This document shows, piece by piece, positions 1 to 40,515 of a stretch of DNA of 40,515 bases. Positions within the stretch are counted from its first letter, which is position 1, and every line of letters starts with the position of its first letter. The position numbers and the translations under genes were made by a program. Under the pieces are notes generated by a model, which saw only the letters and a program-made list of their open reading frames with translations, searched no databases and was not told where the DNA came from. The stretch comes from an uncultured Thermofilaceae archaeon (GTDB lineage: Archaea > Thermoproteota > Thermoprotei > Thermofilales > JAPDKD01), in assembly GCA_964587325.1 (NCBI GenBank), contig CAZPLI010000001.1, positions 1 through 40,515 of the forward strand, read 5' to 3'.

Positions 1-726
1 TTCGGCCGGTATATGCCGAATCGCCCGGTCACGGAGAACATAGATCTTCCTGTTACCATCCTATCCAGATTTGACCTTATCTTTGTCATTACAGACAGGC
101 CAAATAAGGAGGAGGATAGAAAACTAGCAGAATACGTGCTGGACTTCCACAGGAACAAGTACCCAGAGTTAATGGATAATCTAATACCTCCAAGTCTCTT
201 GAAAAAATACATAGCATACGCGAGAAAATACGTAAAGCCTAAGCTATCTGAAGAAGCTAAAAGAAAACTTGTAGACTTCTACGTCGCTATGCGCGCGAAA
301 AGTGAGGGCCCAGACTCCCCCGTGGCTATCACGCCTAGACAGCTCGAGGCCCTCGTAAGACTTGCCGAGGCACACGCTAAAATGGCCCTTAGGGACGTAG
401 TTACGGAGGAGGACGCTGAGGCTGCAATCGAGCTAATGACTTACTTCTTAAGGAGCGTTGGAGTAGATGTTGAGACCAAGAAGATAGATATTGACGTCAT
501 AATGACCGGGCACTCAAAATCACAGCGTGAGAAGGTAATCATAATCCTAGACCTAATCAAGCAGATGGTCGAAGAGCGAAACGGTGAACCCGTCAAGAAG
601 ACCGATGTTATCCAAGCAGCCGCTGAGCGAGGCATAGACGAAGAATTCACAAGGAAAGTAATAGAGCGACTACTAGACAACGGTGAACTTATGGAGCCTC
701 GACCAGGTTACATAAAGAAGGCCTAG
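1..726 (+). CDS. mcm: MCM replicative helicase, C-terminal part (5' truncated by the window edge)
   Basis: Frame is open from base 1 (FGRYMPNR...). It contains the ILSRFDLIF arginine-finger motif, the ITPRQLEALVRLAEAHAK sensor-2 motif and a C-terminal winged helix. Confidence 0.97.
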   Translation, partial: FGRYMPNRPVTENIDLPVTILSRFDLIFVITDRPNKEEDRKLAEYVLDFHRNKYPELMDNLIPPSLLKKYIAYARKYVKPKLSEEAKRKLVDFYVAMRAKSEGPDSPVAITPRQLEALVRLAEAHAKMALRDVVTEEDAEAAIELMTYFLRSVGVDVETKKIDIDVIMTGHSKSQREKVIIILDLIKQMVEERNGEPVKKTDVIQAAAERGIDEEFTRKVIERLLDNGELMEPRPGYIKKA

Positions 727-740
727 GCAAGCAGGAAGCA

Positions 741-2939
741 ATGTTGAGGGTAGACCAGCTCCCGCTCCCTCAAAGTCTCAAAGAGGCCCTCGTGAGACGA
801 GGTTATGTAACTCTCTACCCACCTCAGGAAGCCGCCGTTCGCAGCGGAGTACTAGAGGGCGAGAATCTCCTTCTGTGCTCTCCCACAGCCTCAGGAAAAA
901 CGCTGATCGCGCAAATGCTCGCATTTAAACGCGTACTCGAGGAAGGAGGTCTCGCTCTCTACCTAACCCCTCTACGTGCACTAGCATCAGAGAAGTACGA
1001 GGACTTTAAGAGCTTAGGAGACGAGCTAGGCTTAAGGGTGGCACTCTCTGTAGGCGATTACGACTCGGCTGATCCCTGGTTAGATAAGTACGACGTTGTC
1101 GTCGCAACTAACGAGAAAGCCGATAGCCTTCTTAGGCATAAACCAGCATGGCTGAGTAAACTAAGGGTTATTATACTTGACGAAGTACACCTAATTAACG
1201 AAAATAAACGTGGACCCACCCTTGAAATGATCGTCGCGAGGCTGAAGAACTTACCAAACCCTCCACAGATCCTAGCACTCAGTGCTACTGTGCGAAACGC
1301 CGACGAGATAGGAGAATGGCTAAACGCGCGTGTTGTAAAGAGCGATTGGAGACCTGTAGAGTTAAGAGAAGGAGTATACTTTGAAGGCGACCTTGAGTTC
1401 AATAATGGTGTGACTAAATACATTGAACCAAGATTAGGACCTATAACAGACTTAACACTTGATTGCCTCGACGAGAACGGTGAAGTACTAATATTTGCGC
1501 CTACTAGGAGAAGCGCTGTTAGCTGGGCGCGTAGGCTCTCTAAATACGTCCCATCACATTGCGAAAAATCTGAGAGAAAACTCTGCAAAGCACTCGCAGA
1601 GAAACTCTTGACAGCCGAGAACAACATCGTAACACGTCAGCTCGCAGAACTCGTAGCCAAAGGCGTAGCGTTTCATCACGCAGGCCTTTCTTATGGCGTA
1701 AGAAAGCTTATCGAAGAAGGATTTAGAAAGAGTATAATCAGAGTCGTAGTAGCTACTCCAACACTAGCTGCCGGCGTTAATCTCCCAGCTAGACGCGTAA
1801 TAATAGCAGACTACAAACGGTACAATGTTGAGCTAGGGTTCTACGAGCGCATCTCGGTCATGGAGTACAAGCAGATGGCAGGGCGTGCAGGGAGACCTCA
1901 GTATGATGAGTACGGCGAATCCGTCCTGATAGCTAAGACCCTTGAAGAGAGGGATTTCCTTTGGGAGGTCTATGTTGATGCTTCTCCCGAGCGCGTAACA
2001 TCTAAGCTCGCATCAGAGCCCGTGCTCAGAGCTCACCTACTAGCAACGGTAGCTAGCGGATATGCTAACACAATAAACGACGTAACCAGAGTGTTTTCCT
2101 CCACACTGTTCGCACACCAATTCGGACTCTTTGGGCTAGAAACCTCTCTTCGTGAGGCACTTAGGTTCCTCAGAGAGAATGGAATGATTGTAGAGAAGGA
2201 AGGCGGCCTCGTAGCCACAGAACTCGGTAAACGTGTCTCATCTCTCTATATCGATCCGCGCTCGGCTGCAATTATCGTGAAAGGTCTCCGGTCCAAGCCT
2301 CGTAGCGTACTGGCTTATCTTCACTTAATCACTGCTACTCCCGATATGCCTAAGCTATATCTCCGAAGAAAAGAGTCAGAGAAATATGAGGAGCTGGCCG
2401 AAGAGCTGGAGGGAGAGCTACTACTTGAGCCTCCATCGAACCCCTACGACTACGAATTCTTCTTAGCAGAGCTCAAGACTGCACTCTTGCTGTACGACTG
2501 GATCGAGGAAAAAACTGAGGACGAACTGATAGAAAAGTACGGTGTGGGGCCTGGCGACATTTACACGTTAACTCAAACGGCCGAGTGGTTAGCTTATGCA
2601 GCCTCGGAGATCGCCGCCACGCTAGGTTACATGGAGCATTATACCCCATTGAGAACACTTAGAGCTAGAATAAAGCATGGCGTGAAGGAGGAACTTCTAG
2701 AGCTGGTCTCCATAAGAGGTATCGGGCGAGTAAGAGCAAGAGCTCTCTATAACAGTGGCATTAAGACCCTGAGAGATCTGCTTGAGGTGAGTATAGAAGA
2801 GCTAGCGCGTATACCGACTATAGGTCCTAAGCTAGCTGAGCGAATAAAAGCTGAGCTGACGGGACAGACAAATGCTAGTGACCGTGCTGATCTAAGAGAA
2901 GAAAGTGAGAAACAAGTAACACTGGAAGATTTCTTCTAA
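741..2939 (+). CDS. hel308: Hel308/Hjm Ski2-like SF2 DNA helicase
   Basis: Motifs PTASGKT, DEVH, SAT, FHHAGL and QMAGRAGRP, plus a C-terminal HhH region (GIGRVRARALY). Confidence 0.95.
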   Translation: MLRVDQLPLPQSLKEALVRRGYVTLYPPQEAAVRSGVLEGENLLLCSPTASGKTLIAQMLAFKRVLEEGGLALYLTPLRALASEKYEDFKSLGDELGLRVALSVGDYDSADPWLDKYDVVVATNEKADSLLRHKPAWLSKLRVIILDEVHLINENKRGPTLEMIVARLKNLPNPPQILALSATVRNADEIGEWLNARVVKSDWRPVELREGVYFEGDLEFNNGVTKYIEPRLGPITDLTLDCLDENGEVLIFAPTRRSAVSWARRLSKYVPSHCEKSERKLCKALAEKLLTAENNIVTRQLAELVAKGVAFHHAGLSYGVRKLIEEGFRKSIIRVVVATPTLAAGVNLPARRVIIADYKRYNVELGFYERISVMEYKQMAGRAGRPQYDEYGESVLIAKTLEERDFLWEVYVDASPERVTSKLASEPVLRAHLLATVASGYANTINDVTRVFSSTLFAHQFGLFGLETSLREALRFLRENGMIVEKEGGLVATELGKRVSSLYIDPRSAAIIVKGLRSKPRSVLAYLHLITATPDMPKLYLRRKESEKYEELAEELEGELLLEPPSNPYDYEFFLAELKTALLLYDWIEEKTEDELIEKYGVGPGDIYTLTQTAEWLAYAASEIAATLGYMEHYTPLRTLRARIKHGVKEELLELVSIRGIGRVRARALYNSGIKTLRDLLEVSIEELARIPTIGPKLAERIKAELTGQTNASDRADLREESEKQVTLEDFF

Positions 2940-4147
2940 TCCTCCAAGCTATTAGGAACCCTATGTAATATCGGTTTTAGATACATTTTTCTCCATAATG
3001 CCTCACAAATCTCTCCAATTTCCCAACCTCCTGTATATTTTGGTATAAGAAACAGTAACTCTATAGGAGCTTTAAGAGCTAGGAGAGCTAGAAGATTTTG
3101 CACTGTAGCCTCCATTTGCATCGGCACAACTACTTGGAATCCAACGATAGTCTGAGCGGTACGACTCGCTACGAGTTTTATCAAGCCTACTCTATCGCCT
3201 CCTTCTTTTATAGATATTTTAATTGAAGTGATATTGTCGGAACTTTGGCTAAGCTCTGAAAATCGCGCACCGCATGAGGCAAGCACGTAGCCTCTCACTC
3301 TGGCTATCTTAAAGGGAGGAGGCAGAGGAAGCCTTTGTCTTAATAGTCTCAGTGCCGCTACTAATCCCTCCTTGTAGGCTAATTCGTCGTCTATACCCCA
3401 TAGTAAGCCCAGGGGAGTCTTAACAGTTGACGCCCCACCTATCACCAAAATGTTTCTATTCACCTCCAGATCTCTGTAAGGACCTTCGACTAAGCCCCTT
3501 GGTAAGCGAGGCTCTTCTAACCCGAAAACTATGCCCTGACCCTTGGGCGCGCTCACAGGCTCGACAATCTTTAACTCACCAACTACTCTCCTTGCGTATA
3601 ATGCCACGTCGGAGTCAAACACTTCCTCAAAGGGATCTACAGGGGAACATATCACTGGCGTAAGTCCAATTCCTTCGAGAGGATCAACCATATTTAAGCC
3701 ATAAAAGCCTCCGTAGACATATACCTCGCCCTCCCAGCTTTCAATATACTCCCTAGCCTGGATAGCCTCCTTAATGTTTAGAGCTGAGACCCGCGCTAAC
3801 CTAGCTACGTCGCGCCTTGGTTGTGTGCCGGTTGACACAACAACAACGCTAGGCTCTAATTTCTCATCGTCTAGCTTTAAGCTGCCACGTTCGACGGCCG
3901 CTTTTGCAGGGTCCGCACGGTAAACCTTAGATAAGAACACAAGTTCCGCCGCGTCTAGCGAGAAATGAGGAACATCGTTAGGAGACTCTAGACCACATGC
4001 TACCCATGGTAGGCATCTGCGAGGTACTCCGAGCTGCTCGGAGTCGGTTATGATCGTCACCTCTGCCCTAACATCGGAAGCCCTAAACCACTTGAGGAAG
4101 CTTAAGGCTGCTAAGTCGCTACCCAAAACCACTATTTCTTTAAGCAT
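2936..4147 (-). CDS. Degenerate pyridine nucleotide-disulfide oxidoreductase-like protein (NADH oxidase/CoA-disulfide reductase fold)
   Basis: N-terminal Rossmann-like strand IVVLGSDLAA, VVSTG motif and a dimerisation-domain-like C-terminus (IKLVAS...IVGFQVV). The dinucleotide-binding glycines are eroded. Confidence 0.55.
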   Translation of the reverse strand: MLKEIVVLGSDLAALSFLKWFRASDVRAEVTIITDSEQLGVPRRCLPWVACGLESPNDVPHFSLDAAELVFLSKVYRADPAKAAVERGSLKLDDEKLEPSVVVVSTGTQPRRDVARLARVSALNIKEAIQAREYIESWEGEVYVYGGFYGLNMVDPLEGIGLTPVICSPVDPFEEVFDSDVALYARRVVGELKIVEPVSAPKGQGIVFGLEEPRLPRGLVEGPYRDLEVNRNILVIGGASTVKTPLGLLWGIDDELAYKEGLVAALRLLRQRLPLPPPFKIARVRGYVLASCGARFSELSQSSDNITSIKISIKEGGDRVGLIKLVASRTAQTIVGFQVVVPMQMEATVQNLLALLALKAPIELLFLIPKYTGGWEIGEICEALWRKMYLKPILHRVPNSLED

Positions 4148-4189
4148 CAGTAAGTAGTGAGCCTAGGGCGGTAAAAGGGGAGTGGTAAC

Positions 4190-5404
4190 TTGCCGACTCT
4201 GCCCCAAGTAGGCCTCGTGGGCAAGCCTAACGCCGGGAAGTCAACGTTCTTTGCAGCAGCTACTTTAATGGAAGTTAAGATAGCACCTTACCCCTTCACG
4301 ACGATAGAGGCTAACAAGGGAATAGCCTATGTTAGACTGGAATGCGTTTGCAAAGAGTTCCAAGTGAAGGACAATCCAAGAAACTCCCTCTGTATTAACG
4401 GATGGAGGTTTGCTCCCATAGAGTTGATAGACGTTGCCGGTCTTGTGCCCGATGCATGGAAAGGTCGGGGACTTGGCAACAGGTTTTTAGATGAACTTAG
4501 ACGGGCTAGCGTGCTAATTCATGTAGTGGACGCTTCAGGCAGTACCGACGCCGAAGGCAACCCAGTGAAGCCCGGATCCCGTGACCCCTTACTGGACGTC
4601 GAGTTCTTAGAGAGGGAAATCGACATGTGGATCTACCAGATACTGAGCAAGGACTGGGATAGAACAGCTAAGTTAATAGACGTTCTGAGAAGTGACCCCG
4701 CCGAGGAACTTGCTAAGCGCTTAAGCGGGTTAGGTGTGACTCGCGCCCACGTCGAAAAAGCGCTAGAAGACTCGGGACTTCAGGGCAAGAAAGCCGCTTC
4801 ATGGACTCAGAGCGATCTCCAAGCGTTCGCTAGCGCTGTAAGAAGGTACTCAAAGCCTATGGTAATTGCTGCAAATAAAGCAGACCTAGATGTAGCAGAA
4901 GACAACATTAAGAGGCTATCTAAGGAACTTAAGGGAAAGTACGTCGTCGTGCCAACCTCAGCTGAGGCCGAGCTGGCCCTGCGTCGAGCTGCTGCTAAAG
5001 GTCTGATCGAGTATCTTCCGGGCGATAGTGACTTCGTAATTAAGTCTAATGTCACCCCTAAACAGGCAAAAGCGCTCGAATACATACGTGAAAAAGTGCT
5101 CAAGAGATGGGGGTCAACAGGAGTGCAGGAAGCCATAAATAGAGCAGTCTTCAACGTACTAGGCTACGTAGCTGTTTTCCCCGTGGAGAACGAGCACAAG
5201 CTTACTGACCATGAAGGTAGGGTATTGCCGGATGTCTTTCTAATGCCTCCCGGCTCTACAGCTAGAGACCTCGCCTTCGCAATACACACAGAGCTCGGTG
5301 AGCGCTTCGCTTTCGCAATCGACGTGAGGACCAAAAAGAGACTCTCAGGAGACTACAGGTTAAGGCATAGGGATGTGCTCAAGATCGTCACGTCGCCGCA
5401 CTGA
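4190..5404 (+). CDS. ychF: Archaeal YchF/Obg-family NTPase with TGS domain
   Basis: GKPNAGKST, YPFTT, DVAGL and ANKAD motifs, and a C-terminal TGS domain (TARDLAFAIHTELG). Confidence 0.93.
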   Translation: MPTLPQVGLVGKPNAGKSTFFAAATLMEVKIAPYPFTTIEANKGIAYVRLECVCKEFQVKDNPRNSLCINGWRFAPIELIDVAGLVPDAWKGRGLGNRFLDELRRASVLIHVVDASGSTDAEGNPVKPGSRDPLLDVEFLEREIDMWIYQILSKDWDRTAKLIDVLRSDPAEELAKRLSGLGVTRAHVEKALEDSGLQGKKAASWTQSDLQAFASAVRRYSKPMVIAANKADLDVAEDNIKRLSKELKGKYVVVPTSAEAELALRRAAAKGLIEYLPGDSDFVIKSNVTPKQAKALEYIREKVLKRWGSTGVQEAINRAVFNVLGYVAVFPVENEHKLTDHEGRVLPDVFLMPPGSTARDLAFAIHTELGERFAFAIDVRTKKRLSGDYRLRHRDVLKIVTSPH

Positions 5405-5420
5405 ATAGGGTGTACAGCGT

Positions 5421-6290
5421 ATGGGAGCATTAGTCGAGCTGAAGAACGTATACTTCCGCTATCAGGGCTCGCGAGATTACGCTCTGAAGCGGCTTAACTT
5501 CGTAATGAACAGAGGAGAATACGTGCTCTTAACTGGTCCCTCGGGATGCGGCAAGAGTACGCTATGCCGCCTTCTCAACGGGCTAATACCCCACTTTTAT
5601 AGCGGAGAACTCAAGGGGGACGTGCTAGTTGCTGGCTACGACGTTAAGCAGACGCCGACACACGTACTAGCCAAACACGTAGGCTTAGTGTTCCAAAACC
5701 CCGAAAACCAGCTGTTTTTATCTAGTGTCGAGCGCGAGTTAGCGTTCGGCCTAGAGAACTTAGGCGTGCCAGAACACGAAATCAGAGAAAAAGTCGAGTG
5801 GGCTCTTAGATTCTTCGGACTAACCCATCTAAGGGAAAAACCACCCTACCTACTAAGCGGAGGACAGCAGCAGAAAGTCGCAATAGCGTCAGTAGTCGTG
5901 ATGGAACCTGATCTCCTAGTACTAGACGAGCCCACCGCGAACCTCGACCCAGTAAGTGCAGAAGAGATACTAGGTCTCCTCGACAGACTACGAAGCGAAC
6001 AAAACATCTCAATCTTGCTAGTCGAGCATAGGCTTGAAATAGCATTAGCATACGCCGATAGACTAGTCATAATGCTCGATGGAAGCATCGTAAAGGATGG
6101 AGCCCCCCGAGAAGTCATACTCAGCAGAGAAGCAGGTTACATTGGAATACCTCCCGTAGTCGAGACATACAAGTTATTAACTAGCACCGGAGTCGCGCTC
6201 ACCAGAGTCCCCTTAACCCCCCTCGAGCTAGCTGAGGAATTAGAGACGGTGGTACTACGTGAACGCAGGAGATATAGTGATCAGCATTGA
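5421..6290 (+). CDS. ecfA1: ECF transporter ATPase subunit
   Basis: Walker A GPSGCGKST, ECF-type Q-loop FQNPENQLF, signature LSGGQ and Walker B LDEPT. Confidence 0.9.
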   Translation: MGALVELKNVYFRYQGSRDYALKRLNFVMNRGEYVLLTGPSGCGKSTLCRLLNGLIPHFYSGELKGDVLVAGYDVKQTPTHVLAKHVGLVFQNPENQLFLSSVERELAFGLENLGVPEHEIREKVEWALRFFGLTHLREKPPYLLSGGQQQKVAIASVVVMEPDLLVLDEPTANLDPVSAEEILGLLDRLRSEQNISILLVEHRLEIALAYADRLVIMLDGSIVKDGAPREVILSREAGYIGIPPVVETYKLLTSTGVALTRVPLTPLELAEELETVVLRERRRYSDQH

Positions 6291-7113
6291 AAACATCTAC
6301 TACAAGTATGATGATGGAACGGAAGCCCTGAGAGGTGTGACTCTAAGAGTCAAACGGGGCGAAATCGTAGCTCTAATGGGTGAGAACGGGGCTGGGAAGA
6401 CAACGTTAGTGAAGCACATTAATGGCCTACTCAAGCCTCAGCGCGGAAAGGTAGTAGTGCTCGGCATGGATACGAGACATACTCCGGTATCGAGACTGGC
6501 ACGTGTCGTAGGCATGGTCTTTCAGAACCCGGACTTCCAGTTATTTGGTGAAACTGTAGAGGAAGAGATAAAAATTGCGTTAAAAAACTTCGGGTTCCCT
6601 CCCTCAGTAATAGAAAAGAGAGTGGAGTGGGCATTGAAAATTTTTGGTCTGCATAAATATAGGGATAGATCTCCCTATACTTTAAGTATTGGAGAGAGAA
6701 AAAGGTTATGTATAGCATCTATACTAAGTTATGACCCGGAGATAGTAATACTTGATGAGCCAACAGCAGGCCAAGATTTTCTACAAAAAGAGAAAATAGC
6801 CGAGATACTATACATGCTGAAACACCAAGGCAAAACAGTGATCATAGTGACCCACGATGTGGAGTTTGCCCTAAAGCGCAGTGACAGAGTAGTGATAATG
6901 AAAGAAGGACAAATAGTCGCCGACGGCCCTACGAGGGAGGTTCTGGGCAGAGTCGACCTTCTACTTCAGGCCAGACTAAAGCCTCCTCAAATAGCTGAGG
7001 CAGCGCACATCTTGTCTAGAAAAGGTCTACTGGCACGTAACGAGTTGCCTCTTACACCCCACGAACTAGTTAGAGTGCTACCAATAGTTGGTGATAATCA
7101 TGGAAACCCTTAG
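6259..7113 (+). CDS. ecfA2: ECF transporter ATPase subunit
   Basis: GENGAGKT, FQNPDFQLF, LSIGE and LDEPT motifs; tandem with ecfA1 and ecfT. Confidence 0.9.
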   Translation: MNAGDIVISIENIYYKYDDGTEALRGVTLRVKRGEIVALMGENGAGKTTLVKHINGLLKPQRGKVVVLGMDTRHTPVSRLARVVGMVFQNPDFQLFGETVEEEIKIALKNFGFPPSVIEKRVEWALKIFGLHKYRDRSPYTLSIGERKRLCIASILSYDPEIVILDEPTAGQDFLQKEKIAEILYMLKHQGKTVIIVTHDVEFALKRSDRVVIMKEGQIVADGPTREVLGRVDLLLQARLKPPQIAEAAHILSRKGLLARNELPLTPHELVRVLPIVGDNHGNP

Positions 7114-7840
7114 GGGCTTTATGTTTATACCTAAAAAGACCCTGCTTCACTCTCTCGACCCAAGAGCCAAGGCCGTGATGCTGGTCTTCTACACTGTAGC
7201 ATCAATCATTCTGATATCCCCTTTAGCGCAGCTAGCCCTGCTTCTCTCGACGGTACCCCTCGCAGCTCTCGCTAAAGGCTTGAAGCGGTGGTGGAGTACT
7301 CTCAAGGCAGCACTCTTACTAGCGACTATGATCTTAGTGATGAATATTATTATAAGTCCAGAGTATGGAATAATTTATGCTACAGCAACAGCCTTACGGT
7401 TTTTGGTACTTACCTCTTCATTCTCTGTATTCTTTTTAACAACCACACCGGAAGACCTGGCGCTTGCGCTAGAATCTAGCGGGCTATCTAGGGATTATGC
7501 GCTTATGATTACGATGTCTTTGAGGTTTGTACCTACACTAGCTAGAGACTTGCAGATAGTAGTGGACTCCTTTAGGAGCAGAGGTTTGAAGCTTGACTCC
7601 GGCGGTATTAGAGACCGTATTAAGTCGTACGCCACTATACTTACACCGCTTATAGTGTTCGAAGTAAAGCGAAGTTTAATGGTTGCAGAAGCTTTAGAGG
7701 CACGAGGGTTTGGCAGTACTACAAAGAGAACACTCTATAAAAGACTAAGATTGACAGTAAGAGATTGCGCCTTTAGTTCTCTATGGCTTATAGCACTGGT
7801 GGCCGTGATAATCTTAAAAGCTTTGGGGATCTTAGTCTAG
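7100..7840 (+). CDS. ecfT: ECF transporter transmembrane T component (ATG at 7100 preferred over TTG at 7088)
   Basis: LHSLDPRAK start motif, TM helices, LRFVP and the two conserved SRG/ARG motifs. Confidence 0.9.
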   Translation: METLRGFMFIPKKTLLHSLDPRAKAVMLVFYTVASIILISPLAQLALLLSTVPLAALAKGLKRWWSTLKAALLLATMILVMNIIISPEYGIIYATATALRFLVLTSSFSVFFLTTTPEDLALALESSGLSRDYALMITMSLRFVPTLARDLQIVVDSFRSRGLKLDSGGIRDRIKSYATILTPLIVFEVKRSLMVAEALEARGFGSTTKRTLYKRLRLTVRDCAFSSLWLIALVAVIILKALGILV

Positions 7841-7975
7841 ACAATTATCGCCCATTCTCCTCAGCTTAAGCAACACTTATTGATTGCTAATTAAACCATT
7901 GTTAGCTTACAACAGACTTATGGGTGTGCGCACTTTATTTAGCCGAACATACTACATATAACCCGGTGCTAGGCT

Positions 7976-8230
7976 TTGGTCGTCGCATACGTCCTTGTAT
8001 CAACAGAGATAGGTGCTGAAGGAAAAGTGCTGGAGCACTTAGAGAAATTCCCTGAAATCGAAGAGGCCTATATAATCTATGGTATATACGATATAATAGC
8101 GAAAATTAGCCTAGAGGACGAAACTAAGTTACGTGATATTATAATGAGAATTAGGAGGTTAGACGGTGTTAAATCGACATTAACGATACAGGTCGTAAGG
8201 GGCTTTTCGAGAGGGAAAGGAGGCACTTAA
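7976..8230 (+). CDS. Stand-alone Lrp/AsnC ligand-binding (RAM) domain protein
   Basis: AYVLV...IYGIYDIIAKI...IRRLDGVKSTLT pattern in 84 aa with no HTH. Confidence 0.85.
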   Translation: MVVAYVLVSTEIGAEGKVLEHLEKFPEIEEAYIIYGIYDIIAKISLEDETKLRDIIMRIRRLDGVKSTLTIQVVRGFSRGKGGT

Positions 8231-8255
8231 ATGATAGTCTGTCTGGGGACTAAGC

Positions 8256-9608
8256 GTGGCCTTAGAGGTCCATATAGGCTTAGACGACGTAGACTCGCCA
8301 GTTGGAATGTGTACAACTTATGTTGGCGCTCTCCTGTATAGAGAGCTTCTAGATAAAGGCTTAAGCCCGTTAGATTTACCATACCTAGTGCGTTTAAATC
8401 CTAATATCCCCTTCAAGACCAGAGGCAACGGCGCGGTTTCTCTTCACTTTGTTATTCCTAGAGAAAAACTGAAGTGGCTTAAGCAAGTAGTGGCAGACGT
8501 CCTTGATAAATACGCAGAGCACCACGGGAAGACGAGTCCGGCCGCTGTCATAGCTACAGCCGTACCCGAGCAACTCAGGAGACTTTACGTAAAAGCCCTC
8601 ACCGACACCGTGCCTCTGAGGTATGCCCGCGATTTAGCTGAGGATCTGCAAGCTCAGGGGTTATTGGACGTAGTTAGGTTTGGCAGAGGCCTTATAGGTG
8701 CTCTAGCCTCAATAGGAGCCTTTCCCTTACCTCAGTATACGTACGAGCTCCTGTTGTATAGAAACCCCTCGGAAACAGGACCTCGTCCCTCAGAGTACGA
8801 TGAGATACTTCGGATAGACCGAGCAACACGTCCCCTAACGTTCGCTAACATAGACTTTGAAAGGCGCAGGGTTCTGGCATTACCTCACGGACCAGACCCT
8901 GTGATTGCAGGTATTAGAGGTTTTGACTACTCCCTATTGGTTGATTTGTCGAGAAAATATACAAATAGATGGAGGTGTGAGCTTTGGGCAGTGTTTAAGA
9001 CAAACCAAGGTATAGGTATTCATCTGAGGAGATACATCGAATTGCGTAATATAAGGCCCTATCAGTCAGTTAGAGTAATGGGGTACTTGGACTCAAACCC
9101 TAAAATAATCAGAGGAGGCCATGTGATCTTCAAGCTGAGGTGGCGCGACTTTACAGTCACTTGCGCTGTATACAAGGAGACAGGTAGTCTTAACCGCACG
9201 GCCAGACTCCTGCGTAAGGGGGACTTAATTGAGGTTATGGGTGGTGTCAGTCCTCCAGGAAAACGCGAACTCACAATAAACGTAGAAGTCATAAGGGTGC
9301 TGAAAGTCCAGCCTATAGTTACTCGCATATATCCTCCCTGTCCAAGATGCGGAAAGCCTATGACATCTGCCGGGAGAAACAAGGGGCTCAAGTGTAGGAA
9401 GTGCGGATTTAGATGTCAGTCTATGACGCCTAAGGAGCAAATTGAGCCGAGGATTCTTGAGCCGGGACTCTACATACAGAGCCCACGGGCCTACAGACAC
9501 TTGAGCTTAACAGCGCGTTGCCTAGAGCTTACGGGCGGTTTAGGCGTGCTAAGCAAAGAAGCTAAAAAGCTAATGAATAAAAACGCCGCGCTCCTCGCTG
9601 GGAGTTGA
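8256..9608 (+). CDS. tiaS: tRNA(Ile2) 2-agmatinylcytidine synthetase
   Basis: IGLDDVDS.GMCTTY, LVRLNPNIPFKTRGNGAV, TNQG, an OB fold (GGHV) and a Zn ribbon CPRC...CRKC. Confidence 0.95.
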   Translation: MALEVHIGLDDVDSPVGMCTTYVGALLYRELLDKGLSPLDLPYLVRLNPNIPFKTRGNGAVSLHFVIPREKLKWLKQVVADVLDKYAEHHGKTSPAAVIATAVPEQLRRLYVKALTDTVPLRYARDLAEDLQAQGLLDVVRFGRGLIGALASIGAFPLPQYTYELLLYRNPSETGPRPSEYDEILRIDRATRPLTFANIDFERRRVLALPHGPDPVIAGIRGFDYSLLVDLSRKYTNRWRCELWAVFKTNQGIGIHLRRYIELRNIRPYQSVRVMGYLDSNPKIIRGGHVIFKLRWRDFTVTCAVYKETGSLNRTARLLRKGDLIEVMGGVSPPGKRELTINVEVIRVLKVQPIVTRIYPPCPRCGKPMTSAGRNKGLKCRKCGFRCQSMTPKEQIEPRILEPGLYIQSPRAYRHLSLTARCLELTGGLGVLSKEAKKLMNKNAALLAGS

Positions 9609-9614
9609 GCCTCC

Positions 9615-10967
9615 ATGATAATAAGTAGAGCCGAGCTAGACCTTGAGCTAGGATTAAAGTATTACTCGAGCAGCAGTGAGGGGATAGGCGGGCGCATAAG
9701 GAGCGTGCCCGAGGACTTCGTAGTCATCGAAGTCAATGAGCTAGGTGAGCTGGCGTTTCCCTATGCAAGCCCTCCGAGAGAAGGAAGTGGAAATTTTACA
9801 TGGTTTATACTTGAGAAACGCAAGGTGGACTCGATTACTGCACTTAAGCTTGTAGCTAAAGCTCTAGGTGTTAGTCATAAAAAATTCTCTGTAGCAGGGC
9901 TTAAGGACGCTAGGGCCTTAACGTACCAGTTTGCCTGCGCAGAAGGAGTCCCTCCGGAAGACATAGTAAGAGTAGAGACACCATATGTGAGAGTAATTGC
10001 TGCCTTTCGAATGCCGTTCAAACTAACCCCAGGAATGCTATTCGGAAATGTATTCGTAATCGTAGTGCGCGACGTTAGTCTCTCTCCCAGCTTGGTCGAA
10101 ACGCGCATACTCAAGATACTTAAAGAAATCAAGGCTAATGGTGGTGTACCGAATTATTATGGTTATCAAAGATTCGGAACTATAAGGCCGAACACTCATA
10201 AAATTGGTCGCCTAATAGTTAAGGGCATGTATAAAGAAGCATTCGAAGAGGCGGTGCTCAGAGTATATCCTCGAGAGAGTCCATGGTCTAAGGAGGCAAG
10301 AGAATACCTCGCAGCAACGGGAGATCTGAGGGGGGCTCTCAAAAAGTTCCCTCCAAACCTACACCATGAGCGAACGATGATTAAGTACCTAGCCAGGCAT
10401 CCCGGGGATTACGTGGGCGCGTTCCGCGCGCTACCCCTCTCTATTCGGCGCCTCTTTATTGGTGCCTACCAAGCATACCTGTTCAATAGGGTACTAAGCC
10501 GACGCATAGAGCATGGATTACGAATAGACAGGGCCTACGTTGGCGATATCGTTGCGATATACCATAAGAGTGGCTTCAAAGTTAGACTAAGAGGAATACT
10601 ACGTGTGACAGACACTAATGTAAGTAAGATTAACGAGCTTATCAAACGCGGCCAAGCTCACTTGGTAATAAACGTATTTGGTTACCGAACAAAGCTTGCA
10701 GGCGGAATACAAGGAGAAATAGAAAGAGAGATTCTTCGAGAAGAGGGCATATCTCTAGCTGACTTTATGATTAAAAGTATACCTGAAGCTTCCTCTAAGG
10801 GCGATGTCAGACGGAGTTGTCTCAATCCGCTTAAGTTATCATTTAGAGTTTTGAAAAGCAGTGAGACGCTTGTTGAGTTCTCCTTCTTATTGACTAAAGG
10901 ATCGTATGCAACGGTATTACTACGAGAATTTATTAAGCCTAAGGATATAATAGCCGCAGGGTTTTAG
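9615..10967 (+). CDS. truD: tRNA pseudouridine(13) synthase TruD/Pus7
   Basis: PEDFVVIE, AGLKDARALT, PNYYGYQRFG and GSYATVLLRE motifs. Confidence 0.95.
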   Translation: MIISRAELDLELGLKYYSSSSEGIGGRIRSVPEDFVVIEVNELGELAFPYASPPREGSGNFTWFILEKRKVDSITALKLVAKALGVSHKKFSVAGLKDARALTYQFACAEGVPPEDIVRVETPYVRVIAAFRMPFKLTPGMLFGNVFVIVVRDVSLSPSLVETRILKILKEIKANGGVPNYYGYQRFGTIRPNTHKIGRLIVKGMYKEAFEEAVLRVYPRESPWSKEAREYLAATGDLRGALKKFPPNLHHERTMIKYLARHPGDYVGAFRALPLSIRRLFIGAYQAYLFNRVLSRRIEHGLRIDRAYVGDIVAIYHKSGFKVRLRGILRVTDTNVSKINELIKRGQAHLVINVFGYRTKLAGGIQGEIEREILREEGISLADFMIKSIPEASSKGDVRRSCLNPLKLSFRVLKSSETLVEFSFLLTKGSYATVLLREFIKPKDIIAAGF

Positions 10968-11038
10968 GACACGTACCCTGTTAAGATTGTAACAGTCATT
11001 GTATCATTGGACTAACGCGAAGGGAGGGCCTCACCGTA

Positions 11039-11899
11039 ATGGCGGACCCACCCGCGCGAGTCTGGGTTAAATTCAAGGCGGGTAGCGAAGAAGCTCTAAG
11101 CACTGCCAGGAGAGTAATTCGAGCACTAGAGACCCGGGGAGTAAAGGCGTACGCAGACCCCTTGCTGGCAACATTGCTGGAGATGAGAGATAAGGCTCTG
11201 AGAGAAGACGAGCTGTCGGACATCGATATGGTCATAGTAGTGGGTGGAGACGGGACTTTATTAAGGCTCTTTCACTCTGTAGGTGAAGATCTACCCCCTA
11301 TCTTAGGGGTCAACAGCGATCGAATAGGATTTCTATTCGACTACGACTGGCGCTTCGTAGAGGAACTGATTGACAAGATAGTAAGTGGAAATTACATTGT
11401 GGAACATAGAAGTGTAGGGGAAGCAACACTGGAGGAAGGTCCGTCATATAGATTCATTAATGAAGTTGTGATAGGTAGCTATAAGACATTTAAAATGATC
11501 AGCTTAGAAGTGTGTATAGATAATGAGCGGTTATACTCTGGACGTATGGACGGTGTCATAATATCAACCACGACAGGCTCTACTGCTTACGCCCTCTCAG
11601 CAGGAGGGCCTTTAGTCGATCCCCACTTAGACGTGATAGTAGTCGTACCCATTGTCCCATTCTCTCCTCTACTCAAACCAGTAATCTTAGCCCCTCAACG
11701 GAGAGTCCTAGTCCGCCTGTTTAAGGACGGAATCCTCGCGTTTGACGGGATAGAAACCGTTCAGGCTCCCGCAGAGTCAGAGATTAAAGTTAAACTACGA
11801 CCTGGCGGGCTGAGACTCGTTAGAGTACCCGGAGGACATACACTAGAGAGGAAGGTCAAGAGTAGGCTTTTAGACCTACCTCCCTGGAGCCTCGAGTAG
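11039..11899 (+). CDS. nadK: NAD(+) kinase
   Basis: GGDGT, NE and DGVIISTTTGSTAYALSAGGP motifs. Confidence 0.93.
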   Translation: MADPPARVWVKFKAGSEEALSTARRVIRALETRGVKAYADPLLATLLEMRDKALREDELSDIDMVIVVGGDGTLLRLFHSVGEDLPPILGVNSDRIGFLFDYDWRFVEELIDKIVSGNYIVEHRSVGEATLEEGPSYRFINEVVIGSYKTFKMISLEVCIDNERLYSGRMDGVIISTTTGSTAYALSAGGPLVDPHLDVIVVVPIVPFSPLLKPVILAPQRRVLVRLFKDGILAFDGIETVQAPAESEIKVKLRPGGLRLVRVPGGHTLERKVKSRLLDLPPWSLE

Positions 11900-11914
11900 A
11901 TTCTCGCATAGAAG

Positions 11915-11989
11915 TAGTGTACCGGGTGTGGGTATTCCGCCTATCATCGCGGCCTCGGGCCTCTCCGGCGGAGACCATTCACCCGGCCC
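11915..11989 (-). ncRNA. Box H/ACA pseudouridylation guide sRNA candidate (single hairpin)
   Basis: Minus strand reads GCCGGGUG-AAUGGUC-UCCGCC-GGAGAGGCC-CGA-GGCCGCGAUGAUA-GGCGGA-AUACCCA-CACCCGGU-ACA. This gives an 8-bp basal stem followed directly by ACA, a 7x7 internal pocket, a 6-bp upper stem and a K-turn-like GA/GAUGA element. Confidence 0.8.
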
Positions 11990-12043
11990 ATTTAATATGA
12001 GGGTTTACGCCTTTATTTCTTCCTTATCTAACTCTTAACGGGC

Positions 12044-12670
12044 CTACTTGGCCTGAGCCACTTGCTGGGGAATCTTGAGAGGAATCTCGAACGTCGGAGT
12101 TAGCACCTTAATTTTCCTTATTTCAGCCTTGTATAAGGGGTAGATCTTCTTCGCTCTCACCATGATCTCGCCAGCTATCTGGCCTAGCACAGCCTCCTGG
12201 ACGAACGAGTCAAAGTCTAGCTTGGACGCTTTCTCCTCAATAATCTCAAACATTATTTTTCGTATGGCTCTTTCCTGCGAAGTTTTTACCCTCCGCATAG
12301 TTACTGCCATCGCCATAACTCTGAGCCTAACACCATCTGTTGTGCTCACGTCAATTATCGCGTCAACCCTCGAGCGCCCACGCCTAACCAGACTCCTAAT
12401 GTAGTCCCGTGTTAGCTCGAAGCCCTTAAACTGTGTGTAGGCAGTATCTCCTTCGACCTTAACTATCTGAAACTTTAGCTTTATAGCCAGCTGGGCGGGG
12501 TCCTTTGTTATGTTATAGAAGCTTACCTCCATAGTTCTTCCGAGGAGACTCTTCTCGTCATTAGCTGGTACTACGCCTAACTCTGCGAAGCCGAAGGCGC
12601 TGGAGGCCAGTACTCGGAACCACTTCTTCTGCGCCCACTTGTCTCTTGCAGCCCTAGCCCTGCTCGACAC
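12044..12670 (-). CDS. rps3ae: Ribosomal protein eS1 (S3Ae); GTG start at 12670 after a GGAGGTG SD
   Basis: RDKWAQKKWF, FKGFELTRDYIRSLVRR and KKIYPLYKAEIRKIKV motifs. Confidence 0.95.
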   Translation of the reverse strand: MSSRARAARDKWAQKKWFRVLASSAFGFAELGVVPANDEKSLLGRTMEVSFYNITKDPAQLAIKLKFQIVKVEGDTAYTQFKGFELTRDYIRSLVRRGRSRVDAIIDVSTTDGVRLRVMAMAVTMRRVKTSQERAIRKIMFEIIEEKASKLDFDSFVQEAVLGQIAGEIMVRAKKIYPLYKAEIRKIKVLTPTFEIPLKIPQQVAQAK

Positions 12671-12726
12671 GAGTAACACCTCCCGTGCTATATCCTAGCA
12701 CCCTTTAAGCTTTTGCTCGAGACTCT

Positions 12727-13098
12727 CTAATGCGGGACCTTGAGCCCCAAGTATACTCTTACGCCTTCTCTGAGCCATGCCGGAAGGTCGCCGCTCAGCT
12801 TAGCGAGTATACCCCCGAATGATATCAGTACCTCCTTGTCTCGGACCTTGTAAACTTCGCCGGAATAGGCGATTTCGGACTCTAAAACCTCCCGGCTCTT
12901 TTCTTGAGAGAGTACTATGTCTACCCGTGCCCCCTCCTTTAGGTCGAGATCGGCCTCTTCTATTAGCTTCTCAGGAACTTCGATCTCTAGCTCGATCTCC
13001 TTATCGGTCTTAATTACGAGAACTCTGACACGATAGGGGTACCGACTCTCTAGGCGCTCTATAGTCCCGCTTAGTCTAACCTGCTGCAACTTTACCAC
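12727..13098 (-). CDS. rpo8: RNA polymerase subunit Rpo8 (RpoG, Rpb8 homolog)
   Basis: OB-fold size; Y-S-G-E-V-Y-K...LISFGGIL matches the Rpb8/Rpo8 signature. Confidence 0.75.
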   Translation of the reverse strand: MVKLQQVRLSGTIERLESRYPYRVRVLVIKTDKEIELEIEVPEKLIEEADLDLKEGARVDIVLSQEKSREVLESEIAYSGEVYKVRDKEVLISFGGILAKLSGDLPAWLREGVRVYLGLKVPH

Positions 13099-13209
13099 CA
13101 GCAGGGCATGAGTGGCGCAAAGAGGGTATTAAGTATCATGCCCACGCCCGCGACACTTATTAGATACAAGGGAGGATTGCTTCGTGAACAGCTAAGGAGG
13201 TGGTAGGTT

Positions 13210-13605
13210 TTGTCCACTAAGCCCGTTGAGGCTGGCAGCCTAAAGGTGGGCGCCTTCGTGGTAATAGACAACGAGCCATGCAAAATAGTGCAGCTCGACA
13301 AGTCTAAGCCCGGTAAGCACGGCTCTGCTAAGGTAAGAATAGTCGGCATCGGGATCTTTGATGGAGTAAAGCGATCCCTCGTTGCACCAGCCGATGCCAG
13401 AGTGGAAGTCCCCGTAGTCAGAAAGTTCACCGCCCAGGTCATAGCTGTAATGCCTACCAGCGTACAACTAATGAGCCTAGAAGACTACTCAACATTTGAG
13501 GTCAGCCCTCCCGAAGAGGAGGAACTTAAAAACAAGCTCGAACCGGGAGTCGAAGTGGAAGTATGGGAAATAATGGGTAGGAAAAAGATCATGAGAATTA
13601 GATGA
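13210..13605 (+). CDS. eif5a: Translation factor aIF5A
   Basis: Hypusine motif SKPGKHGSAK. Confidence 0.97.
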   Translation: MSTKPVEAGSLKVGAFVVIDNEPCKIVQLDKSKPGKHGSAKVRIVGIGIFDGVKRSLVAPADARVEVPVVRKFTAQVIAVMPTSVQLMSLEDYSTFEVSPPEEEELKNKLEPGVEVEVWEIMGRKKIMRIR

Positions 13606-14212
13606 CCTGGCGTCTTTTACGTGGAGGCACAACGAACAAGTAATGCCTCTGGGGCTCGCGAAGCTCCTCAATAACCCTTTCAGTTATTAACTTTACAGGA
13701 TCTATCCTGACTCTATCCCGAATATCTTGAAACGAGGAAAAAGGTTTCTTCTTTCTCTCATTAAGTATTCTCCAAAGTGTCTTTTTTCCTATACCCCTTA
13801 AGAGCTCTAAACTATGCATCTTAGTCGTTAAAGGTTCGGCTTTATTAAAGAATTCTACAAAATCTTTCTCACGCTTCATAACTATTTTCTCTATTATACC
13901 TGGAAGCTCGGCCTTTGCGGTGGCCGTTAGATCTTCGTACGAAATCCTGCCCACTACACGTATTACTTGCTTGTCAAGCCCTCCCGTGAGCGAAATGGCA
14001 TCACCTATTCGTAGCTGAATCCCAGCAAGCGGAGCCAGCTCAAGTAGCATGAAGTACCTTTCGCCGATAGCCTGCGCTACAGGTCCGCGTAAGAAAGGTC
14101 GTTTCCGTCGATAACCCGGACCGTAACCATAGGGTAGGAAATCGAGAATATACGCTATGTCCTCTCTATAACGTAGCTCTGGCTTTCTATTCTCTCTTCT
14201 GTCTCGATACAA
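13598..14212 (-). CDS. DUF655 family putative nucleic-acid-binding protein
   Basis: AYILDFLPYG, AQAIGERYFMLLEL and MHSLELLRGIGKK (HhH); typical rpl21e-rpo4-DUF655 synteny. Confidence 0.88.
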   Translation of the reverse strand: MYRDRRENRKPELRYREDIAYILDFLPYGYGPGYRRKRPFLRGPVAQAIGERYFMLLELAPLAGIQLRIGDAISLTGGLDKQVIRVVGRISYEDLTATAKAELPGIIEKIVMKREKDFVEFFNKAEPLTTKMHSLELLRGIGKKTLWRILNERKKKPFSSFQDIRDRVRIDPVKLITERVIEELREPQRHYLFVVPPRKRRQVI

Positions 14213-14230
14213 GAAGGTAGCACCCCGTCT

Positions 14231-14566
14231 TTATTCTTCCTTTCTATATTTTTCTATGATTTCTAACATGCGCTTTATTTTATCAGATGTAAAAGCCTTC
14301 ATTAGAGGAGCAAGAATAATTCTTAGTTCATCCTCACATCTCGGCATAATATTTACTATCTGTACCGCCGTATGCTCTGGCACGCCGAGCTCTACTAGCT
14401 CGGCAACCGCCTGCTTGGCACTCTCGGGATCTAAACGAGAGAATTTCTTCGCATAGTCTAGAGTATACGCCTCGATTGAAGACAAATCTCGTTTTCTTTG
14501 AACTTCCTCGAGTATTTCGACTACCTCCGCTAATGTTAGAAACCTCTCGCTCACCACTTTAGGCAT
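14231..14566 (-). CDS. rpo4: RNA polymerase subunit Rpo4 (RpoF); probable ATG at 14566
   Basis: LTLAEV...TLDYAKKFSRL...QIVNIMP.CEDELRIIL. Confidence 0.92.
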   Translation of the reverse strand: MPKVVSERFLTLAEVVEILEEVQRKRDLSSIEAYTLDYAKKFSRLDPESAKQAVAELVELGVPEHTAVQIVNIMPRCEDELRIILAPLMKAFTSDKIKRMLEIIEKYRKEE

Positions 14567-14656
14567 ATTTGAGCACCGTAACACTTCTCTGACTACTAGG
14601 ATACACGTGCTACAGCGATATACTTTTCTCTTTCCTTTTTAGTTGTAAGGCTGACC

Positions 14657-14959
14657 CTATCCTGCGGGCTTGATGTGCTCCTTAGTTGTAATGATTATTT
14701 TCTTTTTACCTCCAATAGGTACCTCTATTACGTAAGCACGTCCACGCTTGCCTATAACAGTTCCAACTTTGCCCTGATACCGCCTATGAGGTGCTGTAGA
14801 TATCGCAGGTCCAGGTCTAATGTCTATCTGTACTTTTTGCCCAATCTCGTACTCGTATAGAAGATAACCTATGCCTCCTCTTCCGCGCTCACGAGGCTTC
14901 TTGCGTAGTAACTTCCTACACCTGTTGCGGTAGCCCTTTGAGTGCCTCATAGCAGCCAC
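14657..14959 (-). CDS. rpl21e: Ribosomal protein eL21
   Basis: SKGYRNRCRKLLRK.PRERG and PHRRYQGKVG motifs. Confidence 0.96.
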   Translation of the reverse strand: MAAMRHSKGYRNRCRKLLRKKPRERGRGGIGYLLYEYEIGQKVQIDIRPGPAISTAPHRRYQGKVGTVIGKRGRAYVIEVPIGGKKKIIITTKEHIKPAG

Positions 14960-15069
14960 CTGCTGAAGCTAGCCCAGTAGGTCCTCCCACACGCTTATAA
15001 ATACCTACTCCCGTTAGAGATGCGCATCACTAAGCTAAGTTTTTAAGTATAGATGGGAAGAGGCTGGGG

Positions 15070-15660
15070 GTGACTGCAGTGCGCGTAGTCTACTACCGCG
15101 AGGAGGTCGAGATACCCTCAGACGTTGAAGTCGAGGTTAAGGATAAAAAGGTTAAGGTAAAAGGAAAACTAGGCGAGATAGAGAAAGATTTTTCACACTT
15201 AAAGAAGGTATTACTATACAAAGAAGACTCCAAAGTAGTCATTGAAACGTACTTTGCAGACAAGAAAACGTATGCCGTAATACGTACAGTTGCATCGAAG
15301 ATCAGGAACATGATAGTAGGAGTGCAGAAGGGCTTCAGGTATAAAATGAGAGTAGTCTACGCGCACTTCCCACCAGAAATACAAATCGACAGTTCTAAGG
15401 GAGTTGTGATAATAAAGAACTTTCTTGGCAGAAAGAAGCCAATAGTAGCCAAAATAATGCCAGGAGCCAAAGTGAGATTAGAGGGCAAGAAGGACATTAT
15501 AGTAGAAGGAGTTGACTTAGAGGCCGTGGGACAGACTGCGGCTAATATCCACTTGGCGGTTAGGCTACGAGGAGACGAGAGGCTCTGTCCTCATGGACGA
15601 GAAGGAGGTCCTGGAGTGCTCGATGGCATCTATGTCTACGCGAAGGAGCATATGACGTAG
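15070..15660 (+). CDS. rpl6: Ribosomal protein uL6
   Basis: VKGKLGEIEKDF, GFRYKMRVVYAHFP, NFLG and VGQTAANI...DGIYVY motifs. Confidence 0.95.
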   Translation: MTAVRVVYYREEVEIPSDVEVEVKDKKVKVKGKLGEIEKDFSHLKKVLLYKEDSKVVIETYFADKKTYAVIRTVASKIRNMIVGVQKGFRYKMRVVYAHFPPEIQIDSSKGVVIIKNFLGRKKPIVAKIMPGAKVRLEGKKDIIVEGVDLEAVGQTAANIHLAVRLRGDERLCPHGREGGPGVLDGIYVYAKEHMT

Positions 15661-15670
15661 CTACCGTACG

Positions 15671-15826
15671 CTACTTCTTGTACCGCTTAAGCCTTAAGTT
15701 CTTGCTCTTGCATCTACGGCACTTCTCAGCGCTTATTGGGTTTCTCGCGCCGCATTTTCTGCATATTTTTACCTTGAATGTGTGGTCTAGTGCGAGCTGT
15801 AGCTCGAAGGGATCCCTTATCGGCAT
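15671..15826 (-). CDS. rpl40e: Ribosomal protein eL40 (51 aa; probable start MPIRDP at 15826)
   Basis: KICRKCGARNP..AEKCRRCKSKNLRLK. Confidence 0.95.
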   Translation of the reverse strand: MPIRDPFELQLALDHTFKVKICRKCGARNPISAEKCRRCKSKNLRLKRYKK

Positions 15827-15915
15827 ACCGGGTCCCCCGCACTCACATAAGGGGCCTTTAATAAAGGTCGCGGGGGAACGTTGCTCAGAGAGTGTAGTGC
15901 CAGGAGGGATATGCA

Positions 15916-16848
15916 ATGGTAGCGTTTAAGCGATTTGGCTGGAGGCATGTTGAGTTATCTGTCCCAGAAGACTGGTTCCTAGGCACGGAAGGTGGCACGC
16001 GAGGGAGTGGCTTCTTTAGGCTTGAGGACAGATACAGACCTAGATTAGAGATTACCTGGCAGTCTATTAAATTCGAAAAGGCTCCTAGTACGAAGAAGGC
16101 ATTTGATGGATTTATCAAAAACATTGAAAAGAGGCTCTCCAAGGCCGAGGCTGCTGAACTTAAGGTAGTATCTAGGGAGGAAGTAAGCATATGCGGACAT
16201 GACGGCTTCTTAGGACGATTGCGTAGCGGTTTGTGGATCGCCTCAGCAATGACGTGGTACTGCGAGTTCTCAGAGAAAATGTTCGGCGCGTTACTAACGT
16301 TTTCGCCATCTGATCCAGAACGTGAACTGGTGGAGCGGAGAATAGTAGAGAGTCTTAGATGCCACTTCCCTGCCGACGCAGACGTTTTGTGGTCCCTTTA
16401 CGGCGTCGAGGTCGAACTACCGGCCAGCTTCTACTTAGTGAAGGCCCACCTCACGACAGGTCTCTCTCATGCAGTGTTTAAACACAGCTCGAAGAACCTG
16501 CACATTGCGATTGCTTATAGCGCGATGGCCCACCGGCTTCTAAAGGCTAAGGGAGGCCTTAGCGAAATAGTAAATAAAGATTTTAGGAAGCAAGTGGTGA
16601 GCAGTGTGCGTAAGTTTGGACGAATAAACGTCAAGAAAGGAGAAGGTGGTGTTTACCTTTTAACAGCCTCAACCTTTGACTTGCTATTTGGTAAGGTGCA
16701 ACTAATGGGCCAAGCTTGGATATCGACTAACGACAGGATGCTTATAGTCTCTGTCATCGCACCACGTAAGCTTGCAGAGGAAGCAGAGAGACTCTTGCAT
16801 AGTACTTGTGAAAAGCTCCGTCAGAGAGCGGGCCTCGCCATAAGATAA
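15916..16848 (+). CDS. Hypothetical protein with apparent internal duplication
   Basis: 310-aa ORF with a GGAGGG SD; the segments GWRHVELSVPEDWFL and SLYGVEVELPASFYL resemble each other. Confidence 0.7.
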   Translation: MVAFKRFGWRHVELSVPEDWFLGTEGGTRGSGFFRLEDRYRPRLEITWQSIKFEKAPSTKKAFDGFIKNIEKRLSKAEAAELKVVSREEVSICGHDGFLGRLRSGLWIASAMTWYCEFSEKMFGALLTFSPSDPERELVERRIVESLRCHFPADADVLWSLYGVEVELPASFYLVKAHLTTGLSHAVFKHSSKNLHIAIAYSAMAHRLLKAKGGLSEIVNKDFRKQVVSSVRKFGRINVKKGEGGVYLLTASTFDLLFGKVQLMGQAWISTNDRMLIVSVIAPRKLAEEAERLLHSTCEKLRQRAGLAIR

Positions 16849-17309
16849 GCATCCTCGCCGTCTCTGTAATACCCTCTAAGGACTTTCACCTTTCTGAAAC
16901 CCAGCTTTTCGTAAAGAGAAATTGCAGGTTTATTAGATACACGTACCTCAAGATAATATTCATCTACGCCATATACTTCCTTCAAAGCTTTCATGGCCTC
17001 TGTCATGAGACTCGTGCCTATGCCTTTCCTTCTCATATGGGGTACTACGGCTATGGAAATTATGTGTCCCTGTCTCCCGAAAGCCCGCTTTGAGGTATAC
17101 AATGATCCCAATTCTACTCTACACATAATATAGCCGACAATTTCCCCCTTACTTTCTGCGACAAGAAAGGCTTTGGGGAAGCGCTCGTAATGCATTTTGA
17201 AGAAGTAGGGAGGGTAATTCTCGGGAAGATTTTCACGGTTTATTCTTATCACGTCGTCTAGATCTTTTTCAGTGACCTCTCGGATTATGTACTCTGTCCT
17301 GCCAGCCAT
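16821..17309 (-). CDS. ard1: N-alpha-acetyltransferase Ard1/RimI (GNAT)
   Basis: LPENY, GHIISIAV, RRKGIG, LEVRVSN and YYRDGEDAYLM motifs. Confidence 0.93.
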   Translation of the reverse strand: MAGRTEYIIREVTEKDLDDVIRINRENLPENYPPYFFKMHYERFPKAFLVAESKGEIVGYIMCRVELGSLYTSKRAFGRQGHIISIAVVPHMRRKGIGTSLMTEAMKALKEVYGVDEYYLEVRVSNKPAISLYEKLGFRKVKVLRGYYRDGEDAYLMARPAL

Positions 17310-17320
17310 AATAGGTCCCG

Positions 17321-17912
17321 CTACTCGATAAGCAACCCCCTCTCTTTAAGTATCCTATAGATTTTTTCAACAGCCTCTTTGACTTGACTCTCCTTCCTAG
17401 CCCCTGTACACACGATATTGCCACTTGAAAATATCAGAAGAACCACTTTGGGCTCTCTCATTCTGTATATCAGGCCTGGAAACTGTTCGGGCTCGTACAT
17501 GGCTCCTTCAAGCTCGTAAGCAGCTCTCTCCAAGTCCACAGCGGCTCTGAGCTTCGCGCTCGCAACTATATTCTGTATTTCAATTATTGGCTCGCCTTTG
17601 ATCTCTATACCGTGGCTCTTTAACAGCTTGATTATACTCTTTACGGCCCTATAGACATCAGCTTCAGACTTTGCGCCTGTACATACCATTTTTCCGCTTG
17701 AGAATATGAGAGTGGCTGTCTTAGGCTTGTTTAGTCTTAATACTAGGCCTGGAAACTCTCGGATCCCGAGCCTAAGCCGGCTCGGGATGTTCCGGGCTGT
17801 ACTCTGCATTTGGTACGCGCTCAGCTATTTTTTCAAGCTCTAACTCTTGGCCTAGTGTTACAGATGCTACTACGTTCTCTATTTTAAAAACGGGGCGGCG
17901 GATGGCTATCAA
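17321..17912 (-). CDS. tbp: TATA-box-binding protein, spliced: exon 1 17912-17789, exon 2 17757-17321 (186 aa; TTG start tentative)
   Basis: Exon 1 encodes MIAIRRPVFKIENVVASVTLGQELELEKIAERVPNAEYSPE. Exon 2 continues QFPGLVLRLNKPKTATLIFSSGKMVCTGAKS and carries the second repeat (IQNIVAS...YEPEQFPGLIYR). The two frames join only if 31 nt are removed. Confidence 0.93.
17758..17788 (-). other. 31-nt bulge-helix-bulge pre-mRNA intron candidate in tbp
   Basis: CGGA-AC^A-UCCCGAGCC-GGCUUA-GGCUCGGGA-UCCG-AG^A. It has a 4-bp central helix, two 3-nt bulges and a 9-bp intron stem. Cuts after the second bulge base rejoin to GAA CAG UUU (E-Q-F). Confidence 0.9.
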
Positions 17913-17950
17913 CCCCCCTTACACCTTTTATGTTTTTCTCCGAAGCCCCC

Positions 17951-17964
17951 TTTATAAACCTTTT
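17951..17964 (-). promoter_or_regulatory. BRE/TATA promoter of tbp
   Basis: Minus strand AAAAGG-TTTATAAA about 40 nt upstream of the TTG start. Confidence 0.65.
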
Positions 17965-18078
17965 AAGGCGTAATCAGGTACACGATACGTTCAATATAGT
18001 TTTCCCTCCTTTCTCGCCTCTTGCTTTATGAGAAGGCTCTTCCCTCATACTATTTAATTATCCTTTGAGGCATGATCC

Positions 18079-18996
18079 TTGGCTATGACGGAAGACGTGA
18101 TAGAGAAACTAGAGAAAGCGGGAGCCGCTGTTGCTCAGGCTCTTGAGAGAGCACTAGACATAGTTCAGGAGGGCGCATCCATAAGGAAAGCATGTCAAGA
18201 CCTAGAGAACGTTGTATTAAAGCAGGGAGCCAAGCCAGCGTTTCCAGTCAACATATCAATTAATGAGGTAGCAGCACACTACACCGCGCCTCCTACTGAC
18301 GACCCCTTAATACCCCCAAGAAGCGTGGTGAAAGTCGATATTGGTGCTCACGTGGACGGATACATAGCCGACGCCGCGATAACAATAGCATTAGACCCAG
18401 AGCACCTACCTCTCGTGAAAGCTGCCTACGACGCGCTGAAGGTTGCGCTTAGCACTCTAAAGCATGGAGTTAGCTTACGCTTGGTAGGTGCAGCGGTGGA
18501 GAGATGCATTTTGGCTAACGGGTATGTGCCCATTAGGAACTTAACGGGCCATAAGATAGAAAGGTATAACCTTCACGCAGGCAAGTCAGTGCCTAATGTG
18601 GCTGTGTGGAGCCTCGCACGTGCAGAGGAAGGGGAGATATACGCTGTTGAGCCCTTTGTTACTGATGGAGAAGGTGTGGTCGTAGAAGGGGGGTACGGTA
18701 ACATATTCAGGATAATCAGCACAAGGAGAACTGGCTATAGAGAACTTGACGAGTTCCTCCGGGCCCTATGGAAAGAGTATAGGTCTTTACCGTTTGCCTC
18801 TCGCTGGGTGTATACAAAGTGGGGTTTGAGAGGTTTAGAGAAGCTAGAGGAACTTGTGCGCAAGAAGAGAATCTATCACTATCCTGTACTCGTTGAGCGT
18901 AGTAAAGGTCTAGTGTCACAGTTTGAGGACACTGTGATTGTGACCCGAGAGGGAACGAAACCCTTAGTCGGCACGCTAAGCATTGTGAAATACTGA
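18079..18996 (+). CDS. map: Methionine aminopeptidase type II
   Basis: AFPVNISINEVAAHYT, DIGAHVDGYIAD, NLTGH and EPF motifs. Confidence 0.96.
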   Translation: MAMTEDVIEKLEKAGAAVAQALERALDIVQEGASIRKACQDLENVVLKQGAKPAFPVNISINEVAAHYTAPPTDDPLIPPRSVVKVDIGAHVDGYIADAAITIALDPEHLPLVKAAYDALKVALSTLKHGVSLRLVGAAVERCILANGYVPIRNLTGHKIERYNLHAGKSVPNVAVWSLARAEEGEIYAVEPFVTDGEGVVVEGGYGNIFRIISTRRTGYRELDEFLRALWKEYRSLPFASRWVYTKWGLRGLEKLEELVRKKRIYHYPVLVERSKGLVSQFEDTVIVTREGTKPLVGTLSIVKY

Positions 18997-19007
18997 TACC
19001 TGCCACC

Positions 19008-20189
19008 ATGATAGAAGGCCTACTTTCGAGGCTTTGCACGACTTACGATTTCTCCCTTCCGGCGTTGCGCAGACTTGCGGAGGTTCTGAGTATAAGGGAG
19101 CTCATAATGTATTTGGAAGAGGCGAGATCTCCCGGTTCTCTCTATTACTTACGCGTTAATACATTAAGAGCGTCAAGGGAGTGCGTAATCAAGCTCCTAA
19201 GGGAAGAGGGGTTTAATGCTTTTCCTTCACGCTTGCTAAAAGAGGCTATTTACCTGGAAGTTAGGGGGCCTTTCGTAATTAGGCCGCAAGGTAAACCAGT
19301 GTTTGTTGATAAGGCCACAGCCGAGTCGGCTTACATGGGCGCTCACGTATATGCACCGGGTGTGAAAAAGGCCCCTCGTGTGCACGAAGGCGACACAGTT
19401 ACCGTGTATGACCCTCGTGGAAACGCTGTGGCTATAGGAATAGCAGAGATGGATGGAGAAGAGATGGAGACTACAAAGAGGGGACTTGCAGTGAGGAACA
19501 TTGCCTCAGTGTTCAGAGTTCCTAGCGTTAGAGAGACTCGTGCGTTCAAGGAGGGGCTAGTCTACGACCAGTCACTACCAGCAATGCTTGCCACCGCTGC
19601 CTTGGCCCCAAAGCCTGGCTGGTTTGTAATAGATCTCTGTGCCGCACCCGGGGGGAAAGCAACTCACGCAGCACAGCTAATGCTTGACGAGGGAGTAATA
19701 CTAGCTGTTGATAGGAACCCGGCTAAGGTGAGTAGACTTCAGGAGAACGCATCGAGACTCGGTATTAGATGCATAAAGACTTTCGTTAAGGACTCCAGGT
19801 ACTTGGACACAGAACTTGGCATAGAGGAAGAGGCGGATGCCGTAATAGTAGATCCTCCCTGCTCAGCGCTAGGAGTTAGACCTAAACTTTACTACGACAA
19901 GACCCAAAGCGACTTAATAGCATACCCTCCATACCAGCGACAATTCTTACGCGTAGCTGCGCGCTTGGTTAAGCCGGGGGGTCTTGTTCTGTACTCCACG
20001 TGTACTGTAACCCTGGAGGAAAACGAGTTCCTAATATTATCAGCACGTAAGTACGGCCTATATCCTATCACTCACAGGCCCTTTTATGGTACTACCAGTC
20101 CGCTGCTAGGACCATTAGGCCAGCGTTTTTACCCGCACATTCACGACACACCAGGATTCTTTATAGCCGTGCTAAGGAAGGCTTCTTAG
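19008..20189 (+). CDS. RsmB/NOP2-family RNA m5C methyltransferase with PUA domain (NSUN6-like)
   Basis: LRVNTL, a PUA domain (GAHVYAPGV), [15 protein letters not shown] and YSTCT motifs. Confidence 0.9.
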
Positions 20190-20257
20190 CGGCTTGCACT
20201 CGCCAGCGCCAGGCTTATAAGCTGGCTACGAAGCTTAGGGGGCTGGAGGGGCTGAGA

Positions 20258-20479
20258 TTGCCTTCGGGGACCGCAGAACTGCTGACGAAGTCTCTGGGAA
20301 GCATGGTATTAGTTAAGCTAAAGGGTGGCAGAGAAGTGCGCGGCATACTGATGAGTTTTGACCAACACCTAAACTTAGTGCTAGACAACGCCGAGGAGAT
20401 GAAGGAGTCGAAAGTAAGACGCTTAGGTTTAATAATAGTGAGAGGAGACAACGTGGTGTTAATTAGCCCTGTAACCTAA
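20258..20479 (+). CDS. lsm: Sm-like archaeal protein (SmAP1/Lsm)
   Basis: Sm1 [12 protein letters not shown] and Sm2 IVRGDNV; directly upstream of rpl37e. Confidence 0.95.
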
Positions 20480-20495
20480 CGAAGGGGTGAACTAA

Positions 20496-20687
20496 ATGGT
20501 AAAAGGCACCACCTCTTTCGGCAAACGGGGACGCGGAAAGACGCACATAAGGTGCAGAAGGTGCGGTAGGCACAGCTATAATATAAGGAAGAAGTACTGT
20601 GCTGCGTGCGGCTTTGGCCGCTCCAAGAGACTTAGGAGGTATAGCTGGCAGAATAAGAAAGTCACTACTCGCGTGAGGATAGTATGA
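20496..20687 (+). CDS. rpl37e: Ribosomal protein eL37
   Basis: KGTTSFGKR...[12 protein letters not shown]...CAACGFG. Confidence 0.97.
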
Positions 20688-21144
20688 CGCGACTCACGTA
20701 GTACAGTGTTACCGCCAGTAAGCCCACAGACCCTACGTCTCCCGTTATGCCGGGTGGATAGACTGCCAGTCCTTTCTCGAGCTCTCTACGACTGAGCCCT
20801 GGGTCGGAGCCCCCAAAAACTATTAGGACTCTTCCCTTAGCGACGGCGTCTAAAACATGGTCTTTAGTTAGCTCTTCACTCGCATAGGGCGGAGGTACTA
20901 CGGTAAAGACCGTTGAAGGACCCAGCAGTTCTATGGCGTCGTCTAAGTCGCTAAGGTAAATGAAGGCTCTATTGAGCTTAAGCGCCAATTTCTGCGCCTC
21001 AGGAACTCCGGTCTGTGCCGCAGAGCCTGAAGCCTTAGTTACGACGAATAGCTTAAACCCTAAGCCATAAACGAGCCTAGCGCTCTCCACTACTTTCTGC
21101 GGCGAGAAAACGTTGTGGAGAACCGGCACTATCCTCTCGAGCAA
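20665..21144 (-). CDS. Small SPOUT-like putative RNA methyltransferase (DUF2122-like)
   Basis: [29 protein letters not shown] and [12 protein letters not shown] knot-like motif. Confidence 0.7.
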
Positions 21145-21148
21145 ACTC

Positions 21149-22111
21149 TCACCCCTCGCCCTTTTCCAAGTACTTCCTTATTTCCCTCGCTATTGCGCGC
21201 GAGAGAGGGACCGGCACGGCCTCACCTACTTCATTAAACTGTACATCCCTGCCTCCGAGGAAGATATGATCGTCGGGGAAGCCCATTAAGCGTGCGTGCT
21301 CACGAACCGTTAGTAGCCTATCCTCGAACGGGTGTACAAATCTAGAGCTCCCCATAACTGTTGGCGCGAGCTTGTAAGGATGAAGCCTTATTATGTTGCC
21401 GTAAATGCCTTTAGCGCCCTTATACCTAACCAAGGCTTCGCCCCACTTCAGCTTAGCTATTTTCCTCCTCTTACGAGGCGAAAGAGGTACAGGCTCGTGA
21501 TTAGGTATGTCGTGCGGTGCTTCGGGCGGAGGTAAGTCACCGATAGCGTCTATAACTCTAACGTAGCGCCTTACGCGCTTCGGCTTTATTCTCACGTTGG
21601 AAATGAACACTCTAACCCTACGTGAAGGAGTGCCGTAATCCTCAGCCCTGAGTATGTTGAAGTACAGTGTGTCGTAACCTACCCTCGAAAACTCCCTTTT
21701 CAGGGCTGTTTTTAGCTCTCCCTCTAGTATGCCAGGCACGTTCTCCATAACGAATACCTTAGGCCTCAGGTCTCCCACCATGCGTATGAAGTGTAACACA
21801 AGCTGGCCTATCGGGTCAGAGTAAAGCCTGTCAATAGGTCTCTGCATACGTCTAGGGTTTGCCCCAGTAAAAGGCTCACAGGGAGGACCGCCAATCACAA
21901 CGTCGGGAGAACCTACCTCGCGAATTATGTCCTCGGCTCTAACTAGCTTAATATCCTCAACAATTACGCGAGCCTTGGGAAAATTCTTGGCAAACGTCTC
22001 GGCCACAGGCTCCATATTATCAAGACCCAGCACTACCTCAAACCCCTCGTCCTTGAACCCACGCGAAAACCCTCCAGCCCCGCAAAATAGGTCAATTACC
22101 GTGTACGCCAC
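21149..22111 (-). CDS. Orphan C5-cytosine methyltransferase (Dcm family)
   Basis: Motifs DLFCGAGG (I), GGPPC (IV), ENV (VI), R.RVF (VIII), LTVREHARLMGFPD (IX) and GEAVP (X). Confidence 0.92.
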   Translation of the reverse strand: MAYTVIDLFCGAGGFSRGFKDEGFEVVLGLDNMEPVAETFAKNFPKARVIVEDIKLVRAEDIIREVGSPDVVIGGPPCEPFTGANPRRMQRPIDRLYSDPIGQLVLHFIRMVGDLRPKVFVMENVPGILEGELKTALKREFSRVGYDTLYFNILRAEDYGTPSRRVRVFISNVRIKPKRVRRYVRVIDAIGDLPPPEAPHDIPNHEPVPLSPRKRRKIAKLKWGEALVRYKGAKGIYGNIIRLHPYKLAPTVMGSSRFVHPFEDRLLTVREHARLMGFPDDHIFLGGRDVQFNEVGEAVPVPLSRAIAREIRKYLEKGEG

Positions 22112-22227
22112 GCCCTACCCCTCTCACTGCTCTCGACCCAGGTTATTTAATTGTTCAGAGGAAGCGAAAGAGAGGAAACTGCTGAACCAAAACGCTTATA
22201 GAGCCGAGCCTAAGCCTTCCTCTCTGG

Positions 22228-22303
22228 AGCCCGGTGGTGTAGCGGCCAAGCATGGCGGGCTCTGGCCCCGCTGACCGGGGTTCGAATCCCCGCCGGGCTA
22301 CCA
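22228..22303 (+). tRNA. tRNA-Gln(CUG), no intron, CCA encoded
   Basis: Acceptor stem AGCCCGG/CCGGGCT, anticodon arm GCGGG-CTCTGGC-CCCGC and T-loop TTCGAAT; AAAACGCTTATA promoter-like motif upstream. Confidence 0.97.
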
Positions 22304-22320
22304 CTTACTCTGCGCCTCTG

Positions 22321-22671
22321 TTAAGTCTCGCTTACGGGCGTGCTCTTAATTATGCGTAGAGCTTTTCTGACGGTTCCAGTTACTCTTACAACTCTTACAA
22401 CAATTGGCGCTACTCTCGGAAACAACTCGAAAGCTAGGCGGGCCCTTTCAACCCCTTCGGCGTCTACTCTAACGACCGCAAGCTGCCTGCGTTTATCCAA
22501 GTAGATTAGCTTTGGATTTATCTTTGCTAATCCTTCAGCTCCCCATAGCCTAATAATAGCTCCAAGCAGTATAGTCTCGAGACTGTCGATTGCTAGATCC
22601 GTATTAGCAGGTTCTATTTTTACTATTAAGTATCTTCTCCTAGTCCTCGCGCCTCTCCGACTCATTTCCAT
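22321..22671 (-). CDS. rnp2: RNase P protein Pop5/Rpp14
   Basis: RRRYLIV, LWGAEG and VTGTVRKA motifs; follows rnp3. Confidence 0.88.
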   Translation of the reverse strand: MEMSRRGARTRRRYLIVKIEPANTDLAIDSLETILLGAIIRLWGAEGLAKINPKLIYLDKRRQLAVVRVDAEGVERARLAFELFPRVAPIVVRVVRVTGTVRKALRIIKSTPVSET

Positions 22672-23437
22672 GGACCACCCTCACGCCGGGCACGGGGATC
22701 AGTCCTCTAATTTTATCTCTATTTATGGTAACTCGCTCTATTACCTTGCTAAAACCGGGATCGGGAAAGCCGAGACTATGCGCTAGTGCCTTCAAGCTGT
22801 GAGGCGTACATAGGTAGCGTGGGGAGCCGGCTCCCGACGATAACAGAAAGTGACCAAGCATTCTTTGAGGCGCGCGCTTGACAAGCTTCATGTAGGACCT
22901 GAGAACTCGTGCCAACGAATATGTGTCGGTAGCTGTCATTAGCGGGTATACCCTAAGTTCAACAAGTTTGTCCGTACTGCTAATGTATCTCCAGTCACCG
23001 CGGTAAAGTGGCGGCGAGCTTGTCGGTGCTACATACAGTATGTCTATCCTTCTGTCTCTGCTCGCAAAGGCCAGAGTATGTCTGGTCTTAGGTGCCATAG
23101 ATATCAATTCAATGGATCTTCTGTACTTCGCTAGTATCTTCTTCGCCCTACCTGGCGGCATTTCCTCCAGCTCTAGCCTTAGTACTAGGTCTAGCTCCAC
23201 TTCAGAAGATAAGCGCTTAATAGCGAGTTTCAGCTCGTTTAGCCGCCTTACGTTCGTCGTAGTGAAAGCCGCCCCTTTGTAGCCAAGCTCGATCAGTTTA
23301 CCGCATAGCTTCCTTAGCAGCTCCTCGTCGCTTTCATGTCCCGTTACGACTACGCATGCATCAAAAGCTTGCCTCAAATGACCCCCCTTCAGCCAAGGTA
23401 GAGGAGCCTTTTTAAGGCGTTGAATTCCCTCACACAT
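22640..23437 (-). CDS. rnp3: RNase P protein Rpp30 (true start probably about 20 codons downstream of 23437)
   Basis: ELGYKG, RDRRIDIL and LSSGA motifs, C-terminal PGVRVV; adjacent to pop5. Confidence 0.8.
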   Translation of the reverse strand: MCEGIQRLKKAPLPWLKGGHLRQAFDACVVVTGHESDEELLRKLCGKLIELGYKGAAFTTTNVRRLNELKLAIKRLSSEVELDLVLRLELEEMPPGRAKKILAKYRRSIELISMAPKTRHTLAFASRDRRIDILYVAPTSSPPLYRGDWRYISSTDKLVELRVYPLMTATDTYSLARVLRSYMKLVKRAPQRMLGHFLLSSGAGSPRYLCTPHSLKALAHSLGFPDPGFSKVIERVTINRDKIRGLIPVPGVRVVHGNESERRED

Positions 23438-23449
23438 GACCTTGGCTAG

Positions 23450-24181
23450 GTGGTGGTGAAAGTGTTTACTCCCCCGGCTATGGGATATGATAGGGCAATA
23501 ACGATCTTCAGCCCTGATGGAAGACTGTTCCAGGTAGAGTACGCCTTCGAAGCCGTAAGGAAGGGAATGACCACTTTAGGAGTTAGAGCTGTGGATGGTG
23601 TAGTATTAGCAGTTGAGAAGCGTACGGGCTCGCGCCTAATGGAAAGCACTGAGAAGATTAAGATTATAGATGAGCACGTAGGCTTAGCGTTCGCCGGCCT
23701 ATTCGGTGATGCTAGAGTACTAATAGACCAGGCGAGACTATACGCCCAAATACACAGACTAGTGTACGGGGAGAAAATACCTATTGAGCTACTGGCCAAG
23801 AGAATATGTGACATAAAGCAGATTTACACTCAGCACGGAGGTGTACGCCCATTCGGAGTTGCATTCCTATTCGCAGGCGTTGATAGGAGAGGCCCTCAGC
23901 TTATAGGCACGGATCCTGGTGGTAGCTACACAATATACAAGGCACACGCTATAGGCTCAGGTGCTCAGAAGGCAATTGAACTTCTTGAAAAGAAGTACGA
24001 CGACAATATGAAGTTAGAGGACGCCATACTTCTAGCGTTCGAGGCTCTAAACTACTCAATGGAGGGGCAGATAAGCCCTGAGCGAATCGAGGCAGCAGTC
24101 GTCAGCGTTAAGGATGCTAAGTTTAGGATAATGACAACTGAGGAAGTTAAGGCCTACATCGAAAAAATACTGTCGCCTTAG
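23450..24181 (+). CDS. psmA: Proteasome subunit alpha
   Basis: GYDRAITIFSPDGRLFQVEYA and GGVRPFGV motifs. Confidence 0.98.
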   Translation: MVVKVFTPPAMGYDRAITIFSPDGRLFQVEYAFEAVRKGMTTLGVRAVDGVVLAVEKRTGSRLMESTEKIKIIDEHVGLAFAGLFGDARVLIDQARLYAQIHRLVYGEKIPIELLAKRICDIKQIYTQHGGVRPFGVAFLFAGVDRRGPQLIGTDPGGSYTIYKAHAIGSGAQKAIELLEKKYDDNMKLEDAILLAFEALNYSMEGQISPERIEAAVVSVKDAKFRIMTTEEVKAYIEKILSP

Positions 24182-24227
24182 AAGAACCACTAAATTTGTC
24201 GGTATTCAGATATCATCCCAATAGATC

Positions 24228-24389
24228 CTACACAGCCTTTACTCTTTTGACCATAAAGGGTGGTCTAATCTTCATTATAACTCGCCATCCGCACTTTGGA
24301 CACATTATACCGCTCTCTAAGTACTCCATCTCTTCCTTCGAGAACATGTAGCCACAGCGCAGACACTTGTAGATCTTCTCCTCTCCCAT
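24228..24389 (-). CDS. rpo12: RNA polymerase subunit Rpo12 (RpoP), 53 aa, absent from the ORF track
   Basis: Manual translation MGEEKIYKCLRCGYMFSKEEMEYLESGIMCPKCGWRVIMKIRPPFMVKRVKAV gives the YxCxxC...CPxCG.R...K.R Zn ribbon; downstream of rpo11. Confidence 0.92.
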   Translation of the reverse strand: MGEEKIYKCLRCGYMFSKEEMEYLESGIMCPKCGWRVIMKIRPPFMVKRVKAV

Positions 24390-24439
24390 GCTCAAAGTTA
24401 GCACCCTCCGAGAGACTCCTTGCTGCTTAAAAACTTGTT

Positions 24440-24736
24440 TTAAGCTGAGCCCACACCGAACTCTTTCCTAAAGAGCTCTTTAAGGCTAAGCGAGCGTGCT
24501 GATATAGAATCGCAGGCCAACGCTAATGCATCTATAGGCGATATACCTTCAGTAACCACTCTTAAGCGTGCTACGGGAAACTCTGGGTGGTCTATGGCGT
24601 AAGCCGCGAATTTAACGTTCTCTAGTCTATTTAACTCGTCTACTAGCGCATTCAGTAGTGTATGTCCTTCCCCTTCAATCTCTAACTCGAGCTCATTTTT
24701 AGATGCTTTTAGAACTCTTATTTTAAGAGTCCCCAT
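24440..24736 (-). CDS. rpo11: RNA polymerase subunit Rpo11 (RpoL)
   Basis: EGEGHTLLNAL...FAAYAIDHP. Confidence 0.94.
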   Translation of the reverse strand: MGTLKIRVLKASKNELELEIEGEGHTLLNALVDELNRLENVKFAAYAIDHPEFPVARLRVVTEGISPIDALALACDSISARSLSLKELFRKEFGVGSA

Positions 24737-24794
24737 TCTTACCCCCGACTTAACCCTCCCGACTTGCTGTATCTGTGGAGAAGCTAACGTGCAC

Positions 24795-26432
24795 TTATAC
24801 TTTCTCCTCCGTCCCCCGCGTCAGGGTGCTCACAACTTCGTACAACTTAGCTCTTAGTTCAGCTACGTTTTGGGTGAGGTCCACATCGAGCTTAATGGTA
24901 TGCAACCTTAGTCCCTTTAGTGTCTCCAGCAAGGCGTTGAGATAGCGTCGTGGAACGTAGTTAGGCGCTAATATTACTGCAGCAGAGTAAGCCTTGGAGT
25001 GCCTTCTGAAGTACCATGCAAGGTCTCTTAGTGAGTCCATTAGAAGCCCCGTTGGATCTTCAGGGATTTCGTACTGTGAGAGCGGATATGTCTCACTAAG
25101 CTCCTCAGGTACAACGCCATAAGGAGGTGAATAGGCAATGAAGTGAAGCTTGTTACGAAAGCTATCATCTAGAGACCTTAGTAACTCAGCCACCCAACCG
25201 TACCTTGTAAATGGCCTGCTGGGCCAGTCGGGTACAAGGACTGCTATTTTATCCTGAGGAGGCTGATACCTAAACCTTAGCCTTAAGAGGTACCTATACA
25301 CCGACGGTCTCCAGCGGCTAGCGCCGTCAAAGAAAAACTCGGCCTTTACGGTGCCGTGCGTTACGGGGTGTCTAGCTTCAATCGTGTGTATGTACCTTCT
25401 GAGCGTGTTAAGTGCTGACATTAGTGCTGGATGAGCTCTCGCTCTACTTTCTAAGAGGTTCCAAAGCGTACCCTCTCGAATCGCTTGCTTTACTAGCGCG
25501 ATCTCTCTATGCAACACGTACAGATTGTGCCGGGCAACCTCCTCTTCGAGCACCTCTCTTGGTAATTGCTTGAACGTCTCAATATCGTATTTTCTACAGA
25601 CAGGGCATTCACATGGCAGCTCGGACAGCTCGTTGACACGTAACGTTCCATACGGTGTCATGTACCTCCCATCCCTAGCATAGAGTGCATAAGATGCCGA
25701 GTCGAACATGTCAACTCCCATGGCCGCCAGTAGTGGTATAATCATCGGGTGCCCGGCTCCAAATAGATGCAGAGGCCTATCAGGAGGCAGATGCATTCTT
25801 GCAGTCATTACTAGCTTCACAAGATCTGAGTACCTATAATTTTCAAGAAATTGTGTGGGCCCTCCTACGGCGTATACGTCAACTTCGAGCTCGGCAAGAG
25901 ATTTCGCTGAGTAGGCAACAATGTCTAAGTATAATCCGCCCTGAACAGGGCCTACCAGCAGCATAGTGCCCAGGTCGAGTTCAAGCGCTCGTTTTACTCT
26001 CCTCAGAGTTTCCTTCACTTCTTTCCAAACTTCTTCTTTAGGGGTGCCTAGCTTTGTGGGTATATCAAGAACTACTCCAATGTCTGATCCTAACCTTACT
26101 TGGTAAAGCACTATTTCTTCAGGGTCTACCTCCACGTTACCGTAAACCAGTAATTGGTAAGCGCCGGAGTCCGTCATTATAGGGCATGAGACTCCAAGTA
26201 TACCATGTACACCAAGCTCTAGTGCTATGTCACCATAGTAGCGACGGATCAGATACGCGTTTGTTATGAGCGCATCGAATCCAATAGACACTATTTCATT
26301 AGCCTCTAGCACATTTTTGGCGGGATTGATCACTGGCAACAGCGCAGGAGTCTCTATAGTACCGTGCTCTGTCCTTAGGCACCCTATCCTGCCTAGCAGG
26401 TCCTCATGCTTTATCTCAAATGCCTCCTTCAT
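24795..26432 (-). CDS. tgtA: Archaeosine tRNA-guanine(15) transglycosylase (probable start ATG 26432, overlapping the upstream stop)
   Basis: ETPALLPV, TDSGAYQ, GPVQGG, HLFGAGHP, FDSASY and Zn site CECPVC...HN; no C-terminal PUA domain. Confidence 0.95.
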   Translation of the reverse strand: MKEAFEIKHEDLLGRIGCLRTEHGTIETPALLPVINPAKNVLEANEIVSIGFDALITNAYLIRRYYGDIALELGVHGILGVSCPIMTDSGAYQLLVYGNVEVDPEEIVLYQVRLGSDIGVVLDIPTKLGTPKEEVWKEVKETLRRVKRALELDLGTMLLVGPVQGGLYLDIVAYSAKSLAELEVDVYAVGGPTQFLENYRYSDLVKLVMTARMHLPPDRPLHLFGAGHPMIIPLLAAMGVDMFDSASYALYARDGRYMTPYGTLRVNELSELPCECPVCRKYDIETFKQLPREVLEEEVARHNLYVLHREIALVKQAIREGTLWNLLESRARAHPALMSALNTLRRYIHTIEARHPVTHGTVKAEFFFDGASRWRPSVYRYLLRLRFRYQPPQDKIAVLVPDWPSRPFTRYGWVAELLRSLDDSFRNKLHFIAYSPPYGVVPEELSETYPLSQYEIPEDPTGLLMDSLRDLAWYFRRHSKAYSAAVILAPNYVPRRYLNALLETLKGLRLHTIKLDVDLTQNVAELRAKLYEVVSTLTRGTEEKV

Positions 26433-26872
26433 ACTGCCTTCCTTTTCTCTCTCCACTCTTTCACAAACTCTTCGTAAATCGCCTTAACGCGCTCTGCGAC
26501 AGGCCCTCCCCCTTCAACGCCCTTCTCTGTGACCTTAACGCGGTCCATTACAACGATTATTCTAGCCTCTGGGTAGTACTTCACCATATGTGGGAAGTAG
26601 GATTCAAGACGTTTAGCCAATGCCTCCATGTCAAGCGGCTCCTCAACCAGGACTATTTCCGCGATGACCCTGCCACTAATAACTAAGCGAGGAACTCTGT
26701 GTCCTTCGGGATCTTTAACATCCCCTAGCATTACTGTGAGTTCCGGTAACGTGTAGCCGAGCAGTATCCCCTCGTATTCTCTACCAGTGGTGGTTCTAAC
26801 AAGGACCCAGCGATCCATGAAGAGAGCAAGCTCTGAAGCCAGTCTTCGCGTAGCAGCATCTACGTACGCCAT
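26429..26872 (-). CDS. SmAP3-type Lsm protein with C-terminal extension
   Basis: Sm fold (V.TTTGREYEG.L.G) plus a C-terminal domain (FPHMVKY...VKVTEKGVEG.GP.AER); upstream of tgtA. Confidence 0.85.
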   Translation of the reverse strand: MAYVDAATRRLASELALFMDRWVLVRTTTGREYEGILLGYTLPELTVMLGDVKDPEGHRVPRLVISGRVIAEIVLVEEPLDMEALAKRLESYFPHMVKYYPEARIIVVMDRVKVTEKGVEGGGPVAERVKAIYEEFVKEWREKRKAV

Positions 26873-26965
26873 TGATACCCCCTCCTAATCGCTTCACACA
26901 CGGAGAGGACTAGTATAAACGCTCGCCCCCGGGAAGATAGCTAAAGCAATGCTGTGCTTACCTCG

Positions 26966-27706
26966 TTATTCCTTCAAGCGGCATCGAGTCACGTTTATTT
27001 TGACTATGCAGCTAGAGGGACTCCAGATCCCCAGTTCTTCAGCTTTGTAGTCTCTGACAACTGCTAAAACTGTAAGACAGTTATTGACCGCACTTACATT
27101 CATAGCAAGTATCTCCACATCCCCTAGTATGCCCTCTATATAGCTTCGTATATATCCCTCAGAGCAACACCCCTCTTCCATAGCTTCTTCAATGGCTAAA
27201 TTAAAGGCTCTTTTAATAGCGAAATACCGAATAGGATGACATAATAGGAAACACTCTGACCTTGTAACCCACACATATTTATCGCTCAATGTAAGATTAA
27301 TGCATACCTGATAACATGTTGCCCCCTTTACATATCCTGAGGCTCCAACATACGCAGAGGGCACATCATTTAGCTCAAAGGGTCCTTTTAGGCTTAAAAT
27401 CTTACATGAAGCCCTTATACTATACATCCTCGCGAATGCGCTACATAACACATCGACGGCAGACCTGAGAGTTCTCATATATTTCGGAGGATCAAGTAAA
27501 TAGTCAGGATCGGAATATATGAGCCGAAGTGCATTGTAGTAAATGACTCCCTTAAGATTAGTCGATATTCTGTATAATCTCGCAAGCCTTAACTCCAAAA
27601 GATGCACTTTACGTGCACAACATAGCGTCCTTATCCTAGACTCATAAACGAGGGCAAGGTAAGACAACATTATGAGTACGGCTAAAGTCAGCGCTACGCC
27701 TCTCAT
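26966..27706 (-). CDS. Membrane-anchored/secreted hypothetical protein, pilin-like N-terminus
   Basis: MRG followed by a hydrophobic helix; Cys-rich remainder. Confidence 0.6.
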   Translation of the reverse strand: MRGVALTLAVLIMLSYLALVYESRIRTLCCARKVHLLELRLARLYRISTNLKGVIYYNALRLIYSDPDYLLDPPKYMRTLRSAVDVLCSAFARMYSIRASCKILSLKGPFELNDVPSAYVGASGYVKGATCYQVCINLTLSDKYVWVTRSECFLLCHPIRYFAIKRAFNLAIEEAMEEGCCSEGYIRSYIEGILGDVEILAMNVSAVNNCLTVLAVVRDYKAEELGIWSPSSCIVKINVTRCRLKE

Positions 27707-27716
27707 AGAACTCTCC

Positions 27717-28040
27717 TTACTCCTTACAGGGTACTAACAGAATCAAAGTCTTATTAGATACTAGGTCAATAATCAACAAGCTAGGAGAATACTCTGAGCA
27801 GACGTAACTGCGATTGCTACCCTGTGACTCTATTTTTAAAGTTAGGCTCGCAAAGTTCTGAGGATTAAAAGTTATTTCGGCAAATCTTCTTGCAGAGAAC
27901 TCGCACTTAAGTGCTTGCTCTACTGTTAGCTTATCACTCAACAAGTGTGATAAAACTCGTGACTCACTTACAAGCAACGCGATTATTAACCCAAGTATTA
28001 TTGCAGCTAGCCCTTCTAATACATACCATCTTACTATCAT
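27717..28040 (-). CDS. Small membrane-anchored hypothetical protein
   Basis: N-terminal YVLEGLAAIILGLIIALLV helix; tightly packed with same-strand neighbours. Confidence 0.55.
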   Translation of the reverse strand: MIVRWYVLEGLAAIILGLIIALLVSESRVLSHLLSDKLTVEQALKCEFSARRFAEITFNPQNFASLTLKIESQGSNRSYVCSEYSPSLLIIDLVSNKTLILLVPCKE

Positions 28041-28041
28041 A

Positions 28042-28173
28042 TTACCATCCTACTAATGATTTAAGAATAAATTTCCTACACATTTCAGCTAGTATGAGTA
28101 GTATTAAGGCGACCATCATAGCCTCTACGATAAACGCTGCTAGGGAAGTTATTCGCCCAGTCTTAATCTGCAT
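28042..28173 (-). CDS. Small hydrophobic peptide (43 aa), absent from the ORF track
   Basis: MQIKTGRITSLAAFIVEAMMVALILLILAEMCRKFILKSLVGW; fills the gap in the cluster and stops 1 nt before the next ATG. Confidence 0.45.
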   Translation of the reverse strand: MQIKTGRITSLAAFIVEAMMVALILLILAEMCRKFILKSLVGW

Positions 28174-28427
28174 ATGCGTCCCTCCCTGACAACGTATTGT
28201 GAAGGCAGAACCGTTACATTAACGTGTAAACAACGCGGTAAATAGACACACGTACCAGGCTCCATGCTATCAAGTAAGTGACGCAGTCTCATCTCAAGCA
28301 TAACTTGGTTACCCTGTGTGCAAGCATCAAATAGACCTCTGCCTAATACCTCAGAGAGCCTTAGCACCGCTACAGATACCAATAATGCAAGTGCCAAGCA
28401 CAGAGCCTCTTCAGCGCACCCCTTCAT
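28149..28427 (-). CDS. Small pilin-like membrane protein (probable start ATG 28427)
   Basis: MKG-CAEEALCLALALLVSVAVL; the start overlaps the upstream stop (ATGA). Confidence 0.55.
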   Translation of the reverse strand: MKGCAEEALCLALALLVSVAVLRLSEVLGRGLFDACTQGNQVMLEMRLRHLLDSMEPGTCVYLPRCLHVNVTVLPSQYVVREGRICRLRLGE

Positions 28428-28591
28428 GGAGCGTTGACACCCCCCAACGCGCACAGCTGCCTGCTCCCAGCTAGTAAGAGCCGAAGCAGAGCGATAGCCT
28501 TAGAAAGAGCACGAGGAGCTACTGACAGCCACAGCAGTAAGGCTATAGCGTTAAGCACTGCCAGAATGCTCTCCTCCAGTAACCTGGCCAT
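28424..28591 (-). CDS. Small hydrophobic protein (55 aa), absent from the ORF track
   Basis: MARLLEESILAVLNAIALLLWLSVAPRALSKAIALLRLLLAGSRQLCALGGVNAP; AT-rich TATA-like tract at 28605-28622 upstream. Confidence 0.5.
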   Translation of the reverse strand: MARLLEESILAVLNAIALLLWLSVAPRALSKAIALLRLLLAGSRQLCALGGVNAP

Positions 28592-28694
28592 CGCCCGCCA
28601 GACTATTTAAAGATATAAAATAACGCTAGCTTTAAGCCTCTCCGAACGTGTGCGAAAGCTTAAATACTGATACCGTTTCATAGCTAGACGGCGT

Positions 28695-28804
28695 GCGGCC
28701 GTAGTCTAGCCTGGACTAGGATGGCGGCCTGCCACGCCGCAGAACGCCCCGCGCACAAGCGGGGCGCGCGTGATACCCGGGTTCGAATCCCGGCGGCCGC
28801 ACCA
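28695..28804 (+). tRNA. tRNA-Gly(GCC) with a non-canonical intron (~28743-28774) in the variable loop
   Basis: Acceptor stem GCGGCCG/CGGCCGC-A-CCA and anticodon arm GCGGC-CTGCCAC-GCCGC. An extra hairpin CGCCCCGC-GCACAA-GCGGGGCG lies before the T arm. Promoter-like GAAAGCTTAAATA upstream. Confidence 0.93.
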
Positions 28805-28827
28805 TGTACTCAATTTGAGGAGAGATC

Positions 28828-28968
28828 ATGAAGAAAGTCAGTGTGAGACTGAGTAAGCGTGAAGTTACATTTCTCCGGGAAGTCGCTCGAAGAGAAGGGT
28901 TGCCCTCTCTTTCGTTCTTACTGAGAGAAGCTGTTAGATACTTTATAGCAAAGGAGCTTTCTATTTAG
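28828..28968 (+). CDS. Ribbon-helix-helix (CopG-like) DNA-binding protein, 46 aa, absent from the ORF track
   Basis: MKKVSVRLSKREVTFLREVARREGLPSLSFLLREAVRYFIAKELSI fits the RHH pattern; GAGGAG SD. Confidence 0.7.
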   Translation: MKKVSVRLSKREVTFLREVARREGLPSLSFLLREAVRYFIAKELSI

Positions 28969-29384
28969 ATACCAAGTATTTTACCTATTACTAGCCTTAG
29001 AGCTCCCAAATAAGGAATAACTATTATCACTCTACCCACAACGTTTCTCCGAGGAACGGGTTTGAAATCAGGTACGGGGTTAGCGTCACCCTTGGTTATG
29101 TAGCCCTCGGGTGCAACGTTAACTACTCTGTGAACTACAAGCCTTCCATGCTGAGGAGACCTGAACAGTATCACATCTCCTATTTTAGGCGATTTTTCAC
29201 CAGCTACCACGAGTATATCTCCCACATGCAGGACAGGCTCCATGCTCCAGCTAGACACTACCGCCATAGGTACTTCCGCTTTCAGTAGCGTCGAGAGCAC
29301 CGAGCGAGTTCCAACCACTAGCACTATAAGGATAACAGTAATGAGTGCTGTAGTTACAAAGTCCCTCTTCGCGCCAAGCATCAT
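28965..29384 (-). CDS. Signal peptidase I (S26B/Sec11 type)
   Basis: VVSSWSMEP.LHVGD, VHRV and TKGDAN..PD motifs. Confidence 0.92.
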   Translation of the reverse strand: MMLGAKRDFVTTALITVILIVLVVGTRSVLSTLLKAEVPMAVVSSWSMEPVLHVGDILVVAGEKSPKIGDVILFRSPQHGRLVVHRVVNVAPEGYITKGDANPVPDFKPVPRRNVVGRVIIVIPYLGALRLVIGKILGI

Positions 29385-29492
29385 GACCCTCCTATTTCAC
29401 CATCGATAAAAGCACATTGCTCCCTAAACCTGCGAAACTCGGCACGAGGGCGAAAGGCTTAAGGTCACCCTCTAAGGGGAATCCCTGGACTA

Positions 29493-29593
29493 GGCCCCGG
29501 TAGCGCAGACTGGTAGCGCACCGGCCTGTGGAGCCGGACCTGAAAAACATAGAAAGCCGGGGGACCCGGGTTCGAGTCCCGGCCGGGGCCCCA
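29493..29593 (+). tRNA. tRNA-His(GUG) with encoded G-1 and a 23-nt intron at 37/38 (29532-29554)
   Basis: G-GCCCCGG/CCGGGGC-C-CCA acceptor. The splice motif has helix CTGT/ATAG with bulges GG^A and AA^A. Promoter-like GAAAGGCTTAAG upstream. Confidence 0.94.
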
Positions 29594-29643
29594 TTCTGAA
29601 TACCCCCGTTCTAATACGCTACATGCCTAGGAGGGATTGAACG

Positions 29644-29919
29644 TTGAACGCAAAGGACAGGCTTAACATAGTAGTAGCAGGAAAACGCGGCGACTACTTC
29701 GTGTGGACATTAGCAACTTGGTGTCGCGAGCTTAGAGATTTCCTTGAAGAGGAACTTGGCTACAAAGTCACTGTAGAGGTTCGTGAAGAGGACGCCGAAT
29801 TACCTAGGCTTTACGTTAACGGTATACTGGTGCTAGAAGGCGTGCCAGGAGAGGAAGGCTATCTAATTGAGATACTTAAACATTTTGTGGAAAAGGCGCG
29901 AGAGAAAGGTATTATATAG
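29644..29919 (+). CDS. Small hypothetical protein, possibly thioredoxin-like fold
   Basis: 91 aa with LPRLYVNG (cis-Pro-like) and EGVPGEEGYLIE; GAGGG SD. Confidence 0.65.
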   Translation: MNAKDRLNIVVAGKRGDYFVWTLATWCRELRDFLEEELGYKVTVEVREEDAELPRLYVNGILVLEGVPGEEGYLIEILKHFVEKAREKGII

Positions 29920-29925
29920 TATTAA

Positions 29926-31035
29926 TCAATGATGCGGGATTGCCCCAATATTACTTAGATATTCTATAAGGTCGTCTACATCCTTAAAGATCCTTGTAGT
30001 GTAATACTTTAGGAAGGGGCTCACTCTGTGCGGAAAGATAGCATATACGTCCTTGTTATGAGTGAAGCCATAGTTTATCTCATTGAGCACTCCAGGAGAC
30101 ACTATCTCAACTGGATAATAGACTACTATTGCGTCACTCTGGTCAATTAGCTTGTAGTCGCGAGCTACTATCTGATCGAGAATGTCATCTTCTGCATCTT
30201 TGACTTCAGAGACTGGTATGCGAAATATCTCTCCTTCAAATTCAAATTCGATGTAATCCTTACCTTGTTTTTCCGCCTGCCTTGCTTTATCTATTATATC
30301 GGCCTCCTCAACCGTTATGGGATCAAATACTATCACACCGGCATTTCGCAGTGTTTTCTTTATTTCTTCTTTTGTCTCGAAAAACTCTGGATTGCCTACC
30401 ACATGCGTTATTGGGTAACTGAGATAGACTTTGATAGCCTTTGGAGGTTCTCCTCTCAGCTTAGGCTTCTCGACTTTGTCTATGATGTCGAGGAGTAAGT
30501 TAGGTGGTTCGTTCCTCGATATTATGTAGAAGGGCTTACGTTGGTACTCTGCTAGCATTTCTGTTATGAACGTCTCCTCGTCTCTCCACACAAGGATATC
30601 CTTGAGCGTGAGTCTTCCTCGCCACTTACCTCTCTCTAGGCGCGCTCTGACAAAATGAGCATTGTCTATTATGGTAACGTAGAGATCTGGCTGTAAAGAG
30701 TTTAGGTAAAAGAAGTTGAATGCGGGGATGAGGTGCTTCTTCCACCGGAAGCATGTGTGCGTGCTAACTATTAGGTCCCTTTCAGAAGTGCCTGCGTATT
30801 CATCCCTCTTTTTCAATAACTCTTCGAATGTCACAGCTCTTAGATAACTCAGCGCGAAAGTGTCCATGTCGAGTATCTTACCTTCAGGTATCTCTATCCC
30901 TAACTGCCGTGACTTCTCAAACATCTTCTCGCCAACATCGAATGTGTCGATGTGTTTTGACAATCTAGCAACTTCCTCTAAGTACTCTGGTTTCCCGCTG
31001 CCGCTGATACCAGTAGCAAATACTATCACCAGCAC
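29926..31035 (-). CDS. Fusion of an adenylate-kinase-like P-loop domain and a nucleoside 2-deoxyribosyltransferase-like domain
   Basis: N-terminal TGISGSGK...STH...WRDEE; C-terminal VYLSYP...RDYKLIDQSDAIVVY...SPGVLNEINYG...KDVY. Confidence 0.75.
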   Translation of the reverse strand: MLVIVFATGISGSGKPEYLEEVARLSKHIDTFDVGEKMFEKSRQLGIEIPEGKILDMDTFALSYLRAVTFEELLKKRDEYAGTSERDLIVSTHTCFRWKKHLIPAFNFFYLNSLQPDLYVTIIDNAHFVRARLERGKWRGRLTLKDILVWRDEETFITEMLAEYQRKPFYIISRNEPPNLLLDIIDKVEKPKLRGEPPKAIKVYLSYPITHVVGNPEFFETKEEIKKTLRNAGVIVFDPITVEEADIIDKARQAEKQGKDYIEFEFEGEIFRIPVSEVKDAEDDILDQIVARDYKLIDQSDAIVVYYPVEIVSPGVLNEINYGFTHNKDVYAIFPHRVSPFLKYYTTRIFKDVDDLIEYLSNIGAIPHH

Positions 31036-31198
31036 TCACCCTTAGCAAGAGCCATAAAGCCTCACATAAAAGCTTAGGCAGTTAACTTTCGGCGAACTCT
31101 CCCTCGCGTATTATAGGGAGGCTTCAGGCGTAGTTGCCAGGAAAAGGAAGTGATGGCGGGATTAGGAGGTGAGTAGCTTGGTCTCCCGGAGTGAGAAC

Positions 31199-31462
31199 AT
31201 GGGCGTGAAGTACGTGCTATTCGTAGGAGGGGGTAAAGACGACGACGAAGCAGTGAGGATAGTTAAGAAGGCCTTAGGTAGTGAACTCGTAGTAATAGAC
31301 GTAAGAAAGGATGGAGTAAGGGGATGGATGCTCTGGGAGTACGGTACCGACGAAACGCCCCTGCTGACCTCCCCCTATGGAGTATTCTACGGCCTTAAGG
31401 CCATACGAAGCTTTGTAAACAGAGTAAAGGGAGCTAATGTGGGGGCTAGGGTAGGCTTATAG
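31199..31462 (+). CDS. Small glutaredoxin-fold-like hypothetical protein lacking CxxC
   Basis: YVLFV...YGTDETPLL..PYGVFYGLKAI pattern; alternative GTG start at 31169. Confidence 0.55.
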   Translation: MGVKYVLFVGGGKDDDEAVRIVKKALGSELVVIDVRKDGVRGWMLWEYGTDETPLLTSPYGVFYGLKAIRSFVNRVKGANVGARVGL

Positions 31463-31490
31463 CCTAGTTTATTGCTCTCAGCCCTGGCAG

Positions 31491-31871
31491 ATGAAGATGC
31501 TGTGGTGGCAGCGTAAACCTGCTAGAGAAGAGGACGTTGTGCTCGTTTTGAGAAGAGCATTCGCAAAAGCAGTCGTCGCTGAGCGTATGCTAATTGATCG
31601 CAGAATGAGGGCTCGCTTAATACTAACAACTGCCGTAGCGGGCTTTCCTGTACCCAGCGAGCTACTATCCGGAGTTTACAGTGCAGGGGCGCTCTCTGAC
31701 ATTAAGAAAGCGATTAAGCTACTTAACAAAATGATAGATGAAAGTGCCGATGCCGACCGCGTAAGATTACAGAGCGTACAAGAAATCCTAAAAAGTGCAC
31801 ATAAAGACATGCACCCCTCGGAACTTAAAGAAATCATTAGCAAAGCCCTAGCTACTTTACAGGGTCTATAA
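31491..31871 (+). CDS. Hypothetical helical protein
   Basis: 126-aa ORF co-oriented with its neighbours; no recognised motif. Confidence 0.6.
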   Translation: MKMLWWQRKPAREEDVVLVLRRAFAKAVVAERMLIDRRMRARLILTTAVAGFPVPSELLSGVYSAGALSDIKKAIKLLNKMIDESADADRVRLQSVQEILKSAHKDMHPSELKEIISKALATLQGL

Positions 31872-31952
31872 TTCCAAGCGAAATCTAACGAATAAAGTTC
31901 TAGTAGAATCTATTAGGAGCCGCGAAGAAAGAGATAGTACGAGGTTACCATT

Positions 31953-32993
31953 ATGAAGTTTGCACCTTGTAGTAAGGAGTCACTTAGTGCGCCCACAGGA
32001 AAGAAAGTTGCCATTGTGGGTGCAGGTCCTGCAGGCTTGACTGCAGCAGGACATTTAGTGTGTATGGGCCACGAGGTAGTCGTTTATGACATGATGCCAG
32101 AACCAGGAGGTATGATGGTATTCGCTATACCCGACTTCCGCTTTAATAAGGAACCTATATATAGGGGAATAAAGGAATTATATAATCTTGGTGTTAAATT
32201 CGTTTTAAATACAAAAGTAGGAAAAGATGTTGCGCTCGAGGAGCTTATGCGCTCCTACGATGCTGTAGTCATAGCAACAGGCACTTGGAAGTCGAGCAAA
32301 CTCGGCATAGAGGGGGAGGACCTTAATGGAGTGTATTACGCACTCGAGCTGCTAGTAGATGTGGGTCTCTCAAAGAGAGGATACAAGCCCCTGCACGAGA
32401 TCCCCTCTTTCGAAGGCAAACGAGTAGCAGTCATAGGTGGTGGTGATACTGCAGTTGACGCAGCAAGAACGCTGTTGAGAATGAACGCTGGAGAAGTACT
32501 GATAGTCTATAGGCGCACTAAGGAGGCCTCAAAGGCAGGGCCTCGTGAGATAGAAAAAGCCGAAAATGAAGGGGCGAAGTTCATTCCGCTAACCCAGCCA
32601 ATACGCTTTATCGGAGAACAGGGTCAGGTGGTCGGCATAGAGGCTATAAAAATGAGGCTAGGCGCACCCGATTCTTCGGGTAGGCCAAGACCTGAGCCCG
32701 TACCAGGATCTGAACATGTAATACCCGTTGACAGCGTGGTCATAGCCTGCGGTGAAAGGGCAACGCCGCCTCCTTCTTGCGAGAAGCTAGGTCTAAAACT
32801 GGATAAGTGGGGCTGCATTATAACTGACGAGTATGGGAGGACAAACATCGAAGGAGTGTTCGCGGCAGGCGACGTTGTGACAGGCCCGTCTAGAATAGGG
32901 CCGGCAATGGTCTGGGGGAGAAAAGCAGCTAAAGCGGTTGATGAATACCTAAGAACCGGTGTATGGCCTAGCTTGAAGGAAGATGCCCCTTAA
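31953..32993 (+). CDS. GltD/SudA-like FAD/NADPH oxidoreductase lacking the N-terminal Fe-S domain
   Basis: VAIVGAGPAG, IATG, VIGGGDTAVD, YRR and FAAGD..TGP motifs. Confidence 0.9.
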   Translation: MKFAPCSKESLSAPTGKKVAIVGAGPAGLTAAGHLVCMGHEVVVYDMMPEPGGMMVFAIPDFRFNKEPIYRGIKELYNLGVKFVLNTKVGKDVALEELMRSYDAVVIATGTWKSSKLGIEGEDLNGVYYALELLVDVGLSKRGYKPLHEIPSFEGKRVAVIGGGDTAVDAARTLLRMNAGEVLIVYRRTKEASKAGPREIEKAENEGAKFIPLTQPIRFIGEQGQVVGIEAIKMRLGAPDSSGRPRPEPVPGSEHVIPVDSVVIACGERATPPPSCEKLGLKLDKWGCIITDEYGRTNIEGVFAAGDVVTGPSRIGPAMVWGRKAAKAVDEYLRTGVWPSLKEDAP

Positions 32994-33300
32994 GAAACGC
33001 GCTAGTAGGTACATTGAAGACCTGGCGATTCAAAGAGCCGAAATTTTACTTAAACTAGCACATGCAACTTACGTGAAGGACCCTGAGCTTGCTAGGAGGT
33101 ATGTTTACTTAGCTTTCACTATTGCAAAGCGGGCCAGAGCAAAATTGCCTAGACATCTTAAGCGAAGCTTCTGCAGAACGTGCTATTCACCTTTAATTCC
33201 GGGAGTTTCGTCTCGTGTTAGGCTCAGGCGCAACGGTAAGTCACGCATAGTGGTTACATGCTTAGTCTGTGGGCGAATATACAGATACCCCTACGAATAA
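32983..33300 (+). CDS. rnp4: RNase P protein Rpp21
   Basis: LARRYV, KRSFCRTC..LIPG...RVRL and TCLVCG..YRYPY motifs. Confidence 0.93.
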   Translation: MPLKKRASRYIEDLAIQRAEILLKLAHATYVKDPELARRYVYLAFTIAKRARAKLPRHLKRSFCRTCYSPLIPGVSSRVRLRRNGKSRIVVTCLVCGRIYRYPYE

Positions 33301-33304
33301 TCCC

Positions 33305-34126
33305 CTAAAAGTCAAACAGGTACTCAGCTAACAACACGAGTTCCTCGAGCGTTAGCTCGTAGACCCGCTTGAAAAGAAGCTCCTTAATCTCTGAAGGCAC
33401 TGCCCCGCGAGGGTATATTCCTGCAATTTTTAGCGCGCGCCCGACTAGCTTCCTCCTGTACGAGAATATGCGCCGAGATAGCTCTTCTACTTTCTCGAGA
33501 GTAATTGGTGAGACCTTGGGTGCTGGCCTTAACCTAATGACAGCTGAGTCTACATCTGGTGTGGGATAGAAAGCCTGACGTGGTATGTCAGCTATTCTCT
33601 CTATGTCGCATAGTAAGTTCACAATTACTGTCAAACGGCCGTATTCCCTCGTCCCAGGTTTAGCTAGTAGTCTCTCTACGAATTCCCGCTGTAATGTAAG
33701 GACGCAAAGTTCGTAAGTCTGGCTTTTAGCTATCATTATTAGGAGTTTAGAGGATATACTGTAGGGTACATTTGATAGTACTTTGTTGACCAAAGAAGGT
33801 ACGCCTAAGTGAAGAGCATCTGCATTTACTACCTGTACATTGTAGTAGTCCACAGAAATGTCCTTAAGAGCTTTCGATAGATAAGGATCTATTTCTACGG
33901 CTATAATGAAGGCTGCGTGTCTTGCAGCAGTTAGCGTAAGGCCTCCTAATCCTGCCCCTATCTCGTAAACCTTGTCGCTAGGCTTAAGCATTAAGGAACT
34001 TACGATAATTTCAGCATACCTTCTACTTACGATAAAATTTTGGCCAAGTTTTTTCCTAGGTTTTATCTTATATTTCTTTAGAAGCTTCCTTACTATTCTC
34101 GGAGAGAGTACATCAACCTTCTGCAT
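33305..34126 (-). CDS. rsmA: 16S rRNA adenine dimethyltransferase KsgA/Dim1
   Basis: KKLGQNF, EIGAGLG, SNVPYSIS, YGRLTV and FYPTPDVDS motifs. Confidence 0.95.
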   Translation of the reverse strand: MQKVDVLSPRIVRKLLKKYKIKPRKKLGQNFIVSRRYAEIIVSSLMLKPSDKVYEIGAGLGGLTLTAARHAAFIIAVEIDPYLSKALKDISVDYYNVQVVNADALHLGVPSLVNKVLSNVPYSISSKLLIMIAKSQTYELCVLTLQREFVERLLAKPGTREYGRLTVIVNLLCDIERIADIPRQAFYPTPDVDSAVIRLRPAPKVSPITLEKVEELSRRIFSYRRKLVGRALKIAGIYPRGAVPSEIKELLFKRVYELTLEELVLLAEYLFDF

Positions 34127-35183
34127 GGGAGTCCCCGGGACGGTAGTATAATATTGCCGCTACTCCTCCTAAACGCTTAAGTGTGTCTCCAGCCTCGCTC
34201 TCACTGGTTATTATTATGAATGGAATGCCGTGTTCGGCTGCGTGTTGAACTACGCTTAGAGCCTCCTCTTCGCTTAGTACTAAGTCGTCAAGAATGAGTA
34301 ACTCCTTGACAACCCCCCATTCGAGAGCCTTACCTACCTCAGCCAGGCCTAGTGCTACACGGCCTTGCCCGCCAAGTTCTTTGATCAATTTTTCAACGTA
34401 TTCAAATTCTCTTGCTATTCTCAAATCATTTATTACTTTCCTTATCTCCTGGCTTCTTAGTGCTTCGTATAGTCCCTCGAGCCCGCCTATACTTACTTTT
34501 ACTATCTTAATAGTCGCAAAATCGTTGAGTACAGGCAAAAGCACTTCCCTACAGCACTCGAGGGTGAGTGTCGATGCCAGTATTAAGACCAGTTCGGCGT
34601 TTACGTTGGCCAGTACTTCGCGTGCTGCACTAGCTACGGATTTAAGCGCTTTTTCTAGGTGGCTCTTTAAGCTCTTTGTTTCTCTGCGAGACAAAGGATA
34701 TGTTAGCTTAATCTTCACTTCTAATCCCTGAGGCCTGAGAACGGCGATCGCTGCTTCCTCTACGTCGACCGAGATCAGGAGAGCACGCTTAGTATGCACA
34801 GAGGCTTCCTCAATTAGCTTAAGCTCTAGGCGTGTGAGGGGCCTTCCCTTGCTTATTTTTATGGTGTCGCCTTCGCCTACGCTGAGAGTATGATACGCGC
34901 CCTTAGCATGAAGACTTTCAGGAGCCTCGACTATCTGCCCTCTAAGTCTCAGCTTCTCCGTAAATCTGTGGAATTCGACATGCTCAAGCTTAATGCAAAG
35001 GTAGACTCTTACGCGCTCGCCTCTGATAGTCCGCAAACCTCTCTCCACTCGAAGCTGTCGCCAAGTCCATCCGCACACTATGTCTCCTTTACGCACTAGT
35101 AGTGCTAAGTAATAGAGATCCTCAGGACCCTCTAACTGTAACTCAACCACGCCTTTCTTGCGGTCAAGGCTTACGATTCGCAT
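34113..35183 (-). CDS. pelA: Pelota (Dom34) ribosome rescue factor
   Basis: EDLYYL...GD, EFHRFTEKLRLRG, GAYHT and C-terminal LGGVAAILYY motifs. Confidence 0.9.
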   Translation of the reverse strand: MRIVSLDRKKGVVELQLEGPEDLYYLALLVRKGDIVCGWTWRQLRVERGLRTIRGERVRVYLCIKLEHVEFHRFTEKLRLRGQIVEAPESLHAKGAYHTLSVGEGDTIKISKGRPLTRLELKLIEEASVHTKRALLISVDVEEAAIAVLRPQGLEVKIKLTYPLSRRETKSLKSHLEKALKSVASAAREVLANVNAELVLILASTLTLECCREVLLPVLNDFATIKIVKVSIGGLEGLYEALRSQEIRKVINDLRIAREFEYVEKLIKELGGQGRVALGLAEVGKALEWGVVKELLILDDLVLSEEEALSVVQHAAEHGIPFIIITSESEAGDTLKRLGGVAAILYYRPGDSHAEG

Positions 35184-35880
35184 GCTGGACAGCCTCGTAT
35201 ACCCCTAGCTCGTCCTCTACCGAGGATATTATTTTCGAAACTACAGTCCAAGCGTCTAAGGATAACGGAGCTATCGAGATAACATCGTCGGCAACTGATA
35301 GCACCTCACTCGAGAGCTGTCCTCGCTGAAAAGCTCCCACTATGACTGCTGGGCGCTGTTCTGCTACTAGACTCCTTGCAAGCTCACGAGGAGTAAGCGG
35401 CCTCCCCTTCTCGCTCAATACGACAATCTTTGTTGCGCCAGCCTGCCGGAGACCTTCGCGTAGACTCACAGGCAGGACTTCCATTAGCGGCTGTGAAGAA
35501 TCCGGCGGTACACGGCCGCGTAGAAGGAGCTGCTCCATTAACCCTACGAAACGGTTGTAATTTCTAGGTATCCTTGTCTCGCTAGACACTCTAATCCACT
35601 TTTTCTGGTAGGTGTGTATATACACCTCAAGGAACCCCATCCTGTTAAGGAGAGACGAGAGAGCTACGAGCAAGCAAACATGCGTGATATCGGGCCGTCC
35701 CCTCTTTTCACGATCCTTAAGCTTAAGCATCGCGTGATGATGAAGCGATACGTCTAGTAGGATCTCTCCCGGTTTCTTACCACGCTTAGCTGCTGAGGCC
35801 CTAACCGCCGAATGTCTCCAAATCGACTGAGGCACAAGCTCTATGCCAGCATCAGCTAGTACTAGGATGAGTCTCTTCAA
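35164..35880 (-). CDS. nep1: Nep1/Emg1 16S rRNA pseudouridine N1-methyltransferase
   Basis: LLDVSLHH, RGRPDITH, RIPRNYNRFVGLMEQLL and VGAFQRG motifs. Confidence 0.95.
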   Translation of the reverse strand: MKRLILVLADAGIELVPQSIWRHSAVRASAAKRGKKPGEILLDVSLHHHAMLKLKDREKRGRPDITHVCLLVALSSLLNRMGFLEVYIHTYQKKWIRVSSETRIPRNYNRFVGLMEQLLLRGRVPPDSSQPLMEVLPVSLREGLRQAGATKIVVLSEKGRPLTPRELARSLVAEQRPAVIVGAFQRGQLSSEVLSVADDVISIAPLSLDAWTVVSKIISSVEDELGVYEAVQHANRKP

Positions 35881-35910
35881 AGAGTCCCCTCCTTGCAGAT
35901 ATTGACGCTA

Positions 35911-36480
35911 CTATAACCCCCACTTTTCCCACATCTCCAGCCTTCTTCTCTTGATCTCTCTAGACCTCACCCTGAGGAAATTGTAAACTGTTCTGTGTGT
36001 CCTCCCTTCCATTAACATGCGTATTGCCTCCCGCGCTGCTGCTACACCTTCATAATCGCCTATAATACCCACTTCTTTCTCTCCTACTACGATTTTTGTT
36101 CCAGTCAGATCTTCAATCATCTTCTTAGCCTTACCCTCCTCGCCTATTATTCTACCCTTAATTCTCTGCATATCCCGCCTATGGCGAGAGACCTCCTTAA
36201 GATCTATAGTCTCGAATATTACAGTGTCATCTGCAAGCCTCATTGCATCCTCGGGCGTGAAGCCTAATGATATCGCTTTAATCACGCTTCTTACCTTCAT
36301 CAGGAGAAGAGGCGTTAAAGGTTGTTCTCCCTCCTCAATATATACCACAGCATTATTGCTATCTATTCTCAATTTAACGCCGAACAGCCTTTCTATCTCT
36401 TTCTTAGTCCTTCCATTTTTACCCACCAGGACCCCAATTCTTTCTCTCTCTATAGGCACGGGCAGGGACTTGCCTGACAA
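35911..36480 (-). CDS. dim2: Dim2/Pno1 KH-domain rRNA-processing protein
   Basis: RIGVLVGKNG, AISLGFTPEDA, RIKGRIIGEEGK and G..H.TVY motifs. Confidence 0.92.
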   Translation of the reverse strand: MSGKSLPVPIERERIGVLVGKNGRTKKEIERLFGVKLRIDSNNAVVYIEEGEQPLTPLLLMKVRSVIKAISLGFTPEDAMRLADDTVIFETIDLKEVSRHRRDMQRIKGRIIGEEGKAKKMIEDLTGTKIVVGEKEVGIIGDYEGVAAAREAIRMLMEGRTHRTVYNFLRVRSREIKRRRLEMWEKWGL

Positions 36481-36562
36481 TACCCCTCACCCCTAGCCTT
36501 GGGCTCTCAAAGCACTCTATTATTAAGATAATTTGACTGCTAGTTAGAAATTAGCAAAGGGA

Positions 36563-37720
36563 CTATATTAGCGACTTTACTATGTAGTAACCTACACTGA
36601 CAGCTAATGATAATGCGATACAGTACTTTGTAGCGAACTTTCCTCCAAAAATAGAGTTACTTATGCTCATGGATGCTAAGAAAGGCATTATCATTAACGT
36701 AAAAAGGCTAATGTCTGCGCCCCTCAATAAACCTAATGCTATCCCTAGAGTAAAGCCTGACGACAAACCGAGAACCCACACTCTCAGTCTTAAAGCTCTA
36801 AGTTTAGCATTCCATTTTTCGCTAAGCCTTTTAAACTCCTGTACAGCGCTTAAAAAGCAACGTATATTATCCCTAGCTTTTACTACACTTCTATATAAAA
36901 TGGTATAGATGTATGGTAATATTACTCCCCTTTTAGGCTCTGAAGTCCTACCATTTCTCATAATAAATAGAGTTTTAAGCGCTTTATTCCACTCTCCTTC
37001 TTTAATATCTATCAGGCTACTAAGCACAGAATAAGGGCATATTGTGATGTTCAGTCTCTGGACGAGCTTGAAACATACTCTCTCATAATATCTTATTACA
37101 TCAGGAGGAGTATTATCTCTATGCTTCATTCTATTTTCAATAATATTGTAGACAATCAAGAGACCTACTAAGGCTGAGGGCTTTAGCAGGAGACCTAAGG
37201 CTAGTAGAGCCGAGCATACTAATGAGAACACGAGAAAGTCTTTCAGGAATTTATCTAAAGATATGCGCAGTACTTTGTAAGCGTACACCACTGACGCCGT
37301 GAGGATAGACAACATAATCGCTAAGACTACGTGAGTAGGCACACTATAAAGTAGTAACGAGATCACTATAGCTACTGGCGCCAGCAGGGATAGAGCCATA
37401 GCGATGTTGATTTTATCTTCGAACACCTCGAGCTCAACGAGTTGCTGTTCAATACGAGCCCTCGTCTCAGATAAAATATGGCTCAGAGGAAAATTCTCTG
37501 TTACAGACCTTGCTTTAATCATAGTCCTATATTGCGAGGGGAGTTCTGCAGAAAAACCACACCTAATCTTAAACAAATAGCCCAGGAGCTCAGGGTCATT
37601 AACTACACTTTGGACCCCTTTTAGCATGGAGTAATGTGACTCACTCGCTAGGATCGCAGCAATAGCCCTCAGATCCTGAGTCAATTTTGCAACGGGCCCG
37701 TCAGCTATCACTTCAAGCAC
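36563..37720 (-). CDS. Polytopic membrane protein, possible TadC/GspF-like platform
   Basis: Two soluble segments, each followed by TM clusters; overlaps the ATPase gene end. No diagnostic motif is recognised. Confidence 0.5.
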   Translation of the reverse strand: MLEVIADGPVAKLTQDLRAIAAILASESHYSMLKGVQSVVNDPELLGYLFKIRCGFSAELPSQYRTMIKARSVTENFPLSHILSETRARIEQQLVELEVFEDKINIAMALSLLAPVAIVISLLLYSVPTHVVLAIMLSILTASVVYAYKVLRISLDKFLKDFLVFSLVCSALLALGLLLKPSALVGLLIVYNIIENRMKHRDNTPPDVIRYYERVCFKLVQRLNITICPYSVLSSLIDIKEGEWNKALKTLFIMRNGRTSEPKRGVILPYIYTILYRSVVKARDNIRCFLSAVQEFKRLSEKWNAKLRALRLRVWVLGLSSGFTLGIALGLLRGADISLFTLMIMPFLASMSISNSIFGGKFATKYCIALSLAVSVGYYIVKSLI

Positions 37721-39528
37721 CTCCTAAGCATGCACTCTAGGGCCTCTCGGCCTAGATGACCACGGACAAGGCGATCTAGGACTGCCCCGTAAAGCTCGTC
37801 ATAGGACAAACCAAGTTCCTCGAGTAGTAATGGTATCCTAGATGACTGCCCAAGTATTCCTAGGTTATACTCGTAGATATTTACTACATTTCCACTCTCT
37901 ATTTCAACTATCCTATAGATATATTTAAAGTCATTTTTATATATATTACGCGCAGTGAAGATTATTAAATCTAGGAGATTTATCAAATCTGTCGGTATGT
38001 CATAGACCTTAGTCAAACGTAAAATAAGCTCTTGAGGTCCTCTCGAGTGGCAGGTAGCCATACAGCGCAGACCAGAGCTCATAGCATGAAAAGCTGCAAT
38101 AAAATGCTCCCTCGTCTGGAGCTCGCCCAGGATCAAGTAATCCGGCTTTCTGTGAAGAGCCTTAATCACCTCTATGGCTTTCGTTGACCGCCCCGCCCCT
38201 AAGACCTCACTTAGCTCTACGGGCTTCACTCGCAAGCGCACTTGATGCACACCTTCTCTTAACTGATCTTTACTTTCAATGGCGTCCTCAATGTATACTC
38301 TCCTCACAAAGCGTGGAAGAAGCATGTCAAGCGCGTTAAGAAGCGTGGTTTTACCACTGCCGGGTTCTCCCGCTATTAGTATGTTTGCACGGGCTACTAC
38401 GCTAACTACGAGGAACGCAGCAATCTCAGCGTCCAGGAACTCTCTCCTGATTAGATCGAGTAGCGTAAATCTCGCCTTGCTATGCTTTCTAACGTCCAAA
38501 ACGTAGCCGTTTACGGCTAGTGGGCTTTTGTCTATAGATACTCGTGCACTGAATAGCTCTGTATTATAGTCTATTTTGATGGACGTATGCTCCTCGTCTG
38601 CTGGTATTCCCATGTCCGCTTCAAGATGTCTGAGAATTGCCTCAAAGTCACCGGTCCTTAGAGTGATGTTAGATACGCACCTACCGTATATCTCGTGGTC
38701 GAGATACACTCTTGCTCCTGGCGAATCACAGAAGAACTCCTGAACTTTAGTGTCTAGGAGGAAAGGCATGATTTTCGCTATGTTTAGGGACAGGTACACT
38801 GAGTAGTCAGTAAGTTCCTTAATGAAAACCTCTCTATAGACTGTCAGGTAAGGCTCTAGCACGGATAAGGATGCTACACGTTGAGCTAATCTGCTTCTAT
38901 GCTTAATTATCTCGTCTAGCGACATATTTACTATTCGTTGCGAGAAGAATACGTAGTCGTATCGAACCATAAGTTTCGCAATAGTTCTTGCTAATGAATA
39001 TAGCAAATAATCAGGCGATCTGATCTTTACATGATATTCGTACTCAAATACATTTTCATCATTTTCACGTATTGCGATTTTATATGGACCTACATAATAC
39101 TCTTCGATATTTATAGTTGGCTTCTTTCTGACTAGATTATTAATGCTAAGAATATCAACCCTATTTTCTATTTTCTTATGGTTAATTGGTCTTACCGAGC
39201 TCCTCATCTTGAGTATTTTTGCCGCTGCCTGCACAGCCTCACTAATATTGTCGGCCTCAGAGAATACTTCAAAGACCCTCTCGTAAAGTTGGGGTTTTAT
39301 TATGATTTTCTCTCTAATCCTGCGAAGCAGTTCTGCTGTAGGTACTACGTACTCTCTAATGATTGGCTTATCTATACGTACTATTTTGTCACTAAATAGC
39401 AGTAGTACTTCTTTAATTTCGTCATAACTAGGTAGTAGTGAAACTAGCGACACGGCTAAGCTGATTATTTCCGTTTCTCTTTGAGGATGTAAATATTCTA
39501 TTTTCGCTAATATTTTTGATTTCTTCAT
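37708..39528 (-). CDS. Type II/IV secretion (VirB11/CpaF/FlaI-like) ATPase
   Basis: Walker A GEPGSGKTT, Asp box IEDAIE, Walker B PDYLILGE and His box ATCH. Confidence 0.88.
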   Translation of the reverse strand: MKKSKILAKIEYLHPQRETEIISLAVSLVSLLPSYDEIKEVLLLFSDKIVRIDKPIIREYVVPTAELLRRIREKIIIKPQLYERVFEVFSEADNISEAVQAAAKILKMRSSVRPINHKKIENRVDILSINNLVRKKPTINIEEYYVGPYKIAIRENDENVFEYEYHVKIRSPDYLLYSLARTIAKLMVRYDYVFFSQRIVNMSLDEIIKHRSRLAQRVASLSVLEPYLTVYREVFIKELTDYSVYLSLNIAKIMPFLLDTKVQEFFCDSPGARVYLDHEIYGRCVSNITLRTGDFEAILRHLEADMGIPADEEHTSIKIDYNTELFSARVSIDKSPLAVNGYVLDVRKHSKARFTLLDLIRREFLDAEIAAFLVVSVVARANILIAGEPGSGKTTLLNALDMLLPRFVRRVYIEDAIESKDQLREGVHQVRLRVKPVELSEVLGAGRSTKAIEVIKALHRKPDYLILGELQTREHFIAAFHAMSSGLRCMATCHSRGPQELILRLTKVYDIPTDLINLLDLIIFTARNIYKNDFKYIYRIVEIESGNVVNIYEYNLGILGQSSRIPLLLEELGLSYDELYGAVLDRLVRGHLGREALECMLRRCLK

Positions 39529-40420
39529 AATCTTCTACCTCTATTATTCTCTTTATAGAGTCAATACTTGACCGTATAGAGCTTGGGGAATGGCCTAGAG
39601 CTCGAGCTAGTTCCGACAGTGTCAGGTAAGCATAGCAACTAGTAGGTACAGCAAGCGAGTTTAATGCTACATATAGCACGGCAGAGGCCACTACGGAAGG
39701 ATTCTTTCCCTGGATAAGAGGGTGCCCTTCAACTCTCTTCGCTATTTTAAATGCTATGGGCCTCACGTCGTCCAGTATGAAAGCCAGCTTCCTGCCGTAG
39801 CGTCTTTTTAATGTCCGTATATGAAGGCTGACCAGTTCGCTTATTGTTGACCTCCTAGGGCACAGGCCCACACGCCGCGCGAGCCAGAACCCCTCAATCA
39901 TGTTACTGACCGTAACATTATGTCCTTCAGCTCTGAACTCTCTAATGACAGTCTTAGATTTGACATTAATCCCGTACTCCCTGCAAGCTAAGAGTATAGC
40001 GACAGCCGCTAGGCGATAGTGGTTAAGCTTGCGCCGAGGCCCTAAGAGCTTCGCACGCTCCTCAGATACTTTCCTTGAAAGCTGTAAGTAAATCATTTCT
40101 GCACGCTTTTCTACGTGTGATGGTATGCCGAGCCTCTGCGAGACAGACTTAATGCATCTTAGAGCGTGCATTTCCATTACACGCCTAGAACTCATTTTGA
40201 CGTAGAGATTAGCTCTTGCTATTCTCCACCCGCCTATGCTTCTTCCGATGAAAGACCCTTCCTCTAACCCATCCCAAGGGACGGGGCCCGAGATCTTTCT
40301 CTCAAAGACATCCCCAGAGTACTGAATCGGAGGATCGTGCACAAGACCGCATACTTCGCACACGTAAGTGTTATCCTCGTTTAGTATTAACCGTCCGCCA
40401 CATTCTCTGCACGTATACAC
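39428..40420 (-). CDS. Divergent transcription factor B (TFB)-like protein
   Basis: N-terminal Zn ribbon CRECGG...VCEVCGLV and two cyclin-like repeats (AAVAILLACREYG; QGKNPSVVASAVLYVA...LTLSELARALG). Confidence 0.8.
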   Translation of the reverse strand: MYTCRECGGRLILNEDNTYVCEVCGLVHDPPIQYSGDVFERKISGPVPWDGLEEGSFIGRSIGGWRIARANLYVKMSSRRVMEMHALRCIKSVSQRLGIPSHVEKRAEMIYLQLSRKVSEERAKLLGPRRKLNHYRLAAVAILLACREYGINVKSKTVIREFRAEGHNVTVSNMIEGFWLARRVGLCPRRSTISELVSLHIRTLKRRYGRKLAFILDDVRPIAFKIAKRVEGHPLIQGKNPSVVASAVLYVALNSLAVPTSCYAYLTLSELARALGHSPSSIRSSIDSIKRIIEVEDYEEIKNISENRIFTSSKRNGNNQLSRVASFTTT

Positions 40421-40515
40421 GCGCTTCCACCCTTCAACGCCGCTCGCAGCAAGCTTATGAAAAGTGAAGGGGGAAAGTGGGGGGAGGGGGAGGCGTAGAG
40501 GGCTTGCTGCAGACT

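Follow-up and report, generated by a model that had tools for sequence, protein, structure and literature searches.

A predicted single-hairpin box H/ACA guide RNA family of the Thermofilales with a putative target at the peptidyl-transferase centre of 23S rRNA

Does the short gap between two convergent genes of an uncultured Thermofilaceae archaeon hold the gene of a small guide RNA and, if so, which nucleotide would that RNA modify? In the 40,515-nt stretch of DNA analysed here (the window), the NAD kinase gene nadK (11039–11899, plus strand) and the S3Ae gene rps3ae (12044–12679, minus strand), the identities of both being backed by Pfam, converge on a gap of 144 nt. The initial annotation had placed there, at positions 11915–11989, an unannotated H/ACA guide RNA aimed at the peptidyl-transferase centre of 23S rRNA. 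Our analysis confirms the observation and supports the guide interpretation, with the predicted target refined to the equivalent of E. coli U2586: at a probability of about 0.7, the minus strand at 11987–11918 holds the gene of a box H/ACA guide sRNA that consists of one hairpin, is transcribed on its own and is directed at this position. In such an RNA, L7Ae would bind the K-turn, the arms of the internal loop would pair with 23S rRNA on both flanks of UGGGUU-U-A-GACCGU in domain V, and Cbf5 would isomerise the third U of this motif, the U2586 equivalent next to the peptidyl-transferase nucleotide U2585, to pseudouridine. Transcription, RNP assembly, modification and the assignment to U2586 instead of U2585 are steps that we infer from sequence comparison. 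As for the proteins, Nop10 (81.4 bits) and Gar1 (30.6 bits) are encoded in the window's genome, and the DKCLD, TruB_N, TruB_C_2 and PUA domains of Cbf5 are found there spread across two reading frames.

Anatomy of the hairpin

Read directly from the sequence, the H/ACA-like hairpin occupies positions 11987–11918 of the minus strand. The span originally assigned thus frames the element, albeit with two to three surplus bases at each end, and every part that had been listed (basal stem, arms, upper stem, K-turn-like element and ACA) is present on this strand. The 5′ strand of an 8-bp lower stem (GCCGGGUG, 11980–11987) is followed by a 7-nt 5′ guide arm (AAUGGUC, 11973–11979), the 5′ strand of a 6-bp upper stem (UCCGCC, 11967–11972), a K-turn with a small apical hairpin (11942–11966), the 3′ strand of the upper stem (GGCGGA, 11936–11941), a 7-nt 3′ guide arm (AUACCCA, 11929–11935) and the 3′ strand of the lower stem (CACCCGGU, 11921–11928), which pairs with the 5′ strand and includes a terminal G-U pair. 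The ACA box (11918–11920) comes directly after the lower stem and 15 nt downstream of the upper stem. Between the two strands of the upper stem the RNA would read GGAGA-GGCC-cga-GGCC-GCGAUGAUA, that is, an asymmetric internal loop with GGAGA on one strand and GCGAUGAUA on the other, surmounted by a 4-bp apical stem (GGCC/GGCC, first pair G11963–C11949) with a CGA loop. The GA at 11965–11964 lies opposite the GA at 11945–11944, the latter inside an invariant AUGA, which at the level of sequence makes a K-turn and a putative binding site for L7Ae.

The minimum free energy of the minus strand is −35.9 kcal/mol (z = −2.56), and one of 200 shuffled sequences folds as well; folding energy alone is modest evidence for the element. 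The plus strand reaches −35.7 kcal/mol and, since both strands fold equally well, energy cannot choose between them. When the free RNA is folded, the GG and CC of the two guide arms are able to pair together. Rfam families searched at their gathering thresholds yielded three tRNAs and nothing else in the whole window, and Rfam has no family that matches the element.

Conservation in the order and genomic setting

BLAST returned 10 clear homologues among 60 relatives, and a covariance model (R1) was built from 11 sequences, namely these and the window copy. Of the 41 genomes of the order, 27, the window's genome included, each contain a single R1 match, as do 17 of the 27 that are at least 90% complete; no match was found in 79 genomes from other orders of the class, among them 29 of the Pyrobaculum family. 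The window copy scores 83.9 bits (E = 2.8e-13 in a 1.58-Mb genome) and is the sole match in its genome at E ≤ 5, the lenient setting at which no second copy was detected there. Lenient searches of three relatives (G031, G034 and G039) gave, besides the main copies, only 18-bit matches; those in G031 and G034 were considered as second copies and rejected, as they represent a different, atypical H/ACA-like RNA.

Structural conservation in relatives, which had been proposed as a test of the guide interpretation, is pronounced. When the 27 sequences are aligned, pairing holds in 97.3% of 404 cells, and both sides change in 12 of the 15 pairs; these figures are to be read with the caveat that the alignment was fitted to R1 itself. 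None of 500 shuffles reaches the observed values, slid controls pair in 26–51% of cells, and RNAalifold independently recovers the same two stems. Across the 27 genomes, seven of the eight lower-stem pairs change on both sides with 98.1% of cells pairing, and some genomes have a fully rewritten lower stem (GGCGGAGG/CCUCCGCU, GUCGGACC/GGUCCGAG and GGGGCCUC/GAGGCCCC). Both-side changes also affect five of the six upper-stem pairs, the bottom one being U-A in 10 sequences, G-U in seven, G-C in six, A-U in two and C-G in one. The ACA box and the AUGA are present in all 27 sequences, the 5′-strand GA and each of the arm cores GGUC and CCC in 26–27, the A adjoining the upper stem in the 3′ arm in 26 (the exception, in G023, is an alignment artefact) and the G-C pair opening the apical stem in 25; the copies of G033 and G004 lack the apical stem and have a K-loop in place of the K-turn hairpin. 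Counted from the upper stem, the ACA box follows at 14 nt in 11 sequences and at 15 nt in 16. Compensated drift of the stems next to unchanging single-stranded arms is what a guide RNA would be expected to show, and by this comparison with relatives the element is lifted far above chance. The archaeal Cbf5/L7Ae guide architecture that had been proposed for it is therefore borne out by its sequence-level hallmarks, which are all present and conserved with compensatory changes. R1 could also serve to annotate this putative Thermofilales guide RNA in metagenome-assembled genomes that lack rRNA.

The same comparison bears on the strand. Relatives carry G-U or U-G cells in the stems (six at alignment pair 4–92, seven at 23–77, two at 25–75, and others) that would become C-A if read on the opposite strand, just as the initial annotation had argued from the G-U pairs of the window copy, and R1 scores the sense strand at 36.6–88.5 bits compared with at most 28.5 bits for its four antisense matches. 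The minus strand is thus preferred on four grounds: the ACA box, the direction in which the K-turn is oriented, the G-U pairs of the relatives and the model scores on the two strands.

A hairpin in this position might be thought to end transcripts rather than to guide modification. It shares its strand with rps3ae, lies 56 nt 3′ of the stop codon of that gene within a 144-nt convergent gap, and folds equally on both strands, as would suit a terminator or 3′-UTR hairpin shared by rps3ae and nadK, or else a chance palindrome; furthermore, TTTT occurs within 30 nt 3′ of the ACA box in only 7 of the 27 loci, which is weak terminator evidence. However, at none of the 26 loci with a homologue elsewhere did tblastn find rps3ae or nadK within 1.5 kb, and the hairpin nevertheless persists in these genomes as a single copy with AT-rich boxes of its own. 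Nor would an invariant set of arms, ACA box and K-turn signature, or strand-specific G-U pairs, be expected of a terminator. We consider this explanation very improbable.

The surroundings instead suggest that the RNA is a gene of its own, without dependence on its neighbours. When nadK, rps3ae, the open reading frame at 12727 and truD were compared by tblastn with the 27 loci, no conserved neighbourhood emerged, with two exceptions, a homologue of the 12727 reading frame in a same-genus genome and truD in G004. Upstream of the hairpin, counted from the first stem base, the 27 loci share one box at −29 to −24 with 85–96% A/T, against a background of 55%, and a proximal box at −10 to −2 with 74–89% A/T, the two being centred at about −27 and −6. 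In archaeal promoters, the TATA box precedes the start site by about 26 nt. The two AT-rich boxes would fit a TATA box and a transcript that starts where the hairpin begins; in the window, the putative TATA box is AAATAAAG (12011–12018, minus strand, about 24–31 nt 5′ of the first stem base), and the candidate proximal promoter or initiator region is the AT-rich TCATATTAAA (11991–12000, minus strand), directly 5′ of the hairpin. The sequencing runs listed for positions 11600–12400 comprise six DNA metagenomes, with no RNA run among them.

Predicted targets in 23S and 16S rRNA

The window's genome (175 contigs, 94.6% complete) contains no 23S rRNA, no 16S rRNA and no UGGGUUUAGACC anywhere in its assembly, so complementarity was tested on the rRNAs of relatives only. 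The 23S rRNA of all seven relatives used in the comparison (five complete and two partial genes) reads AUGGGUUUAGACCGUCGCG, and the arms match UGGGUU-U-A-GACCGU, identical in the seven, within domain V's central loop; for the window organism's own 23S rRNA, the predicted target stretch is UGGGUUUAGACCGU. The three U's of the motif correspond to 2584, 2585 and 2586 of E. coli K-12 rrlH, and the third of them is position 2739 in G005. The 5′ arm would pair with GACCGU (E. coli 2588–2593), and the ACCCA of the 3′ arm with UGGGU (E. coli 2580–2584); the corresponding duplexes have energies of −6.8 kcal/mol (GACCGU:AUGGUC, with GACCGUCG) and −6.6 kcal/mol (ACCCA:UGGGU, 5 bp). The 23S segment that the initial annotation had given was right in substance, except that the relatives read A-UGGGUUUAGACCGUC, with A and not C before UGGG. 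The pairings deduced from it stand as far as ACCCA:UGGGU and AUGGUC:GACCGU are concerned, but not the further pair between the last U of the 5′ arm and A2587: that U is the bottom base of the upper stem and, as it covaries with its partner, it belongs to a stem pair. Similarly, the site named as the target, the equivalents of U2585 and U2586, is supported, with U2586 rather than U2585 emerging as the most likely modified base from the relatives that have 6-nt arms.

We scanned every U in the 16S and 23S rRNA of one relative in the canonical H/ACA register, in which each duplex directly adjoins the upper stem and the target keeps two bases unpaired, a bulge of the second base being allowed for 7-nt arms. 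The third U of the UUU came out on top for 25 of the 27 guides. The window guide scores 29 at this U, as against 18 at the next-best site, and none of 200 arm shuffles reaches 29; the 23S site is, however, its best only with U11934 bulged or mismatched opposite U2585. In a strict bulge-free register, the arm AUACCCA does not pick the 23S site, and its best canonical matches, scoring 18–20, lie elsewhere. In the arm-shuffle control over all 27 guides, none of the 200 shuffles reaches the top score for 14 guides and 1–4 do so for seven; for the remaining six, with 11–127 shuffles, the control is weak.

The choice between U2586 and U2585 turns on the two arm classes. In 11 members the 3′ arm is 6 nt long, and six of these carry AACCCA or AACCCG, which pairs with UGGGUU (2580–2585), while their 5′ arm (…GGUC) pairs from G2588 onwards, with 14 nt to the ACA box; in G005, G012 and G020, this canonical pairing holds on the 23S rRNA of the same genome. 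As the AACCCA arms leave exactly U2586 and A2587 free, the modified base would most likely be the equivalent of U2586 and not U2585. The window RNA belongs to the other class, which has 7-nt arms (AUACCCA; also AAACCC and ACACCC) and 15 nt to the ACA box. Here, modification of the U2585 equivalent at the same 23S site, or of both U2585 and U2586 through alternative pairings, has to be weighed: the window RNA and 14 other members of the 7-nt class prefer ACCCA:UGGGU and, as seen when the window arms are folded freely with the target, U2585, U2586 and A2587 are all left unpaired. There are also precedents for the use of neighbouring U's, in that stem-loop 2 of the H. volcanii guide modifies two U's of an unpaired UNUN, according to the sections of that study consulted here (PMC7075261), and another study (PMC8763049) reports guides of human cells that can each serve two U's in succession.

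Against this stand the AACCCA and AACCCG members, in which U2585 is itself paired, and the description of a third unpaired target base as unfavourable (PMC4652768). In addition, the spacing from U2586 to the ACA box is constant and corresponds to n+15, as in H. volcanii stem-loop 1, and H. volcanii U2604, the equivalent of E. coli 2585, is unmodified, both as set out in the excerpts used of the same report (PMC7075261). Within the family, this spacing along the 3′ strand amounts to 14 nt between the two elements in both arm classes, and the extra base of the 7-nt class sits at the top of the arm, beside a position where U, C and A all occur, which would suit a spacer. Because of the equal ACA distance and the spacer-like extra base, U2586 is, if the RNA acts as a guide, quite probably the base addressed across the whole family; the evidence is less clean for the 7-nt class, and with the arm of the window copy itself 2586 is the presumed choice over 2585. 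A guide directed at U2585, alone or together with U2586, appears unlikely.

A second site in rRNA resembles the first. The 16S rRNA contains GGGGAU-U-A-GAUACC, the second U of which is position 751 in G005 and equals E. coli U789, in the 790 loop. The arms of the G039 copy (AGGUAUC and AUCCCC) match this 16S site perfectly, with 6+6 bp at −9.0 and −7.2 kcal/mol, and do not match the 23S site. In four other copies (G031, G040, G034 and G009), the 3′ arm (AUCCCC in two, AUCCCA and AUCCCU) suits 16S better than 23S, and the 5′ arm fits 23S; the 23S target motif is unchanged in G040 and G009. In the five genomes with AUCCC arms, the 16S target motif was not found, 16S rRNA being absent from those assemblies. 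In S. islandicus, a guided pseudouridine at 16S-U747 has been equated with yeast pseudouridine 999 in the portion of the study cited here (PMC11077068).

These copies, together with the record, in the accessible part of its source, of an S. islandicus guide with eight targets, might be taken to mean that the main substrate of the window RNA is another RNA, be it a tRNA, an RNA from outside the ribosome or the 16S rRNA with its 790-loop U (the U789 equivalent). In the scan of 16S and 23S rRNA, however, the window guide itself scores 17 on the 16S site versus 29 on the 23S site. Moreover, its 5′ arm would form only about three pairs on 16S (−2.2 kcal/mol), and three pairs per side are too few in vivo in H. 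volcanii, as stated in the sections drawn upon (PMC7075261). Another main substrate therefore seems decidedly improbable, and guidance to the 23S U2586 equivalent remains the preferred reading for the window RNA.

The hairpin family as a whole may, more tentatively, represent a guide that evolution has moved between the 23S peptidyl-transferase site and the 16S 790-loop site, a possibility to which we give less than even odds by some distance; the copies of G031, G040, G034 and G009 could then be dual-site guides or intermediates of a target switch. If true, this would amount to a stepwise retargeting of rRNA modification between the ribosomal subunits within one small-RNA lineage, and it would place in the peptidyl-transferase centre of a Thermoprotei lineage a pseudouridine not known there at this position. 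The variation of the arms, including those of the copy that fits the 16S 790 loop, would in any case offer a natural series on the tolerance of guides to bulges and mismatches and on changes of target.

Relation to known archaeal guides

The closest named families in Rfam are small RNAs of Pyrobaculum, which belongs to the same class of archaea. In a scan of positions 11800–12100 at E ≤ 10, the only H/ACA matches were PyrR204 (RF02802; 20.3 bits, E = 0.064, covering the K-turn part only) and PyrR208 (11.3 bits), both falling far short of the respective gathering thresholds (71 and 64 bits), next to chance microRNA matches. Some features are shared: the lower stems of sR201 and sR202 are also of 8 bp, and the descriptor of sR204, sR208, sR209 and sR210 matches the upper stem and K-turn described here, including an additional base that the 3′ strand has immediately beneath the GA pairs. 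Membership in PyrR204 was nevertheless rejected on account of the low score, its restriction to the K-turn part and the arms, which differ in genuine sR204 copies; those of four Pyrobaculum genomes have the arms GAGUG and CCCCCCGGC and are without a lower stem or ACA. Orthology with sR201 and sR202 was likewise dismissed because their guide arms differ. Targets of the Pyrobaculum RNAs are reportedly listed by Bernick et al. 2012 (RNA 18:402). No Pyrobaculum counterpart was found in the comparison with the arms of sR201, sR202 and sR204 and in the search of 29 genomes with R1; that list or the supplement of PMC11077068 could show one.

Single-hairpin guides of the same classic form, with K-turn, internal loop, lower stem and ACA, are known from S. 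islandicus as sR115 and sR435. Their targets differ from that predicted here, and in S. islandicus the equivalent of E. coli 2586 is not a pseudouridine. The part of the published mapping used here lists three pseudouridines only in its 23S rRNA (2060, 2066 and 2597), along with m3U at 2724 (PMC11077068), which by the offset of 2597 (E. coli 2457) would be the equivalent of E. coli 2584. Nor do the listed pseudouridine sites of P. abyssi include one at the E. coli 2586 equivalent when their numbers are converted with a presumed offset of about 92; the excerpts consulted of the study of Grosjean et al. 2008 agree that it was not found in P. abyssi and report no HP1 counterpart in the crenarchaeon Ignicoccus (PMC2584109). 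In view of its absence from S. islandicus and P. abyssi, the modification is not general in archaea.

The predicted target base has been documented so far in haloarchaea. Pseudouridine 2621 of H. marismortui 23S rRNA is given as E. coli 2586, and Grosjean et al. 2008 predicted for it a Cbf5 guide hairpin, HP1, which they called a homologue of stem II of Pyrococcus Pf7/Pab40, again in the part of the text available to this comparison (PMC2584109). For H. volcanii, the relevant sections state that pseudouridine 2605 is abolished by deletion of sR-h45 and restored by stem-loop 1 alone and that 2603 is probably m3U (PMC7075261). Pf7/Pab40 is a three-hairpin RNA, in contrast to the single hairpin found here, and both Pf7 and sR-h45 are likened to the Thermofilales RNA through their published descriptions.

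Our literature search found no publication on H/ACA RNAs of Thermofilum or the order Thermofilales. As judged from sequence, the mechanism and target position of the RNA are already known from the validated haloarchaeal guide, and its lineage and RNA family are not described before. It would add an unannotated, well-supported H/ACA guide family to a hyperthermophilic order, in relatives of Thermofilum and Infirmifilum, and it predicts that their equivalent of E. coli U2586, which directly adjoins the catalytic U2585, is a pseudouridine.

Stem-loop 1 (HP1) of sR-h45, to the extent that it is described in the sections used, thus offers the most direct comparison. The two RNAs share the predicted target base, the canonical pairing with UN unpaired (for the window's 7-nt arm only with one guide base bulged or mismatched), action through Cbf5 (predicted for the Thermofilales RNA) and an ANA box after the lower stem at about n+15. 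They differ in that sR-h45 is a double hairpin in a euryarchaeon, whereas the Thermofilales RNA, from a Thermoprotei lineage, has one hairpin; in the 3′ box, which is an AUA within the H box in stem-loop 1 and ACA in the Thermofilales; and in the pairing of the arms, put at '3 and 5 bp' for stem-loop 1 in those same sections (PMC7075261) and predicted to be more extensive, 5–6 plus 4–6 pairs, in the Thermofilales. Predicted to share both mechanism and target position with the haloarchaeal guide, the RNA would be of a known kind, in a lineage for which our literature search found no such guide.

Surroundings of the guide RNA in the window

A TruD/Pus7 family pseudouridine synthase gene (window 9615-10967, plus strand; Pfam E = 9e-129) lies two genes away from the guide RNA, and in one relative, G004, a TruD homologue (locus L063 1643-3007; 45% identity) directly adjoins that genome's guide copy. 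Given that no TruD link was found within 1.5 kb of the guide at the other 25 loci, this proximity may be coincidental.

The 3'-terminal part of nadK, the convergently transcribed NAD kinase gene, contains a near-perfect inverted repeat (window 11842-11888) that follows the guide's ACA on the minus strand at a distance of about 30 nt. It is composed of ACUAGAGAGGAAGGUC, a 15-nt spacer and GACCUACCUCCCUGGA, and could form a terminator-like hairpin serving the convergent transcripts. The repeat also matched a microRNA model on both strands, which we dismissed as a chance match. The window further encodes three tRNA genes, all on the plus strand (22228-22300, 28695-28801 and 29494-29590), the latter two of which measure 107 and 97 nt, respectively, lengths that suggest the presence of introns.

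A split gene for Cbf5

Outside the window, on contig C21 of the same genome, the gene for Cbf5, the synthase partner of H/ACA guides, is shared by two reading frames, one encoding the DKCLD domain (locus L078 1477-1758) and the other the TruB_N, TruB_C_2 and PUA domains (1739-2506). Removal of 22 nt (GCCCCC...GGGAAA; about 1701-1722) within the catalytic Asp codon restores ...HGGTLDPKVSGVLPI..., and, judging from the sequence, the insert looks like a crenarchaeal cbf5 pre-mRNA intron, for which lengths of 0 in Thermofilum and 22 in several Sulfolobales have been reported (PMC2738675). The split may alternatively represent an assembly frameshift.

Variant and distinct hairpins in relatives

The guide copy in G039 (locus L055 1501-1576, minus strand) carries alterations in both arms, AGGUAUC and AUCCCC, which fit the 16S rRNA 790-loop site GGGGAU-U-A-GAUACC rather than the 23S rRNA site. 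Weak matches to R1, the covariance model of the guide, in G031 and G034 (loci L082 and L083, around 1501-1566, minus strand) correspond to a distinct small hairpin with a K-turn (CGA...GAUGAAA) and a nearly absent 3' arm, in which the 12 nt at the 5' terminus, GCCGGCAGGAUC, show complementarity to the start of 16S rRNA (..GAUCCUGCCGG). This hairpin is reminiscent of the S. islandicus H/ACA RNAs classed as atypical, one of which, sR109, targets 16S-U8 (PMC11077068).

What the first reader, a model, noticed from the sequence alone, without database searches (positions are those of the whole stretch)
17750..17798. Bulge-helix-bulge intron interrupting the TATA-binding protein mRNA
Seen in sequence: the ORF track's 162-aa TBP has a nonsense N-terminus. 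The real N-terminus (KIENVVASVTLG...NAEYSPE) lies in another frame at 17912-17789 and hits UAG inside a 31-nt insertion. The minus-strand RNA folds as CGGA/ACA/UCCCGAGCC-GGCUUA-GGCUCGGGA/UCCG/AGA. That is a perfect 4-bp central helix, two 3-nt bulges both ending in A and a 9-bp intron stem, with a weak outer exon stem (AGCC/GUUU, one mismatch). Established: the archaeal tRNA splicing endonuclease EndA cuts after the second base of each bulge. Applying that rule removes exactly 17758-17788 and gives CCG GAA CAG UUU CCA GGC (PEQFPG), the same motif as in the gene's second repeat (YEPEQFPGL), for a 186-aa TBP. The well-known archaeal pre-mRNA intron is in crenarchaeal cbf5; I know of none in tbp, but cannot check the literature. 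Inference: TBP synthesis, and so basal transcription, would depend on tRNA-type splicing. This could couple EndA/RtcB capacity to transcription. Annotation pipelines would call this gene frameshifted.
Basis: partly seen in the sequence, partly recalled or inferred. Interest (0 to 1): 0.97.

Follow-up and report, generated by a model that had tools for sequence, protein, structure and literature searches.

The report
tRNA-type intron splits archaeal TBP gene
The only gene for the TATA-binding protein in this hot-vent archaeon, and in about thirty of its relatives, is interrupted by a tiny 26-31 base intron of the kind normally cut out of tRNAs, so the cell most likely has to splice this messenger RNA before it can make a core transcription factor.

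Summary
The minus-strand tbp gene is exon 1 (17912-17789), a 31-nt insert (17788-17758) and exon 2 (17757-17324). Joining the exons gives a stop-free 186-aa two-repeat TBP.

The insert is not an artefact. Contigs of three independent DNA runs bridge it without an indel. An insert of 26-31 nt sits at the same codon in 30 of 120 genomes of the class: 25 of 41 in the window's order and 5 outside it. One genome also has a second insert at the equivalent site of repeat 2.

Across all 31 inserts:
- The 4-bp central helix pairs in every case, including a CGGA/UCCG to CAGA/UCUG double change.
- Both bulges are 3 nt.
- All 9 inner-stem pairs covary.
- The EndA cutting rule always restores a Gln codon, as in intronless orthologues.

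Four closed genomes have no other tbp. This genome has two EndA paralogues and RtcB. No RNA data exist, so splicing is inferred. A regulatory link to transcription is speculation.

Public annotation shows truncated TBPs. Nine literature searches found no description. Verdict: a new member of a known kind.

The parts
17951..17958 (-). TATA-like box (TTTATAAA) upstream of tbp, about 40 nt before the TTG start
   Evidence: Read by eye. It is an inference: no archaeal promoter tool was available.
17789..17912 (-). tbp exon 1: a TTG start at 17912, 41 codons, and the first base (C) of the split Gln codon
   Evidence: ORF. Pfam TBP positions 2-36, E 9e-9. Purifying selection in this frame: 22 synonymous against 3 non-synonymous codon differences to the same-genus genome. 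The start codon is inferred; it is the first start after the upstream stop.
17753..17798 (-). Whole bulge-helix-bulge motif: weak outer helix 17798-17795/17756-17753, central helix 17794-17791/17763-17760, bulges 17790-17788 and 17759-17757, inner stem 17787-17779/17772-17764, loop 17778-17773
   Evidence: Sequence. Pair counts on 31 homologous inserts: central helix 100% paired, inner stem 96.4% paired with 9 of 9 pairs covarying, outer helix 62.9% paired.
17758..17788 (-). 31-nt intron, with an in-frame TAG at 17774-17772 in its loop
   Evidence: Removal gives a 186-codon open frame. The insert is present without an indel in contigs of DNA runs X1, X2 and X3. Homologous inserts occur in 30 genomes.
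17324..17757 (-). tbp exon 2: the last two bases (AG) of the Gln codon plus 144 codons; stop at 17323-17321
   Evidence: Pfam TBP, E 6e-54. It holds the rest of repeat 1 and all of repeat 2.

Best explanation
The 31 nt at 17788-17758 are a tRNA-type (bulge-helix-bulge) intron in the pre-mRNA of the organism's only TATA-binding-protein gene.

Proposed mechanism:
1. The transcript folds into a 9-bp intron hairpin stacked on a 4-bp helix. That helix is made of exon-1 bases CGGA (inside the Pro-Glu codons) and intron bases UCCG. A 3-nt bulge flanks each strand.
2. The heteromeric splicing endonuclease EndA cuts after the second base of each bulge.
3. RtcB ligates the exons, recreating a CAG (Gln) codon and the motif ...YSPEQFPGL..., and probably circularises the intron.
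4. Unspliced mRNA gives only a 46-aa fragment, because the loop carries an in-frame UAG.

The intron is old. It is present in at least two orders of the class, has been lost exactly in several lineages, and in one genome also occupies the equivalent site of TBP repeat 2.

Shown here: the anatomy, the conservation, the covariation, the single-copy status and the presence of the enzymes. Inferred: the cleavage, the ligation and the circle.
For: 1. Anatomy and restored frame.

2. Same-site inserts.
- 25 of the 39 genomes of the order that have a tbp match carry one.
- Five more genomes outside the order, which were not used to build the model, were found with covariance model R1 and read.
- In total 30 of 120 genomes of the class carry the insert.
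- In a phylum sample, 0 of 132 genomes outside the class matched.
- Of the 80 best genome-contig loci, 74 have no insert.

3. Structure on 31 inserts.
- The central helix is paired in 31 of 31. One pair changes on both sides (G-C to A-U in 3 sequences) and one becomes G-U.
- The inner stem has 9 of 9 pairs with double changes.
- The covariation score is 0.443 against a shuffled mean of 0.189 (0 of 500 shuffles reach it). Sliding the 3' partners by one column gives at most 0.141.

4. Exon constraint. The Pro-Glu codons are CCGGAA in 27, CCAGAA in 3 (each with UCUG as partner) and CCGGGA in 1 of the 31 intron sites. CCGGAA occurs in 0 of 14 intronless repeat-1 sites and 3 of 42 intronless repeat-2 sites.

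5. The insert cannot be translated through.
- Lengths are 26 (1), 27 (3), 28 (6), 29 (13), 30 (3) and 31 nt (5).
- All 6 inserts whose length is a multiple of three carry an in-frame stop.
- Every unspliced reading stops within 26 codons.

6. The bulge rule yields CAG or CAA in all 31, matching intronless orthologues. This was computed for 24. The other 7 were read.

7. Exon 1 is under purifying selection in its own frame.

8. tbp is single-copy.
- G000 has TBP matches only at this locus.
- Four genomes in one or two contigs at 99% completeness (G005, G017, G020, G022) have only the split locus.
- TBP is required for archaeal transcription initiation (established knowledge).

9. Machinery in G000: two EndA-family genes and one RtcB.

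10. The insert is real DNA. Contigs of runs X1, X2 and X3, from three studies, bridge it without an indel.

11. With 80 C energy parameters the minimum-energy fold is exactly the central helix, the 3-nt bulge and the inner stem in 6 of the 7 sequences printed, out of 31 folded.
Against: - There is no RNA-level evidence. No RNA run holds the stretch, so no spliced junction, circle or junction peptide has been seen.
- The outer exon-exon helix is weak: 62.9% of cells pair and one position pairs in 1 of 31. The motif is therefore not the strict hBHBh' form, and cleavage at the 3' site relies on the relaxed specificity known for heteromeric EndA. That specificity was not tested for this lineage.
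- With 37 C parameters the BHB is not the minimum-energy fold: -19.7 against -27.1 kcal/mol for G000.
- My genome-wide scan found no second convincing mRNA intron in G000, so this would be a lone case in the genome.
- The internal tRNA control was weak. Only 5 of 17 ARAGORN intron calls fit the geometry as called, and one of those 5 is a spurious 2-nt call.
Confidence: 0.9

Rival explanations
1. Translational bypass or frameshifting. The ribosome hops over the 26-31 nt, as over the gap in phage T4 gene 60, so the RNA is never cut.
For: A stable hairpin with a stop codon just after the take-off region resembles the layout of known bypass sites (recalled). The lack of RNA data leaves this formally open.
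Against: Selection preserves features that bypass does not need: a 4-bp helix between exon and insert bases, two 3-nt bulges and a compensatory change in that helix. No matched take-off and landing codons are conserved. Length varies from 26 to 31 nt. The junction predicted by the EndA rule reproduces the orthologous Gln codon in 31 of 31.
Confidence: 0.03
2. A two-piece or truncated TBP. Exon 2 alone is the working protein, as public annotation has it, or the 46-aa exon-1 peptide and the exon-2 product assemble without covalent joining.
For: Public records annotate 137-153 aa proteins that start in or after the insert. Split genes are known in archaea (recalled).
Against: Annotated starts differ between records (MSGSGIREFPG..., MREFPG..., MLRLNRPK..., VLRLNKPK...), so there is no conserved start. 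Exon 1 is conserved and under purifying selection. This reading does not explain the covariation, the frozen exon codons or the exact CAG junction. An exon-2 product would lack the first 36 positions of TBP repeat 1.
Confidence: 0.04
3. A decaying pseudogene, or an assembly or binning artefact.
For: G000 is a 175-contig assembly, 94.6% complete, so a second copy in the missing part cannot be strictly excluded for this genome.
Against: Contigs from three separate runs bridge the insert. It occurs in 30 genomes, including closed ones with no other tbp. Both exons keep their frames and conservation.
Confidence: 0.01

Closest known systems
cbf5 (pseudouridine synthase) pre-mRNA intron of Crenarchaeota (Watanabe 2002; Yokobori 2009, PMC2738675: abstract, passages and reference list read)
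   Same: Both are short BHB introns inside a protein-coding frame. Both are thought to be removed by the tRNA splicing endonuclease. Both show a patchy distribution with lineage-specific exact losses, and both cause gene-calling errors.
   Different: The host gene here is tbp, not cbf5. The lineage also differs: Yokobori lists Thermofilum cbf5 as intron-free, and cbf5 introns are in Desulfurococcales and Sulfolobales. The tbp intron can occur twice in one gene, at equivalent sites of the internal repeat (G057). cbf5 splicing was confirmed by RT-PCR, whereas the tbp intron rests on sequence evidence only.
BHB intron in the 5' UTR of HVO_1309 mRNA, Haloferax volcanii (Schwarz 2020, PMC7714728: passages read)
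   Same: Both are mRNA substrates of the archaeal splicing endonuclease outside tRNA and rRNA.
   Different: That intron lies in an untranslated leader of a euryarchaeon and does not interrupt a reading frame. That paper states that cbf5 was the only other mRNA BHB intron reported to date.
Archaeal pre-tRNA introns (hBHBh' and relaxed variants)
   Same: The 3-4-3 bulge-helix-bulge geometry and the cutting rule are the same. tRNA introns of this same genome that ARAGORN calls cleanly (Lys-UUU, Lys-CUU, Arg-UCG, Leu-CAA) show the same arrangement, with 4 of 4 central pairs.
   Different: The host RNA is a messenger. The outer helix is made of coding sequence and is weak.
HAC1/XBP1 unconventional splicing in eukaryotes (recalled; not from a call)
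   Same: A very short intron (26 nt in XBP1) in a transcription-factor mRNA is removed by an endonuclease, tRNA-ligase chemistry (RtcB in metazoa) joins the ends, and the reading frame changes.
   Different: The endonuclease is Ire1, not EndA. That splicing is stress-regulated. Nothing here shows regulation. This is an analogy of mechanism only.

Membership tests
Archaeal BHB (EndA-type) intron | Two 3-nt bulges on opposite strands, separated by a 4-bp helix | tested here: met
   Met in 31 of 31 inserts. The central helix is 100% paired, with one compensatory G-C to A-U change in 3 sequences and one G-U.
Archaeal BHB (EndA-type) intron | Flanking helices: inner (intron) h' and outer (exon-exon) h | tested here: inconclusive
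   The inner helix is met: 9 pairs, 96.4% paired, all covarying. The outer helix is weak: 62.9% paired, with only the C-G next to the bulge conserved (30 of 31). G057 repeat 2 alone has a full 4-bp outer helix. The motif is a canonical core with a relaxed outer helix.
Archaeal BHB (EndA-type) intron | Excision at the second base of each bulge restores a functional, colinear product | tested here: met
   G000 gives a 186-codon open frame. All 31 junctions give CAG or CAA (Gln), as in intronless orthologues.
Archaeal BHB (EndA-type) intron | The host encodes a splicing endonuclease and an RNA ligase | tested here: met
   There are two PF01974 matches (107.7 and 48.4 bits, on contigs C20 and C34) and one RtcB match (606 bits, C21) in G000. 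That the two EndA genes are alpha and beta subunits is inferred from the count, not shown.
Archaeal BHB (EndA-type) intron | The intron is cleaved and the exons are ligated in vivo or in vitro | not testable with these tools
   No RNA run holds the stretch. No enzyme assay was possible.
TATA-binding protein (Pfam PF00352, two repeats) | Two complete TBP repeats in one polypeptide | tested here: met
   This holds only after the join. Exon 1 covers model positions 2-36, exon 2 covers 36-84 of repeat 1, and repeat 2 covers 2-84.

The most novel reading that the evidence does not exclude
Splicing of tbp mRNA is a regulated checkpoint rather than a constitutive chore. Full-length TBP could then be made only when EndA/RtcB capacity is free. 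This would tie basal transcription to the state of tRNA and rRNA maturation, an archaeal counterpart of HAC1/XBP1 unconventional splicing. A linked idea is that the intron is, or was, mobile at the RNA level and can re-insert at the matching CCGGAA-CAG-TTYCC site of the second TBP repeat, as G057 suggests.
Probability: 0.1. Interest if true: 0.9.

Novelty: new member of a known kind. Interest (0 to 1): 0.78.

Why it matters
In the papers I could read, cbf5 was the only confirmed intron inside an archaeal protein-coding frame for two decades. Schwarz 2020 says so explicitly (PMC7714728, passages). A second, independent and widely conserved case changes the picture in several ways:
- It sits in the factor that nucleates every archaeal transcription initiation complex, and it shows that mRNA splicing by tRNA enzymes is not a one-gene oddity.
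- It gives a clean natural experiment on gain, exact loss and duplication of BHB introns: 30 genomes, at least three apparent losses if the intron arose once, and one double-intron gene.
- It shows how an intron constrains synonymous sites of its host codons.
- It exposes a systematic annotation error. TBP is recorded as an N-terminally truncated protein in cultured Thermofilum and Infirmifilum records.
- It is directly testable by RT-PCR in cultured strains.

Tried and rejected
RNA evidence. The look-up of sequencing runs listed no RNA holder, so expression and splicing could not be examined. Run X4 covers the insert but with only 25 letters on one side, so I do not count it as bridging.

Other mRNA introns in G000. 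I scanned both strands for a 4-bp Watson-Crick central helix, 3-nt bulges and an inner stem, then filtered for open frames on both sides.
- 50 candidates passed the ORF filter.
- I read the flanking peptides of 12 of them by eye. Only tbp looked like one gene.
- The best other hit, C7:23841-23885, looks like a hairpin between two separate genes.
- None of this was checked by homology, and the scan required strict pairs, so relaxed introns would be missed.
- My first control, the reversed sequence, was useless because reversal preserves hairpins.

Rfam gave no family at 17300-18000 at E up to 1.

Model R1 found no second copy of the element anywhere in the 25 intron-bearing genomes of the order. 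Those 25 sequences built the model, so their own matches are not independent evidence.

The TBP tree (quick method, 186 columns) is poorly resolved at depth. I use it only for three points:
- The minimum of 6 state changes, of which well-supported branches force only 2.
- The G012/G017 sister pair (97% SH-aLRT).
- The intron-free clade of 7 genomes.
G034 was left out of the tree because its gene is cut by a contig end.

ARAGORN intron calls were too imprecise to serve as a strong geometry control.

Literature. Nine searches and passages of PMC2738675, PMC12397907, PMC3189178, PMC4090602, PMC7714728 and PMC3218864 gave no mention of a tbp intron.
- I guessed an id for the Thermofilum pendens genome paper, and it is not held.
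- Subscription papers, book chapters and all supplementary files were not seen, and any of them could hold a prior mention.

Full report
WHAT IS THERE

On the minus strand of the window lies a TATA-binding-protein gene. It sits between a GNAT acetyltransferase gene (16824-17309) and an M24 peptidase gene (18079-18993).

The ORF list gives two pieces in different frames:
- A 46-aa ORF, 17912-17772, whose product carries the TBP N-terminus.
- A 162-aa ORF, 17809-17321, whose first 16 residues or so are not TBP-like.

Pfam TBP matches in the whole genome occur only here, and they are continuous across the break. Model positions 2-37 lie at 17888-17787, positions 36-84 at 17761-17615, and a complete second repeat at 17584-17342.

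Read, the RNA between the pieces has this layout:
- Outer helix AGCC/GUUU.
- Central helix CGGA (17794-17791) with UCCG (17763-17760).
- Bulges ACA (17790-17788) and AGA (17759-17757).
- A 9-bp stem, 17787-17779 with 17772-17764.
- A 6-nt loop that holds an in-frame TAG (17774-17772).

Cutting after the second base of each bulge removes 17788-17758. A script that joined 17912-17789 to 17757-17324 obtained 186 codons with no stop.

IT IS REAL DNA AND THE ONLY TBP GENE

Contigs of four public DNA runs from four studies were laid on 17300-18000. There were no indels and no joints. Three of the runs bridge the insert with more than 31 letters on each side, and the fourth has 25 letters on one side.

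G000 is a 175-contig assembly, 94.6% complete. In four relatives that are assembled in one or two contigs at 99% completeness (G005, G017, G020, G022), the only TBP matches are the same three-piece locus. TBP is indispensable for archaeal transcription initiation (established knowledge). These organisms must therefore make TBP from the interrupted gene.

COMPARATIVE EVIDENCE

I searched the 41 genomes held for the window's order with Pfam TBP and cut out the junction in the 39 that have a match.
- 25 carry an insert at exactly the same codon: between the Glu codon plus one base, and the last two bases of the Gln codon that precedes FPG.
- 14 have no insert.
- Insert lengths are 27, 28, 29, 30 and 31 nt (1, 4, 13, 3 and 4 genomes).

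A covariance model built from these 25 was run over the 120 genomes of the class.
- It found five more genomes outside the order: 4 of 4 in family f11 and 1 of 1 in f12. These were not part of the model, so they are an independent test.
- Reading them showed inserts of 26-31 nt at the same site.
- G057 also has a second insert of 27 nt at the equivalent site of repeat 2 (...YEPEQ|FPGLIYRM...).

Searches beyond the class found nothing further:
- The model found nothing in five other families of the class (0 of 74 genomes), and their TBP matches are two whole repeats.
- In a sample of 151 genomes of the phylum, 0 of 132 outside the class matched.
- Of the 80 best TBP loci in genome contigs, 74 have no insert and one has a 1-nt extra base. 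The other 5 have inserts whose sequence at the site is identical to genomes of the order already counted.

The named records nearest to the window are labelled Thermofilaceae, Thermoproteales or Thermoprotei archaeon.

STRUCTURE IS WHAT SELECTION KEEPS

I made a MAFFT alignment of all 31 inserts with their flanks and counted the named structure on it.
- Central helix: paired in 31 of 31. One position changes on both sides (G-C to A-U, giving CAGA/UCUG, in G055, G056 and G057 repeat 1) and one becomes G-U (G053).
- Inner stem: 96.4% of cells paired, and all 9 pairs show changes on both sides.
- Whole structure: covariation score 0.443, against a shuffled mean of 0.189 (0 of 500 shuffles reach it) and at most 0.141 when the 3' partners are slid by one to three columns.
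- Outer helix: only 62.9% paired. The C-G next to the bulge holds in 30 of 31, and the next pair forms in 1 of 31.

The motif therefore has the canonical 3-4-3 core and a strong intron stem, with a relaxed outer helix.

With 80 C energy parameters the minimum-energy fold is exactly the central helix, the bulge and the inner stem in 6 of the 7 sequences I printed (31 were folded). With 37 C parameters an alternative pairing of the exon flanks is preferred.

THE HOST CODONS ARE CONSTRAINED BY THE INTRON

The Pro-Glu codons supply the 5' strand of the central helix.
- At the 31 intron sites they are CCGGAA in 27, CCAGAA in 3 (each with the compensating UCUG) and CCGGGA in 1.
- At the 14 intronless repeat-1 sites of the order, CCGGAA occurs 0 times, and eight different codon pairs are used.
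- At the 42 intronless repeat-2 sites, CCGGAA occurs 3 times.

THE INSERT CANNOT BE READ THROUGH

Of the 31 inserts, 25 have lengths that break the frame. The 6 whose length is a multiple of three all carry an in-frame stop. Every unspliced reading ends within 26 codons.

The bulge rule gives CAG or CAA in all 31. Where the first bulge is ACG (G002), only the bulge rule gives Gln; a cut one base later would not.

Exon 1 is under purifying selection in its own frame. For example, there are 22 synonymous against 3 non-synonymous codon differences between G000 and its same-genus relative.

MACHINERY

G000 has two genes with the tRNA-intron endonuclease domain and one RtcB. Two EndA genes fit the heteromeric enzyme of Crenarchaeota, which is known to accept relaxed motifs (PMC5829648 and PMC2724299, abstracts in search listings). 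I did not show which gene is which subunit.

As an internal check of geometry, ARAGORN called 17 intron-bearing tRNAs among 31 in G000. Five fit the same arrangement as called, with 4 of 4 central pairs, and one of those five is a meaningless 2-nt call. The other 12 do not fit as called, probably because the boundaries are imprecise. This control is weak.

HISTORY

On a quick TBP tree of 51 sequences the intron state needs at least 6 changes. Well-supported branches force only 2.

Three patterns are clear:
- G012, without the insert, is sister to G017, with it (97% SH-aLRT), inside a genus where 7 of 8 species carry it.
- G013 and G006, of one genus, differ in state.
- A clade of 7 genomes (genera g14, g15 and g21) lacks the insert.

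Every intron-free gene has exactly CAG or CAA at the site. The simplest reading is an old gain followed by several exact losses, as was proposed for cbf5. A species tree is needed to be sure.

The repeat-2 intron of G057 sits in the same local sequence context as the repeat-1 site. This is compatible with spread to a matching site. The two G057 introns are not obviously alike in sequence.

WHAT IS KNOWN

Yokobori 2009 (PMC2738675; abstract, passages and reference list read) reports cbf5 as the only confirmed archaeal pre-mRNA intron and lists Thermofilum cbf5 as intron-free. Schwarz 2020 (PMC7714728; passages read) adds a 5'-UTR intron in Haloferax and states that cbf5 was the only other mRNA case reported.

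Nine full-text searches found nothing on a tbp intron. The Thermofilum pendens genome paper, subscription journals and supplements were not available to me.

Public protein records support the view that the intron has gone unnoticed. TBPs that sources name Infirmifilum lucidum, I. uzonense, Thermofilum pendens and Thermofilum sp. are 141-153 aa. They begin inside the insert (MSGSGIREFPG...) or after it (MLRLNRPK...). Full-length records of 185-191 aa named Thermofilaceae archaeon read ...NAEYSPEQFPGLVLR..., which is the junction predicted here.

VERDICT

The finding is a real and, as far as I could check, undescribed tRNA-type intron in the coding region of tbp. It is conserved across at least two orders. 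Splicing itself is inferred, and I put its probability at about 0.9. The suggested coupling of transcription to EndA/RtcB capacity is untested speculation.

It is a new member of a known kind, the archaeal BHB mRNA intron, rather than a new mechanism. Its gene, its breadth, the double-intron case and the annotation error make it well worth a bench test.

Noticed in passing
L136:700-754 and L136:1004-1054 (G057:C1, about 63699-64053): One genome outside the window's order carries two BHB inserts in tbp, at the equivalent Glu-Gln-Phe site of repeat 1 (31 nt) and repeat 2 (27 nt). The repeat-2 copy has a full 4-bp outer helix.
   Followed up: partly
Proteins P0010, P0071, P0106, P0022, P0014, P0103: Public TBP records that sources name Infirmifilum lucidum, I. 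uzonense, Thermofilum pendens and Thermofilum sp. are 141-153 aa and start inside or after the insert. They are N-terminally truncated gene calls.
   Followed up: yes
L132:757-808 (G053:C8): The codon in the central helix is GGA (Gly) instead of GAA (Glu). This turns the A-U pair into G-U and would change a conserved TBP residue. It could be real or a MAG error.
   Followed up: no
L138 (G079), L139 (G084), L141 (G085), compared with L140 (G078): In three MAGs of another family of the class, tbp is broken by single-base deletions in short G runs. G079 and G084 share the same site between the two repeats. These look like homopolymer sequencing errors, not introns.
   Followed up: partly
L042 (G019:C1:38196-38384): A weak extra TBP-domain match (23.7 bits, model positions 3-67) lies away from the main tbp locus of G019. 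It may be a TBP-like paralogue or fragment.
   Followed up: no
G000:C7:23841-23885 (outside the window): A 45-nt hairpin with BHB-like geometry lies between two long open frames of 246 and 318 codons. The downstream peptide looks like the start of a separate gene, so it is probably an intergenic hairpin.
   Followed up: partly
L097 (genome contigs record labelled Candidatus Bathyarchaeota): There is one extra base (CAAT instead of a 3-nt Gln codon) at the same tbp site. This is probably a 1-nt assembly error in a long-read contig.
   Followed up: no
window 29494-29593 (+): A tRNA-Ser(GGA) is called at 100 nt. On the same contig, ARAGORN in intron mode calls tRNA-Gly, tRNA-Ser and tRNA-Lys with introns. 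I did not map those calls to window coordinates, so some may lie beyond the window's end. The boundaries were not checked.
   Followed up: no
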